Positions 1 through 56,161 of a stretch of 56,161 nt of DNA are shown in pieces (within the stretch, counting starts at the first letter, position 1; every line of letters starts with the position of its first letter). Source of the DNA: Chloroflexota bacterium (GTDB lineage Bacteria; Chloroflexota; Dehalococcoidia; Lucifugimonadales; Lucifugimonadaceae); assembly GCA_027623795.1 (NCBI GenBank), contig JAQBUX010000001.1, positions 1 to 56,161 on the forward strand. The letters run 5' to 3'. The notes beneath the pieces were generated by a model. It searched no databases, had not been told where the DNA came from, and worked only from the letters and a program-made list of their open reading frames with translations. The position numbers and the translations under genes were made by a program.

Positions 1-258
1 CGGGCGTTGAAGCTGGAGAATGGCCCGTCCCGTGGTCGTCTTGCCTGAACCACTCTCACCCACCAGCCCCAGCGTTTCACCGGGGGCGATGTCGAACGAG
101 AGCCCGTCTACCGCCTTCACCGTTCCGGTCTGACGCTGAAATAAGAAACCGGACGTGATCGGAAAGTGGACCCGTAAGTCGCGTACCGCCAGCATCGGGC
201 CATCCGCCACGGCGGCCGCTGCCCCTGATTGAATCTCCCCAACGATCTCTTGCGTCAC
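1..258 (-). CDS. Oligopeptide/dipeptide ABC transporter ATP-binding protein (OppF/DppF-like), N-terminal part only; runs off the window
   Basis: My reverse-strand translation gives ...[65 protein letters not shown], with Walker [13 protein letters not shown] at 258 overlaps the TGA stop of the upstream ATPase (GTGA). An alternative ATG is at 195. Confidence 0.8.
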
Positions 259-1295
259 GATCGTTGTCGTTCGGCCGCGACGTCTGCCGTCACCGTTTCG
301 TGTTCCCAGCATGCCGCACTCTGGCCTGGCCGGACGGAGGTCAGAACCGGCGGTTCTACCCGGCACCGCTCAACCGCCCAGCGGCACCTGGGCTCGAACG
401 CACAACCGGGCGGAAGATTCGTGAGGTCAGGTATCTCGCCTTCGATCGGCGTGAGCCGGGCGTCGACCCCGGCATCCAGCCGCGGGACGGAGCCCAGCAA
501 CCCGACCGTATAGGGGTGGCTCGGACTGGCGTATATCTCGTCCGCGGTACCCAGCTCCACGATCTTCCCGGCGTACATGACCGCCACGCGCTGCGCGTAG
601 CGCGCCACGACGCCGAGGTTGTGGGTGACGATCAAGAGCGCCATCCGAAACTCGTCGCACAACGACTCCAGCAGCTCAAGGATTTGCGCCTGGATCGTGA
701 CGTCCAGCGCCGTCGTCGCCTCGTCCGCTATGAGAAGCCTCGGATTGCAGCTTATCGCCATCGCTATCATCGCCCGCTGCCGCTGGCCACCGCTCAACTG
801 ATGGGGATAGTCGTCAAACCGCTGCCCGGGGTCCGGGAGCCCCACACGGTGCAGGATTTCGACCGCACGGCCGCGGGCCCCTGCGCCCTTCAGGTCGAGG
901 TGTATTTCGAGCGCCTCGGTGATCTGCCTGCCGATCGTGAGGACGGGGTTCAACGACGTCATCGGCTCCTGGAAAATCATGCCGATGCTACCGCCCCTCA
1001 CAAGACGCATCTGTCTATCGGAGATCGTGAGCAGGTCGCGCCCTTCGAACAATACCTCGCCGCCGGTTATCTCCCCCGGTGGACTCGGGACGAGGCGCAT
1101 GACCGACAACGAAGTTACCGACTTCCCGCACCCGGATTCCCCGACCAGGCCGAGGGTCTCGCCCTCGTCGATGTGGAAAGAGACGCCGTCCACCGCCTGG
1201 ACGTAGCCCTCCGCCGTAGCAAATCTGGTGGCGAGGTCCCGCACTTCAAGTAGATGTCCCGACGTGTGCCCAGCGGTCGAGTGATCAGACGTCAA
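255..1295 (-). CDS. Oligopeptide/dipeptide ABC transporter ATP-binding protein (OppD/DppD-like)
   Basis: 346-aa ORF. Walker A GESGCGKS, signature LSGGQRQR, Walker [13 protein letters not shown], and the Opp/Dpp-type C-terminal extension (HPYTVGLL...[10 protein letters not shown]). Confidence 0.9.
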
Positions 1296-1414
1296 GGCAT
1301 CTCCGCTGAATCCCGGCGAAACTGAGGGCCGGCATAGTGTGGCGCGAGTAGTATTCCGGCCGACCGTTAGGTAGGAACGTCGAAACTGATTTACGGAACA
1401 CGGGGAGATTTCGC

Positions 1415-1666
1415 ATGGCTTGCCGGTCGATTCTAGCTTTACCCGCCGCCGGGTTGGGGTTCTTTTTCAGCGCGTGGATACTGATGATCTGCCTCGGCTG
1501 GCGTAACGAGGACATCGGCATTGAAGATTTTGGGTACGTAACATCTATGTACGTGACGCTGGTCCTTTGGGTCGTCATGGCCCCGGCGGTCGCCGTGATG
1601 GCACGCGCGCAGATGACCCCGTTGATTGTCCGTACGAGGCGCGGACGGATAATAGACGTCGATTGA
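1415..1666 (+). CDS. Hypothetical small membrane protein (about 2 TM segments)
   Basis: 83-aa ORF with two hydrophobic stretches. GGAGA lies about 7 nt upstream of the ATG. No family recognised. Confidence 0.4.
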   Translation: MACRSILALPAAGLGFFFSAWILMICLGWRNEDIGIEDFGYVTSMYVTLVLWVVMAPAVAVMARAQMTPLIVRTRRGRIIDVD

Positions 1667-1736
1667 TCGCCATCGGGAGGTTCAAATAGATTTCCGTGAC
1701 GTAACGCTACAGTCCATCGCCGATTTCAGCGAGCAG

Positions 1737-2222
1737 TTGGACAATGCCCTGGACGGACTCACGCCCGAGCAGTGGCGTTGGCGTCCGACACCAACCGCCA
1801 ACCACATCCTGTGGACGGTCTGGCACCTGACGCGCGTCGAAGACATGTGGATCAATTCTTACCTCGCGGGGAACGAACTGGTGTGGCGGGCCGGGGGTTG
1901 GGCTGAACGTTTCGGCATGTCGGAGAGAAACTCTCTCGGTTTTGGCGACACTCCGGAACAGGTCGGGGCGTTCCCGGACGTGTCACCGGACTTGATCGCC
2001 GGATATCGAGCCGACGTGCTGCGAAGCGCAGAGCCCGTGATCCGCGGGTTGTCGGAGTCCGATCTGGGGGCCGCATGGCCGGACCGTAATCCGTTCCACC
2101 CGCGACCCGCTCCGACGGCGATGTGGGTCCTCGCACGAATCCCGGTCGAGTGCTCGCAGCATATCGGTCAGGTGGCGTACATACGGGGCCTCATCCCGGA
2201 CCAGGAGAACTGGCGCCGCTGA
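1737..2222 (+). CDS. DinB-family (DinB_2-like) four-helix-bundle protein
   Basis: 161 aa. Contains HILWTVWHLTRVEDMW and a C-terminal ECSQHIGQVAYIRG, typical of the His-containing DinB fold. TTG start. Confidence 0.7.
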   Translation: MDNALDGLTPEQWRWRPTPTANHILWTVWHLTRVEDMWINSYLAGNELVWRAGGWAERFGMSERNSLGFGDTPEQVGAFPDVSPDLIAGYRADVLRSAEPVIRGLSESDLGAAWPDRNPFHPRPAPTAMWVLARIPVECSQHIGQVAYIRGLIPDQENWRR

Positions 2223-2249
2223 GGGGCGGCGTTATGAGGGGCGGCGTTA
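2220..2249 (+). repeat. Perfect 15-bp tandem duplication (TGAGGGGCGGCGTTA x2) beginning at the DinB stop codon
   Basis: Read directly: 2220-2234 is identical to 2235-2249. Confidence 0.9.
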
Positions 2250-2377
2250 GAGGCTGCCATCCTCGCCCCAAAACAGGCGCTGGCGGTGACCCGCCTCTCC
2301 ACCGTCCGGCTCCACGTCCTGTGCCCCCGCTCCCGGCGACGCACGTTTCCTGATTAGGCGAGGCGTTTCCCGGCTCT

Positions 2378-2406
2378 CCGTCATTCCCGAGTAGTCGGGA
2401 ATCCAG
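2378..2406 (+). repeat. REP-like palindromic element, hairpin family A (CCGTCATTCCCGAGTAGTCGGGAATCCAG)
   Basis: Stem ATTCCCGA/TCGGGAAT around a 4-nt loop. An inverted copy is at 2486..2514 and a related copy at 34915..34940. Confidence 0.75.
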
Positions 2407-2485
2407 CCCGCGTGCGGTACCGGACGGGACATCTGCGGCGACAACGCCATCTGAAAGACCCGGCTATCGCCAATTCGAGCGTTTC

Positions 2486-2514
2486 CTGGATTCCCGTCTG
2501 AACGGGAATGACGG
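2486..2514 (-). repeat. REP-like palindromic element, hairpin family A, inverted copy
   Basis: The reverse complement reads CCGTCATTCCCGTTCAGACGGGAATCCAG. It matches 2378..2406 except in the loop-proximal bases. Confidence 0.75.
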
Positions 2515-2604
2515 ATGCTCGAAAGACACGACGACATCGTATGGGCGGATTGGCATCCTCCGCTGCGCTCCTGGGAACTACAGAACGCGGACGCGCCCGA
2601 AAGC

Positions 2605-3585
2605 CTAGAGGCTGCCCGCCTCCATCCGCCCGCCAGACAGTTGCGTGCCAATCCCGCGCGCCAACGCCAGGTCAAGCACTCGCTTGCCGACCGCTATGTC
2701 CTCCATCGCGACACCCTGTGACTCGAACAGCGTTATCTGAGAGGCGTCTGTCCGTCCCGGATGCGTACCGGCGACGATCTCGCCCAGGTTCACGACCTGT
2801 TCCCATCGGATACGACCGGCGTCGGCCGGCGCCATGAGATCGGCGCACTCGATCTTCGCCTGATCCACGTCATCCGTGGCGATGATGTCGCATTTGGCGA
2901 CCGCCCGGGTATCCAGCTCACGCCTCTGCCAGCCGTTCGCTCCGGCGGCGTTTATGTGGACGCCCTCTTTGACCATCTCGCCGAGCAGCACAGGCTCCCG
3001 GGAATTGGTTATCACGATGATGATGTCCGCGCCCTCAACGCACTCCTCGACAGACGAGGCGGCGGCCACCGGAATCTCCAACTTCTCCGTCATGACGGTG
3101 GCGAACGACTCGCGATTCTCGACGTTCCGGCTGTAAACGGCTGCGGCGCCCAGCTCTCGCACACTGGTCACGGCCTCAAGCTGGGTACGCGCCTGGTAGC
3201 CGGAGCCGATCACTGCGACCTTGCCGTTATCGCACCATCTGGCCATATGCCGCGTCCCGATACCGCTTGCCGCGCCGGTGCGAATCTGCCCCATCAAATT
3301 CGCGTCCAGTATGCCCAGAAGCCCTTCTCCCGAAGCGCCATAGATCAATACCTGGAACGCGATCCCGCCGCTGCCGCCAACATACGACTTCGAGCCCACG
3401 ATGCCTTTGGCCGGCCACCCGGCGGCCATCAGGTTGTAACTACCGGTACCAAGGGCGATCCGGCTCCGCGGATGGTTGATGACTTCGCCACGCCCGCGCG
3501 CCTCGAACACCTCCTCCACGGCCTCAAGTGCGAGGTCCATGGTGAGCAGTTCACCGACTTCGGATTCCGTCAGATAGAGGGTCAT
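2605..3585 (-). CDS. Ornithine cyclodeaminase / mu-crystallin family protein
   Basis: 326 aa. N-terminus LTESEVGELLTMDLALEAVEEVF and Rossmann segment VAVIGSGYQARTQLEAV are characteristic of the OCD/mu-crystallin family. Confidence 0.85.
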   Translation of the reverse strand: MTLYLTESEVGELLTMDLALEAVEEVFEARGRGEVINHPRSRIALGTGSYNLMAAGWPAKGIVGSKSYVGGSGGIAFQVLIYGASGEGLLGILDANLMGQIRTGAASGIGTRHMARWCDNGKVAVIGSGYQARTQLEAVTSVRELGAAAVYSRNVENRESFATVMTEKLEIPVAAASSVEECVEGADIIIVITNSREPVLLGEMVKEGVHINAAGANGWQRRELDTRAVAKCDIIATDDVDQAKIECADLMAPADAGRIRWEQVVNLGEIVAGTHPGRTDASQITLFESQGVAMEDIAVGKRVLDLALARGIGTQLSGGRMEAGSL

Positions 3586-3889
3586 GTTTGAACGTTCCCC
3601 TGATTCAAAGATTCAACCGCGATGGTTGCTCGTGGCGTTGTAGAGCAAAGATACGCCGCGTCGTTGGCGGCTTCACCGGCCTGGCGCTGTGGGAAAGCTA
3701 TTAAATCCGACCAGTTCATGGCTAAGGACCAGACGATCGCCCGGCTCAAACTGTAATTGGCGATCTTACGCAATCGTACTTTCACCATCGCCCGATTCTA
3801 ACCACGGCCGCGCCAGATCCCGGCCCGTCACGCCCTCCGATGCGCATTGCGGCATCGCGGCACGCCCCCGATAATCCGGGCAGCCCGTA

Positions 3890-4792
3890 TTGCTCCCGAC
3901 TCATGTAGCGGAGGTCCAATTGCTCCCGGACTGGACATTTGAAGACGCCCTGCCCGTGATCGGCTCCATAACGGAGGGCGCCGCGTGGGACGGCAATCGC
4001 CTGCTGTTCACGAACATCGCCATGAACCGGGTCCTGGCGTACGACCCTGCAACGGGCGCCGTCGTGACGGAACGCACGGGCACCAACGCAGCGAACGGCC
4101 TTAACTTCGACCGCGAGGGACGCCTCTTCGCATGCGAGGGGCGAGGCCGGCGGATAGCGCGATACGACGACGGCCAACCGGGAGTGACGATAGTCGACCG
4201 GCTGGGCGGCAAACGCATTAATAGCCCGAATGACCTCGCCATCGACCCACAGGGTCGGATCTATTTTTCGGATCGCATCGGCGACGTTTCCCCCGAAATG
4301 GGGATCGCGTTCTCGGCGATCATCTCCGCCGATCCTCAAGCCGACGGCAGCTACATCGCGGTGCAACGCACATTCGATTCCACGATGCCCAACGGGCTCC
4401 TGTTCTCCGCCGATTATCGGACGCTGTACGTCGCCGAGAGTGACTACGGCGCCAGTCGTTTCCGCCAGCTGCGCGGCTACCCCGTAAACGAAGACGGCTC
4501 GCTGGGCGACTACGCGCTTCTGCACGACTTCGGACCCCATCGCGGCATCGACGGCATGACCCTTTCCTCGGACGGCCTGATCGTCGCGTGCACCGGCTGG
4601 GAGATCTCCGGCCCGGGCGGGATGATCACGATCTTCGAACCTGACGGCCGGATCGTCGCCACTCACCCGACCCCGTGCCAGCGCCCTACAAACTGCACAT
4701 TTGTCGGGGAAGACCTGTACGTCACGAGCATCGAGGGCCACCTGCTCGTCGCCCGGGACACCGGCATGACCGGCCACCTGCTCTACCCGTGA
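3890..4792 (+). CDS. SMP-30/gluconolactonase/LRE-family protein (paralog 1)
   Basis: 300 aa. Contains TEGAAWDG, NGLNFDREGRLFACE, NSPNDLAIDPQGRIYFSD, PNGLLFSAD and CTFVGEDLYVTS, the six-bladed propeller motifs of the family. TTG start. Confidence 0.8.
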   Translation: MLPTHVAEVQLLPDWTFEDALPVIGSITEGAAWDGNRLLFTNIAMNRVLAYDPATGAVVTERTGTNAANGLNFDREGRLFACEGRGRRIARYDDGQPGVTIVDRLGGKRINSPNDLAIDPQGRIYFSDRIGDVSPEMGIAFSAIISADPQADGSYIAVQRTFDSTMPNGLLFSADYRTLYVAESDYGASRFRQLRGYPVNEDGSLGDYALLHDFGPHRGIDGMTLSSDGLIVACTGWEISGPGGMITIFEPDGRIVATHPTPCQRPTNCTFVGEDLYVTSIEGHLLVARDTGMTGHLLYP

Positions 4793-4802
4793 GGATTCGC
4801 CG

Positions 4803-5684
4803 ATGCCAATGCCCATGAAAGACTGGACATTCGAGACGATCGCCCAGCGCGACTCACTGACGGAAGGGCCGGCGTGGGACGGGGCCGGGCTTTTGTACTC
4901 GCATTGCGCCGCAGACCTCGTGATGAAATGGGACCCCGCAACGGAGGAGAGCTCCCTGTGGCGTGAGTACACCGGCGGCGGAAACGGGATGGTGTTCGAC
5001 CGCACAGGGCGCCTGTTCGTTTGCGAGGGGAAGAATCGCAGAATCGCCGAGTACGTTGCGGGTGAGCCTACTCGCGTCATCGTGGACAACTGGCAGGGAC
5101 TTCCGTTTAACGAGCCCAACGACCTCGCCGTGGACGTGCGTGGACGGATCTGGTTTACGGACCCGAACTACGGTGGCCGTCTGTCGAGCATCCCGACCGA
5201 GCAGGTGTACCGCGCTGATCCGCAGGGAGACGGGAGTTATGTCGCGGTCCGCGTGACGGAAGACATGAGACGGCCAAACGGAATCTTGATCTCGCCTTCA
5301 GAGGATCGGTTGTTCCTGGCCGACTCGCCAAACGGCTACAGGGCTCATCCCCGGCTCGTCTCCTACCCGATTAACGGCGACGGTTCGCTCGGCGAGCAGT
5401 CCGTGTTGCATGATTTTGGTTGGGGCAGAGGAATCGACGGGATGTGCTGGAACGCGGACGGCGATATCGTCGCCACCGCGGGCAACGAACGCTACGGCCC
5501 AGGACCCATGATTTACGTGTTCTCCACGAACGGCCGCGTCTTGGAGACGCATCGGACGCCGTCAGATACGCCCACCAATTGCCTGTTCGGCGGTCCGAGC
5601 TACGACGAACTGTTCGTCACCTACGGCACCGGGCTCGTCCACCGGGTGCGCGACTCGGGATTGCGGGGCCGGCCGGCTCGTTGA
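4803..5684 (+). CDS. SMP-30/gluconolactonase/LRE-family protein (paralog 2)
   Basis: 293 aa, collinear with paralog 1: TEGPAWDG, NGMVFDRTGRLFVCE, NEPNDLAVDVRGRIWFTDP, PNGILISP. Confidence 0.8.
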   Translation: MPMPMKDWTFETIAQRDSLTEGPAWDGAGLLYSHCAADLVMKWDPATEESSLWREYTGGGNGMVFDRTGRLFVCEGKNRRIAEYVAGEPTRVIVDNWQGLPFNEPNDLAVDVRGRIWFTDPNYGGRLSSIPTEQVYRADPQGDGSYVAVRVTEDMRRPNGILISPSEDRLFLADSPNGYRAHPRLVSYPINGDGSLGEQSVLHDFGWGRGIDGMCWNADGDIVATAGNERYGPGPMIYVFSTNGRVLETHRTPSDTPTNCLFGGPSYDELFVTYGTGLVHRVRDSGLRGRPAR

Positions 5685-5929
5685 GCAGGAACGCCCGGAG
5701 CGCCCAGGCGACTCGACAGCAGTAGTTGCAGTGTGGTTTGTGTGCAATCAAGTATGTCCTGTCATGCTGAGCCCGCGACGAAGAATCTCTACGCCCGCGG
5801 GTGACTCGATATCTTCCCGCAACCACACTCGCCAGCCACTCCAGGGGAGCGGTCACTAAACAGCGCCCGCCCCACCACGCAGTCCCTCCTATTGACACCG
5901 CCCCGCCACATTACTAACCTACCACAAAC

Positions 5930-6030
5930 TAAATATGCCCCGGGGGAGCTTGGGAAGCCAGGCTGAGAGGACAGTTCATAAGCTGTCGACCCCTAACCTG
6001 ATCTGGGTAATGCCAGCGGAGGGAGTGGAT
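5930..6030 (+). promoter_or_regulatory. TPP (THI-box) riboswitch aptamer
   Basis: CGGGGGAGC (5941-5949), CUGAGA (5963-5968) and AACCUGAUCUGGGUAAUGCCAGCGGAGGGA (5995-6024) match the conserved TPP riboswitch core. It sits directly upstream of a thiamine-type ABC importer. Confidence 0.85.
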
Positions 6031-6044
6031 TTTCAGCTTTCTTT

Positions 6045-6070
6045 GCCGCCCAGAATGGGCGGTTTTTTTG
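6045..6070 (+). terminator. Intrinsic terminator (likely riboswitch expression platform)
   Basis: Stem CCGCCCA/TGGGCGG with loop GAA, followed by T7 (6063-6069). It lies between the aptamer and the SD/ATG of the downstream gene. Confidence 0.7.
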
Positions 6071-6117
6071 TTCTCAGAACAAAATCAGGGGCCGTTACTT
6101 TGGTCAGGAGGCCCCTC

Positions 6118-7161
6118 ATGTCGAGGTCATCAATCGTTGCCGCCGTAATGCTCGTTCTCGTATTTGCCGTAGCTTGCGGAGGCGATGAGGACAGCGAACT
6201 CATCATCATGACCCACGATAGCTTCGACATCAGCGAAGCGGTGATTCAAGAGTTTGAGGACGCCAACGATGCCACGGTCGTCATTCAAAAAGCTGGCGAT
6301 GCCGGTGAAGCGTTGGTGCGGGCGATTTTAGAAAAAGGAAACCCGTCCGCGGACCTGCTTTACGGGATAGACAACACCTACCTCGGGCGGGCCCTTGAGC
6401 AGGAAATTTTCGACACGTACCGGCCGGAACTGTTGGATCAAGTTCCCGCGCAGTTCAAGTTCGACGAGTCCGGGCACGTGACCCCGATCAACTACGGTTA
6501 CGTGAACCTGAACTACGACGTCAATTTCCTCGCCGAAAATGACCTGACCCCTCCGGCTAGGTTGGAGGAACTGACGGCCCCCGAGTGGAAAGGAAAGCTG
6601 GTCGTACAGAATCCCGCCTCGTCATCTCCGGGTCTGGCATTTCTGATCTCGACCATCTCTTATTTTGGCGAGGACGACGAGTACGACTACCTCGATTTCT
6701 GGCGCGATCTGAAGGCGAACGATCTACTGGTCAAGGACGGGTGGAGTGACTCCTACTACACCGACTTCTCGCAGTACGGTGGGGACAGGCCGCTCGTCGT
6801 CAGTTACGCAACGAGCCCGGCCGCGGAAGTGTTCTTCTCAGAGACCCCGATCGATGTCCCGCCGACGGGCAACATCCTCATCGACAAGGCCACGTTCGCC
6901 CAGATCGAGGGCATCGGAATTCTCAAGGGCGCGAACAGCAAGGACCTTGCCAAAAAGTTCATCGACTTCGCACTCGGGACGACTTTCCAGGAAGACTTCC
7001 CGGACAAGATGTTTGTGTACCCCGTGAACCAGAATGCCAGTACGCCTGACTTCTTCAAGTTTGCCGAGGTCCCATCGCTGCCGGCCGATATCAGCGCGAA
7101 CGAGATAGGCGAGAAGCGGGAACAGTGGATCCAGGCGTGGACCAAGGTGGTGCTGCGGTAA
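6118..7161 (+). CDS. thiB: Thiamine/TPP-type ABC transporter substrate-binding lipoprotein
   Basis: AGGAGG at 6106-6111 precedes the ATG at 6118. Lipoprotein signal MSRSSIVAAVMLVLVFAVAC-GG. ThiB/iron-type periplasmic binding fold, under a TPP riboswitch. The ORF-track start at 5935 lies inside the riboswitch and is rejected. Confidence 0.8.
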   Translation: MSRSSIVAAVMLVLVFAVACGGDEDSELIIMTHDSFDISEAVIQEFEDANDATVVIQKAGDAGEALVRAILEKGNPSADLLYGIDNTYLGRALEQEIFDTYRPELLDQVPAQFKFDESGHVTPINYGYVNLNYDVNFLAENDLTPPARLEELTAPEWKGKLVVQNPASSSPGLAFLISTISYFGEDDEYDYLDFWRDLKANDLLVKDGWSDSYYTDFSQYGGDRPLVVSYATSPAAEVFFSETPIDVPPTGNILIDKATFAQIEGIGILKGANSKDLAKKFIDFALGTTFQEDFPDKMFVYPVNQNASTPDFFKFAEVPSLPADISANEIGEKREQWIQAWTKVVLR

Positions 7162-7358
7162 TGTCGCTTTCGGCCGCGGCCGGGGGAACTACGCGGACGC
7201 GTTTGACCCCGGTCGCGGCCCTCGTGGCACGGGTCGTTCTCTGTCCTCAGGCGTCGCGCCGGCAGGCTCCGTCCTGGTGGTGAACGCCAGAGTGACACCG
7301 TCTGCGAGTCTCCTAGAGATGGACAGGCGCGCTTCAACCTCGCCGGGACAGTCATCCG

Positions 7359-9008
7359 ATGACAGCTAGCCGATTATTGACACTCGGGCCCCTGGCGTTC
7401 CTTGCTGTCTTTTTTTTGTACCCGCTGGTAGCCATCCTGGGTCGAAGCTTCGGCGGTGGCGCACTCGGCCTGGACCCTTTCCAGGAGTTGCTGGGCGACT
7501 CCTACTACCTGGGTCGAATCTGGTTCACGATCTGGCAAGCGACGCTTTCAACGCTCTTGACGCTCGTCCTGGGCCTTCCTGTCGCCTACCTGTTCGCCCG
7601 GCATGAGTTCCCGGGCAAGACGATATTGAAGGCGTTAACGACCCTTCCCTTCATCATGCCCACGATCGTGGTCGCGATGGGCTTCATCGCCTTGCTTGGT
7701 CCGCAGGGGATCGTAAACACGGCGTTGTCGGACGTATTCGGCTCCAACGCGCCGCAGCTCCGGGTCACGAACACACTGACGATAATTTTCCTGGCGCACG
7801 CTTTTTACAACTACTCGATCGTCGTGAGGATCGTATCGGCGTACTGGGCCAATCTAAGCCCGCGTTTCGGGGAGAGCGCCGCCATGTTGGGCGCCGGTCG
7901 TGTGCGTACCTTCGTCCACGTAACGTTGCCGCTCCTGCTCCCCGCCGTGTGGTCGTCCGCCATCCTGGTGTTCGTATTTTCGTTCACTTCTTTCGGCGTA
8001 GTCCTCGTCCTCGGCGGGCCGCAGTTTGCCACGGTAGAGGTGGCGATCTACGAGCTGACGGTAAAACTGTTCCGGCTGGAGGTCGCCGGGGCTCTTGCGA
8101 TCATCCAGCTTGTATTCACCTACGTCTTCCTTTTCGTCTATTCCCGGGTTCAGGCGCAGAGCGCGGTCCCCATCACCCTGGTGGCAAGCGAATCCGTCTC
8201 CCGCCGTCGGAAGAGCGCCCGGGACATCCTGCTTGTCGTCGGCATCGTCGCCGGTCTGCTCGTCGTCCTCTCCCCACTACTCGCGCTCATCGAGCGGGCG
8301 GTATCGACCAGCGGCGGGTACTCGCTCACCCACTTCGTTTCCCTGTTCTCCAACGACAGCGGATCATTTTTCTACCTGTCCCCGATGAGGGTGGTCTGGA
8401 ACTCGGTGCGGTTCGCCCTGGCGTCCACGGCTATCGCCATGCTGGTCGGAACGTCCGCCGCCTACGTGATTGTTAGGCCCGGCAGGCGTTCCAGCATCCT
8501 GGACGCCCTGTTCATGCTGCCGCTTGTCGTCTCCGCCGTGACACTGGGATTCGGGTTCCTGGTGGCGTTCAATCGCCCTCCGATAGACCTGCGGGGCTCC
8601 TGGCTCATACTCGTAATCGCTCATTCGCTCATCGCATACCCGTTCGTCATCCGGACCCTGCTACCTGTGCTCCGGGGCATGCCTCCGCACCTGAAAGAAT
8701 CAGCCGCGGTGCTGGGCGCGTCTCCGTTTCGCGTCTTCATTCACATCGAGATCCCGATAATCGCCCGCGCACTTCTCGTTGGCGCCACGTTCGCCTTCGC
8801 CGTCTCCATGGGGGAGTTCGGCGCCTCGCTTTTGCTGGTGCGAGCCGAATTCACAACGATCCCAGTTGCGATATTCCGATTGCTTGGCCAGCCGGGCGAG
8901 GCGAACCTGGGGCAAGCGCTCGCCATGAGCACGCTCCTTATGGCTGTTGTCGCGTTGGGCTTCGTGGCGATCGAGCGGTTCCGCTACCGGGACGTTGGCG
9001 GATTCTGA
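7359..9008 (+). CDS. thiP: ABC transporter permease, duplicated (two-domain) thiamine/iron type
   Basis: 549 aa, about 12 TM segments. Two BPD-transporter (EAA-loop) modules (ESAAMLGAGRVRTF... and ESAAVLGASPFRVF...). Confidence 0.85.
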   Translation: MTASRLLTLGPLAFLAVFFLYPLVAILGRSFGGGALGLDPFQELLGDSYYLGRIWFTIWQATLSTLLTLVLGLPVAYLFARHEFPGKTILKALTTLPFIMPTIVVAMGFIALLGPQGIVNTALSDVFGSNAPQLRVTNTLTIIFLAHAFYNYSIVVRIVSAYWANLSPRFGESAAMLGAGRVRTFVHVTLPLLLPAVWSSAILVFVFSFTSFGVVLVLGGPQFATVEVAIYELTVKLFRLEVAGALAIIQLVFTYVFLFVYSRVQAQSAVPITLVASESVSRRRKSARDILLVVGIVAGLLVVLSPLLALIERAVSTSGGYSLTHFVSLFSNDSGSFFYLSPMRVVWNSVRFALASTAIAMLVGTSAAYVIVRPGRRSSILDALFMLPLVVSAVTLGFGFLVAFNRPPIDLRGSWLILVIAHSLIAYPFVIRTLLPVLRGMPPHLKESAAVLGASPFRVFIHIEIPIIARALLVGATFAFAVSMGEFGASLLLVRAEFTTIPVAIFRLLGQPGEANLGQALAMSTLLMAVVALGFVAIERFRYRDVGGF

Positions 9009-10090
9009 TGCCGTTGCTTGAGGTAAACAGGGCATTCAATTCCTACGGCGCGGTACCCGTTATTAGCGACGTCACGTTGAATGCGGAGCGCGGTGAACTG
9101 GTTTGCCTGCTAGGCCCAAGCGGGTGCGGCAAGACCACGCTCCTCCGGCTCATCGCGGGTCTGGAGACGCTGGACTCAGGGACCATCTCGTTCGACGGCG
9201 CGAACTTGCACAGCGTGGCGCCTCACTCGCGAGGGTTCGGGCTCATGTTCCAGGACCTGGCCCTCTTCCCGCACATGAACGTGTATGGGAACGTCGGGTT
9301 TGGGCTAAGGATGCAGGGACTGTCGAGCGGGGCGGTTCGCAGACGAGTCGACGAAATGCTGGAGCTCGTCGATCTCGTCAACTACGGGGATCGAAAGGTC
9401 CATGAACTTTCCGGCGGGGAACGTCAACGCGTTGCTCTGGCACGGTCTCTCGCGCCGGCGCCCAAGTTACTGATGCTGGACGAGCCCCTCGCATCGCTCG
9501 ATCGGGTTCTGCGAGAGGCGCTCCAGATTCAAGTCCGTGCGATCTTGAAAGAGGTCGGCGTGACTTCGATATATGTGACTCACGACAAAGACGAAGCGTT
9601 TGCCATCGCGGACACAATCGTTTTCATGAAACGCGGATCGGTCGTGCAGGCAGGTCCGCCCGAAACGCTTTTCCGGGCTCCCGCGACTGAACTCGTGGCC
9701 CGTTCCCTGGGCATCAGGAACATCATCGCCGGGACGATCGTAGGGGCCTCCGAAGATGTCGAGATTGCGACTTCTGTCGGCACGTTGACCGTGGGCGGCC
9801 CGGCGCCTGCGGAGATGTCGGTCGGAGATGAAGTCCTCGTACTAATCGATGAGAGACAGCTTTTCGTCGAGCCAATTCACGACGACCCCTCGGCGGATGT
9901 GATCGTGTTGAACGGGGTTGTACGAGAGCGGAAATTTCGGGGTGGAGAAGCCGAAATCCACGTCACAGTTGGGAACGATGAGTTGGTGTCAATCGTCTCG
10001 TCGGCGGACCCTCGCTCGGACGTGAAAGCGGGACAAGACGTGTGCATTGTCATCCCTCCGAAGGCCATCACGCTCTTGCCGACCGCTTAA
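9008..10090 (+). CDS. ABC transporter ATP-binding protein (PotA/FbpC/ThiQ-like, with C-terminal TOBE-like extension)
   Basis: Walker A GPSGCGKTT, signature LSGGERQR, Walker B LLMLDEP. ATGA overlap with the permease stop. Confidence 0.9.
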   Translation: MPLLEVNRAFNSYGAVPVISDVTLNAERGELVCLLGPSGCGKTTLLRLIAGLETLDSGTISFDGANLHSVAPHSRGFGLMFQDLALFPHMNVYGNVGFGLRMQGLSSGAVRRRVDEMLELVDLVNYGDRKVHELSGGERQRVALARSLAPAPKLLMLDEPLASLDRVLREALQIQVRAILKEVGVTSIYVTHDKDEAFAIADTIVFMKRGSVVQAGPPETLFRAPATELVARSLGIRNIIAGTIVGASEDVEIATSVGTLTVGGPAPAEMSVGDEVLVLIDERQLFVEPIHDDPSADVIVLNGVVRERKFRGGEAEIHVTVGNDELVSIVSSADPRSDVKAGQDVCIVIPPKAITLLPTA

Positions 10091-10535
10091 GGCCCAACCG
10101 GACCGACCCAATCCCACCGTTCTTCTTCATGCGACGGCTTCCGTGATTAAGTTCCAGGGTTAAGCTCCCGGGATCGGCGGCATTCTGAAGCGCCCTCCCC
10201 GACCGGATCATCATCCTCATCACGGGGACGGGCGACCGCCGCGACCGATCGATAAGGGGGGCGGACCGCATGCACGGTTCTTGAGTGGAGTGCGGGTTCA
10301 GCGTCGCGCTGTGTCAAGAAACTCGGGCGTCCGATCGGCCTCCCGAGTTGTTCAGGTTTGCGGAGCGCCGTGGGCGTGATTAGAATCGGGGTCGCCGCGC
10401 CCACTGGCGCGCATCGACGTAGCCGCCGACCTCTAGGACGGCACGCAACGGTTTCTGAGCACGCAAAGCCGCCCCGATGGAGTATCGACATCGCCGACCC
10501 TATGCCCCCGGACACGATTGTGAGCGCTGATCTGG

Positions 10536-11468
10536 TTGGGTAGCACCCTTGAAAACGCGCACGAGGCGTTCCGGCGCACGGTGTCGGTGCCCGCGTCCCA
10601 GATCGATCTCCTCTCCGCATCGCTTCTGATCGCGGCCGGGGAGTATCCCGATATGGACCTCGTCGGCGAGCGCGGACGGGTGGTTTTGCTCGCTGAACGA
10701 GTCCGAGAGCGCCTCCCGCGACGGCACGGGCTGTATGACGCGGTACATGCTCTGAACGACGTCCTGTTCGTCGATCTCGGCCTTCGAGGCGATAGAAAAC
10801 ACTACTACGACCCGCGCAACAGTTACATCCCGGATGTGCTAGACCGCGGGTTCGGTAATCCGATAACGCTTTCCGTCCTGTACATCGAGATCGGTCGTCG
10901 CGCCGGCTACCGCTTCGACGGCGTGGGACTCCCCGGCCACTTCATAGTGCGTGCCGGTCAGGGGATTGAATCCATCTTTGTCGATCCGTTCGACGGTGGC
11001 GGATTGTTGAGCCGGCGTGAATGCATCGATGTCGTTCAGGCTGCGGTCGGCAGACCCGGTCGAAGGTCTGAGCGCATGTCGGTGGAAGAGGCCGCCCCGT
11101 TCATGCGACCGGTGGGCAAACGCCCGATGCTGCGTCGCATGCTCAACAATCTTAAGAAGATTTACCTAAATACTGAGGACTACGGTCGTGCCCTCAGAGT
11201 CGCGGAAGGCATGCGAATTGTGGAGCCGGCTTCCTGGCATAACCTCGCCGACCTCGCCCGCATCCAAACTGAACTCGGCCGGTTTAACGCTGCCGCCGAG
11301 ACTTTGTCGACCTATCTGGAGCGTGCGCCACGCGGCCACAACGTTGAATCCGCCCGCGCTGCGTTGTCGGAGCTACAGAGTCGCATAGTGACGGAGAGAG
11401 ATCCGGACGCCGGGGCGGACGCCGCAGGCGCTGGCGGTCCGATCGGAGAATCTCCGCGCAACCAGTAG
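10536..11468 (+). CDS. SirB1-like transglutaminase-fold plus TPR protein
   Basis: 310 aa. YYDPRNSYIPDVLDRGFGNPITLSVLYIEIGRRAGYRFDGVGLPGHFIVR is typical of the SirB1 N-terminal/transglutaminase-like family. The C-terminus is TPR-like. TTG start is uncertain. Confidence 0.7.
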   Translation: MGSTLENAHEAFRRTVSVPASQIDLLSASLLIAAGEYPDMDLVGERGRVVLLAERVRERLPRRHGLYDAVHALNDVLFVDLGLRGDRKHYYDPRNSYIPDVLDRGFGNPITLSVLYIEIGRRAGYRFDGVGLPGHFIVRAGQGIESIFVDPFDGGGLLSRRECIDVVQAAVGRPGRRSERMSVEEAAPFMRPVGKRPMLRRMLNNLKKIYLNTEDYGRALRVAEGMRIVEPASWHNLADLARIQTELGRFNAAAETLSTYLERAPRGHNVESARAALSELQSRIVTERDPDAGADAAGAGGPIGESPRNQ

Positions 11469-11604
11469 TAGCTTCTTCGGCTTTGGATGCCGGGGAATAG
11501 CGCAGGGACCGGATCCGGGTGAATCCGGGCACGACTGCACAGCCGTATCCACATGTGGTGGACATCACGACGGACCGGCTACAGCGCGTACTCGGACCAG
11601 GCGA

Positions 11605-12222
11605 ATGTCCCCGCGGACCAGACCGCTGCACGAGGTGGCCCGCTTGGAATATACGGAATTCACGGACGAGGCGCTGCTCGCCCATATCGTCGACGCCGAT
11701 AGGCTTGCGCTAGAGTGCCTGTACCAACGCTACAGTACGAGAGTCTTCTCACTCTCTTATCGGATGCTGTCCGACCAGGGCGCATCCGAAGAAGTAACGC
11801 AGGACGTCTTCCTGAACGTATGGCGACGCGCCGGGAGCTACAAACCCGGACGCGGCAAGTTCACGACCTGGCTTTTCGGCATCGCCCACCATCGGGCGAT
11901 CGACGAACTGCGGAAACGTACACGCGGCCGCCAGCGAAGCAACGAGAACGTCGACGATTACATAAACTTGGAGTCGCCCGAGGTTTTGCCGGCCGATGCC
12001 GCGGTCGCCAACTCCGAGTACGCGACAGTGCGGGAAGCGCTGATGCAACTTCCTGAGCCGCAACGCGCCGTCATCGAACTGTCGTATTTCGGCGGTCTCA
12101 CGCAGGCAGAGATCGCCGACAAACTCGACCAACCGTTGGGCACCGTAAAAACACGGATGCGCCTGGGACTGAAAAAATTACGCACGGCACTCACCACGAA
12201 GCTCAGGGTGCCCGAACAATGA
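11605..12222 (+). CDS. ECF-type RNA polymerase sigma-70 family factor
   Basis: 205 aa. Region 2 (VTQDVFLNVWRRAGSYKPGRGKFTTWLFGIAHHRAIDELRK) and region 4 (LSYFGGLTQAEIADKLDQPLGTVKTRMRLGL). Confidence 0.85.
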   Translation: MSPRTRPLHEVARLEYTEFTDEALLAHIVDADRLALECLYQRYSTRVFSLSYRMLSDQGASEEVTQDVFLNVWRRAGSYKPGRGKFTTWLFGIAHHRAIDELRKRTRGRQRSNENVDDYINLESPEVLPADAAVANSEYATVREALMQLPEPQRAVIELSYFGGLTQAEIADKLDQPLGTVKTRMRLGLKKLRTALTTKLRVPEQ

Positions 12223-13226
12223 ACGATCCAAGAAGTCACGAAACCATATTCTCCGATCTCCCGGGCTACGCGCTTGACGCGCTAGACGAGGACGCCCGCC
12301 GCCTGGTGGATGAGCATTTAACGGAGTGCGATGACTGCACGACCGAACTCGAAGAACTCATGGAGGGCGCCGGCAACCTGGCGTTCGCCGTGCCTCCAGT
12401 GTCGCCCCCTGAAGAACTACGGGATCGCATCAGGACCGCTATTGAGCGCGAGCCGTCTCCGATATCGGCACAGGCTCGAGCCGCTGTCACGGCCGAAGAG
12501 CTGTTTGGCAGCCCAGCGCCGGGTGATATCGGAGAAAATCCGACGCCGGTCGCCGAGTTTGCGATGGCATCGCCGGTCCACAGGCCGTGGTATGCAAGTC
12601 CACGGCTGGCCTGGACCATTTCGACGGGTATCGCAGCGGCTTTCGTCAGCGTGGTCGCGGTCGGCGCCATCATCAACGTCAGACTGAACGACCGGATCGA
12701 CGAGCTTTCCGAGCAGGTCGTCGCTCAAGAGCGCAGCGTCGCGACCGTGTCGGCGTCGGTCGGCGCGATCGAGCGGAATTCGGAAAGGTCGCTCGACGAA
12801 GTCCAGCAGGTTTCAATCCTGCAAGAGTCTGCCGATACGCTGGAGCAGCAGGTCAACGACCTTCGTTGGCTTCAGTACGTCACGTCCTCCGGCGACTGGC
12901 TCACGCCGTCCTTCTTCTCCGGCGGATTGCAGCCTCAGGCGCCGCAGGGCATGCTGATCACGCACTCATCCGGCGACCGCGCTCTCCTGATGGTGAACGG
13001 TCTGGCTCCGGCGCCCGCTGGCACCGAATACCAGGTCTGGCTCAAGTATGAGGGTCGCCAAGTGCCCGGCAGCACCTTCACCGTGGATCGCAACGGTTAC
13101 GCGGTGGTCGATCTCCACCTGATCGGTGACGCCACCGAGTACATCGGCGCATTGGTAACGGTCGAGCCGACGGGTGGCTCCGAAACCCCGTCGGACTTCG
13201 TGGTCTTGATCGGTACGAGCAAGTAA
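12219..13226 (+). CDS. Anti-sigma factor (zf-HC2 N-terminus, one TM, RskA-like extracytoplasmic domain)
   Basis: ATGA overlap with the sigma gene. HLTECDDCTTELEEL is an H-x3-C-x2-C motif. One TM segment (ISTGIAAAFVSVVAVGAII). The C-terminus EYQVWLKYEGRQVPGSTFTVD resembles the anti-sigma-K RskA domain. Confidence 0.75.
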   Translation: MNDPRSHETIFSDLPGYALDALDEDARRLVDEHLTECDDCTTELEELMEGAGNLAFAVPPVSPPEELRDRIRTAIEREPSPISAQARAAVTAEELFGSPAPGDIGENPTPVAEFAMASPVHRPWYASPRLAWTISTGIAAAFVSVVAVGAIINVRLNDRIDELSEQVVAQERSVATVSASVGAIERNSERSLDEVQQVSILQESADTLEQQVNDLRWLQYVTSSGDWLTPSFFSGGLQPQAPQGMLITHSSGDRALLMVNGLAPAPAGTEYQVWLKYEGRQVPGSTFTVDRNGYAVVDLHLIGDATEYIGALVTVEPTGGSETPSDFVVLIGTSK

Positions 13227-13337
13227 TCTCGGGCGGTCCTGACCAGGTCAACACCGTTCCCGGGCATCACTCGGATGTTTCACGCGTCCTGTGATTGGTC
13301 GTCGATAACTGACGAACCCATGATCGGAGCGCGACGT

Positions 13338-14477
13338 TCACTCCACGTGCCGAATCGTGCGGACGACCGCGAGCATCGTCTCCTGCCGATCAAAGGTCAG
13401 TCCCTCGACCCATATGCCGAGTCCACGATCCTCACGGTTTGAATTCGGCAACCTTTTGTCTTCGGCTCCCGGTATCACCGGAAAGAATGCGCCGGTCCAG
13501 CCACGTGCGACGGGCACGCCCGGCGACGGCCGATGGAACATCGTCATCACGCCGTTGATCTCTTCCTCCCAGAACAGGTGGTCGTCGTATGTCTCAGGCT
13601 TTGTCGCGACATCATATGGCACGATGCCGGAGGTCCCCAGGTTCCCGACCTCAAAGGCCACGTTGAAGCCCGGCGCGTTGAAATCGCCATGCAATGCGTC
13701 GGTTCCGCCTCGTCCAATTAACGCCCAATCCGGCGGTGTCATGACGGTGAAAACCGGGCCGCGAGCCCCCGGGGGCTCGATGATCTGTGTAATCCAGTCC
13801 ATTCCCGGCGTTACCGCGATCGAACTCGGAGGTTTTGCCGGCAGGACCGCCCATCGAACGGACCGCAGGATCTCGGTGGCTGCGTCGTCGTTCTTAACCT
13901 GGTGACCCAATGCCCGGAAGACGAGCCCGACCCCGGCGGCGCCGGCCGGCGCGTCCGGGATGGTCTCAAAGTAGGCGCTGAATATTCCTGCATAACGCGC
14001 CTCCAGATCCGGCGCAGGTCTGGAAAAGCGGACGGCCACACCCGCGATCACCTCTTCAGAAACGACGGACGCCTCAATGGGCAAGTAGAAGCCTGCCTTG
14101 ACGGCGTCCGTTGCGGAAGGATGCGGAGGCAAGGATTCGAGGAGTTCGGCTGAGTCGAAGCTATCGCCGAACAGGGAGTAGTAAATCTGCTGATTGTCCG
14201 GACCGCCGATAAAGCCGGTGACGATGTCCCCGCCGCCGCGCAGATCGTTCCAGTTCTCGGCGATCCGCCATCCAGACGGGAGGACGATGCTGAAATTGGC
14301 ATCGGAAAATTGATGGCTGCGGTTGAGAGCGCCGTCTCGCCCAAGACCGATATCGTCTCCGCTCGAACATGCGGCGACTATCGTCCAGGAGAGGACGATA
14401 AAGAGGGACGCGAAGGATCGGGCAGGCCGCAAATTTACGAACCTTCTGAGACCCTCACTCTGAATCAAGAAGGACAT
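13338..14477 (-). CDS. Hypothetical lipoprotein with an internal domain duplication
   Basis: 379 aa. Signal plus lipobox ...IVLSWTIVAAC-SSG. Two similar halves (FSIVLPSGWRIAENW... and FTVMTPPDWALIGRG...). No family recognised. Confidence 0.5.
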   Translation of the reverse strand: MSFLIQSEGLRRFVNLRPARSFASLFIVLSWTIVAACSSGDDIGLGRDGALNRSHQFSDANFSIVLPSGWRIAENWNDLRGGGDIVTGFIGGPDNQQIYYSLFGDSFDSAELLESLPPHPSATDAVKAGFYLPIEASVVSEEVIAGVAVRFSRPAPDLEARYAGIFSAYFETIPDAPAGAAGVGLVFRALGHQVKNDDAATEILRSVRWAVLPAKPPSSIAVTPGMDWITQIIEPPGARGPVFTVMTPPDWALIGRGGTDALHGDFNAPGFNVAFEVGNLGTSGIVPYDVATKPETYDDHLFWEEEINGVMTMFHRPSPGVPVARGWTGAFFPVIPGAEDKRLPNSNREDRGLGIWVEGLTFDRQETMLAVVRTIRHVE

Positions 14478-15144
14478 CGAAATCGAAACCGCCAGAAGCC
14501 ATGCTCCAGAAAGACGTATCCATCGGCGCCTCGCGAACTACACATCCAGTGATCGTCGGATTCCAGGGCTCAAGCACAAACAAGAACGCACGAGTGCCGG
14601 ACCGCTCGCCTGGAGCGTCGTCGGTGGCCGCAGGGGTGCCGATGCGTGTTGTGCTGCGCCCCTCGATTGCCACGACCCACACCGACACCTGACCGCCTCC
14701 ACCACCGCCCGGACCCACCTGTGGAAAGTCATCAAAACTGGCGCCGGGATGAATGAACGGCCCGGCCATCGCGAGCGTTGTCACGGCCATCAGAATCCGG
14801 GTCGGGGGACCGGACATGGAACCCGACGACCCGGGGCATCCAACGGTCGCAACGCGGATCGCGTCATTGATAGCGTCGTTTCTAGCCTCGTCGGCATCCA
14901 GATCGACGGGTGTAATCGAAACCGAAGTTCCGACCAGGCCAGCAAGAAAATCCGGGCCAGAAGTAGCTTCGTCGGCCGACCTCACGCAGGAGATGCCGAC
15001 AACGGCGAAAATCGCCAACCCAACGAAAAGAAATAGACCGGGATGGTTTTGACCAGTTACGTCTGTCACACGCCCCCGCCTATGGTTGGATCGAATACGA
15101 CCATCCTGGCGACCGCGGTTCCGTCGCCTGAGTGTTCGCATCAT
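14455..15144 (-). CDS. Hypothetical signal-anchored/secreted protein (start uncertain)
   Basis: Arg-rich N-terminus followed by the hydrophobic segment GLFLFVGLAIFAVVGISC. Overlaps the downstream lipoprotein gene by 23 nt. Alternative starts are at 15276 and 15069 (GTG). Confidence 0.35.
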   Translation of the reverse strand: MMRTLRRRNRGRQDGRIRSNHRRGRVTDVTGQNHPGLFLFVGLAIFAVVGISCVRSADEATSGPDFLAGLVGTSVSITPVDLDADEARNDAINDAIRVATVGCPGSSGSMSGPPTRILMAVTTLAMAGPFIHPGASFDDFPQVGPGGGGGGQVSVWVVAIEGRSTTRIGTPAATDDAPGERSGTRAFLFVLEPWNPTITGCVVREAPMDTSFWSMASGGFDFDVLLDSE

Positions 15145-15358
15145 CTTCCACTTCGATCTGTGCGCGCCAAGTAACGCGGTCGAAATGGCGGGCACGCCGA
15201 GTGCGAGAAGGACTGAATCCAGCCGAAACAGCCAGTCAGATTCGTGCGAAAACACCGGACGCGCCGATCGATCCACCCGCAGTTCCCTGCATCCAAAAAT
15301 ACGATCTACGCGTAAGTCTGGTTTTGGGCCGGCACGACTATTTCCCCGTCGCGTTAAC

Positions 15359-15559
15359 GTGCGGGGCTATACTCCGAACACTGTTGGAACCCACTCTGAA
15401 GACTCCGAAATCACTTCGATCAAGACCAGCAACCCTGCCCCACCGACCGCCTCTTCACCGGTCTACACTTGTGATCGATGCGGCGCCACGATGCTGGACC
15501 TGCACTGCAAGCTGCGATGCCCCACCTGCGGCTTCATGCGTGATTGTTCAGACCCGTAA
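15359..15559 (+). CDS. Possible small zinc-ribbon protein
   Basis: The C-terminal YTCDRCGATMLDLHCKLRCPTCGFMRDC carries two CxxC pairs. GTG start inferred. Ends 22 nt before the lipoprotein gene. Weak evidence. Confidence 0.3.
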   Translation: MRGYTPNTVGTHSEDSEITSIKTSNPAPPTASSPVYTCDRCGATMLDLHCKLRCPTCGFMRDCSDP

Positions 15560-15581
15560 ACGAGCCGTTCCGAGCCGAGGA

Positions 15582-16301
15582 GTGCGCGCAGTCTTGTTAC
15601 GGTCGTTTGGCGTCGGGGCGATGCTGCTCATCGGATTGACCGTCGGATGCTCGTCGAGCGATCCGGCGGAACCGGCTCCAATACTGACGCCACTGTCGTC
15701 GCTCGAGGTCGTTTCCCGGTCGTCTGAGGCTCTGGCAAACGTTACCTCGTTCCGTTTCGCCCTCTCCCACGACGGGGGCAATACGATCCTCACGAACGGG
15801 ATCCAGGTCCAGCAGGCGTCTGGCACGGCGCTGGCCCCGGACAGCTACACATTGGCCGCCGACACGCTTGTGGCGGGGTTCTTCGTGAACACCGAGGTCG
15901 TCGTGATCGATCAGGATGCCTACATGACGCACCCGATCACCCGCCAGTGGCAGTTGCTCGGACCGGACGCGAGCCCGTTCGGGAACTTCAACCCCGCCCT
16001 GCTCGTGTCCAGCATCCTCGAACAGGTGAGCGACCCGGTGATGGGGTTCGGATATACCACTCAGCCGGTTGGTTACCTTATCGACGGCAATCTGCCGGCC
16101 GCCGCCCTCAGTTCGCTTACCGGAGGCGTCGACGAAGCCGCGCCAGCGCTCAAAGTACGCGTGAGTGTGGACGCGACGACTTTTCTGCCGGTCGAGGCGC
16201 GAGTCACGGGTCGGGCGACCGTAAACGAATCCAGCGATCTGATACGTACGGTCCGGTTGTTCGAGTTCGATTCAGACATCGCCATCGAACCGCCGATTTA
16301 G
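15582..16301 (+). CDS. LppX/LprAFG (LprG-like) family lipoprotein
   Basis: Signal plus lipobox MLLIGLTVGC-SSS. About 215 mature residues with the family-like pattern (ALANVTSFRFALSHDGG..., ...VRVSVDATTFLPVEARV). Sits immediately upstream of an MFS gene, as in mycobacterial lprG-p55. Start is 15582 (GTG) or 15621 (ATG). Confidence 0.55.
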   Translation: MRAVLLRSFGVGAMLLIGLTVGCSSSDPAEPAPILTPLSSLEVVSRSSEALANVTSFRFALSHDGGNTILTNGIQVQQASGTALAPDSYTLAADTLVAGFFVNTEVVVIDQDAYMTHPITRQWQLLGPDASPFGNFNPALLVSSILEQVSDPVMGFGYTTQPVGYLIDGNLPAAALSSLTGGVDEAAPALKVRVSVDATTFLPVEARVTGRATVNESSDLIRTVRLFEFDSDIAIEPPI

Positions 16302-16316
16302 GTCGGACCAGATCGA

Positions 16317-17783
16317 TTGATCAACTGGTTAAAAGACCTCCGCGTTTACGCCGTTATCCTCCCCGTGTGCGCGGGGGTGTTCATCGCCGCAGACGACCAG
16401 ACCTCGATCGTCGTCGTCCTGCCCGAGCTGTTGCCGGATTTCCGGATCGGCCCGGGTGAGCTGAACCGCGCCTCATGGACCGTCACCGGGTACCTGATCG
16501 GCTACACGGCGGCGATGCCGATCATGGGCCGCGTGTCGGACAGGTTCGGCCACCGGGCCGTGTTCGTCGGAGCGCTTCTCATATTCATGCTTGGCTCGGC
16601 GCTCGTCGCCGTAAGCCCGGACCTGCCCAGGCTCGTCGGCAGGGACCAACCCGACCTGAACTGGATGATTGGGGCACGTGTATTCCAGGCCGTCGGTGGG
16701 GGCGCAATGATCCCGGTGGCCATCGCTTCCGTCGGAGATGTGTTGCCCAGAGCGAGGCACGCCATCGCGTTCGCCTTGATAGGGGCCAGCGCTGAGGCCG
16801 GGGGCGTGATTGGTCCGCTGTGGGCCGGTTTGATTACGAACGTGAGCTCATGGGAGTGGCTGTTCTGGATCAACATCCCGCTCGGCCTCGCCGTGATCGC
16901 GGGGCTGGCGTTTTCTCCCGCCGGCGTCAGGAACCCGGTCAGGATCGATTACCTCGGCGGAGCGCTATTTATCGCGGCCCTGGCGCTGCTCACCGCCGCC
17001 CTCTCACGTACGGCGGACCTTGACCTGGTATTCACGATCCTGGTCATCGGCGCGATCGCCGCTCTTCTCGCAACGATATGGTGGCATCGCAGGGCGAGCG
17101 ATCCTCTGCTCCCGGTTCGGCTGCTCAAAACGTTGAAGTTCACGGCGTCAAACCTGACCCACCTTTCGGTCGGGGCTTCGCTTATCACAGCGATGGTGAC
17201 CGTTCCGTTGATGGCCAACACCGCCCTCGGTTTGTCGCCTCTCGACGGCGGTTTGATGTTGCTAAGGATGACCGTGGCGATCCCGTTCGGAGCGATCGCG
17301 GGTGGGTACTGGGTTCAGAAACAGGGCGCCCGGTGGCCGTCCCTGGCCGGCCTCGCGCTGGCGGCCGTCGGCCTGGCCGCAATGTCTCGCTGGAACCTGG
17401 ACATCTCCGATCCGGCTATGACGACACATCTGGCGGTGGCGGGCTTCGGTTTCGGCCTTTTGATCGCGCCGATCCATGCGTCCGGGATGCTGAATGCGCA
17501 GGCGGGGGAGCGGGGAACCGCATCCGCCCTGATCACCGTATCCCGGATGGTTGGCATGACGGTCGGGTTGGCTGCGATGACGGCCTGGGGCGCCGCCAGA
17601 TTTGAGAGCCTCGCGGGGGACGCGCCCATCTCAGTGGCTGGCGCGGAAGAGATCGTGCTGGACGGACTGACAGTGTTCCGCGGCTTCTTCTTCGTGGCGG
17701 CGATCGTGGCGATCGCGGGGATGGTCCCGGCCTGGTTGATGAGCCGGGATAGCACCGATTCCGTCATATCGGCATCTGACTGA
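16317..17783 (+). CDS. MFS transporter, 14-TM drug:H+ antiporter (DHA2-like)
   Basis: 488 aa, about 14 hydrophobic segments. MFS motif A-like GRVSDRFGHR. 15 nt downstream of the LprG-like gene. Confidence 0.85.
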   Translation: MINWLKDLRVYAVILPVCAGVFIAADDQTSIVVVLPELLPDFRIGPGELNRASWTVTGYLIGYTAAMPIMGRVSDRFGHRAVFVGALLIFMLGSALVAVSPDLPRLVGRDQPDLNWMIGARVFQAVGGGAMIPVAIASVGDVLPRARHAIAFALIGASAEAGGVIGPLWAGLITNVSSWEWLFWINIPLGLAVIAGLAFSPAGVRNPVRIDYLGGALFIAALALLTAALSRTADLDLVFTILVIGAIAALLATIWWHRRASDPLLPVRLLKTLKFTASNLTHLSVGASLITAMVTVPLMANTALGLSPLDGGLMLLRMTVAIPFGAIAGGYWVQKQGARWPSLAGLALAAVGLAAMSRWNLDISDPAMTTHLAVAGFGFGLLIAPIHASGMLNAQAGERGTASALITVSRMVGMTVGLAAMTAWGAARFESLAGDAPISVAGAEEIVLDGLTVFRGFFFVAAIVAIAGMVPAWLMSRDSTDSVISASD

Positions 17784-17844
17784 CCGTGACATAAAGGCAC
17801 GGTCAGTCAGATCCGGATTTGCCCACCAGTATGCGGAGACGATA

Positions 17845-18480
17845 TTGCCCAGACGAGAACAACGACAGCGCCGCCGCGACCGGCGACAGGACGCTCAGTC
17901 AGCGGCGACACCAAACATCATCCAGAAGTACCGCGGCTGGGTCATCGGAGGCGGCGTTGGATCGGTAATCGCCGCCCTGGTCATTTTCGGACTCGTCCAG
18001 TCAGTCGCCACCGAGGAGGACTTCGGGTTTACGGCATATGGGCCGACCGACACACTCGGGATCTCCGAACGCAGCGGGGAATTTGCCGCCGACATCCTGG
18101 CCCAGGGGAAACCGGTGGTTCTCAACTTCTGGGGCGGGACCTGCCCCCCATGCCGGGCCGAGATGCCCGATTTCCAGGCCGCGTTTAACGATTTCGGCGA
18201 TCAGGCGATATTCCTCGGTCTGGACGTTGGGCCTTTTACGGGGTTAGGGACGAGATCTGACGCCGAGTCGCTTCTTCAGGAGCTTGGCATCAGCTACCCG
18301 ACGGCTTACCCGGACGGCGATCCGACGCGCGATTTCAGCATCGTCGGGCTTCCGCAAACGATCTTTTACGACGCCGCGGGCAACAGGGTGGCGCGTGAAG
18401 GCTTCCTCAGCGGCACCCGCATGAACCGGATCATGACCTCAACCCTTGGGCTGACGCCGACCGACGAGATCGGATCTTAA
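17845..18480 (+). CDS. Membrane-anchored TlpA/ResA-like thiol:disulfide oxidoreductase (thioredoxin fold)
   Basis: N-terminal TM anchor. Active site WGGTCPPCRAEMP (CxxC). Confidence 0.8.
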   Translation: MPRREQRQRRRDRRQDAQSAATPNIIQKYRGWVIGGGVGSVIAALVIFGLVQSVATEEDFGFTAYGPTDTLGISERSGEFAADILAQGKPVVLNFWGGTCPPCRAEMPDFQAAFNDFGDQAIFLGLDVGPFTGLGTRSDAESLLQELGISYPTAYPDGDPTRDFSIVGLPQTIFYDAAGNRVAREGFLSGTRMNRIMTSTLGLTPTDEIGS

Positions 18481-18696
18481 GCGGGCGGTCGCTGCGCCGT
18501 TCGGCGGTCGGACGACTGTGCCTGGCGACAGCGATGAACTTCCCGTGTCGTCCTGCAGCTGTGGCAATGTTTGCAAACCGCCCAGTTCGCCGCGGTTCAC
18601 CCCACATCCTGACGTTGGAGGGGGTGCCGGGGGTGGTTACAGGTGGCGCTCTAATTTATACCAACCACCTTCCAGCCTTATTTCGACCCCTGAGGG

Positions 18697-19590
18697 TCAA
18701 TCGAGCGCGACGGGGTCACCGATCCGCACGGGCCCACGCGCTCCAACCACGGCGTACACGCCCACACAGGGGAACTGACCCAGATCACCGACCTGCAGCC
18801 TGTTATGGCGAACGATCGCGCGAAGAACATCTGTGTCCCTGGGCAAATCTTCTTGAGCGAGGGTCGTCATCACGCAACGGGGATCGGGCAGCGTCACGTT
18901 GAGCCGTGCCGCATCCCCGAAGGAGAGGTCATGGCCCACCCAGTCGTTTTCGACGAATCTAGGTCGTTCGGTCTCGACAATGACGTTCATGCGGAACCGT
19001 CGTTCGTCAAATCGGCTCCCCGGCTCCAGTTCATTCAGTCGCGCGAGCGTAGACGTGGTGAGCACCGACATTGGAAACACATCGAGGAAGGACCCGACCG
19101 GCACGGGCGAATCTGCTCCGATCGCGGCGAACAGGGCCGAGCCTAGCGGCTGTGCGACAAATTTGTCCCAATTGCCTCCAGGGTCTGCACCCTCGACATC
19201 GGGGTGGTACTGGTCGATCGTGAAATCGTCTGGCGCGACCCGTCCTAGCCTGACGTTTCGTTTGAAGTGTGCTGACAGCACGCGGTCGACATCACCGGAG
19301 TCGCTGCGTACCGACGTCCCATCGGGCAGAGTAATCACCACCTCCGGAATGCTCCCGTCCCGACGTGGCGCCTCGATGAACGCAGCGCTGAACTCGAACA
19401 GGTCCGGGTAAAGCCTCACGCTCTTCGCACTTACAACTTTGCCCGTGTCATCGTCGATTAGCGCATATGCGCGGTCACCAAGGACCCCGTGTTCTGTCAA
19501 CTCCATCTCCTGGGGCTGTTCGCCCCTCATGGATTTCACGGGGAACCTTCGTAGTCCCGCGACAGACCCTACGATCTCATTGATCGTCAT
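18697..19590 (-). CDS. MOSC domain-containing protein (MOSC_N beta-barrel plus MOSC)
   Basis: I chose the start at ATG 19590 (GGAGA upstream), giving MTINEIVGSVAGLRRFPVKSMRGE..., which is typical of the MOSC N-terminus. The conserved Cys lies in LPDPRCVMTT. The upstream 48 codons of the ORF track look non-coding. Confidence 0.8.
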   Translation of the reverse strand: MTINEIVGSVAGLRRFPVKSMRGEQPQEMELTEHGVLGDRAYALIDDDTGKVVSAKSVRLYPDLFEFSAAFIEAPRRDGSIPEVVITLPDGTSVRSDSGDVDRVLSAHFKRNVRLGRVAPDDFTIDQYHPDVEGADPGGNWDKFVAQPLGSALFAAIGADSPVPVGSFLDVFPMSVLTTSTLARLNELEPGSRFDERRFRMNVIVETERPRFVENDWVGHDLSFGDAARLNVTLPDPRCVMTTLAQEDLPRDTDVLRAIVRHNRLQVGDLGQFPCVGVYAVVGARGPVRIGDPVALD

Positions 19591-19829
19591 GTGATTCTCC
19601 GAATGGACGCTGTGGGTGGTCCTCGCCGGTGGGAATACGAGGCAATACGATCGGCAGCGGTGTTCGCCCGGCCGCCGCTCTGAGGGGGTCGCGGCAATCA
19701 TATCGACAGCACGAACGGAATCCACTCCACGCATCCCGAGCCTTCCTGGCGCGGGATGGAGGTTACAGGTGGCCTCCTCCTGAACTGAGATGGCGTTCTG
19801 GAGCGGTTGGGCAGGCGATCCGGCGGCCC

Positions 19830-21443
19830 CTACTCCCCGCCCTCGTTGCGCTCGTCGGTCCGGCGCTCCCCATCGATGCGTCCGAGATCGTACTCGTCGT
19901 AATCGACAAACTTCATCGCATCGGCGATCGCCCGGTGACCTGCTTTATCAGCAATCAAGCGGTGCATCTCCTGGCAAACGCGGCGGTAGTCTGCGTGTCC
20001 CGCCGGCGCCGTCCGGAGTTCGAGCATGTGGAACGCTTCGCGGGCGTTCATCTGCATGACGAACCGGATCCGGTACCCAAACGGGACGGCGTACTGGGCG
20101 ACATCGGAACCGAACGCGTCCGCAAGTTTCCCGTGTAATTCGGCCGCCCTCCCCATCGCAACATCCCATTCCGGCTCGCGGCCGATCTCGGACACAACGT
20201 CCGGCGTGGCGTAACCGTGGCTCGGGCCAAGGCGTTGCCATTCCAGTGTCAACATCCGGTGTCGCTGAAGGTCCCGAAAACTACCGAAGTCACACTTCAC
20301 GTCGAACCTGTAACTGACGCGCTCCATCCCGCGGCCGGGCTTGTGCCGGCGATTGAGGCGGTCCCCCGCGTAGGCACGAATCACACCGGCGCGCTCCCCC
20401 GGGTCCATGCGTCGCGCCGCCTCGAGTAGCTGATCGTCAGAAAGCTCCGAGTACGCGTACAGGGCGGCGGCGGCCACCTTGATCTCGGCGTCCGGGTCCC
20501 AGTCCACGAGCGTCACTTCGGGCCGATCGGACGCATCGGCCTTTATGCCGCTCGCGATCTCTCCCATGCGACCGGCGACATCGGAGAAGTAGCCGCTCCA
20601 TGCGCCGCCCCGGTCGGGCAGATCGACCCGTTTCACAAACGACGGGATCATTTGCCGAAGCTCGGCAAGTATCATCACTCCGTACTCACGCGCTTCCGCC
20701 AATGGATGCGCCTGCATGCGGATGAGCAACGCTTCGTACGCCTGTCCGGTGCCGAAGATGCCGACGTTCGAGGTCGTCGCGGCTGGCAGCAAACCACGCG
20801 CCGCATCGCAGGCCTTCGCACGGATCGTCGCGTTGTAGGCCCGGGTGGTCGTGCCCTCGGGTCTCGGGAACTGCTTCTCGTAATAGTTCCGCAACTCACC
20901 GACGAGGGACGAATACAGATCGAACAACGCGTCCATCGTCGCCCGATACTCTTCAGCCAGGGGCGATCCTCTGACCTCCGGCGGCACGTTATATCGGTAC
21001 TGCTCACCCAGCGGGCGGTCGTAGTAGATGTAGCGGGTGCTTTGCTCCAGATAGGCCGCCAGCCTGCCCCACTCAAGCACCTTGGTCAGCAGATTTGATG
21101 ACTGTTCGCAGGCTAGATGGGCGCCGCCCAGTTGCGTCACGGAGTCGTCTCCGTACTCACCAAATACCCGGTCGTACAACCTCTCGGCGTGCCGGGAGCC
21201 GACCAGCGGATCGTCTTCGTCAATGGCAGCAGCGATCGCACCGACACCGAGTTCGGGCTTGTCGTAAAACTCGTCGAGGAATAGACGGCGCAGCGACTTG
21301 TGCGTCCTAGAGTAGCGCGCGAAAAGCGCGCCCTTGACGACTTCCGGGAGGTTTACGAGGCCGAAGACAGGTCGATCCGTGTTCGTGAAAAAGCGCCCCA
21401 AAACGGCGCGTTCGTCGGTCGAAAACGGCTCTTCGTAGTACAC
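19830..21443 (-). CDS. thyX: Long (about 537 aa) ThyX/Thy1-family flavin-dependent thymidylate synthase-like protein, apparently two fused Thy1 modules
   Basis: N-terminal half contains GALFARYSRTHKSLRR. C-terminal half contains FRDLQRHRMLTLEWQ and ELRTAPAGHADYRRV (RHR-type ThyX motif region). GTG start. Confidence 0.65.
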   Translation of the reverse strand: MYYEEPFSTDERAVLGRFFTNTDRPVFGLVNLPEVVKGALFARYSRTHKSLRRLFLDEFYDKPELGVGAIAAAIDEDDPLVGSRHAERLYDRVFGEYGDDSVTQLGGAHLACEQSSNLLTKVLEWGRLAAYLEQSTRYIYYDRPLGEQYRYNVPPEVRGSPLAEEYRATMDALFDLYSSLVGELRNYYEKQFPRPEGTTTRAYNATIRAKACDAARGLLPAATTSNVGIFGTGQAYEALLIRMQAHPLAEAREYGVMILAELRQMIPSFVKRVDLPDRGGAWSGYFSDVAGRMGEIASGIKADASDRPEVTLVDWDPDAEIKVAAAALYAYSELSDDQLLEAARRMDPGERAGVIRAYAGDRLNRRHKPGRGMERVSYRFDVKCDFGSFRDLQRHRMLTLEWQRLGPSHGYATPDVVSEIGREPEWDVAMGRAAELHGKLADAFGSDVAQYAVPFGYRIRFVMQMNAREAFHMLELRTAPAGHADYRRVCQEMHRLIADKAGHRAIADAMKFVDYDEYDLGRIDGERRTDERNEGGE

Positions 21444-21557
21444 GAACTCATTCTAGAGTTAGCCCGGTCCGCGAAATAGCCTCAGTTGTCAGTTGGGCAG
21501 GCTCGCGAAAAGACCCGCCGTCGCGGCGGCCTCTGCTTCCGGGACTTCAGGGCTGGG

Positions 21558-22805
21558 TCATACCAACAAACTAACCGGGTTCTCCAGCAAGCGGCGGATC
21601 TCGCCGAGGAACGTCCCGCCTTCAGCCCCGTCCGTCACACGGTGGTCGGCCGACAGGCTCGCTTTCATGATCTGGCGTATGACGATCTCGCCGTCACGCA
21701 CGACCGGCTGTGCCGAAATGGCGCCCACTGCCAGGATGGCCGATTGAGGAGGCACGATGATCGCCTGGAAGTTGTCGACGCCGAGCATCCCCATGTTGGA
21801 GATGGAGAACGTCCCCGCCGTGTTCTCCTCCAGTGTCAACGCGCCGCCTTCCCCGCGCACCCGATTCGCCAGGTCCTTGGTGGCGGCGGCGATCTGGAGC
21901 AGACCCATGTTTTGCGTCCGAAGAATGGACGGGACGATCAGCCCGACCTCGAGAGCGATAGCGATACCGATGTTGATGTCGGCGTGACCGATCAGGTGGT
22001 CATCTGCAAAAGTGGTGTTGAGCTTCGGGTACTTGATGATCGCCTTCGTGCACGCACGGATGATCATGTCGTTGACGCTGATCCGAGGCCCGGCCTCGCC
22101 GACCTCCTCGTTCAGGCGTTGTCGAAGCGACATCGCCTCTGTCATGTCGATCGACAGGTCGATGTAGTAGTGCGGGTTCTCTGTCTTGCTCCTGACGGTG
22201 ACGCGTGCGATAGCCTGCCGCATCGGGGATAGCGGGATGTCCTCGCCGCTGAGCGTGACCTGAGCTACTGGCGCCGCCTGTATATGCGCCGCAGCGCCCG
22301 AAACTGGCGACGCCGCGGGCGGCGTCGCCGAGAGCCCCTCGACATCGGCGCGGGTGACTCGGCCGCCCGGCCCGGTGCCGGTAACGGTCGCCAGATCTAT
22401 CCCGCGCTCTGCGGCGATCTTTCGCGCGACGGGCGAGGCCTTGATACGGCCCGGTAATGCTTCGCTTGCGGCCGCGGCCGGCGCGGTCGCGACCGGCGTC
22501 GGTGTCGTGGACGCCGCCGGGGTTGCGACAACTGGCGTAGCGCCGTTCGTCTCCGGGATAGTGTCGTCGGCATCGCCAAGGTACGCGATCAGGTCGCCGA
22601 CCGGCACCCGGACACCTTCGCCGACCACGATCTTCCGTAGTAGACCGGCCCCGTACGCCTCCATCTCGACGACCGTCTTGTCCGTCTCGATCTCGGCGAG
22701 AATATCCCCGCGGCCGACTTCATCGCCCTCTGATTTGAGCCATTTGACTACAGTGCCTTCGGTCATATCGGCGCCCATGGCGGGCATTACGACTTCGGTG
22801 ATCAA
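21558..22805 (-). CDS. Dihydrolipoamide acyltransferase (E2) of a 2-oxoacid dehydrogenase complex
   Basis: Lipoyl domain (EIETDKTVVEMEA), E3/E1-binding domain (ASPVARKIAAERGIDLATVTGTGPGGRVTRADV), and catalytic domain with SLSADHRVTDGAEG. Confidence 0.9.
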   Translation of the reverse strand: MITEVVMPAMGADMTEGTVVKWLKSEGDEVGRGDILAEIETDKTVVEMEAYGAGLLRKIVVGEGVRVPVGDLIAYLGDADDTIPETNGATPVVATPAASTTPTPVATAPAAAASEALPGRIKASPVARKIAAERGIDLATVTGTGPGGRVTRADVEGLSATPPAASPVSGAAAHIQAAPVAQVTLSGEDIPLSPMRQAIARVTVRSKTENPHYYIDLSIDMTEAMSLRQRLNEEVGEAGPRISVNDMIIRACTKAIIKYPKLNTTFADDHLIGHADINIGIAIALEVGLIVPSILRTQNMGLLQIAAATKDLANRVRGEGGALTLEENTAGTFSISNMGMLGVDNFQAIIVPPQSAILAVGAISAQPVVRDGEIVIRQIMKASLSADHRVTDGAEGGTFLGEIRRLLENPVSLLV

Positions 22806-22913
22806 TCCGGGACCCTTTCCTTATCGGTTTTCAGGGGTCGGCGTTTACGGGTTTGCCTCTGTGGGCCGATATTAACGTTCAGTGCGGCGGCTTTGGCCGC
22901 CCGTCACAACGGC

Positions 22914-23891
22914 CTAAAGGCCGTACGTTTTTTCGATTTCGTCGATCACCCACTGTGTCTGTGGGATGGCGAGCTGCTCAAGCGGACGGCTGTACGGTGA
23001 AGGGACGTCAGCGCCGCCTACGCGAGCGACCGGTCCGTCCATGATGTCGGAGCATCGATAGCCGATCTCGGCGGCCAACTCAGCGCCCAGACCTGCGGTG
23101 CGCCAATTCTCGTCCAGCACCAGCGCCCTGCCGGTTCTCTGGACGGATGCGACGACCGTATCCATATCAAGCGGGCGAAGCGTACGCAGGTCTACGACCT
23201 CCGCGCTGACCCCGGTCTCGGACAGTTTCTCCGCGGCATCGAGTAGTGTCACTATGCCGTGGGCCCAACCGATCAGGGTGATGTCTGTCCCTGCACGTTT
23301 CACGTCTGCGACGCCGATCGGCACCCGGTATTCGTCGTCGGGAACCTCGCCACGCGTCCCATAAAGCAGGGCGTTCTCCGCGAAAATCACGGGATTGTCG
23401 TCCTCTATGGCGGAGCGGAGCATGCCGAGCGCGTCGTACGGCGTGGACGGAGTAACGACCTTCAGGCCCGGAGTTGAGGCGAACCAGTTTTCAAAAGACT
23501 GGGAGTGCGTGGCCGCCAGTTGAACCCCGCCGCCCGTCGGCGCCCGGAGCACCATCGGAACCTTCACCTGGCCGCCGGACATGTACCTGATCTTGGCGGC
23601 CATGTTGACGATCTGGTCCGCAGCAACGAGCGAGAAACTCATCGACATCAACTCGACCACCGGACGCAGACCGGCCACCGCCGCGCCTACGCCTGCGCCC
23701 ACGAACGCCGCCTCCGAGATCGGAGTATCTCGAATCCGGTCCGCCCCGTACTTGTCGAGTAGGCCCTGCGTGACGGCGTAAGCGCCGTCGTACTTCCCGA
23801 TGTCCTCCCCCATAAGAAAAACATCGGGATCGGCGTCAAGCGCCTCCCGCAACCCACGCTGGAGTGCCTGTCTGAACGTGATCTCAGCCAT
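22914..23891 (-). CDS. 2-oxoacid (pyruvate/acetoin/branched-chain) dehydrogenase E1 beta subunit
   Basis: 325 aa. Contains MGEDIGKYDGAYAVTQGL...RIRDTPISEAAFVGAGVGAA, the transketolase-like pyrimidine-binding and C-terminal domains. Confidence 0.9.
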   Translation of the reverse strand: MAEITFRQALQRGLREALDADPDVFLMGEDIGKYDGAYAVTQGLLDKYGADRIRDTPISEAAFVGAGVGAAVAGLRPVVELMSMSFSLVAADQIVNMAAKIRYMSGGQVKVPMVLRAPTGGGVQLAATHSQSFENWFASTPGLKVVTPSTPYDALGMLRSAIEDDNPVIFAENALLYGTRGEVPDDEYRVPIGVADVKRAGTDITLIGWAHGIVTLLDAAEKLSETGVSAEVVDLRTLRPLDMDTVVASVQRTGRALVLDENWRTAGLGAELAAEIGYRCSDIMDGPVARVGGADVPSPYSRPLEQLAIPQTQWVIDEIEKTYGL

Positions 23892-23959
23892 ACATCAATC
23901 CCGCCGTCCCGGGTTTCCGATAGAAGCTCCGCTCTGGTCGCCCGGCCCTCCAGGCGTTT

Positions 23960-24970
23960 TTAAGCGTAAATGTCCGTGAAAAGTTCTTCATCCGGCGGGA
24001 ACGGACTGTCCTCCGCAAACTTGACCGCCGCCGCCACCTCTGCATCCACACTGGCCCGGATATCGTCCAGTTGGCCTTCACTGAAAAGCTCTTGCGCCAA
24101 TAGGTCCCGCGGGAACGTCACGATCGGATCGCGCGCCTGCCATGCAGCTGTCTCTCCACTGTCCCGGTACTTGACCGGGTCCGCCATCGAGTGGCCCTGG
24201 AAGCGGAAGGTCTTTGCCTCGATAAACGCCGGGCCCTCGCCGGCCCGGATGCTATCCACGGCGACTCTGGTCGCCTCCTGCACTGCCAGCACATCCATGC
24301 CATCGACGACTACCGCGTGCTCGATGCCGTACGTGGCTGCGCCCGGGTAAAAATCCTCGCCACCGGCGCGGACGCGATCGAACCTGGAACCCATTCCATA
24401 CAGGTTATTCTCAAGGAAAAACAGCATCGGCAACTTCCATACCGCAGCCAGGTTCATCACCTCGTGGTAAGTGCCCTGGTTAGTCGAGCCGTCGCCGAAA
24501 AACACCAGGCAGATGCCGTCCGTCTTGCGGTACTGGTGGCTCAAAGCCAGTCCAGCAGCGAGCGGAAACTGCCCGCCGACGATGGCGTGGCCACCCATGA
24601 CGCCCTTCTCGGCGTCGAAGAGGTGCATCGACCCACCCTTGCCCTTGCTCAGTCCGCCAATACGGCCAAAAAGCTCCGCCATGGTGCGGTTCGGATCTAC
24701 GCCTCGCGCTAGCGCGTGGCCGTGATCCCGGTAGTGGGTGACAATGTAGTCGTGCGGCTGAAGCTGCGAGATCGCACCGACAGCGATCGCCTCTTCACCG
24801 ATATAAAGATGAAGAAACCCGCGGATCTGCCCGCGGGTGTACATCTCACCGCACACCTCTTCAAATTGACGGATCAGGTACATCTGCCGGTATAAATCGG
24901 CGAGTTCCTGCTTCCTGGCCTTCCCGGTCTTATTGGACTGGGAAGGCGTCTTAGCCTTGCTTTGAACGAT
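23960..24970 (-). CDS. 2-oxoacid dehydrogenase E1 alpha subunit (TPP-binding); start inferred at a non-canonical ATC
   Basis: Contains GFLHLYIGEEA and the TPP motif region VFFGDGSTNQG...LENNLYGM. The family-conserved KQELADLYRQM lies upstream of the first ATG (24883). The only start-like codon before the in-frame stop is ATC (24970..24968), 7 nt after GGAGG (24982..24978). Confidence 0.8.
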   Translation of the reverse strand: MVQSKAKTPSQSNKTGKARKQELADLYRQMYLIRQFEEVCGEMYTRGQIRGFLHLYIGEEAIAVGAISQLQPHDYIVTHYRDHGHALARGVDPNRTMAELFGRIGGLSKGKGGSMHLFDAEKGVMGGHAIVGGQFPLAAGLALSHQYRKTDGICLVFFGDGSTNQGTYHEVMNLAAVWKLPMLFFLENNLYGMGSRFDRVRAGGEDFYPGAATYGIEHAVVVDGMDVLAVQEATRVAVDSIRAGEGPAFIEAKTFRFQGHSMADPVKYRDSGETAAWQARDPIVTFPRDLLAQELFSEGQLDDIRASVDAEVAAAVKFAEDSPFPPDEELFTDIYA

Positions 24971-25162
24971 CGTTCAGCCTCCAGGTCAGGAATGCATTCC
25001 GGCCCCTTCCCTCAACTCGAGTGGACGGGCATGCGTTTCCGCGGGTCGCGGCACTGGATCGATGGGCCAGCGGCGGCGGCTATCTTACTATACGACCACG
25101 AACGTTCCTTCATTCGGGTGACGACCGTTTGGGGCATTCTCACGTTTGATTCGGTCTGGCCG

Positions 25163-26053
25163 TCAACGGGCGCGGGCCGCCGCAAGACGCGCCGCCTGCA
25201 TAACGTTTTTCAATAACATCGCTATGGTCATCGGCCCCACACCGCCCGGCACAGGCGTCTGCATCGACGCCACCTCGCGAACGTCCAACGCCACGTCGCC
25301 CGCCAACCGCCAGCCCCGTTCACGCGAGGCGTCCTCTACACGGACCGTCCCGACATCAATCACGACAGCGCCGGGTTTGACCATCTCTCTGGTGATCAAT
25401 CCCGGCACACCCATCGCGGCGACCAGGATGTCAGCCTGCCTCGTGTGAAGGGCGAGGTCCCGGGTCCGGGAGTGGCACACGGTTACCGTGGCGTCGCCGC
25501 CATCTCCGCGCCCGAGCAGGAGGCCGGCGAGCGGACGGCCGACGATGTTGCTGCGTCCGCAGATCACGACGTGTTTTCCCCTGGTCTCAACGCCCTCCTC
25601 GGCGAGCAACCTCAGGATGCCGCTCGGGGTCGCCGGAGCGAGTTGAGGCGCGCCGCCTAGAAGCAGCCCGAGGTTGAACGGATGTATGCCGTCGACGTCT
25701 TTCCCCGGATCAATGGCGTGGAGAACCGTGTCGTCGTCTACGTGATCGGGGAGCGGAAGTTGCACGAGGAAGCCATCGATCTCTTCGTCCGCGTTCAGCT
25801 CTCCAATTACCGTCAGTAGCTGGTCCTGGGTCACATCGGCCGGCAAACGCCGCGTCAGGGACCGCATGCCCACCTCCAGGGATGCCCGCTCCTTGCCCCG
25901 GACGTAGGTCGCCGACGCGGGGTCGTCTCCGACCAACACGACCGCCAGTCCCGGTTGCGCATGGCCGGATGCGATCCAGTCCTTGACTTCACTCGCGACC
26001 TCTGCGCGGACCTTTTCGGCCACAGCCTTGCCGTCGATTCGCTTTGCGGGAAT
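25163..26053 (-). CDS. folD: Bifunctional 5,10-methylene-THF dehydrogenase / methenyl-THF cyclohydrolase; start inferred at ATT
   Basis: Contains VGDDPASATYVRGK and CHSRT, typical of FolD. The conserved N-terminal (I)PAKRIDGKAVAEKVRAEV extends 10 codons upstream of the first canonical start (GTG 26023). ATT (26053..26051) lies 6 nt after GGAGG (26064..26060). Confidence 0.88.
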   Translation of the reverse strand: MPAKRIDGKAVAEKVRAEVASEVKDWIASGHAQPGLAVVLVGDDPASATYVRGKERASLEVGMRSLTRRLPADVTQDQLLTVIGELNADEEIDGFLVQLPLPDHVDDDTVLHAIDPGKDVDGIHPFNLGLLLGGAPQLAPATPSGILRLLAEEGVETRGKHVVICGRSNIVGRPLAGLLLGRGDGGDATVTVCHSRTRDLALHTRQADILVAAMGVPGLITREMVKPGAVVIDVGTVRVEDASRERGWRLAGDVALDVREVASMQTPVPGGVGPMTIAMLLKNVMQAARLAAARAR

Positions 26054-26360
26054 GGGAAGCCTCCGTTGCAGGCGAGTCTCAGATTTTTGTTACGGTCTAT
26101 CGCCCGAAATTGTGTGCCCGAACGACGCAATCCGCGGCCTCGCAGGTTAGCACCGCGATCGACCGCTACGGCTAGGCACATCCCCTGATACGCGCCAACT
26201 CCCCGGAACTCGCCATGCGCGCCACCTATAATCCGCCGGTGGTCTCGTCGTCGTAAAGACCGAACCCCCGGCGATGCCAGTCGCAGCCGGTAACTGGGAT
26301 ACGAATTGCCCTGAAAAACACCGGCCCGGACGGCAAACCGCCTTCCAATGACGGAGCCGA

Positions 26361-26756
26361 TTGAAGGGAATCAGCTTGTACGTCGGCGTTGACATCATCG
26401 AGATCGAACGCATCGGCCGCACATTCTCGCGGTACCCGGAGAGATTCCTGGAGAAGATTTACACGCCGGGAGAACAAGCCTACTGCCGGGGACGGGCGCC
26501 GCAACTTGCGAGCCGATTTGCCGCCAAAGAGGCGGTGATGAAGGCGCTCGGCACCGGTGTGCGCGGGGTGAGCTGGCGCGATATCGAAGTGCAGCGACGA
26601 CGTGGGCGAGCGCCCGAGATCGTTCTGCACGATCGTGCAAAGGCGCGCGCTGAAAAGATGGGCATCGTTCGTATAGCCATCAGCCTTTCGCACTCCCGGG
26701 ATTTTGCGGTCGCGAGTGTGGTCGCCGAAACGGATGGAAGGCCGATGCTCCCGTGA
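26361..26756 (+). CDS. acpS: Holo-[acyl-carrier-protein] synthase (4'-phosphopantetheinyl transferase)
   Basis: GVDIIEIERI...FAAKEAVMKALG...ISLSHSRDFAVASVV is the AcpS signature. Start is TTG 26361 or 26376. Confidence 0.85.
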   Translation: MKGISLYVGVDIIEIERIGRTFSRYPERFLEKIYTPGEQAYCRGRAPQLASRFAAKEAVMKALGTGVRGVSWRDIEVQRRRGRAPEIVLHDRAKARAEKMGIVRIAISLSHSRDFAVASVVAETDGRPMLP

Positions 26757-28285
26757 AGATAGTCACCGTTCGTCAGATGCGGGAGCTTGAACAGGCGTCC
26801 GTTCGGGCCGGCACATCGCTGGACACCCTGATGGAAAACGCCGGCGCCGCCATCGCTGAAGCGCTACGAGATCGGCTGCCCGCCCCCACGAGCGGATCGG
26901 CGCTCGTGCTCGTCGGCCCGGGACACAACGGAAGCGATGGCCTCGTCGCGGCGCGGCACCTGGCGGCACGTGGCGTACCCGTTTCCGCGTACCTGCTCAC
27001 GACCCGGCCCGCGTTAGACGAAAAACGCGATCTCGCCGTCGCTGCGGGGGTCGAGATTATCCACGCGTTTGAGGACTCCGGCCGCTCAAAACTGGCGTCA
27101 AAGTCCAGAGGCGCGAGCGTAATCATCGACGCCGTCCTGGGTACGGGACGCGTGCGCCCGATCGAAGCCCCGCTCTCGGACCTGCTCGCCGTCGTCCGGG
27201 AGAACTCGCGGGCTCCGATCGTTGCCGTAGACATCCCGACCGGGTTTGCTGCGGACACGGGTCATATGGACCCCAACGGCCTCAGCGCCAGCGAGATTCT
27301 CGTGCTGGGGCGGCCCAAGATCGGGTTTTTTCTCGACCCGACGGGCACACCGTGGAGATGCCTGGATATCGGCATCCCTGACGGATTGGACGAACGGATA
27401 ACGACCGAGCTGATGAGTTCCGCCTCGGTGGCCGCTGTCTTGCCGGCGCGCCCGCCGCGCTCAAATAAAGGGACCTACGGGCGGGCGTTGATAGTTGCTG
27501 GTTCGGAAAGCTACGTCGGCGCCGCGTATCTCGCCGGGGCCGCGGCGGGGCGCGCCGGCGCCGGGCTCGTAACACTCGCGCTGCCGGACACGATCTACCC
27601 CCTCATCGCCTCACGCCTGTCGGAAGCCACATTCATCCCGCTCGTGGAACGCGGGCGAAACGCTATCGACTCTGGATTCGCCGCCGTACAGGTCACGGAC
27701 GCCTCGCGGGTGGCGACCGGGATGTTGATCGGGCCCGGCCTCGGCCAGACGCAGGCCGCCGTTGAGTTTGTCCGCGCCGTCCTCCTGGACAGGCGGGAAG
27801 GCCCCCGGCTGGTGCTCGACGCCGATTGCCTGAATGCTCTGGCCGGTGTCGACGATTGGCCCGGTCGCGTGCGCGGTCCGGCAATTTTGACGCCGCACCC
27901 CGGAGAGATGGCGCGCCTGCGCGGCTCGACGGTCCCTGACGTGGAGCGCGATCGCGTGCACAGCGCGCAGGCCGCCGCCGAACTCTGGGGCCACATCGTT
28001 GTGCTGAAGGGGGCGTGCACCGTCGTGGCGCATCCCGACGGGCGGACGGCGATCAGCCCATGGGTCAACCCGGGCATGGCGACCGGCGGCACGGGCGACG
28101 TGCTCGCGGGAATGATCGCCGGATTCTTGACTCAGCATATGGACCCGTTCGAAGCGGCGATGCTCGGCGTATATGCCCACGGTCTTGCCGGTGAGTTGGC
28201 CAGACGATCGTTCGGAGAGGTCGCGATGGTGGCCGGGGATCTGCTGGAGACGCTGCCACAGGCGCTCAGACAACTTTCTGAATGA
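26753..28285 (+). CDS. nnr: Bifunctional NAD(P)H-hydrate repair enzyme (epimerase/ADP-dependent dehydratase)
   Basis: 510 aa. YjeF N-terminal domain (LVGPGHNGSDG) plus carbohydrate-kinase domain (GTGDVLAG). GTGA overlap with acpS. Confidence 0.9.
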   Translation: MKIVTVRQMRELEQASVRAGTSLDTLMENAGAAIAEALRDRLPAPTSGSALVLVGPGHNGSDGLVAARHLAARGVPVSAYLLTTRPALDEKRDLAVAAGVEIIHAFEDSGRSKLASKSRGASVIIDAVLGTGRVRPIEAPLSDLLAVVRENSRAPIVAVDIPTGFAADTGHMDPNGLSASEILVLGRPKIGFFLDPTGTPWRCLDIGIPDGLDERITTELMSSASVAAVLPARPPRSNKGTYGRALIVAGSESYVGAAYLAGAAAGRAGAGLVTLALPDTIYPLIASRLSEATFIPLVERGRNAIDSGFAAVQVTDASRVATGMLIGPGLGQTQAAVEFVRAVLLDRREGPRLVLDADCLNALAGVDDWPGRVRGPAILTPHPGEMARLRGSTVPDVERDRVHSAQAAAELWGHIVVLKGACTVVAHPDGRTAISPWVNPGMATGGTGDVLAGMIAGFLTQHMDPFEAAMLGVYAHGLAGELARRSFGEVAMVAGDLLETLPQALRQLSE

Positions 28286-28326
28286 CGGCGGGTTTAACGG
28301 TCATCCACTGATATCATCGCCTCATC

Positions 28327-29115
28327 GTGGCAAACCTCCTCGCCGTCGACGTCGGCAACTCCAACGTGACACTGGGCGTCTTCGAAGGCGACCGCCTGGT
28401 CGCGACGTGGCGGTTCGCGACCGACGTCCGGCGCACGGCGGACGAACACAACCTGCTGCTTCAGGGATTGCTTAGATCAAAAGGTGTGGACCCGGCCAGC
28501 CTCCCCGCGGCGGTCATGTGCTCGGTCGTACCGCCGCTTACGGGCGCTATCGAGACGGCGCTGGAGGCGTTGCTTGGCGTCGCCCCGATGGTGGTCGGGC
28601 CCGGGACGCGCACCGGCATCAAGGTCAACTACAACAGGCCGCAGGATGTGGGCACAGATCGGATCGCGGACGCCGTAGCCGCATTTCGTATGTACGGCGG
28701 GCCGTGCATCCTCGTGGATCTGGGAACCGCCACGGTGTTTGACGCCATCAGCGCGGACGCGGAATATCTCGGCGGTGCGATCGCCCCCGGCATGACGCTC
28801 GCCGCCGAGGCGCTATATCAGGGCACATCGCAACTGAGACGGGTCGATCTTCAGGCCCCTGAATTCGCTATCGGTCGCAACACCACGGACGCGATGCGGT
28901 CCGGTCTTGTGTTCGGATACGTGGGACTTGTCGAGGGAATGGTCCGGCGATTCGCCGCCGAGTTAAGCCCGGACGATCCTTCCGCGTGCAAGGTCATCGG
29001 CACCGGCGGGCTGGCGCGCATCGTAGCTGCGCAGTCAGACGTTTTCCAGGACGTGAACGAAGACCTGACGCTGATAGGTCTCCGCATCCTCCACGAACTG
29101 AACGGCGGAGACTAG
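28327..29115 (+). CDS. coaX: Type III pantothenate kinase
   Basis: Contains LLAVDVGNSNVTLGVF, DRIADAVAA, VDLGTATVFD and GTGGLA. Confidence 0.9.
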   Translation: MANLLAVDVGNSNVTLGVFEGDRLVATWRFATDVRRTADEHNLLLQGLLRSKGVDPASLPAAVMCSVVPPLTGAIETALEALLGVAPMVVGPGTRTGIKVNYNRPQDVGTDRIADAVAAFRMYGGPCILVDLGTATVFDAISADAEYLGGAIAPGMTLAAEALYQGTSQLRRVDLQAPEFAIGRNTTDAMRSGLVFGYVGLVEGMVRRFAAELSPDDPSACKVIGTGGLARIVAAQSDVFQDVNEDLTLIGLRILHELNGGD

Positions 29116-29118
29116 CCG

Positions 29119-30318
29119 ATGCCGACAATTCTGGGCGGCAAGTCGATCGTCCTCGGGGTGACCGGGAGTATTGCGGCGTTCAAGGCCGCCGACCTGGCCA
29201 GCAAGCTCACGCAGGCCGGGGCGATGGTCGACGTCGTTCTGACGAGCTCCGCCCGGGAGTTCGTGGGCGTCGCGACCTTTGCGGGCCTCACGCACCGACC
29301 GGTTTCTGTTGGCCTCTATCAATCGAATTCAGAGTTGGGGATCGACCACGTCGCCCTGGCCCGGCGAGCCGATCTGGTTTTGATCGCGCCCGCGACGGCA
29401 AACACCATCGCCCGCCTCGCCCACGGCGTGACGGACGATGTACTCACCGCCACGGTGCTGGCCGGATCACAGCCCCTTGTGATCGCACCTGCGATGGACG
29501 CCGACATGTTCGAGAACCCGGCGACGCAGGCGAATGTGGAGACCCTGATTGCCCGGGGGGTCCATTTCGTCGGCCCCGAGTCGGGCCGGCTGGCGTCGGG
29601 ACTCGTCGGTCGGGGCAGGATGACGGAAGTGCCCGAGATCATGGATCACGTCCGGGCGGTTCTTGGCCATCACGGAGACCTCGCAGGCCGCCGGGTCGTG
29701 GTATCCGCCGGCGGCACCGAGGAGGCCATAGACCCGGTCAGGGTGTTGACCAATCGCTCCACCGGCAAGATGGGGTACGCCATCGCCGAGGCGGCCCGGG
29801 ACCGCGGCGCCGATGTGACCCTGATCTCAGCGCCAACCTCGCTACGATCCCCGGCCTGTGTAACATTTGTGAAGGTCAACTCAGCGCTCGACATGCGAGA
29901 CGCCGTCCACGAGATCGTCGCCGATTCAGACCTACTGATCATGGCGGCGGCGGTCAGCGACTACCGGCCGGCCTCGCCCACCGACCACAAGATCAAGAAA
30001 TCGGGCGACGAGTCGCTTAACATCGAACTGATCCAGAACCCGGACATAATCGCCGGCGCCAGCGGGGCGCGGCTCGTCAAGGTCGCGTTCGCCGCCGAGA
30101 CCAGGGATGTCGTCGAGAACGCCGGCGCGAAGCTAGTCTCAAAGGGTGTCGCCATGGTCGTCGCGAACGACGTATCGGCGGAGCACTCAGGGTTCGGGAC
30201 GGACACGAATGCCGTTACATTTGTATACCCGGACCGCAAGCCGGAGCATATGCCCTTGATGGACAAGTTTGACGTCGGCAACGCCCTGCTGGACAGGGTT
30301 CTGCCGCTTCTCAAGTAG
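29119..30318 (+). CDS. coaBC: Bifunctional phosphopantothenoylcysteine decarboxylase / phosphopantothenate-cysteine ligase
   Basis: 399 aa. Flavoprotein domain (LGVTGSIAAFKA...PAMDADM) plus DFP ligase domain (ISNRSTGKMGYAIAE-like NRSTGKMGYAIAEAA). Confidence 0.9.
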   Translation: MPTILGGKSIVLGVTGSIAAFKAADLASKLTQAGAMVDVVLTSSAREFVGVATFAGLTHRPVSVGLYQSNSELGIDHVALARRADLVLIAPATANTIARLAHGVTDDVLTATVLAGSQPLVIAPAMDADMFENPATQANVETLIARGVHFVGPESGRLASGLVGRGRMTEVPEIMDHVRAVLGHHGDLAGRRVVVSAGGTEEAIDPVRVLTNRSTGKMGYAIAEAARDRGADVTLISAPTSLRSPACVTFVKVNSALDMRDAVHEIVADSDLLIMAAAVSDYRPASPTDHKIKKSGDESLNIELIQNPDIIAGASGARLVKVAFAAETRDVVENAGAKLVSKGVAMVVANDVSAEHSGFGTDTNAVTFVYPDRKPEHMPLMDKFDVGNALLDRVLPLLK

Positions 30319-30357
30319 CCCCCAAAACCAACGAAAATCGCCGGAGGCGCCGACTCA

Positions 30358-30624
30358 ATGCGGATGTACTGGAAAGATCACCCCAAGGGTCTCGACCTGA
30401 CCCTTCTGACGGATCAAGGCGAGGAGATCAACCTGGGCGGCGTTCGCTCTATGAAACGTGGGATCCAGGCGATTGCCGTCACCCAGGGGTACGATCCCGG
30501 CCGCGCCGTGAAGGGTCTCTCAACTCTGGACGAAGGTAAAGAGTTCGTGCTCCAGTTCCAGCCCTGGCGCGAGTTCGTGCCGGACGACCTGGAGGTCGAA
30601 CCCGAAATCGTGAAGGCAGAGTGA
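30358..30624 (+). CDS. Hypothetical small protein (88 aa)
   Basis: Balanced composition. GGAGG lies about 10 nt upstream of the ATG. No family recognised. Confidence 0.4.
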   Translation: MRMYWKDHPKGLDLTLLTDQGEEINLGGVRSMKRGIQAIAVTQGYDPGRAVKGLSTLDEGKEFVLQFQPWREFVPDDLEVEPEIVKAE

Positions 30625-30656
30625 ACAGGACCGCTGGTTAGAAGGCCTTCGGAAGT

Positions 30657-30692
30657 CCCCTCTCCCGGTGGGAGAGGGCTAGGGTGAGGGAG
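30657..30692 (+). repeat. REP-like element, family B (CCCCTCTCCCGGTGGGAGAGGGCTAGGGTGAGGGAG)
   Basis: Hairpin CTCTCCC/GGGAGAG plus a GGGTGAGGG tail. An inverted near-copy is at 34854..34886. Confidence 0.7.
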
Positions 30693-30741
30693 AAGGCCCG
30701 ATCTTTGATCGGCCTCCCGTCCGGCGCAAGGAGAATCCTCT

Positions 30742-31929
30742 TTGGCTTACACAGCGATCAAGTCCTGGCTCGATACCGAACTTGACGAGATCCGATCTAC
30801 CGGCCTTTTCAAAGAAGAGCAGGTAATCGAAACGCCACAGGGCGCCCGGGTCACGACCTCCGCAGGGCCGCGTATCAACTTCTGCGCTAACAATTACCTT
30901 GGCCTCGCAGACCACCCGGAGATTCTTGAAGCCGTAACCGCGGGTCTTCAGACACACGGCTACGGGATGGCGTCCGTTCGCTTCATCTGTGGCACGCAGG
31001 ACATCCATAAAGAGTTGGAAGCGCGCGTAAGCCGATTCCTGGGCACCGAGGATACGATCCTTTACGGCTCATGTTTTGACGCCAACACGGGGCTTTTCGA
31101 GACGCTTCTTGGCCGTGAAGACGCCGTGATCAGCGATGAGCTGAACCACGCCTCGATAATCGACGGCATCCGCCTGTGCCGTGCGGACCGGAAGCGCTAC
31201 CTGCACAGTGACATGGCGGACCTCGAGGCGAAGCTAAAAGAGACTGCCGACGCCCGATTCCGGCTGATCGCCACCGACGGCATTTTCAGCATGCAGGGCG
31301 ACATTGCGAAGTTGAAAGAGATTTGTGACCTCGCGGACCGCTACGACGCGATGGTGATGGTCGACGATTCGCACGCCACCGGGTTCGTCGGCCCGGGCGG
31401 TCGCGGAACGCCCGCAGAGTGCGGCGTAGAAGACAGGGTGGACATCATCACCAGCACGCTCGGAAAGGCGCTCGGGGGTGCATCCGGCGGGTTCACGACC
31501 GGGCACGCCGAGATCGTGGCCTACCTCCGCCAGCGGTCTCGTCCCTACCTGTTCTCGAACACCCTCCCTCCGCTGGTCGTGACGGGCGCGTTAAAGGCCC
31601 TGGAACTGGTCGAGGGCAAACCGGAGCTACGCGAAAAGCTCTGGGACAACACCCGCTACTTCCGCGAGCGCATGACGGCGTTCGGGTTCGAGTTGATACC
31701 GGGCGATCACCCGATCGTCCCCGTGATGCTCCGTGACGAGATCAAGACGGTGGAGATGGCGGCGGCGATGAACCGGCGCGGCATCCTCGTGGTCGGCTTC
31801 AGCTATCCGGTTGTTCCGCGTGGCGAGGCCCGGATACGGGTCCAGATGTCCTCCGCACACGATCGTGCGGAGCTGGACGAGGCCCTGGAGGCCTTCAAGG
31901 ACGTCGGCGCTGAGCTGAGCGTGATTTGA
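30742..31929 (+). CDS. kbl: Glycine C-acetyltransferase (2-amino-3-ketobutyrate CoA ligase)
   Basis: 395 aa. Contains [36 protein letters not shown] and [14 protein letters not shown] (PLP-Lys). AAGGAG precedes the TTG start. Confidence 0.9.
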
Positions 31930-32729
31930 CCTCACCAACACGCGCGTTCGACCCATCTCGACTTCCTGCGCCGATTCCAGATGAGCTTGCGGGCAGGACC
32001 GCCATCGTCACCGGAGCGGGCCGTGGCATGGGGCGCGCCGTCGCTCAACGCCTGTCCGCCGCGGGCGCTTCCGTCGTGGTCAACGACCTGTCGGCAGACG
32101 CGGCGGACGCGACGGCGTCCGAGTTGCGGAACACAGGCGGTCGCGCTATCGCGGTCGGCGGCAATGTGACGGACGCGTCCGACGTATCGGCGCTTGTACA
32201 GAGAGCCGTATCGGAGTTTGGAGCCGTCCACATCCTTGTGAACGCGGCCGGCGTCCTGCGCCGTACTGCGGTCTTCGATATGGCAGAGGACGAGTGGGAC
32301 TTTGTTATCGCCGTCAACCTGAAGGGCACCTTCCTGCCCTCCCGCGCAGTGCTTCCGTCGATGCGAGAGGCGGGCTGGGGCCGAATCGTCAACTTTTCGT
32401 CCACCGCCGGCAAGACCACCAGCACGCTCGGCAGCGCCGCATACACGGCCTCAAAGCACGCAGTGCTCGGATTAACGCGTCACCTTGCGATGGAGGAGGC
32501 GTCGCACGGGATCACCGTCAACGCCGTCTGCCCGGGGCTGATCGACACAGAGATGGTGCAGGACGAGATCGACGACGAGCGAAAAGCGCGCTACGCCAGC
32601 AGCTTCCCGATCTCTCGGCTCGGTGAACCGTCAGAGGTCGCCGAGCTAGTCGCCTTCCTGGCATCCAACCGCGCCGCCTACATCACAGGCGCCGCGCTAG
32701 ACATCAGCGGCGGAGACCTGATGGTTTAG
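31926..32729 (+). CDS. Classical short-chain dehydrogenase/reductase (FabG-like SDR)
   Basis: Contains [15 protein letters not shown]-x12-YTASKHAV and PGLIDTEM. The TTG start overlaps the kbl TGA (TTGA). Confidence 0.85.
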
Positions 32730-32854
32730 GGGGGGCATTCAAAACGGCGCAGGCATAACCAATGCGACCCAGAACGGATATGCTTCTTGTGTTAATAAGC
32801 AAAATGTGTTTTGTTTGGCCTATAACTCACCTAATAAAGGTCAAGGAGGCCCGG

Positions 32855-33025
32855 ATGTCCCCGATTCGTTTATTGCCGAACGGAGCAATTGAAACTGATT
32901 CAGTATCAGAATTCGATGCCGTCTACAAGATTGTTAAAGCAGTAGATAAGTGCCCGCTTCAAAACCACTTGAATGAAGAATTGAGTGACGTAGAAGTGTT
33001 TGTGAACTCATTCCCGGAAATGTAG
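32855..33025 (+). CDS. Small ORF (56 aa) in a low-GC islet; possibly the 5' part of a TAG-interrupted gene
   Basis: AAGGAGG (32843-32849) lies 5 nt before the ATG. Hand-counted GC is about 42% over 32761-33000. Same frame as 33044..33316. Confidence 0.4.
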   Translation: MSPIRLLPNGAIETDSVSEFDAVYKIVKAVDKCPLQNHLNEELSDVEVFVNSFPEM

Positions 33026-33043
33026 CTCAAGTTAAAAAGCTCA

Positions 33044-33316
33044 GTGAGAAGCGTAATTATTCACTTGGCAAGCGGTTCCGGCCGAGCGACCGATCAAGAA
33101 CTGAAATCGATATTGGGTTACACCCGGCCGGGCAATGCCCAATTGGCTGGAACCCTCCAAACCATCGGCAAGGTCGCGACGGCTGCTGGATTTCGATACA
33201 CCGACGTCATCATCAAGAAATTGGCTGATTCTTCGGAGCAACAATCGGGTTCCAAGTACAGCTTCGAATTGACGGCCCAGGCGAAACGAGCGATCAGGGA
33301 ACACGGATTGGCGTGA
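33044..33316 (+). CDS. Small ORF (90 aa), winged-helix-like; possibly the 3' part of a TAG-interrupted gene
   Basis: Protein-like composition (…ATDQELKSILGYTRPGNAQLAGTLQTIGKVATAAGF…SKYSFELT…). No SD before the GTG. In frame with 32855..33025, separated by TAG plus 6 sense codons. Confidence 0.4.
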   Translation: MRSVIIHLASGSGRATDQELKSILGYTRPGNAQLAGTLQTIGKVATAAGFRYTDVIIKKLADSSEQQSGSKYSFELTAQAKRAIREHGLA

Positions 33317-33321
33317 ATCGC

Positions 33322-33353
33322 GCCGAGCCGCCGGTTTCGACCGCCGGCTCGGC
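33322..33353 (+). terminator. GC-rich stem-loop after the islet ORF (no U-tract)
   Basis: GCCGAGCCGCCGG / CCGCCGGCTCGGC, 13 bp with one mismatch, loop TTTCGA. Starts 6 nt after the TGA of 33044..33316. Confidence 0.35.
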
Positions 33354-33594
33354 CATCGCCTTGCGGTGTAAACACCTGGAAATCCGGATCATGGACGCGC
33401 AATTTCGTCTCACACGTCGTGTCATCAGCAGCTGGAATACTGTGAAATCGTCTTGGACCAACCGAATCCGCGGATTCAGGTCGTCACGAAATCACTCGGC
33501 CGGGTCCAAGACTGCCCGCCAGGCATACTTCCATGGCGCGTAGTACCCCGGCGTCGACGACCAGAAGCAGAATCGATCGGAGTGCAATCCACCC

Positions 33595-34761
33595 GTGAAG
33601 ATAAAATCGATCAGGGTCATCCCACTCGGTTACCAGAAGGACTTTCCCGTCCTGAGCCGGGCATTCTCGCTGGTCCGCGTCGAGACCGATTCCGGCATCG
33701 TCGGCTACGGAGAAGGTTCGACCTCCTACGGCCACTTCTACCCCACGGTCATGAAGACGATCGTCGACGACATCCTGGCGCCGGTCCTCATCGGCAAGGA
33801 CCCGCTGGAAGTGCGACCTCGCACCAGGGAGATGCAGCGCTATCTCAACCCGTGGCTCGGGGTCGACGGCATCTGCGCGCAGGTGATCGGCGCGGTGGAG
33901 ACCGCATTGTGGGACATCCTCGGGAAGGAGATGGACGTCCCAATTCATGCGCTTCTCGGCGACAAGGTCGTGGACGCAATCCCGCTGTACATGACAGGGA
34001 GCACATTCCCGGAAAAGGACGCCGCGTGGCACGGCCAGTTTTTCGACTCAGCGCTCGAGCTTGGATTCGTCGGCGTGAAAACGCGCATCGCCTCGGGCGC
34101 TGACAAAGACATGGCGCAGGTAGAGGGGGTCAGGGAGCACATCGGCCCGGACGTGAAGCTCATGGTCGACGCCTACTGCAACTACGGCGTCGAGTCCGCC
34201 ATCAGGATCGCGAAGCATATGGGTGACCTTGACGTGTTCTGGTTCGAGGAGCCGATCCCGCAGACCTGGATCAAGGGGCTCGCGAGGCTGTGCGACAAGT
34301 CCCCTGTGTCGATCGCGGTCGGCGAGCGGGTGTACTCGCTACATGGCTTTGAGTTGCTGGCCGACTACCGTGCGGCAAACTACTGGCAGCCCGATGTGAC
34401 GGTCTGCGGCGGGTTCCTGGAGTGCCTTCAGGTGGTTGGCCTTGCGAAGGCGAACGACATCCGGGTGTTCCCCCACATCGGAGGACTCACAGCCGTCGGA
34501 CAGGCGGCCAACATGCACTTCGCATCGCTGGTCGACGAGGTGATCTTGGAGTACGACGGCTCCGAGTATCAGCCTTTACGCGACGACATCCTCAAGGACC
34601 CGATCTTCGATCTGGCTCACGTCAAGGACGGCAAGCTGCCCATCCCGGACGGGCCCGGACTGGGGATCGAGATCGACGAGTCGAAGTTTGAGGACTACCC
34701 CTACGTGCCCGGCAACATCTACCCGGACATCTACCCCCAACTCGGGTCAGGCACGTTATAG
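33595..34761 (+). CDS. Enolase-superfamily enzyme (mandelate racemase/muconate lactonizing family; sugar-acid dehydratase-like)
   Basis: 388 aa. Contains LMVDAYCNY, FWFEEP and IAVGERV (metal-ligand D/E/E pattern). GTG start. Confidence 0.85.
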   Translation: MKIKSIRVIPLGYQKDFPVLSRAFSLVRVETDSGIVGYGEGSTSYGHFYPTVMKTIVDDILAPVLIGKDPLEVRPRTREMQRYLNPWLGVDGICAQVIGAVETALWDILGKEMDVPIHALLGDKVVDAIPLYMTGSTFPEKDAAWHGQFFDSALELGFVGVKTRIASGADKDMAQVEGVREHIGPDVKLMVDAYCNYGVESAIRIAKHMGDLDVFWFEEPIPQTWIKGLARLCDKSPVSIAVGERVYSLHGFELLADYRAANYWQPDVTVCGGFLECLQVVGLAKANDIRVFPHIGGLTAVGQAANMHFASLVDEVILEYDGSEYQPLRDDILKDPIFDLAHVKDGKLPIPDGPGLGIEIDESKFEDYPYVPGNIYPDIYPQLGSGTL

Positions 34762-34853
34762 GGGGTTGGGGTGGCCGCTGTTCACGCTCGTGGGCGGTCT
34801 GGCACCGATGATTCCGGACCCGAGATGAGGCAGAATCCCCATTCGAGACTTGT

Positions 34854-34886
34854 CCCTCACCCTGACCCTCTCCCGCCGGGAGACGG
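34854..34886 (-). repeat. REP-like element, family B, inverted copy
   Basis: The reverse complement CCCGTCTCCCGGCGGGAGAGGGTCAGGGTGAGGG closely matches 30657..30692. Confidence 0.7.
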
Positions 34887-34914
34887 GACTCTTGAGACGG
34901 CTTCCAGCGGGCGC

Positions 34915-34940
34915 GTGATTCCCGACCACTCGGGAATCAC
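34915..34940 (+). repeat. REP-like hairpin related to family A (GTGATTCCCGACCACTCGGGAATCAC)
   Basis: Perfect 11-bp stem with a 4-nt loop. Shares the ATTCCCGA/TCGGGAAT core with 2378..2406. Confidence 0.7.
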
Positions 34941-34979
34941 GGAGTGGCGGGATTCGACGGCCGGGAACGGGAGGACCAT

Positions 34980-36029
34980 ATGAGCGGTACCCTGCCTGGC
35001 GACGACTCAAACATCGCCGACTGGTGTCGCCGCCTTCCGAAGGTTGAGCTACATCTGCATCTTGAGGGCGCCATCCCGATCGGCGCGTTGTGGGAGCTCA
35101 TCCAGAAGTACGGCGGCGATCCGCGTGTTCAAGACGAAGCCGCGTTGCGTGAGTACTTCAAGTTCAGGGATTTCCCCCACTTCATCGAGTTGTGGGTCTG
35201 GAAGAACAAGTTTCTCAGGGAGTACGAGGACTTCACGTTCTTCAGCGCCGCCATCGGAAGAGCGTTTGAGGCCGAGAACATCCAGTACGTCGAGGCGTTC
35301 CTCTCGCCCGGAAGATTCAAACCGGACGGCCTCGAAACGGGCCGCCTGATCGAGGCGGTGCGCGCTGGACTCGACAGCGTGCCCGGCATCGAAGTCGCGC
35401 TTGTGCCCGACCTCGTCCGTGATCTCGGCTCCGAGTCTGGCGCCGAGGTTCTCGACGAGGTGTCAGAGTTACGTTCGCTCGGCGTCGTCGGGATTGGCAT
35501 GGGCGGGTCGGAGCACCTCTACCCGCCCGAGCAGTATCGTGAGGTATTCCTCCGTGCGAAGGCGATGGGACTTCGCACGACGGTCCACGCCGGGGAGGCC
35601 GCGGGACCCGAGAGCGTCTGGGGCGCGATTCGGGCGCTGGACGTGGACCGGATCGGGCACGGAACACGCGCCGTTGAGGACCCGGGACTGATGGGTCGGC
35701 TTGCGGACAGCCAGTTGCCGATCGAGATGTGCCCGCTGTCTAACGTCGCGACCGGGGTGGTCGAGTCCGTTGCGGCGCATCCGATCCGGCAGTTCTTCGA
35801 TCAGGGTTTGATGGTGTCGGTGAACTCGGACGACCCGGCGATGTTCGGGCACTCATTGAGCGACGACTACGAGGCGCTGATCCGGGAACTTGCGTTTAGC
35901 CCGGACGAGGCCCGCCGGCTCATCCTGAACGGTATCGAGTCGTCGTGGTTGAGTCCGGTGGCAAAGACCGGATTGCGATCGGCCTTTGCCCGGGAGCCGG
36001 CGTGGTCAGAGAACCCCGCCAGTCAGTGA
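34980..36029 (+). CDS. add: Adenosine deaminase
   Basis: Contains LPKVELHLHLEG, TVHAGE and SVNSDDPAMFG. GGGAGG precedes the ATG at 34980. The ORF-track start at 34944 is not needed. Confidence 0.9.
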   Translation: MSGTLPGDDSNIADWCRRLPKVELHLHLEGAIPIGALWELIQKYGGDPRVQDEAALREYFKFRDFPHFIELWVWKNKFLREYEDFTFFSAAIGRAFEAENIQYVEAFLSPGRFKPDGLETGRLIEAVRAGLDSVPGIEVALVPDLVRDLGSESGAEVLDEVSELRSLGVVGIGMGGSEHLYPPEQYREVFLRAKAMGLRTTVHAGEAAGPESVWGAIRALDVDRIGHGTRAVEDPGLMGRLADSQLPIEMCPLSNVATGVVESVAAHPIRQFFDQGLMVSVNSDDPAMFGHSLSDDYEALIRELAFSPDEARRLILNGIESSWLSPVAKTGLRSAFAREPAWSENPASQ

Positions 36030-36245
36030 CGGACGGCGAGATTCGCAGCGACCTGAATACTGGGATCGGAAATGTTCTGAGACGCGACCCGGGAATAGCC
36101 CTTCACCGGTTCGCAATACCGATCTCGTGCGCATTTCGACAACCTCGTGAACTTCATCACTTCTTGACAATCTGTCGTTAGGTTGAGTCCTGAGAGATGC
36201 GATCGCGGTCGCCGGCCAACACTTTGCGCGGGTCAGGAGAAGCAT

Positions 36246-36857
36246 TTGAACAAACGAGTTGCGTTACCCCTGGTTGCCGTTGCGGCCGTCTTCACGTTGG
36301 TAGGAGGGGCCGCCGTGGCGAGCGCCGATCATCGAGATTCCGGTGCGCGCACTGGCTTTATCGACCGGATGGCCGAGATTCTCGGGCTTGCGCCTGAAGA
36401 GGTCTCATCCGCCATGTCGCAGGCCCATGACGAAGCGCGCGCCGAAAGAATGGCAACAAACCTTGCCGAAGCGGTCGAGGCCAACGTGATAACTCAGGAC
36501 GAGTCGGACGCGATCAGCGACTGGTTCGGCGGCCGGCCTGAAGCGCTCAAATCCATGCGGCATCACGGGCTGCGTTCAGCGGTTCAAGCCGGAGAGGTCG
36601 AGGCTTTTCTTGCCGATCTGGTCGGACAGGAGTTGATCACCCAGGTCGAGTCAGACGAAATCTCTGACTGGCTGGCGATCCGTCCGGCCTCCATCGACTC
36701 GTTCCGCGAGTGGCGCATGGAACAGTTCAACGCCGAAGGCCACCGAGACCACCGGGGCCACCAGAGTTCGGGTCGAGGCGGGCACGGCCGATTTGGTTTC
36801 CACAATCACGGTGGCGGTGAATCGGTCGTCCCGGGCGTGGTTTCGGACCCGGTGTAA
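36246..36857 (+). CDS. Hypothetical secreted protein with an internal repeat and His/Gly-rich C-terminus
   Basis: AGGAGA lies 5 nt before the TTG at 36246. Signal peptide LNKRVALPLVAVAAVFTLVGGAAVASA. The repeat ITQ-ESD-ISDW occurs twice. Tail HRDHRGHQSSGRGGHGRFGFHNHGGG. Confidence 0.5.
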   Translation: MNKRVALPLVAVAAVFTLVGGAAVASADHRDSGARTGFIDRMAEILGLAPEEVSSAMSQAHDEARAERMATNLAEAVEANVITQDESDAISDWFGGRPEALKSMRHHGLRSAVQAGEVEAFLADLVGQELITQVESDEISDWLAIRPASIDSFREWRMEQFNAEGHRDHRGHQSSGRGGHGRFGFHNHGGGESVVPGVVSDPV

Positions 36858-36878
36858 CCGGTCACAACAAGCGGATTC

Positions 36879-36915
36879 AAAAAGGCTGCGACGTTCCTTC
36901 CGTCGCAGCCTTTTT
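36879..36915. terminator. Bidirectional intrinsic terminator between convergent genes
   Basis: AAAAAGGCTGCGACG-ttccttc-CGTCGCAGCCTTTTTT: a 10-bp GC stem flanked by an A-run and a T-run. Confidence 0.75.
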
Positions 36916-36960
36916 TCTTCAGGCCCGTCCCTGACCGGCTTCACCGCCCGGTTCGCAGCG

Positions 36961-39624
36961 CTAATCCGCCGCCTGGACCTCCGCCTCGATCCTCGCAGCG
37001 AAACGCTCGCCGCCCGCGTCCCCCTCGGTCACGCCGATGTCCGACGCGTTTGCGGAATCTCGGACATCGTTGATCACGCGGGCGAGCGCCGACAGGTCTT
37101 CCGCCGTGCCCGATAACGCCAGCGAGGTCAAAGGCCGGCCCATCCCCAACCCTTCGTCCGTCTTCGCCTTTCGTACAGCGGTGATCGCGTCACATGCGAG
37201 GGCGAACGAACCCGCATCAGCCGGAGCGGGCACGGTAGCGAACTCGGCCGAAGACGGCCAGTCCGCCACGTGGATGGACCTGTGGCCTGTCTCCCCGGCA
37301 AACGCCCAGGACCAGACCTCGTCGGTGATTGTCGGGACGAACGGTGCGAACAATCGCATTAGCACGTTCAGCCCCGTACGAAGCGTCGCGATTGCGGAAG
37401 CGCGTCCCTCGGGATCTTCCTCCGACCGCGACCGTCGTTTGACCAGCTCCAGATAGTTGTCGGTGAACGCGCTCCAGAAGAAAGTCTCGGTCTCCTCTAG
37501 CGCCCGCGAGTACTCGAACTCATCAAACGCCCTCGTTGTTCGGTCGACAAGGACCGCCAACTCGGCGATGAAGGCCCGGTCGAGCTCGTTCGTGATCTCC
37601 CCTTCCGGGCCTTCCTGCGACAGCACGAACTTCCCGGCGTTGTAGATCTTCGTGACGAGCCGCTTTCCGACCTTGAACACCTGCTCGTCGAACGCCGTGT
37701 CGGCGCCGAGCCTCGCGCTCCCCGCCCAGTACCGGACGGCGTCCGCGCCGTACTCCTCGAGCATCCCTGTCGGGGTCACGACGTTGCCCCGGCTCTTGCT
37801 CATCTTCTTGCGGTCCGGGTCAAGGATCCAGCCGCTGAGCACGACGTTACGCCACGGGACGTCGCCGTGATGGAGCAAAGACTTCGCGATCGTGTAGAAC
37901 GCCCAGGTGCGGATGATGTCGTGCGCCTGTGGACGGACGTCCATAGGGAACAGCCTGTCCATCTTGTCGCCGTCTTCGCCCCATCGCGCCCCTATCTGCG
38001 GCGTGAGCGAGCTTGTGAACCATGTGTCGAACACGTCCGGCTCGCCCGCGAATCCACCCGGCTGTCCACGTTGAGACTCTGCAAAACCGGGCGCTGTGTC
38101 CGACATCGGGTCCATCGGCAACATTTCGGGAGTGGCGACGATGAGGCTCTCGTATATCGGGTTCCCCTGATCGTCCAGCCGGTACCAGACCGGAAACTGC
38201 ACCCCGAAGTAACGCTGACGGCTGATCGCCCAGTCCAACTGAAGGTTCTCGGTCCAGTTCTCGTAGCGCTTTCCCATGTGCGCGGGATGCCACTTGATCT
38301 GGCGGCCCATCCGGATCAGTTCATCCTTCTTGTCCATCAACCTTACGAACCACTGGCGGCTCGTAAGGTATTCCAGAGGGCTGTCGCCCTTTTCGAAGAA
38401 ACGCACGGCGTGCTTGATCGGACGGGGCTCGCCCTGAAGCGGGGCGTCTCCACCGGCCATCGCCGAGTTCGCCGGGTCCCGTAGCTGCTCGACGACGATT
38501 CTGCGCGCCTGATTGACCCGCTTACCGACGATCTCAGCGTAGTTGACGTTGGCCAGTTCCGGGTCGTTGCTCTCCCAACCCTCGTCGCCGTATCGCCTGT
38601 CGACGATCAGCCCGTCGCGCCCCAGCACCTGCCTCAGAGCCAAGCCTTCTTCGCGCCACCACTGCACGTCCGTCTGGTCGCCGAAAGTACAGACCATCAG
38701 CACCCCGGTGCCCTTCTCGGGGTCGGCAAGCTCCGTCGGGAAGATCGGCACCGGGACGCGGTAGATCGGCGAGATCGCCAGCTTGCCGAACAGACCTTTG
38801 TACCGCTCGTCGTCGGGGTGCGCGGCGATACCCACGCACGCCGCCAGCAACTCCGGCCGAGTCGTCGAGATGACGAAGCTGCCGCCCTCTTCCGTGGCAA
38901 ACTCGATGTCGTGGAATGCGCCGTCCCGTTCCCTGTCCTCTACCTCCGCCTGCGCGACGGCGGTGGCGAAATCCACGTCCCACATCGTCGGCGCCTCGAC
39001 CTGGTATATGTGGCCCTTCTCGTACAGATCCAGGAAGCTGCGTTGCGCCATCGCCCGCGATCTGTGGTCGATCGTCGCGTACTCCTCGTTCCAGTCAACC
39101 GACAGTCCCAACATCTCCCACAACCCTTTGAACGCGACCTCGTCCTCCGCCGTGACGATGTGGCAAAGGTCGATGAAATTCCGCCGTGAGATCACGGTCG
39201 GCCTCGGCAGGTCCCGCGGTTTCGTCTTCGGGTCGACGCGATCGACCGCCAGGTCCGGGTCGAACGGCATGTACGGGTCTGACCTGACGTTGAACACATT
39301 CTGAACACGGCGCTCGGTCGGCAGGCCGTTATCGTCCCAGCCCATCGGGTAGAAAATGTTCCGGCCGCGCATCCGCTGGTAACGGACGATCAGGTCCTGG
39401 TGGGTGTACGAGAAGACGTGGCCGACGTGAAGCGAGCCGCTCGCGGTCGGCGGTGGTGTGTCGACGACGAAGGTCTCCTCCCGCGGGCGCGACGGATCGT
39501 AGCGGTGGATGCCCAACTCGTCCCAGTGAGCGCGCCAGCGCGGCTCAGCCTCTTCCGGCTCAAATCGATTCGGCAAGGCCGATACGTCTATCGGCTTCAC
39601 CCATCCTCTGTCCGTCGTCGCCAT
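36961..39624 (-). CDS. valS: Valine--tRNA ligase
   Basis: 887 aa. HIGH-type SLHVGHVFSY, KMSKS, and an editing-domain insertion. Preceded by a T-box leader with a Val codon specifier. Confidence 0.92.
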   Translation of the reverse strand: MATTDRGWVKPIDVSALPNRFEPEEAEPRWRAHWDELGIHRYDPSRPREETFVVDTPPPTASGSLHVGHVFSYTHQDLIVRYQRMRGRNIFYPMGWDDNGLPTERRVQNVFNVRSDPYMPFDPDLAVDRVDPKTKPRDLPRPTVISRRNFIDLCHIVTAEDEVAFKGLWEMLGLSVDWNEEYATIDHRSRAMAQRSFLDLYEKGHIYQVEAPTMWDVDFATAVAQAEVEDRERDGAFHDIEFATEEGGSFVISTTRPELLAACVGIAAHPDDERYKGLFGKLAISPIYRVPVPIFPTELADPEKGTGVLMVCTFGDQTDVQWWREEGLALRQVLGRDGLIVDRRYGDEGWESNDPELANVNYAEIVGKRVNQARRIVVEQLRDPANSAMAGGDAPLQGEPRPIKHAVRFFEKGDSPLEYLTSRQWFVRLMDKKDELIRMGRQIKWHPAHMGKRYENWTENLQLDWAISRQRYFGVQFPVWYRLDDQGNPIYESLIVATPEMLPMDPMSDTAPGFAESQRGQPGGFAGEPDVFDTWFTSSLTPQIGARWGEDGDKMDRLFPMDVRPQAHDIIRTWAFYTIAKSLLHHGDVPWRNVVLSGWILDPDRKKMSKSRGNVVTPTGMLEEYGADAVRYWAGSARLGADTAFDEQVFKVGKRLVTKIYNAGKFVLSQEGPEGEITNELDRAFIAELAVLVDRTTRAFDEFEYSRALEETETFFWSAFTDNYLELVKRRSRSEEDPEGRASAIATLRTGLNVLMRLFAPFVPTITDEVWSWAFAGETGHRSIHVADWPSSAEFATVPAPADAGSFALACDAITAVRKAKTDEGLGMGRPLTSLALSGTAEDLSALARVINDVRDSANASDIGVTEGDAGGERFAARIEAEVQAAD

Positions 39625-39663
39625 ATTGTGTCCTGCTGCCTGACCCCGTGGGAGTGTCGAAAT

Positions 39664-39950
39664 AAAAAAAGACCCCGTCCACCAAAGGACGGGGCTTACG
39701 CCCGCGGTACCACCTCTGTTGTCCCTGCCGGTCAGTCCGCCGGCCGGGGCCGCTCGATGCTGATAACGGTAGCTGCCGTCCGGCCCTGCCCTTGCGTAGT
39801 TGCACGGGTTCAGGCCTGCCGCTCAGGGACGACTTCCCGCGTGGCCGACGGCGCCGGGCTCACACCATCCCCGACTCTCTCGGACCCGCCAACGCGGTAC
39901 TACTCCCCTTCACTGCGTTCGTATGTGGAGGGTTCCGACGCTAGCACGAG
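39664..39950 (-). promoter_or_regulatory. T-box riboswitch leader (Val-specific) with intrinsic terminator
   Basis: Read on the minus strand. Stem I has GGGGAGUAGUA-CCGCG ... AGAGAG ... GGUGUGA ... CGCGG-GAA-GUC-G-UCCCU. The T-box core AGAGGUGGUACCGCGGG corresponds to plus 39701-39714. The terminator is GCCCCGUCC-uuuggu-GGACGGGGUC plus U7 (39695..39664). Confidence 0.85.
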
Positions 39951-39962
39951 GACGCCAAAGGG

Positions 39963-40937
39963 TCAATCGGCCGAGGTTACGGCCTCCGCTTCATTCTTCG
40001 AGAGCTCAGGCTCCAGGCCACATTTTTCGCGCAAGCGATTCCACTCAAGATCAACGATCCCCTGGATCTCCTCAACAACGGCCGGGTCGCCGTTGCGGAG
40101 CAGGTGCCGAAATCTTCCCTGGGATTCCAGGTAGTCGACGATCGGCAGGGACTTGTGCCGCGGGCCGTTTAACTTGTATTTGCCGTTCTCGACCTCGTAA
40201 AGCGGCCACAACGCCGTCTCCACCGCCAGCCGTGAGATGGCCATCGTATCTTCTGGCTCGTAACGCCACCCGCGATCGCATGGAGCGAGTACGTTGATGA
40301 ACGCCGGACCGTCCGCGGCTTCAGCTTTTCTGACCTTGGTCATCAGGTCTTTCCAGTGGTGCACCGCTGCCTGCGCAACGTAGGGAATGCCGTGCGCTGC
40401 GATGATGCCCGTCATGTCCTTCCGCCACTGCGGCTTACCCGGAGTCACGCTGCCGGCCGGTGTCGTCGTCGTCCACGCGCCGAGCATCGTCGCCCCGCTG
40501 CGCTGAATTCCGGTGTTCATGTAGCCCTCGTTATTGAGGCAGACGTACATGAACTTGTGGCCGCGTTCGAGTGCGCCGGAAAGCCACTGGAACCCGATAT
40601 CGTACGTGGCGCCGTCGCCGCCAAAAACTACAAACGTAATCGGCCGGTCCGCCATCCGTCCCTTGCGAACAAGGGCTTTGAAGGCCGCTTCCACGCCTGA
40701 CGCGCTGGTGGCGGCGTTTTCAAACGCGCTGTGTATGAGCGGCACCTTCCAGGCGGTGTCCGGAAAGCGGGTGCTTGAAACCTCAAGGCAACCGGTCGCA
40801 AGCGCCACTACGGGCGGATTCTCAAGCGCGGTCAACACCTGGCGGACGATAACAGACTCGGAACAGCCCGCGCACAGCCCATGCCCGGGGTTGAACCCAT
40901 CATCGAGCATCGATAGCTCGCGTAATTTGAGGGTCAT
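39963..40937 (-). CDS. porB: 2-oxoacid:ferredoxin oxidoreductase, beta (TPP-binding) subunit
   Basis: Contains GHGLCAGC and VVFGGDGATYDIGFQ. Overlaps the alpha subunit stop by 4 nt. Confidence 0.9.
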   Translation of the reverse strand: MTLKLRELSMLDDGFNPGHGLCAGCSESVIVRQVLTALENPPVVALATGCLEVSSTRFPDTAWKVPLIHSAFENAATSASGVEAAFKALVRKGRMADRPITFVVFGGDGATYDIGFQWLSGALERGHKFMYVCLNNEGYMNTGIQRSGATMLGAWTTTTPAGSVTPGKPQWRKDMTGIIAAHGIPYVAQAAVHHWKDLMTKVRKAEAADGPAFINVLAPCDRGWRYEPEDTMAISRLAVETALWPLYEVENGKYKLNGPRHKSLPIVDYLESQGRFRHLLRNGDPAVVEEIQGIVDLEWNRLREKCGLEPELSKNEAEAVTSAD

Positions 40938-42205
40938 GCGGTCGTTCCCTCCCCTAACACGGTTTCGTCTTGAACTTCCCGAAGTCCGAGATATGTTGGG
41001 TCCGTCCCAACCTCTCCCGTTTCGAGGGCAGACCTGAGTTCATCAAACGCCTGATTCATCTGGCCTTGTGTGACGACTCTGCCCCCCAATCCGTAGACGA
41101 AACCCCTCGCCAACGGGCGGTCGGAGCGGCTCCAGAGAGCGGCTTTGACGTCCGCCAGAAGCGGGTTGTCCGCCGAGCCGAGCCCTATCGCACGGTCCAT
41201 CACACCGACGACGCGAACGCCTGATAGCGCTTCCGCTACGGCGGCCACAGGGAAGGGACGGAACAGTCGGATCCGCAGCGCGCCCGCCTTCAACCCGGCT
41301 GCACGGGCGGCGTTCACGGCGGCGTGGACCTGCCCCTCTGCCGATCCCATCATCACGAGCGCCACCTCCGCGTCGTCCATCATGTACGGCTCGAGGATAT
41401 GGTGGTCACGCCCGGAGATCTCGCCGAAACGTTGCAACGCATCCTCGACGACGGACTGCGCAGCGTAGAGCGCCGCCTCTTGCTGGCGGCGGTGCTCGAA
41501 GTAGTAATCCCTGAAGTCCAACGCGCCGTACGTGGCCTCTGATCCGGGGACGAGCAGCGACATCTCCGGCTCGTACTCGCCGACGTACTCACGAACCACA
41601 TCGTCCGGCAGCACATCGACGCGTTCGACGGCGTGGGTCACCATGAAGCCATCGATCATGGTTGCGCACGGCAACATCACGTCCGGATGCTCGGCCACGA
41701 TCTGCGCAACAATGGCGAGGTCGTAGGCCTCCTGGGGGTTACTGCCGGAAATCATTACCCAGCCGGTCTCACGCATCGCCATGGCGTCCGAATGATCGCC
41801 GAGTATGTTGAGCGGGGCGGAGAGCGCTCGTGTGCACAGGTGCATCACTATCGGCAGTCGCATACCGGACGTTACGCCAAGCATCTCGAACATGAGGGCG
41901 AGGCCCGGACCCGCCGTAGCCGTAACGGCCCGCGCTCCCGCTGCGCTCGCGCCGACGCAGGCGCTAAGGGCTGCGTGCTCACTTTCTACGTTGATGTACT
42001 CGGTACGGACCACGCCGTCAGCGCAGTACTCCGCAAACTTTTCGATGATCAGCGTCTGGGGCGTGATCGGATAGGCGGCGACCACCTCGGGTTCGATCTG
42101 CCGGAGGGCGTAGGCGACCGCCTCACCGCCGTTCATCGCGATGGCGGTGGACGCGGCCGGTTCCCCGGCAACGCCGATTCCAGCGCGTTCTCGCGTATCT
42201 ACCAT
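40934..42205 (-). CDS. porA: 2-oxoacid:ferredoxin oxidoreductase, alpha subunit
   Basis: Start at ATG 42205 (GGAGGG upstream). Contains MNGGEAVAYALRQIEPEVVAAYPITPQT. The ORF-track start at 42319 would overlap porD. Confidence 0.9.
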   Translation of the reverse strand: MVDTRERAGIGVAGEPAASTAIAMNGGEAVAYALRQIEPEVVAAYPITPQTLIIEKFAEYCADGVVRTEYINVESEHAALSACVGASAAGARAVTATAGPGLALMFEMLGVTSGMRLPIVMHLCTRALSAPLNILGDHSDAMAMRETGWVMISGSNPQEAYDLAIVAQIVAEHPDVMLPCATMIDGFMVTHAVERVDVLPDDVVREYVGEYEPEMSLLVPGSEATYGALDFRDYYFEHRRQQEAALYAAQSVVEDALQRFGEISGRDHHILEPYMMDDAEVALVMMGSAEGQVHAAVNAARAAGLKAGALRIRLFRPFPVAAVAEALSGVRVVGVMDRAIGLGSADNPLLADVKAALWSRSDRPLARGFVYGLGGRVVTQGQMNQAFDELRSALETGEVGTDPTYLGLREVQDETVLGEGTTA

Positions 42206-42236
42206 GCGCCCTCCGTTCCTATGCGTACTGTCACAC

Positions 42237-42530
42237 TCAGTCGCGCCCTTCGGCGACCATCTCGATGCATTTACGCGGACACTCACTTGCACATATTCCG
42301 CAGCCTTTGCAGTGATCAAGGTCCACCGAAACGAGAGTGCCTTTAGCCGTCGCGAAACAGCTGTCCGGGCACATCACCCAACAGATCATGCAATGGCTAC
42401 AGGCGTCGAAGTCGATGACCGGGCGTTTGGTGCGCCACGAGCCGGTCAGGTTGCGTTCTGTGCTTCCGGGATTGACGACCGTACCGCCGGTCGGCACGTC
42501 CACCCAGGATTCGGCGCCGGGCTGAGTCAT
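42237..42530 (-). CDS. porD: 2-oxoacid:ferredoxin oxidoreductase, delta (2x[4Fe-4S] ferredoxin) subunit
   Basis: 97 aa with two cluster motifs, CSHCMICWVMCP and CKGCGICASECP. Confidence 0.85.
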   Translation of the reverse strand: MTQPGAESWVDVPTGGTVVNPGSTERNLTGSWRTKRPVIDFDACSHCMICWVMCPDSCFATAKGTLVSVDLDHCKGCGICASECPRKCIEMVAEGRD

Positions 42531-43180
42531 TGGATACCTCCCTGGCCGACGGACCGGGCCAGCTCATTCCCCCGTTGAAGGGCAGCGATATTCCCATTCA
42601 CAACCCTCTCCGAGAAGATCTCGCCGAGTTGGGCGCGTACCGCGTCGGTCATCGTTTCCAGGTCTACGATCGGGTAAACCGTCAGCAATGCACCAAGCAT
42701 CGGGACGTTTGGCAGCGGTCTTCCGATCAGCTCCTCCCCGATGGCGGTCCCGTCTATGGTGCAGATCACGATGTCGCTACGACCGAGGCGATCCCGTTCG
42801 TTTTCAGGAGATCGGGTCGAATTGACCACCACGGCCGCTCCCGGCAACACGCCTTCGAGGACATCGACGCTGCCGATCAGAGACGGGTCAAGAATCAGAA
42901 CGAGGGCGGGGTTCGTAACGGGCCCGCGCATGGTGGGCGGACTGTCGCCCACCCGGGTGTAAGCGGCGATCGGCGCGCCAGATCGTTCGGCGCCGAAATC
43001 CGGCAAAGATTGCGGGAAAAAACCGCCCCGGAGCGCGGCCGTGGCGAGAAGTCGGCTGGCCGTCACCACTCCCTGACCGCCGCGACCGTGCCAGCGAACC
43101 TCCGCGGGGAGCGCTACAGGCGTCGTCGTCACCAAGCGTGGCACCTCCTCAAGCACGTCATGTGCAAATTGGCGCGTCAC
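42527..43180 (-). CDS. porG: 2-oxoacid:ferredoxin oxidoreductase, gamma subunit
   Basis: Contains RWHGRGGQGVVTASRLLA. GTG start at 43180, preceded by GGGAGGAG. The 4-nt overlap with porD gives the order gamma-delta-alpha-beta. Confidence 0.8.
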   Translation of the reverse strand: MTRQFAHDVLEEVPRLVTTTPVALPAEVRWHGRGGQGVVTASRLLATAALRGGFFPQSLPDFGAERSGAPIAAYTRVGDSPPTMRGPVTNPALVLILDPSLIGSVDVLEGVLPGAAVVVNSTRSPENERDRLGRSDIVICTIDGTAIGEELIGRPLPNVPMLGALLTVYPIVDLETMTDAVRAQLGEIFSERVVNGNIAALQRGNELARSVGQGGIQ

Positions 43181-43438
43181 ACGGTGACGCTCCTCCCGAA
43201 CCAATCCCCACCAGTCTCGGCCGTAGGGCGTGAGGAAGGCGTGAAGACGATGAGGCTTGCCCAAGATCGGGGATTGATTACAACGTACCAACAAAGCTGA
43301 CTCACGACGGCCTCACGCATTCCCGCATAACCCTCACGATTCCCTCACGCCCTCGCGCTTAGTGTGCGAGTAGTTGACGTATGTGTGCAGCCGGGACGCT
43401 GGCGCAACCCGCAACGAGCGTGAATTGAGGAGGTAACC

Positions 43439-43915
43439 ATGGGACGCCCACGTTTTCTGGTTTTCGCGATCCCCGGGTTGATACCGTTGCTGTTTGCCGT
43501 AACCGCGATCGCGGCCGGAGCCCCACCCGCAACTCTGATCGCGATCATCGCCATCTTCTACGTCCTGGTACTGGGCGCGTACTTCTCTGAGCGAATCGCG
43601 ACGCCGTCCATCGTCGTTCTAGGCGCCGAAATGATTGCACGTAACGCTCGAGCAATCGGCATCGCGTTGACGCGACGCGTGCCATACCGGGGTGACCGCA
43701 AAACGCTTCAGATCGCCGCAACTTCAGGTGCCTGTCCCCTTGGGCTGGACGCCGGAACGACATGGCAAATCAACGGGTTCGGACAGTTAGACCGGCCGAT
43801 ATGCCGACCCGCGGCGTTGGCGATGGGGGTCGTACTTGACGGCAACGACCCGTTGGCGCAGGAAGCATGCGTCTGCCCGCGTGGCCCGCAAAACGTCTCG
43901 TTCGCGGTCCAGTAA
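43439..43915 (+). CDS. Membrane protein with a Cys-rich C-terminal domain (pattern reminiscent of the TIGR04076 family)
   Basis: GGAGG precedes the ATG. Two N-terminal TM segments. The C-terminus is ACPLGLDAGTTWQINGF...ICRPAALAM...CVCPRGPQNVSFAV. Family assignment is from memory of the Cys pattern only. Confidence 0.5.
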   Translation: MGRPRFLVFAIPGLIPLLFAVTAIAAGAPPATLIAIIAIFYVLVLGAYFSERIATPSIVVLGAEMIARNARAIGIALTRRVPYRGDRKTLQIAATSGACPLGLDAGTTWQINGFGQLDRPICRPAALAMGVVLDGNDPLAQEACVCPRGPQNVSFAVQ

Positions 43916-43997
43916 AATTGATCTAAGGACCAGAAAAACTTCGCATCGGGAACGGTGGGGTCACGGCGTCGGGCTGAGACTCTTCAGGGAGGCCAAC

Positions 43998-44519
43998 GTG
44001 CAACTCGGCAACAAACTGAACGTGGCGGACTCCGTGACGCGACCCCTTTTCGAGTCAGGCCGGTCCTGCGGTGAATGCCTGTTGCTGGCCACCGACGGTC
44101 CTGAAAACCCCGGACGCGACGTGCTCCTTCGATCGATCCGCGGCCTGTCAGCGGGTCGCGCCGGGACCTGTTCGCTCCTCGTGGCAGGTCTGCTCGCCAT
44201 CGCCGAATGTACCGACGCTGAGTCGGATCGCGATCTCCCGTCAAACGACTTCCTTGAGACGTTCGTCCCGGACGGCGCGCCCGGATCTCAGTTGTCCCGC
44301 GGCAGTTCGAAGTTAAACGACTTCCGACGCCGATTCGAGGACCGCGTGCGGCGCGATCACGCAGGGATTGCGTGCGCGGAGATTTCCCGGGCGGACTGGG
44401 GAACCGGCAACCCCGTGACCAGCCAGGCGCCGTTTCCGGACGACAATTGCGTTCGACTGGCGGACGCGACCGTCGCGGACCTGAACGAGATCCTTGCGGG
44501 CGTGAAGCGCGCCGGCTAG
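43998..44519 (+). CDS. C_GCAxxG_C_C-family (putative redox-active) protein
   Basis: GGGAGG lies 5 nt before the GTG at 43998. Contains SCGECLL, GRAGTCSLLVAG, GIACAEI and DDNCVRL, which reproduce the family's spaced Cys pattern. Confidence 0.55.
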   Translation: MQLGNKLNVADSVTRPLFESGRSCGECLLLATDGPENPGRDVLLRSIRGLSAGRAGTCSLLVAGLLAIAECTDAESDRDLPSNDFLETFVPDGAPGSQLSRGSSKLNDFRRRFEDRVRRDHAGIACAEISRADWGTGNPVTSQAPFPDDNCVRLADATVADLNEILAGVKRAG

Positions 44520-45391
44520 GTTCTCACCGGTCGTCGCCGAGCTCGCCGGACGTAGCGGGGCGCTGGCGTGTAGGTGTGCAGATCGCCCAGGTCGATAAAC
44601 GGCCTGGCCCACGATTCGTCGCTGTTCTTCCGCGCCTGCGCCAGTCGCATCCTCTCCAGTTGCTCAAGCCCTTTTCGGGTATCGCTCGCGATACGGGCCG
44701 GGTCGGAGTTCTTGAACCGGCGCTGGAAAAGCCAGTAGGTGAAATGGTCAAGACTCTCCAGATTGCCGTCGGCGCGTCCCGGTCCGCGCTCCCGGCGGTT
44801 TATCCTGCGGTCCGTTTCTTCCTGGAACTCGTTGATCAGCTCGTCACGTGTGCCGCGATACAGAATCTCGTACGCGGCGTCGGAACCGGCATCGTCGGGA
44901 GAGAACCCACGAGCGTAACGGCGCTTGCGGACCTCCTCTTCCACCGCCAGGAGGATCGCCTGTTCGACCGTCACGCCGTAGAAATAGTTCAGAAACGCAG
45001 AGGACTTTGCGAATCCAATCCTCCGCCGGAACTCTTCTTCGCTAAGTCCGGCCGGAAGCGCCGTATCGAGAAGAAGTTCTTCCCTCTCCTCCTCGGGGAC
45101 AGGGATGTCCGGAGCCGCCAGGATTCGCTGGGCCAGCGATTTCCAGTCGAACGCCTCCGCCGCAATCAAATAGACGAACGCCCGTGTATCCACCTGCTCC
45201 TCGGCCAATGGCCACAGGGCCATCGTCTCGATCAGGGCAAGGCGCCAGTCGCCGTCCGGGCGCGATGCCGCCACACGAAACTGAGCGAGCAACTCCTCGG
45301 GATCGGTCGCAGCGGCTTCGGCCGTGATCGCCTCCGCAGCCTCGATCGTTTCGATTTCGTCCGGTTCGATCGCTCCGTTGTCCCGATTCAT
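44516..45391 (-). CDS. Hypothetical protein (291 aa), translationally coupled to polX
   Basis: ATGA overlap with the polX stop (45388-45391). Acidic N-terminus and basic C-terminus (RYVRRARRRPVRT). No family recognised. Confidence 0.55.
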   Translation of the reverse strand: MNRDNGAIEPDEIETIEAAEAITAEAAATDPEELLAQFRVAASRPDGDWRLALIETMALWPLAEEQVDTRAFVYLIAAEAFDWKSLAQRILAAPDIPVPEEEREELLLDTALPAGLSEEEFRRRIGFAKSSAFLNYFYGVTVEQAILLAVEEEVRKRRYARGFSPDDAGSDAAYEILYRGTRDELINEFQEETDRRINRRERGPGRADGNLESLDHFTYWLFQRRFKNSDPARIASDTRKGLEQLERMRLAQARKNSDESWARPFIDLGDLHTYTPAPRYVRRARRRPVRT

Positions 45392-47196
45392 ACGGCCGCC
45401 GCCTGTACGGCCCGGAACGCGGCGCGTTGCGGCTTTGGCGTGCGCAGGAAACGTTCAAACTCGGCGACGGGCAGGGTGTTCAACACGTCCTGCTTTTCAG
45501 CCCAACCGCGTCGGGCCGTGCCGATACCGAAGCGCAACGAATCGAAGTTGTCCGTGTCGTGCGAGTCCGTGTTGATGAGGAAACGCACACCTAATTCGCG
45601 TGCGCGTCGGACGTGCGAATCCTTCAGGTCCAATCGCTTCGGAGACGCGTTGATTTCCATGAGGGTCCCGTTGGCCGAGGCCGCACGAAATATGGCGTCG
45701 AAGTCGGCCTCCACAGGGGGCCTGTCCAGGACGAATCGCGTCGTCAGATGGCCGATCGCTGTGACATAGGGGTTCTCGATAGCTTTGATGATGCGTGCGG
45801 TCATCACCTCGGCCGGTTGCGACATCCCGGAATGGATGGAGGCGATGACGACATCCAGATCGGCCAGCACGTCGTCGGAGTAGTCCAGCGTCCCGTCGGC
45901 GCGGATGTCCACCTCGGAACCCTTGAAAACGCGGAGTCCCCCGGCCCGGGATCCGAACTCTTCGATCTCCCGATTGTGGGCGACAAGTCGCTCCACGGAC
46001 AGACCGTTGGCGATGCCACGGCCGGAAGAGTGGTCCGTCATCGCTATGTAATCGAGGCCCCGTGCACCGGCCTCATGAACCATCTGTTCGATTGAGACGT
46101 GACCGTCGGACCAGTCGCTATGGACGTGGAGATCTCCCTTGACGTCCTCGAGCTCCACGAGATCCGGCAGTTCACCGGCAATAGCGGCGGCGAACTCGCC
46201 TTGATCCTCGCGAATCTCGGGCGGTATGTACGGCAGTCCAAGCACCTCGTACACGGCGACCTCGGTCTCGTACGACTTCAACTCGCCGTCCCCGCCGCCG
46301 GTCAATCCGTACTCGTTCAGCGACAGGCCCATGCGCTGGGCGCGTTCACGCAGCCGGATGCCGTGTTGCTTGCTGCCGGTGAAGTACAGCAACAACGCGC
46401 CGAAATATCGCTCCTCTGTGACCCTGAGATCGATCTGGGCGCCGCCGCCCACGATAACGCTGGCCTTCGTGCCGCCCTGCCCGAGCACGTCCACGACCAT
46501 CGGGAGCGCGGCGAATGCGGCCGTCACCGCCTCCGGATCGTCGGCGACGCCGAGAAGATCGATATCCCCCGCCGTCTCCCGCCAGCGCCTGATGCTGCCA
46601 GCGACGGTTAGCCGTCGGACGCCGGGCGCGGCCTTTTTCAACTCCTTAATCGCCTGCTCTGCGAGGGGCAACGCCTTGCCGATAGGCATCCGGTCCGCCT
46701 GGCTGAGCCGCGCCTCAAGATGCCGGAGAATGTTCTGAGCCTTCTTCTCGCCGACGCGCGGCAGTTTCGCGAAAGAACCGTCTCGCAGCGCCGCCTCGAG
46801 GTCATCCAGAGTCTCGATACCGAGTTCCTCTGTGGCGCGGATTGCCGTCTTTGGCCCCACCTCGGGAATCGCCATGATCTCGAGCAGTCCGGGGGCGAAC
46901 TCGCTCCGGAGTTTCTCGAAGAACGTCATCCTCCCGGTGCTTACCAGTTCGTGAGTCTTCGCGGCGATAGCGTCGCCGATCCCGGGGATCTCTTTCAGTG
47001 CATCTTCGTCACCCGCGATGGAAGCGATCTGGGTGGGAAGATGCTCAAACACCTCTGCGGCGCGGGTGTAAGCCCGGATCTTGAAGACCGAGTCTCCCCT
47101 GAGCTGGAGCAAGGTTGCGATGTCTGCGAACACGCGCGCCACGTCCTGGTTATCGAGGACTTTGATGTCTTTTGAGAGTTCGGAATCCGGCATCAC
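45388..47196 (-). CDS. polX: Family X DNA polymerase with C-terminal PHP (3'-5' exonuclease/phosphoesterase) domain
   Basis: 602 aa. HhH/8-kDa region (FKIRAYTRAAE), nucleotidyltransferase GSIRRWRETAGDIDLL, and PHP motifs GDLHVHSDWSDG...TDHS. Confidence 0.9.
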   Translation of the reverse strand: MMPDSELSKDIKVLDNQDVARVFADIATLLQLRGDSVFKIRAYTRAAEVFEHLPTQIASIAGDEDALKEIPGIGDAIAAKTHELVSTGRMTFFEKLRSEFAPGLLEIMAIPEVGPKTAIRATEELGIETLDDLEAALRDGSFAKLPRVGEKKAQNILRHLEARLSQADRMPIGKALPLAEQAIKELKKAAPGVRRLTVAGSIRRWRETAGDIDLLGVADDPEAVTAAFAALPMVVDVLGQGGTKASVIVGGGAQIDLRVTEERYFGALLLYFTGSKQHGIRLRERAQRMGLSLNEYGLTGGGDGELKSYETEVAVYEVLGLPYIPPEIREDQGEFAAAIAGELPDLVELEDVKGDLHVHSDWSDGHVSIEQMVHEAGARGLDYIAMTDHSSGRGIANGLSVERLVAHNREIEEFGSRAGGLRVFKGSEVDIRADGTLDYSDDVLADLDVVIASIHSGMSQPAEVMTARIIKAIENPYVTAIGHLTTRFVLDRPPVEADFDAIFRAASANGTLMEINASPKRLDLKDSHVRRARELGVRFLINTDSHDTDNFDSLRFGIGTARRGWAEKQDVLNTLPVAEFERFLRTPKPQRAAFRAVQAAAV

Positions 47197-47217
47197 GTTG
47201 GCGACGGGGGGGCCCCG

Positions 47218-49938
47218 TCACGCGGCCCGGCCGTGACAGCGTTTGAACTTCTTGCCGCTGCCGCACGGGCACTGCTCGTTACGCCCGACCTTCCTGTTCA
47301 GCGTCGAGTCGTCGCCGTGGCCCGCGTTCACCGAGGACATGACGCTCGGCCTGTTCAGGACCGCTGATGCGGACCGGCCCGCACGAGATGTCGCCGCCGG
47401 GGCGGCCACGTTCTGTGGCGCGTCTGGGTCGGGACCGCTGAGGGTGAGTTGTCCGCGGGGCGCAACCGGGCTGACTGCGGGGGTCTGTTGGACAACGGCG
47501 TTGAAGAACGTGTGCGTGATCTGCCGGTCGATGCCCGTCGTCAGCTCCTGGAACATCTCGTAGGAGCGGTGCCTGTACTGGACAAGCGGGTCTCGTTGGC
47601 CCACCGCCTGCAGGCCGATGCCCTGCCGCATGTTGTCCATCTCGGTAAGGTGCTCGACCCACTGGGAGTCCACCGCCCGGAGTACCACGGCCCGCGCCAG
47701 CCTGGTCGTCACCTCTTCGCCAAGAGTATCGATCCGGCTATCCCACAGAGTCTCGATATGCTCCAACAACATATCTTCGATCTCTGCTGCGTCGTAGTCG
47801 AAGAAAGCGTCGGGATCAGAAAATTCCGTCGGTAACTCGAACATTTGCCGCAGCTCACCGACGAATACATCGACATCCCAGTCAGCCGGATCGCCCGGCA
47901 ATCGCAGTGCGACCAGCGCCTGGATCTCGTTCGCGACCCGGAGGAGGATGTCCTCCTTCAGTCCCTCGCCTGCCAGGGCGCGACGGCGCATACGGTAGAT
48001 CTGGGTGCGCTGCGAGTTGACCACATCGTCGTAGTCGACGAGATTCTTCCGGACCTCGAAGTGGTAGCCCTCAACCTTACTCTGGGCGCCGCTCATCGCC
48101 TTCGTGATCATCCGGTTTTCGATCGGCACATCATCGTCAAGGCCGACCAGGTTCATGATCCCTTTAATGCGGTCGCCGCCGAACCGCTTGACCATATCGT
48201 CCTCGGTCGAGGTGAAAAAGCGCGTCTCTCCGGGGTCGCCCTGACGTCCGGCGCGACCACGCAGCTGGTTGTCGATCCGCCGCGACTCATGACGAGACGT
48301 GCCGATCACGTAAAGTCCGCCGAGCTCGATCACCTTTTCGTGATCCGGCTGCCATTGCGCATCCGAGATATTCAGCTGGTCTTTGTTTCCGCCGAGGATG
48401 ATGTCCGTACCGCGCCCCGCCATGTTGGTGGACACCGTAACTGAGCCGGGACGGCCGGCCTGGGCGATGATCATCGCCTCGCGGGCGTGGTTTTTGGCGT
48501 TGAGAACCTCGTGGGCGACCCCGCGACGCGTCAGCATGTCAGCGAGGGCCTCCGAGCGTTCGACGCTAGTAGTGCCTACCAGGATGGGCCGACCGCTGCC
48601 GGACTCGTGTTGGATCTCCTCGACGACGGCCTGCATCTTGGCCGTTTCTGTCTTGTAGACGAAATCGGGCTGATCGATCCGCCCTGACGGCTGGTTTGTC
48701 GGAATTGACACGACTTCCAGCTTGTAGATCTTGTTCAGCTCTTCCGCTTCGGTGGCGGCAGTACCCGTCATCCCGGCCAGCTTTTCGTACATGCGGAAGT
48801 AGTTCTGGAGCGTGACCGTGGCGTATGTGATGCTCTCCCGCTGCACACGAACGCCTTCTTTGGCTTCGATGGCCTGATGGAGGCCTTCCGAGTAGCGCCG
48901 GCCGACCATTAGCCGGCCGGTGTTCTCGTCGACGATTATCACCTCACCGTCCCGTACGACGTACTCCTTATCCCTCGTGTACACGTACTCGGCACGGACT
49001 GCGTTCTCGACGAAATGCGTCAATTCATAGTTCGATGGGTCGTACAGGTTGTCGACGTTCAGTTGCCGCTCGATGTTCTCGATGCCATCTTCCGTCAGGC
49101 TGATGGCGCGCGTACGGTTGTCGATCGTGAAATCCTCTTCAGGTGTCACACGGCGGGCGAGCTGGGCGAACCTCTGGTACTCCTGTGACGAGTCGCGGGC
49201 CGGACCGCTGATGATCAGCGGGGTTCGGGCTTCGTCGATCAGGATGTTGTCGACTTCGTCGACGATGGCGTATTTCAGATCGCGCTGGACCAGCAATTCA
49301 GCCTTGTCGACCATGTTGTCCCGAAGGTAGTCGAACCCGAACTCGTTGTTGGTGCCGTACACCACATCCGATGCGTAGGCTTGCTGTTTTGTCGCCGAAC
49401 GGAACGGGTCCGGATCATCCCCTCTGTCCTCACGATCGGGATCGAAAACCCAGGAAGCCATATTCTGAAGGCAACCGACGGTGAGGCCGAGCGAGTGGTG
49501 GACCTGGCCCATCCAGCCTGCGTCACGCTTCGCCAGGTAGTCATTGACCGTGACGACGTGCACCGGACCGGTCAACGCGTTCAGATATGACGGCAGGGTC
49601 GCCACAAGGGTCTTGCCCTCGCCCGTCCGCATCTCGGCGACTTTGCCCTGGTGGAGGACTACTCCGCCGACGATCTGGACGTCGAAGTGCCGCATAGAGA
49701 GCACGCGCTTCGCCGCCTCGCGGACCACGGCGAACGCCTCCGGAAGGATGTCGTCCACGGTCTCCCCGTCAGCGAGGCGTTCGCGGAACTCGTCCGTCAT
49801 GCCGCGTAGCTCGGCGTCCGAGAGTTTCGAAACCTCGTCCTCGAGCTCGTTGACCTCCAGGAGGGTTTCTTCGTACTCCTTGAGCGCCTTTTCGTTTGAG
49901 TCGCCCAGGATGGATGTGATTTTTTTGAGGAACGCCAT
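47218..49938 (-). CDS. secA: Preprotein translocase ATPase SecA
   Basis: Begins MAFLKKITSILGDSNEKALKEY. Contains MRTGEGKTLVATLP, DEVDNILIDEARTPLIISG and the C-terminal zinc motif CPCGSGKKFKRCHG. Confidence 0.95.
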   Translation of the reverse strand: MAFLKKITSILGDSNEKALKEYEETLLEVNELEDEVSKLSDAELRGMTDEFRERLADGETVDDILPEAFAVVREAAKRVLSMRHFDVQIVGGVVLHQGKVAEMRTGEGKTLVATLPSYLNALTGPVHVVTVNDYLAKRDAGWMGQVHHSLGLTVGCLQNMASWVFDPDREDRGDDPDPFRSATKQQAYASDVVYGTNNEFGFDYLRDNMVDKAELLVQRDLKYAIVDEVDNILIDEARTPLIISGPARDSSQEYQRFAQLARRVTPEEDFTIDNRTRAISLTEDGIENIERQLNVDNLYDPSNYELTHFVENAVRAEYVYTRDKEYVVRDGEVIIVDENTGRLMVGRRYSEGLHQAIEAKEGVRVQRESITYATVTLQNYFRMYEKLAGMTGTAATEAEELNKIYKLEVVSIPTNQPSGRIDQPDFVYKTETAKMQAVVEEIQHESGSGRPILVGTTSVERSEALADMLTRRGVAHEVLNAKNHAREAMIIAQAGRPGSVTVSTNMAGRGTDIILGGNKDQLNISDAQWQPDHEKVIELGGLYVIGTSRHESRRIDNQLRGRAGRQGDPGETRFFTSTEDDMVKRFGGDRIKGIMNLVGLDDDVPIENRMITKAMSGAQSKVEGYHFEVRKNLVDYDDVVNSQRTQIYRMRRRALAGEGLKEDILLRVANEIQALVALRLPGDPADWDVDVFVGELRQMFELPTEFSDPDAFFDYDAAEIEDMLLEHIETLWDSRIDTLGEEVTTRLARAVVLRAVDSQWVEHLTEMDNMRQGIGLQAVGQRDPLVQYRHRSYEMFQELTTGIDRQITHTFFNAVVQQTPAVSPVAPRGQLTLSGPDPDAPQNVAAPAATSRAGRSASAVLNRPSVMSSVNAGHGDDSTLNRKVGRNEQCPCGSGKKFKRCHGRAA

Positions 49939-49983
49939 GTGGACCCCGGGACCGGCGCGTGGTGCCACGCGCCGGTTACCTGG

Positions 49984-50946
49984 CTAGTAAGTGAACATCT
50001 CTCCGACCGAGTGGCCGTTGTGAATCCTGTATATAGCTTCACCCAGAAGGTCGCACGATTGGAGAACAGTCAACTTCGGGTGGCTCTTCTCTTCTCCGAT
50101 CGGCACCGTGTCGGTGACGATAAGCTCAACGAGGCCCTTGAATGCACAGATGCGGTCCGTTGCCCCGTTCGAAAAAACACCGTGGCTCGCCGTGGCGTAA
50201 AGCTGCGTCGCCCCGGCATTCTTGAGCGCTCCAAACGCCGATATCAGCGAGCCGCCCGTATCTATCTCATCGTCGAACGTCAGGACGGGCCGTCCGGCCA
50301 CATCTCCAATTACGGACAGGACTTCCGTTGCGTCGTCATTTCCGATACGACGCTTTTCTACGATCGTGAGTGGAGCGTTCAATCGTTGTGCCACGTCCCT
50401 CGCCGCCTTCGAGATACCGACATCGGTCGCTGCGACTACCAGGTCCGGAATTCGCTTCTTGAGGAAGTAGTCGATAAGCAACGGAACGACCGTTAATTCG
50501 TCGACCGGGATGTTGAAGAATCCCTGTATCTGTCCGGCATGAAGATCGACCGTCACCACACGATCCGCCCCGGCGGTCGTAATCAGGTCAGCAACCAGGC
50601 GGCCGGTGATCGGCACGCGAGGCTGGTCTTTCTTGTCTGTACGCCCGTATCCGTAGTACGGGATCACCGCTGTGATCCGTCCCGCCGATGCACGCTTTGC
50701 TGCGTCGATCGCGATCAACAACTCCATGATGTTGTCGTTGACAGGGGCCGACGTCGGTTGGACGAAAAACACATCGCGTGAACGGACGTTCTCGAGGATC
50801 CGAACGAACGTGTTTTCGTTGCGGAACTTCTTGACCTCCATGCGGCCGAGCGGCATGTGCAGGTATTCACAGATGGCGGCTGCCAACCGTGGATGCGCAC
50901 CGACCGAGAATACGGCCATATCTCCAAGCGAATATGAGGAGTTCAA
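49984..50946 (-). CDS. prs: Ribose-phosphate pyrophosphokinase
   Basis: Contains YYGYGRTDKK and the PRPP-binding loop VLTFDDEIDTGGSL. Start could alternatively be M10 (50919). Confidence 0.92.
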   Translation of the reverse strand: MNSSYSLGDMAVFSVGAHPRLAAAICEYLHMPLGRMEVKKFRNENTFVRILENVRSRDVFFVQPTSAPVNDNIMELLIAIDAAKRASAGRITAVIPYYGYGRTDKKDQPRVPITGRLVADLITTAGADRVVTVDLHAGQIQGFFNIPVDELTVVPLLIDYFLKKRIPDLVVAATDVGISKAARDVAQRLNAPLTIVEKRRIGNDDATEVLSVIGDVAGRPVLTFDDEIDTGGSLISAFGALKNAGATQLYATASHGVFSNGATDRICAFKGLVELIVTDTVPIGEEKSHPKLTVLQSCDLLGEAIYRIHNGHSVGEMFTY

Positions 50947-51515
50947 GCTGCGATCCGTCCCTGCGAGAGTTGGATGCGGGTTCTGTTAGACGCGATGTAA
51001 TGACGCACATCGCATCGACCGGCCTCAGACGCCCACCGTCGCGTCAATCGCGGGCGGTCCGGGACACTATCCCGAAGCTGATCGAACCGTCGGGAGGCAA
51101 GCGGCGACCTGCGTCGCATGTGTCGCCGCCGCACGCCGACGGCTGTCAGGATTGTAGCACCGGGCCGCCAAATTCCTCGGTGCGGCGCACGCCAAGTCCA
51201 CCCACCAGCGATCTCTTGTTCAACAATACGGGACGTACCCCCAAAGACCTCGCAGCGCCGATGGAGGTCTAGCGAGTCTCGATTTCGATCGCGGTTCGGA
51301 CGGAACGCGTCACCATCGTGCGCGTCTCCGGTAGGCCTGACAACGCCGAATTTTTCAGGCGAGAGCTGAATCGATTTATGAGACCGCTCCGATCTACTTG
51401 CGAACGCCCCCGACTCACATGCGGCGCGTCTCAGTCTGGGAAAACGGGCGTCAGTTGAAATCCGGGGAGACACGAGTTCCGAACTGGGCGCCAGTACCCT
51501 GGCCGGGTCAAACGA

Positions 51516-51878
51516 TCACTCCCGGGCGATCGCTTCGATATCCGCCTTACGGCCGCCGAGGATGTGCCTGCTCGGATCGTCGGTCCTGATCACGATGGGA
51601 CGCCGTATCAGCCGGGGCTCCTTGAGCATCAGGTCGATGAGATCGGCGTCGCTCAGTTCACCTCGTCTATCGCTGTACTCGCGTGCGCTCGGACTGCGCC
51701 ACGAGAATAGCTCGTCCATAGTGACTATCGAGGCGAGTTCCTCAAGCTCACCCCGGGAAAACGGGTCCTTGAAAAAATCCCGCGACTCCATCTCGACACC
51801 TGCTTGCGAGAGCGCCGCTCCCGCTTTCTTGCAAGTGCTTCACCGGGTCCAGTGGTAAAACTTTGCCTTCACCGTCAT
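51516..51878 (-). CDS. ArsC/Spx-family thioredoxin-fold protein with in-frame TGA at the active-site position (candidate selenoprotein, UxxC)
   Basis: GGAGGA (51891..51886) lies 7 nt before the ATG at 51878. The translation is MTVKAKFYHWTR-[TGA 51842..51840]-STCKKAGAALSQAGVEMESRDFFKD...LIRRPIV. It aligns to the family N-terminus (...Y..KNCDTCKKA...), with TGA replacing the first Cys. Confidence 0.6.
51803..51835 (-). promoter_or_regulatory. Stem-loop immediately 3' of the in-frame TGA (SECIS-like candidate)
   Basis: Minus strand: UGA-agca-CUUGCAAGAAAGCGGGAGC-GGC-GCUCUCGCAAG. The core is an 8-bp stem GCGGGAGC/GCUCUCGC (one G-U) with a G-rich apical loop about 20 nt from the UGA. Confidence 0.4.
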
Positions 51879-51952
51879 GGAAATATCCTCCGTCTGCAGG
51901 TCATGGCCGATTCCAGATGGTCATGTTCAGCACCTTCGGCTAGCATCGCACA

Positions 51953-53458
51953 GTGGCCCGAAATCTGAATCTCATCTCCGCAACGCCCAGCGTGTTCGGC
52001 CATATCAGACGTTTCCCGGGTTCCGCCCGGCGTCTGTACGTACGCGGCCCAGACAGCTTCACCAATCTGAGCATTTACGGCTTCGGCGTAAGCGGATTGT
52101 GGACGTCCGTCGATACGATCCTGTTGCAGTTCCGCGTCCTTGAGTTCGCCGACGAGGACCAGAAAAACGGGATGCTCGGAGCGATCACGCTCGTCGGGCT
52201 GGTGATCGCCGCCGCAACACAGCCAATCGCCGGTGCGATCAGCGACCGTAGCAAGACACGGTGGGGGAAGCGACTCCCGTACATCGTGATGGGCAATCTA
52301 GGGCTCCTCGTGATGACGCCGTTTCTCGGTTTCGCGAACTCTTTCATCACACTTCTACTCGTCATCGTGATGATGCAGCTGTTCGGAAACATTTCGCAGG
52401 GACCGGCAAACGCCCTCCTGATGGACCACATTCCTCGACACCGGCGCGGCGTGGGCGCGGGCGCGCTAAACCTGTCGAGGGCCTCAGGCGCGGGCGCCGT
52501 CACGGTGGTCGTGTTGTTGTTGATGAGCCAGAGCGGAGATGACGGCGCTGACTCAGGCTGGTACTGGGCGTCCCTCGGAGTTGTCGTTACTGTCCTTTTT
52601 TTTTCCATGACGTGGACCGCAGGGGCGTTACGTCCTCGCCGCTCTCATGTGAGCCGCACAGACGTCGATGATCGATTCGCGGAAACGGCAAGCGCGGCCG
52701 CTATTCCGCTGATTCCAATTATTCCGGTCGTGATTCCCGTCGGGACGGACCCAGGCGAATCCGGGTCCGTGATTTCCACCACTGCGTCTCACAGCAAGCC
52801 GGGCGCCGCCCTGAGACATGCAACGGGCTTTTACTGGTTCCTGTTGGCCATGGCGATGGTCGTCGCTTCTTTGTCTGCCATGCAGACGTTCGCCCTGTTC
52901 TTCATCCGGGACAAAGTGGGCCTGGAGAATCCCGCAACGGGCGCTGCGGCGCTGACTTTGTCGGTGGGACTTGGCGCGGCGATAGCCGTCTACCCGTCCG
53001 GCGCAGCATCGGACCGGTTCGGCCGGATGCCGGTCCTCTATATCGCGTCCGTGATCGCTGGTTCTTCGGCCATCCTTCTGTTACTCGTAAGCTCCATAAC
53101 GCACCTCGTGATCCTGGGCGCGTTCATCGGAATCGGCGCTGCGATGTTCCTGAGCAGCGGTCTGGCCCTCGTGACCGAACTTGTTCCCCCGAACGCGGCC
53201 GCCCGGTCCCTGGGATTGACAGCGCTGGCGACCCTCATCGGTTCCGGTCTGGCCCGGATATCCGGGTTCGGCATCGATGCGCTGAACAGGCGGTCGGACG
53301 GTCTGGGGTACGACTTCTTGATCGTCGGAATGGCCACCTTGCTGATCCTGTCCCTGTTTCCGCTCCGACGCGCAGGGATCGGGTTGGCCCGTTCACGCAG
53401 GGTCGCCGAAACTAGCGAGAGCGCATCTCCGGAGCGGCCGCCGACCCCCTCCGTATAA
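51953..53458 (+). CDS. MFS transporter
   Basis: 501 aa, about 12 TM segments. Contains GAISDRSKTRWGKRLPYI and a long central loop. GTG start. Confidence 0.8.
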   Translation: MARNLNLISATPSVFGHIRRFPGSARRLYVRGPDSFTNLSIYGFGVSGLWTSVDTILLQFRVLEFADEDQKNGMLGAITLVGLVIAAATQPIAGAISDRSKTRWGKRLPYIVMGNLGLLVMTPFLGFANSFITLLLVIVMMQLFGNISQGPANALLMDHIPRHRRGVGAGALNLSRASGAGAVTVVVLLLMSQSGDDGADSGWYWASLGVVVTVLFFSMTWTAGALRPRRSHVSRTDVDDRFAETASAAAIPLIPIIPVVIPVGTDPGESGSVISTTASHSKPGAALRHATGFYWFLLAMAMVVASLSAMQTFALFFIRDKVGLENPATGAAALTLSVGLGAAIAVYPSGAASDRFGRMPVLYIASVIAGSSAILLLLVSSITHLVILGAFIGIGAAMFLSSGLALVTELVPPNAAARSLGLTALATLIGSGLARISGFGIDALNRRSDGLGYDFLIVGMATLLILSLFPLRRAGIGLARSRRVAETSESASPERPPTPSV

Positions 53459-53506
53459 TCTGGCTGTCCTGACCAACCATGCCGCTCGCGTATCGGACGA
53501 ATAGAT

Positions 53507-54460
53507 TTGCAAGTATTTCTGGCCGCTCCCCGGGGGTTCTGCGCGGGAGTCGTGCGGGCCGTAGACATCGTCGAGATCGCTCTTGAACGTCACGGATCAC
53601 CCGTTTACGTCAAGCACGAAATCGTCCACAACCCGCACGTCGTGGCGGACCTTGAGGCTCAGGGCGCGATTACGGTCGAAACCGTGGACCAGATACCCGT
53701 CGGCTCGGTCGTCGTTTTCTCCGCGCACGGCTCGCCGCCATCGGATTACGAAGCGGCAACCGCCCGTTCGCTGCGGGTGATTGACGCGACGTGTCCACTC
53801 GTGACGCGTGTCCACAACGAGGCGAAAAAGTACCAGCGTGAGGGCAAAAAACTCATCCTTGTCGGCCATCGCGGCCACCAGGAAGTCAAAGGAACCACGG
53901 GCCAGGGCGAGATGGCGTTAATGGACGATCAGGAAGACCCACAACCGCCGAACTGGGACCGTGATCAAGAGGTCGCCGTACTGACCCAGACCACTCTTTC
54001 CGTGGACGACACGGCGGCGATGGTGGACCGAATCAGATCGGCGTTCCCAAATGTGACCGTCAGGAACGACATCTGTTACGCCACAACCAATCGCCAGATG
54101 GCCGTCAAAGAACTTGCTTCCATGGTCCAGGTGGTGCTCGTCGTCGGATCACAAACGAGCTCAAACTGCCGTCGGCTGCGAGAGGTCGCGGAACGCTCCG
54201 GTGTGCCGTCATATCTGATCAATGGCCCGGACGAGCTGGAGCCGGGATGGTTCGAAGGCATGGACCGGGTCGGCATCAGTAGCGGGGCTTCGACACCCGA
54301 GTCCCTGGTGCAGGCGGTCTGTGACGCGCTCGAACCCGTCAAAGTCCATCACCTTGGCCTGGCGAGCGAAGACATCGAGTTCACGCTGCCCCCGGAGATG
54401 CGGGACGCCGTCCCGCCCCGGCGCTCAAGCGCATGGGCGACCGAAAGCCCGGGCGAGTGA
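53507..54460 (+). CDS. ispH: 4-hydroxy-3-methylbut-2-enyl diphosphate reductase
   Basis: Contains APRGFCAGVVRAV, VIDATCPLVTRVH and NDICYATTNRQ, the three cluster Cys contexts. TTG start. Confidence 0.92.
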   Translation: MQVFLAAPRGFCAGVVRAVDIVEIALERHGSPVYVKHEIVHNPHVVADLEAQGAITVETVDQIPVGSVVVFSAHGSPPSDYEAATARSLRVIDATCPLVTRVHNEAKKYQREGKKLILVGHRGHQEVKGTTGQGEMALMDDQEDPQPPNWDRDQEVAVLTQTTLSVDDTAAMVDRIRSAFPNVTVRNDICYATTNRQMAVKELASMVQVVLVVGSQTSSNCRRLREVAERSGVPSYLINGPDELEPGWFEGMDRVGISSGASTPESLVQAVCDALEPVKVHHLGLASEDIEFTLPPEMRDAVPPRRSSAWATESPGE

Positions 54461-54585
54461 ACGGCGACCGCCGCCCTTCCGGCATTTTCGAGAAGCTGTC
54501 TTCTGGCTGGAATCGCGCAGGGGCCGGGCTTGCTCCGCCCAAACGACGGCATGGCGAACACGATCTCACATAAGGTCACCCGCCC

Positions 54586-55383
54586 CTACCGATCCCGCAT
54601 CGGCGGCTCCCGGTCTTCCCACTCCTCACCGGCGCCGTCCTCGGGTTCAAAACCGAGCAACTCCCGGGCGCGATCAATCGAGAATATCTTCCACTTATTG
54701 TCCGAGGTAACGTAGGTCACGGCGTACCGGAGAGAGTCCGGCGCATCGATCGCTTTCGCCACCGCCTGCGCCGTGTCCCTGTGGCTGAGCCAGAGCGACA
54801 GCGCAAACGGCGAGAAGCTGGGATCGTCATCCGACAGCACCCAGCCGATGCGAAGGTGGATCGAACTCACGCCGTGATAGTCGTCGTAGTAACTGCCCAG
54901 CGCCTCGCCAAAAGCTTTCGAGACACCGTAGTAGCCGTCCGGTCGTATGCGATCATCCTCGTCAACCATGTGATACCCGGGTTCAAGAAGATGGAATCGT
55001 CCGTCTACGATGTGCTTCCACGGCGGATCGAGATAAAAGCCGCCCTGGGAGTGGTTGGAGCTCGCAAATACGACGCGTTTCACGCCGGACCGTTTCGCCG
55101 CCTCGAAAACGTTATTGGTCGCCACGATGTTGTTGTTCAAGGTCGTCGATGACCAGTCGCTGTAGGCCCGACGATCGGCGGCCAGGTGCACGACAGTGTG
55201 CTGGCCTTCAAACGCTGGCATGATGGCATCCAAATCAGAAATATCCGCCACAAAAGAGCGGGCATCCTTAGCCTCTTTCAGATCGAGCGAGGTGAGGTTG
55301 TACCGCCCGGAAAGCCGGCCGGTCAGCACCCCTCCCACGAGTCCGGCTCCGCCGGTGATCAGGATATTTTTCCGTTCAGTCAT
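54586..55383 (-). CDS. NAD-dependent epimerase/dehydratase family protein (short extended-SDR)
   Basis: Start at ATG 55383 (GGGAGA upstream). Contains ILITGGAGLVGG and YGVSKAFGE (YxxxK). The upstream 160 codons of the ORF track are Arg/His-rich and look non-coding. Confidence 0.8.
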   Translation of the reverse strand: MTERKNILITGGAGLVGGVLTGRLSGRYNLTSLDLKEAKDARSFVADISDLDAIMPAFEGQHTVVHLAADRRAYSDWSSTTLNNNIVATNNVFEAAKRSGVKRVVFASSNHSQGGFYLDPPWKHIVDGRFHLLEPGYHMVDEDDRIRPDGYYGVSKAFGEALGSYYDDYHGVSSIHLRIGWVLSDDDPSFSPFALSLWLSHRDTAQAVAKAIDAPDSLRYAVTYVTSDNKWKIFSIDRARELLGFEPEDGAGEEWEDREPPMRDR

Positions 55384-55485
55384 GCCGTCTCCCTTGTCGA
55401 AATACCGGGATGGTCGAGCGAGCGCAACATGCGAGCATCCAAAAGTCCGTGACGTGACGTGCCAATGTAGCACCGAGGCGGAAAT

Positions 55486-56064
55486 TTGAGCCATTGGATC
55501 TATGCCACCGTCGCCGTGGGGATGCTGGCCGTGGTCGCATGTTCCGGCGAAGCGTCGCCCGGTTTCGTTGATACGCCGGAGTGTGAATCGATCGAGCGGC
55601 GCGCGGTAGAACAGCCCTTGCGAGAGGTGAGGATCGGCCTGGTCACGGGCGGGGTCGCAGTGACGATCGACGCAGAGGTGGCGGACGACACCGGCTCCCG
55701 GTCGCGCGGACTTATGTGCAGGTCCGAGGTGCCTTCCGGCACCGGGATGTTGTTCCAGTTCGACGGCCTGAACTCTGGACCGTTCTGGATGTTCAACACC
55801 TACGTCCCACTCGATATCCTCTACTTCGACCGATCTGGGAGCGTCGTTGGGTCCGCGACAATGCATCCCTGCCCGAAAGAGCGCGGGGAGTCCGAGGGCG
55901 AGTGGCGCTCGCGTTGTATGGGAGAGTCGACGGGGTATGGTCCGGACGGAAATTACGCGAGCGCGCTCGAACTACCCGCCGGTTGGCTGCTGACGCAGGG
56001 TCATGCGCTGGAACAATTGCCGGATGACTTGCGCCTGGTCGAGTTCGGCCCGGTCAATCCGTGA
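55486..56064 (+). CDS. DUF192-family protein with lipoprotein-type signal
   Basis: Signal VAVGMLAVVAC-SG. Contains RSRGLMCRSEVPSGTGMLFQF...FWMFNTYVPLDILYFD, typical of DUF192. Confidence 0.7.
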   Translation: MSHWIYATVAVGMLAVVACSGEASPGFVDTPECESIERRAVEQPLREVRIGLVTGGVAVTIDAEVADDTGSRSRGLMCRSEVPSGTGMLFQFDGLNSGPFWMFNTYVPLDILYFDRSGSVVGSATMHPCPKERGESEGEWRSRCMGESTGYGPDGNYASALELPAGWLLTQGHALEQLPDDLRLVEFGPVNP

Positions 56065-56161
56065 GCCAACGCGGTCGTCAACAATTTAAGCCGAAAGCTG
56101 CTCCGCCAACCATCTCTCGGTGTACCGATGATCATCGTGACCGCGACCCGTGTTCACATAT

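Follow-up and report, generated by a model that had tools for sequence, protein, structure and literature searches.

We analyzed a 56,161-nt stretch of DNA, hereafter the window, which is part of a 59-kb metagenome scaffold and carries on its reverse strand a small gene interrupted by an in-frame TGA. The ORF list for the window gives here only a 91-amino-acid ORF (51516..51791, −) that begins at an internal ATG. An initial annotation had placed the true start 29 codons further upstream, at ATG 51878–51876 behind a GGAGGA motif with a 7-nt spacer, and had read the TGA as a Sec codon at the first Cys of the CxxC motif of an ArsC/Spx-family protein; both the gene structure and the family assignment held up. 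Translation from 51878 yields MTVKAKFYHWTR*STCKKAGAAL..., in which the TGA at 51842–51840 is the single in-frame stop, and the frame then stays open to TGA 51518–51516. With Sec at the interrupted codon, the predicted product of 51516..51878 (−) reads MTVKAKFYHWTR-U-STCKKAGAALSQAGVEMESRDFF...EAIARE and has U-S-T-C as its redox motif, while the 91-amino-acid ORF from Met30 lacks this motif together with strand β1. An AGGA/GGAG-type motif occurs at the same offset as GGAGGA in 12/12 close relatives, and tblastn matches spanning residues 1–120 were obtained in 12 genomes at 69–80% identity. The features of the locus are collected in Table 1.

Table 1 Features of the predicted selenoprotein gene, in window coordinates
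Feature	Position	Strand	Description
Predicted selenoprotein CDS	51516..51878	−	From translation; 120 codons plus terminal TGA, with Sec as codon 13
Shine–Dalgarno motif GGAGGA	51886..51891	−	Read from the sequence; 7-nt spacer to ATG
True start codon ATG	51876..51878	−	Conserved in 13/13 members of the window's clade
In-frame UGA, predicted Sec13	51840..51842	−	First residue of the U-x-x-C motif
Cys16 codon (TGC)	51831..51833	−	Predicted resolving cysteine of U-x-x-C; nt 10–12 counted from the U of UGA
Internal ATG (Met30)	51789..51791	−	False start used by gene callers for the 91-amino-acid ORF
Terminal stop TGA	51516..51518	−	Ordinary stop
SECIS core	51806..51824	−	8-bp upper stem, 51824–51817 with 51813–51806; triloop GGC, 51816–51814
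Extended SECIS (candidate)	51796..51838	−	Lower helix, 51838–51831 with 51803–51796, under the core; internal loop between

Sec and Cys orthologues at one syntenic locus

The comparison set comprised 77 related genes, that of the window included, from species-level genomes of Dehalococcoidia/SAR202 and Syntrophales. The codon aligned to Sec13 is TGA in 50 of these (again counting the window), TGC or TGT in 27 and TAA or TAG in none. The flanks are conserved on both sides of this TGA or Cys codon, with an 'FYxW' strand upstream and 'xTC[KR]' downstream. At ~40 loci, IspH–MFS / prs–secA synteny is common to TGA and Cys forms, and this gene order identifies them as orthologues at the same syntenic locus. 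Cys16 is kept in all family members but one (L045, with Ser), and the G at nt 11, counted from the U of UGA and within the Cys16 codon, is invariant among the 50 aligned Sec-form sequences. An in-frame stop elsewhere in the gene was present in only 1/77 genes. Our family tree is a rough neighbour-joining one; Sec could be ancestral in the family, with one clade having gone back to Cys with complete loss of the SECIS.

Substitution is of the coding type in the 11 codons 5′ of the TGA, with 132, 60 and 341 changes at codon positions 1, 2 and 3; the corresponding counts are 1280, 658 and 3357 for the downstream region and a flat 515, 468 and 483 for the 5′ leader. The switch from the flat to the third-position-dominated pattern falls exactly at ATG 51878–51876. 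These patterns indicate that the codons upstream of the TGA are under purifying selection. At the codon for Met30, ATG was found in 1/77 homologous genes, the others having Val, Ile, Leu or Phe codons. Three assemblies, from at least two samples, agree fully over the TGA and the sequence around it, so the TGA is not an assembly error. The initial annotation had named Sec and Cys orthologues with conserved flanks, the scatter of further stops that would mark a pseudogene, the conservation of upstream codons and the base call of the TGA as points on which its reading turned, and each came out in its favor.

A covarying hairpin downstream of the UGA

Downstream of the UGA lies a hairpin with the core sequence GCGGGAGC-GGC-GCUCUCGC, which starts 15 nt after the UGA and has its apical loop starting 23 nt after it. 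The stem-loop had been proposed earlier as a bacterial SECIS beginning 4 nt after the UGA, with an apical loop about 20 nt downstream. Its core is indeed present at 51824–51806 and the loop estimate was near the exact distance, but the lower helix begins 1 nt past the UGA rather than 4. As to the SECIS assignment itself, the GGC loop, 8-bp stem, 23-nt distance and core hairpin energy of −11.9 kcal/mol all lie within published bacterial SECIS criteria (quoted from PMC13188914), and covariation was seen.

Across 49 distinct Sec-form sequences, 96.9% of the core cells are paired, with compensatory change at three of the eight core pairs (38 cells). No shuffle out of 500 matched this pairing and covariation, and slid controls were 35–72% paired; the same columns in the 27 Cys forms were 31.7% paired. 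Hairpin energies of −7.5 kcal/mol or lower were reached by 46/50 Sec forms versus 0/27 Cys forms. The loop is G[G/U]N in 48/50 Sec forms, and G occupies its second position in 2/50. Below the core, the lower helix belongs to the minimum free energy (MFE) structure and is 95% paired in the 13 clade members. A search for compensatory changes in these 13 members returned none, only one-sided, wobble-compatible changes, which makes the lower helix compatible with a structure but not proven. Taken alone, the window sequence folds at −23 kcal/mol (z = −2.1; 5/200 shuffles equally good), modestly better than chance; by sequence comparison, the hairpin is far beyond chance.

Like the consensus bacterial SECIS (bSECISearch model; E. 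coli fdhF paradigm), the element is a stem-loop within the CDS directly 3′ of the UGA. It differs in being family-specific, common to Chloroflexota and Syntrophales genes with covariation, and in having no Rfam match: no SECIS family was recovered from the whole window at gathering thresholds or from 51700–51900 at E ≤ 10, where Rfam returned chance-level matches and an unrelated TPP riboswitch. The core stretch doubles as coding sequence for residues A19–Q25. The SECIS therefore constrains the encoded peptide, which explains why the tripeptide 'LSQ' was seen only in Sec forms. On this comparative evidence, we consider it highly probable that the locus holds a genuine Sec-encoding gene.

Neither the 56-kb window nor 80 flanks of related loci contained selA, selB, selD or tRNA-Sec, and ARAGORN detected no tRNA-Sec in the window or in any of the 80 loci. 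A 'tRNA-???' call in one related locus (L049) was considered as tRNA-Sec and received no confirmation from Rfam, and neighbors of SelB-, SelA- or SelD-like size proved to be a double SDR, a homoserine dehydrogenase and an unannotated ORF. A codon-usage score, with the target gene as positive control, revealed nothing plausible as a second TGA-interrupted selenoprotein gene in the window. Dehalococcoidia metagenome-assembled genomes with 46–49 selenoproteins are on record (PMC13326102). From this lineage and the conservation pattern, the genome represented by the window would be expected to encode Sec machinery.

Family, fold and candidate functions

With U replaced by C, the product matches Pfam ArsC (PF03960) at 50.6 bits (cutoff 24, E = 2.4e-13, residues 8–108), and nearly all relatives carry a PF03960 match. 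Among NCBIfam models the Spx/MgsR-type TIGR01617 fits best; on it the window protein scores 64.4 bits, below the cutoff of 75.05, and eight relatives score 63.6–86.4 bits, with four of the eight above it. We used an AF2 model of the Cys orthologue P0038, a homologue with 51% identity to the window protein (pLDDT 93.5), for Foldseek searches, which gave TM scores of 0.88 to Spx (1z3e), 0.86 to YffB (1rw1) and 0.77 to ArsC (1i9d). The family is thus modeled with the ArsC/Spx three-dimensional fold, and the closest solved structure by sequence is the Spx protein 3l78 (E = 7.9e-9). In a rough alignment with reference proteins, Sec13 aligns with Spx Cys10 and ArsC Cys12, U13-S-T-C16 facing Spx C10-T-S-C13; the RRP motif aligns with ArsC Arg94–Pro95, Arg being found also in 'WRSPS', and the ArsC Arg107 column shows no conservation across the family. 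HMMER and MAFFT alignments place a family gap of two residues at Spx 'DG' (Asp51–Gly52), a placement that is approximate at such identity, and the family C terminus lies ~15 residues short of that of Spx.

We regard it as very probable that 51878–51516 (−) is one intact Sec-encoding gene of a SAR202-like member of the Dehalococcoidia, with an ArsC/Spx thioredoxin-like fold and a likely role as selenol/thiol oxidoreductase. Between a general redox enzyme on the one hand and a regulator or an arsenate reductase on the other, we somewhat favor the first as the function of its product. For Sec insertion, catalytic cycle and substrate, we infer the following scheme. The UGA at codon 13 would be recoded to selenocysteine, the mRNA hairpin bringing SelB with its Sec-tRNA(Sec) to a ribosome that has the UGA in its A site. 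In the folded protein, Sec13 would follow strand β1 at the N terminus of helix α1, with Cys16 one turn on. Sec13 could then attack an oxidized substrate (a disulfide, sulfenate or similar), Cys16 would resolve the adduct through an intramolecular selenenylsulfide and a thioredoxin- or glutaredoxin-type system would re-reduce this bond.

The neighborhood was surveyed by clustering and Pfam/NCBIfam annotation, which detected no ars genes, sel genes or recurrent redox partner among the conserved neighbors. These are IspH, a generic MFS transporter, prs and secA; other clades have mutS/mutL, homoserine dehydrogenase and SDRs. Nothing in these housekeeping neighborhoods, which differ by clade, points to a substrate or reductant.

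The selenoprotein might instead be a redox-sensing regulator of the Spx/MgsR type, its U13–C16 selenenylsulfide being a switch for binding to the RNA polymerase α-CTD and not a catalytic center. Such a role would suit the name of TIGR01617, 'Spx/MgsR family RNA polymerase-binding regulatory protein', with some relatives above its cutoff, the fact that the nearest structures by sequence (3l78) and by fold (1z3e) are both Spx proteins, regulators and not enzymes, and the identical position of the redox dyad (B. subtilis Spx C10-x-x-C13); the conserved 'RRP' motif and core-domain length also agree. We nevertheless judge it improbable. The window protein stays under the TIGR01617 cutoff, and the family, besides carrying Sec for the first Cys, lacks the Asp51–Gly52 α-CTD contact loop through its two-residue deletion and has no Spx C-terminal tail. 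The function of Spx has been worked out in Firmicutes and is not known to extend to Chloroflexota or Syntrophales; the host phyla of the present family are different. In addition, no regulator-like context was seen among the examined loci, and selection for Sec typically concerns catalytic redox sites (PMC1794560). A more specific version, in which this Spx/MgsR-like protein would serve RNA polymerase as a selenium-dependent redox switch, with U13–C16 reacting to oxidants below the threshold of the Cys–Cys pair of Firmicute Spx, appears quite unlikely. If true, it would be the first selenoprotein known as a regulator rather than an enzyme, and the stress regulon of abundant ocean Dehalococcoidia/SAR202 would be tied to selenium supply.

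Very unlikely, in our estimate, is a Grx-coupled arsenate reductase of the R773 ArsC type (TIGR00014; 1i9d), in which Sec13 in place of Cys12 would attack arsenate. The present family has in common with ArsC the superfamily PF03960, the nucleophile position at Cys12 and the Arg of the 'RP' motif (Arg94–Pro95), and Sec forms of the TIGR00014 type ('Arsenate reductase, UxxS') have already been catalogued (PMC13188914). Yet the window protein scores only 47.5 bits on TIGR00014, below the cutoff of 106.05, its motif is UxxC where ArsC has CxxS or UxxS and, judged by the rough reference alignment, the family has no conserved equivalent of Arg107. The fold match to R773 ArsC is weaker than those to Spx or YffB. 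Nor does the context resemble an ars operon: the neighborhood is without arsR, arsB/ACR3, arsA and arsJ, and the syntenic MFS protein matched no arsenic transporter model.

In other systems, downstream structure can stimulate read-through of a stop codon, and two database entries (P0001 and P0039) give W at the codon, which would fit a UGA read as an amino acid other than Sec, either Trp or Gly by a reassigned code or Trp or Cys by hairpin-stimulated near-cognate suppression. P0001, however, has W for its terminal TGA as well, which traces the W to a caller using a TGA=Trp table. TGA terminates neighboring genes in the window and 31 of 76 related loci of the family (TAA, 23; TAG, 22). These include 20 Sec-form genes, to which the window's own gene is to be added, so TGA is not reassigned genome-wide. 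Moreover, homologues have Cys at the codon, never Trp or Gly, and the hairpin geometry with its G[G/U]N loop is of the SelB-binding SECIS type, leaving this reading with little probability.

That the TGA is a true stop, whether through pseudogenization, a sequencing error or a real 91-amino-acid product from Met30, is extremely unlikely: all gene callers report the 91-amino-acid ORF and no Sec machinery was seen in the window, but the TGA recurs at the exact codon in 49 other species-level genomes with TAA or TAG never in its place, the upstream codons appear to be under purifying selection, Met30 is kept in 1/77 genes, three assemblies agree, the shorter product would be deprived of strand β1 and all of the redox motif in a fold modeled at pLDDT 93.5, and the covarying hairpin, confined to TGA forms, would be left without a role.

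Relation to catalogued selenoproteins and database annotation

A Sec-encoding gene at this locus is of a kind that is already known, namely the UxxC "arsenate reductase-like" selenoproteins from ocean metagenomes, and Dehalococcoidia are known to be selenoprotein-rich. As the initial annotation had stated, ArsC-like Sec proteins feature in marine metagenome surveys: the GOS marine selenoproteome survey (Zhang & Gladyshev 2008, PMC2398784) lists 'Arsenate reductase 2, cd03032, UxxC', a family also named 'ArsC-like' (PMC1794560). That family and ours both have an ArsC/Spx-superfamily fold with Sec first in UxxC; Cys homologues of the GOS family are likewise abundant, its members come from marine bacteria and it was found through a Sec/Cys pair with a downstream bacterial SECIS. 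The label cd03032, the Spx-type subfamily of ArsC in CDD, matches TIGR01617 as the best model of the present family. The present subfamily is probably GOS 'Arsenate reductase 2', the two being likened by description, not by sequence. Added here beyond the GOS entry are the taxonomy (Dehalococcoidia/SAR202 and Syntrophales), the synteny, the SECIS covariation and the phylogenetic pattern of Sec and Cys.

A second catalogued family, NF041106 'ArsC family (seleno)protein' (ArsC_rel_Se_1), listed as 'Arsenate reductase-like protein, UxxC' in PMC13188914, also consists of ArsC-superfamily selenoproteins with UxxC. It is nevertheless a distinct subfamily: with 23.5 bits for the window protein and 23.3–41.2 bits for eight representatives, scores fall far under the cutoff of 85, and the curated model misses the present genes. 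This misfit may be why the gene is cut to 91 amino acids. Truncation by standard pipelines, anticipated in the initial annotation, is widespread, with most database relatives called at ~91 amino acids. At least 49 species-level genomes, and most of ~100 protein clusters, carry the gene as such a fragment without the active site, an annotation gap that a dedicated protein and SECIS model would fix in Dehalococcoidia/SAR202 and Syntrophales genomes.

The general understanding of selenoproteins is unchanged by this finding, whose contribution is one further well-supported selenoprotein, with a cleanly covarying SECIS, in a lineage that abounds in the dark ocean. It also provides a natural experiment, in which one syntenic locus carries either Sec with a SECIS or Cys without one.

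A conserved reading frame interrupted by TGA

The initial annotation had proposed an ArsC/Spx-family selenoprotein on the minus strand, in which an ORF listed at only 91 aa from an internal ATG (51516..51791) begins at an upstream ATG, 51878, behind a well-spaced Shine-Dalgarno sequence. The sequence reads as described, and from this ATG 120 codons translate as MTVKAKFYHWTR, the TGA and STCKKAGAALSQAGVEMESRDFF through to a terminal EAIARE. This observation is confirmed and the selenoprotein interpretation supported; we regard the locus as a genuine and regular selenoprotein gene, of a type that is already catalogued.

Features of the selenoprotein gene and of the rest of the window
Feature	Position	Strand	Basis or remark
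In-frame TGA, sole one	51842-51840	-	Translation
Terminal stop TGA	51518-51516	-	Translation
Shine-Dalgarno GGAGGA, 7 nt 5' of ATG 51878	51891-51886	-	Read from sequence
SECIS core, 8-bp hairpin with 3-nt loop	51824-51806 (nt 19-37 from U of UGA)	-	In all 50 TGA-form sequences
TPP riboswitch RF00059	5932-6041	+	65 bits, E = 1.5e-10; immediately upstream of ORF 5935-7161
176-aa ORF in gap before prs	50943-51473	-	Low GC3 (0.59); called as gene by one pipeline

The codons upstream of the TGA, whose conservation had been named as a check, behave as coding sequence. Between ATG and TGA, members of the window's clade show 132/60/341 changes at codon positions 1/2/3 over 11 codons, the same pattern as downstream of the TGA (1280/658/3357), while changes in the 36 nt before the ATG are even (515/468/483). 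The ATG is kept in 13/13 members of this clade; the internal codon at which gene callers start is ATG in 1/77 genes (best 80 of 131 matches plus the window). TGA, Shine-Dalgarno sequence and hairpin are identical across three assemblies, which answers the earlier concern about the base call.

A protein search retrieved 110 relatives, most of them cut short to about 91 aa as in the window, as had been expected of standard pipelines, and a minority full length with C-S/T-T-C; NCBI entries are shortened 94-aa calls labeled ‘arsenate reductase’ or ‘hypothetical protein’. The value of the present case lies mainly in an annotation correction for such calls and in its SECIS. A contig scan with one genome per species, keeping the best 80 of 131 matches as loci, returned only Dehalococcoidia/SAR202/Chloroflexota or Syntrophales/Smithella MAGs. 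Both Sec and Cys orthologues, suggested earlier as a check, are present: the aligned codon, readable in 76 of these 80 loci, is TGA in 49 (Sec forms), TGC in 18 and TGT in nine (Cys forms), and never TAA or TAG. All 12 closest relatives among them (69-80% identity over residues 1-120) carry TGA. Family genes in this sample of the best 80 of 131 matches end in TGA (31), TAA (23) or TAG (22), so these genomes still use TGA as a stop. In two database entries, P0001 and P0039, the Sec codon is translated as W; P0001 likewise runs through its own terminal TGA as W and, therefore, comes from a caller set to a TGA=Trp table, which implies that short contigs from bacteria with the ordinary code 11 were translated with that table.

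The scattered stops expected of a pseudogene are absent, with an extra in-frame stop in 1/77 genes (best 80 of 131 matches plus the window). In that locus, L075 (~3025-3040), a second TGA stands where the conserved ‘FYCW’ strand has its Trp codon (…DFYC-TGA-VK-TGA-NTC…) and could reflect a sequencing error, decay of this copy or mutation of TGG to TGA. Because TGA is held in 49 species together with a covarying hairpin, the gene cannot be dead.

The SECIS hairpin and Sec machinery

RNA 3' of the window's TGA forms a stem-loop in two tiers, with an energy of -23 kcal/mol and z = -2.1 against shuffles, so the window fold by itself is suggestive and no more. A stem-loop had been predicted to start 4 nt after the UGA with an apical loop about 20 nt downstream; the element is present and the region right, but the lower helix begins after 1 nt and the loop after 23 nt. 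Across 49 distinct Sec-form sequences (best 80 of 131 matches plus the window), 96.9% of hairpin cells are paired, with compensatory double changes at three of eight pairs (38 cells). The observed pairing or covariation score was reached by 0/500 shuffles, and sliding the partners by 1-3 columns left 35-72% paired. In the 27 Cys-form genes, pairing at these columns is 31.7%, which does not exceed that of shuffles, and energies are uniformly positive.

Bacterial SECIS elements have been modeled with an upper stem of 4-16 bp, an apical loop of 3-9 nt that has a G among its first two positions (most often as G[G|U]N), a UGA-to-loop distance of 16-37 nt and an MFE of ≤-7.5 kcal/mol (PMC13188914). 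The window element lies within these ranges, its loop being GGC, its stem 8 bp long, its spacing 23 nt and its energy -11.9 kcal/mol, and offers a clean SECIS example; an Rfam search of the window returned no family for it. Loops in the 50 Sec forms are GUU (26), GGC (12), GUA (5), GUC (3), GGU (2), UGC (1) and UGU (1), and 46/50 Sec forms versus 0/27 Cys forms reach -7.5 kcal/mol or lower. The 3' arm codes for L23-S24-Q25; ‘L[S/L]Q’ is limited to Sec forms and is a visible cost of dual coding, Cys forms encoding ‘LD’ there. For the lower helix (nt 5-12 with 40-47), pairing within the window's clade is 95%, but its variation is limited to wobble-compatible single changes, so this helix is no more than plausible. 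Downstream of the Cys codon, nt 19-37 of Cys-form loci L014-L044, L051, L068 and L073 retain no SECIS remnant.

The window derives from a 59-kb metagenome scaffold. Neither the window nor the fetched flanks of related loci contain tRNA-Sec, selA, selB or selD, and no other gene interrupted by TGA occurs in the window. Indirect support for such machinery comes from the conserved TGA and covarying hairpin described above and from the lineage: the ten bacteria richest in selenoprotein genes in BSepDB include Dehalococcoidia MAGs with 49 and 46 of them (PMC13326102).

Family assignment and proposed chemistry

With Cys written for Sec13, the residue at the TGA, the protein scored 50.6 bits against Pfam ArsC PF03960 (cutoff 24). 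Its best NCBIfam model was TIGR01617 ‘Spx/MgsR / arsC_related’ (64.4 bits, just below the cutoff of 75.05); TIGR00014, glutaredoxin-type arsenate reductase, scored 47.5 (cutoff 106) and the curated NF041106 ‘ArsC family (seleno)protein’ 23.5 (cutoff 85). Eight wider-family representatives reached 63.6-86.4 bits with TIGR01617 and ≤41.2 with NF041106. ‘ArsC-like’ selenoproteins were already listed in 2006 (PMC1794560), and an ‘Arsenate reductase-like protein, UxxC’ was named in a later review (PMC9312934) and tied to NF041106 (PMC13188914), a model that the window protein does not fit. The gene is of UxxC, Spx-type kind; it most probably corresponds to GOS ‘Arsenate reductase 2’ (cd03032, UxxC; PMC2398784) and is, thus, a known kind of selenoprotein in a subfamily outside NF041106.

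A structure model of P0038, a Cys orthologue from a SAR202 bacterium 51% identical to the window protein (pLDDT 93.5), matched Bacillus subtilis Spx (1z3e, TM 0.88), YffB (1rw1, 0.86) and R773 ArsC (1i9d, 0.77). Sec13 aligns with Spx Cys10 and ArsC Cys12, and the resolving Cys16 with Spx Cys13; invariant motifs include RDFF, (W)RSPS and EPRLxRRP. From fold and motif, the protein would probably act as a selenol/thiol oxidoreductase cycling through a Sec13-Cys16 selenenylsulfide, a reading favored because of its differences from Spx and ArsC and because neither arsenic-resistance genes nor a recurrent redox partner were found in the neighborhoods of the window and fetched loci. An Spx-like redox-switch regulator, in line with the best fold match, is unlikely, as the family lacks two residues at the Asp51-Gly52 loop and the C-terminal tail in an approximate alignment to reference sequences. 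A true arsenate reductase is highly improbable given the lack of ars genes in these neighborhoods, a second redox residue and, in the same approximate alignment, no conserved equivalent of ArsC Arg107.

Sec form L045 (3037-3050) carries U-Q-T-S, with Ser for the resolving Cys, and so resembles the second ArsC selenoprotein family on record, whose motif is UxxS. Syntrophales and Dehalococcoidales forms (L046-L080) share an extra conserved Cys four residues before Sec (F-Y-C-W-x-K-U-x-T-C), which may be a third redox-active residue; the window's clade has His at this position.

Locus history and neighboring features

About 40 Dehalococcoidia loci (best 80 of 131 matches), TGA and Cys forms alike, keep the window's neighbors, with IspH plus an MFS transporter to one side and prs plus secA to the other, identifying the two forms as orthologues at one locus. 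In one Dehalococcoidia clade (L033, L037, L041 and L042), the gene instead lies between mutS and mutL and has, thus, moved between housekeeping neighborhoods. In a rough neighbor-joining tree, computed for the best 80 of 131 matches after masking the Sec/Cys column, the 27 Cys forms group as a single clade inside a set of four Sec-form clades, and Syntrophales genes fall within Dehalococcoidales-type sequences. This topology and the shared hairpin suggest that the sampled family had Sec as its ancestral state, that a single Sec-to-Cys reversion occurred with complete SECIS loss and that the gene was transferred between phyla.

Elsewhere in the window, two ABC-transporter-like ORFs (7359-9008 and 9008-10090) follow ORF 5935-7161, probably forming a thiamine-uptake operon with the TPP riboswitch. 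The gap from the selenoprotein stop to prs is unusually long (~570 nt, 50943-51515, minus strand), against only ~330 nt in relative L002. The 176-aa ORF within it had no NCBIfam match, and the gap could represent an extended leader of prs or a small gene specific to the lineage.
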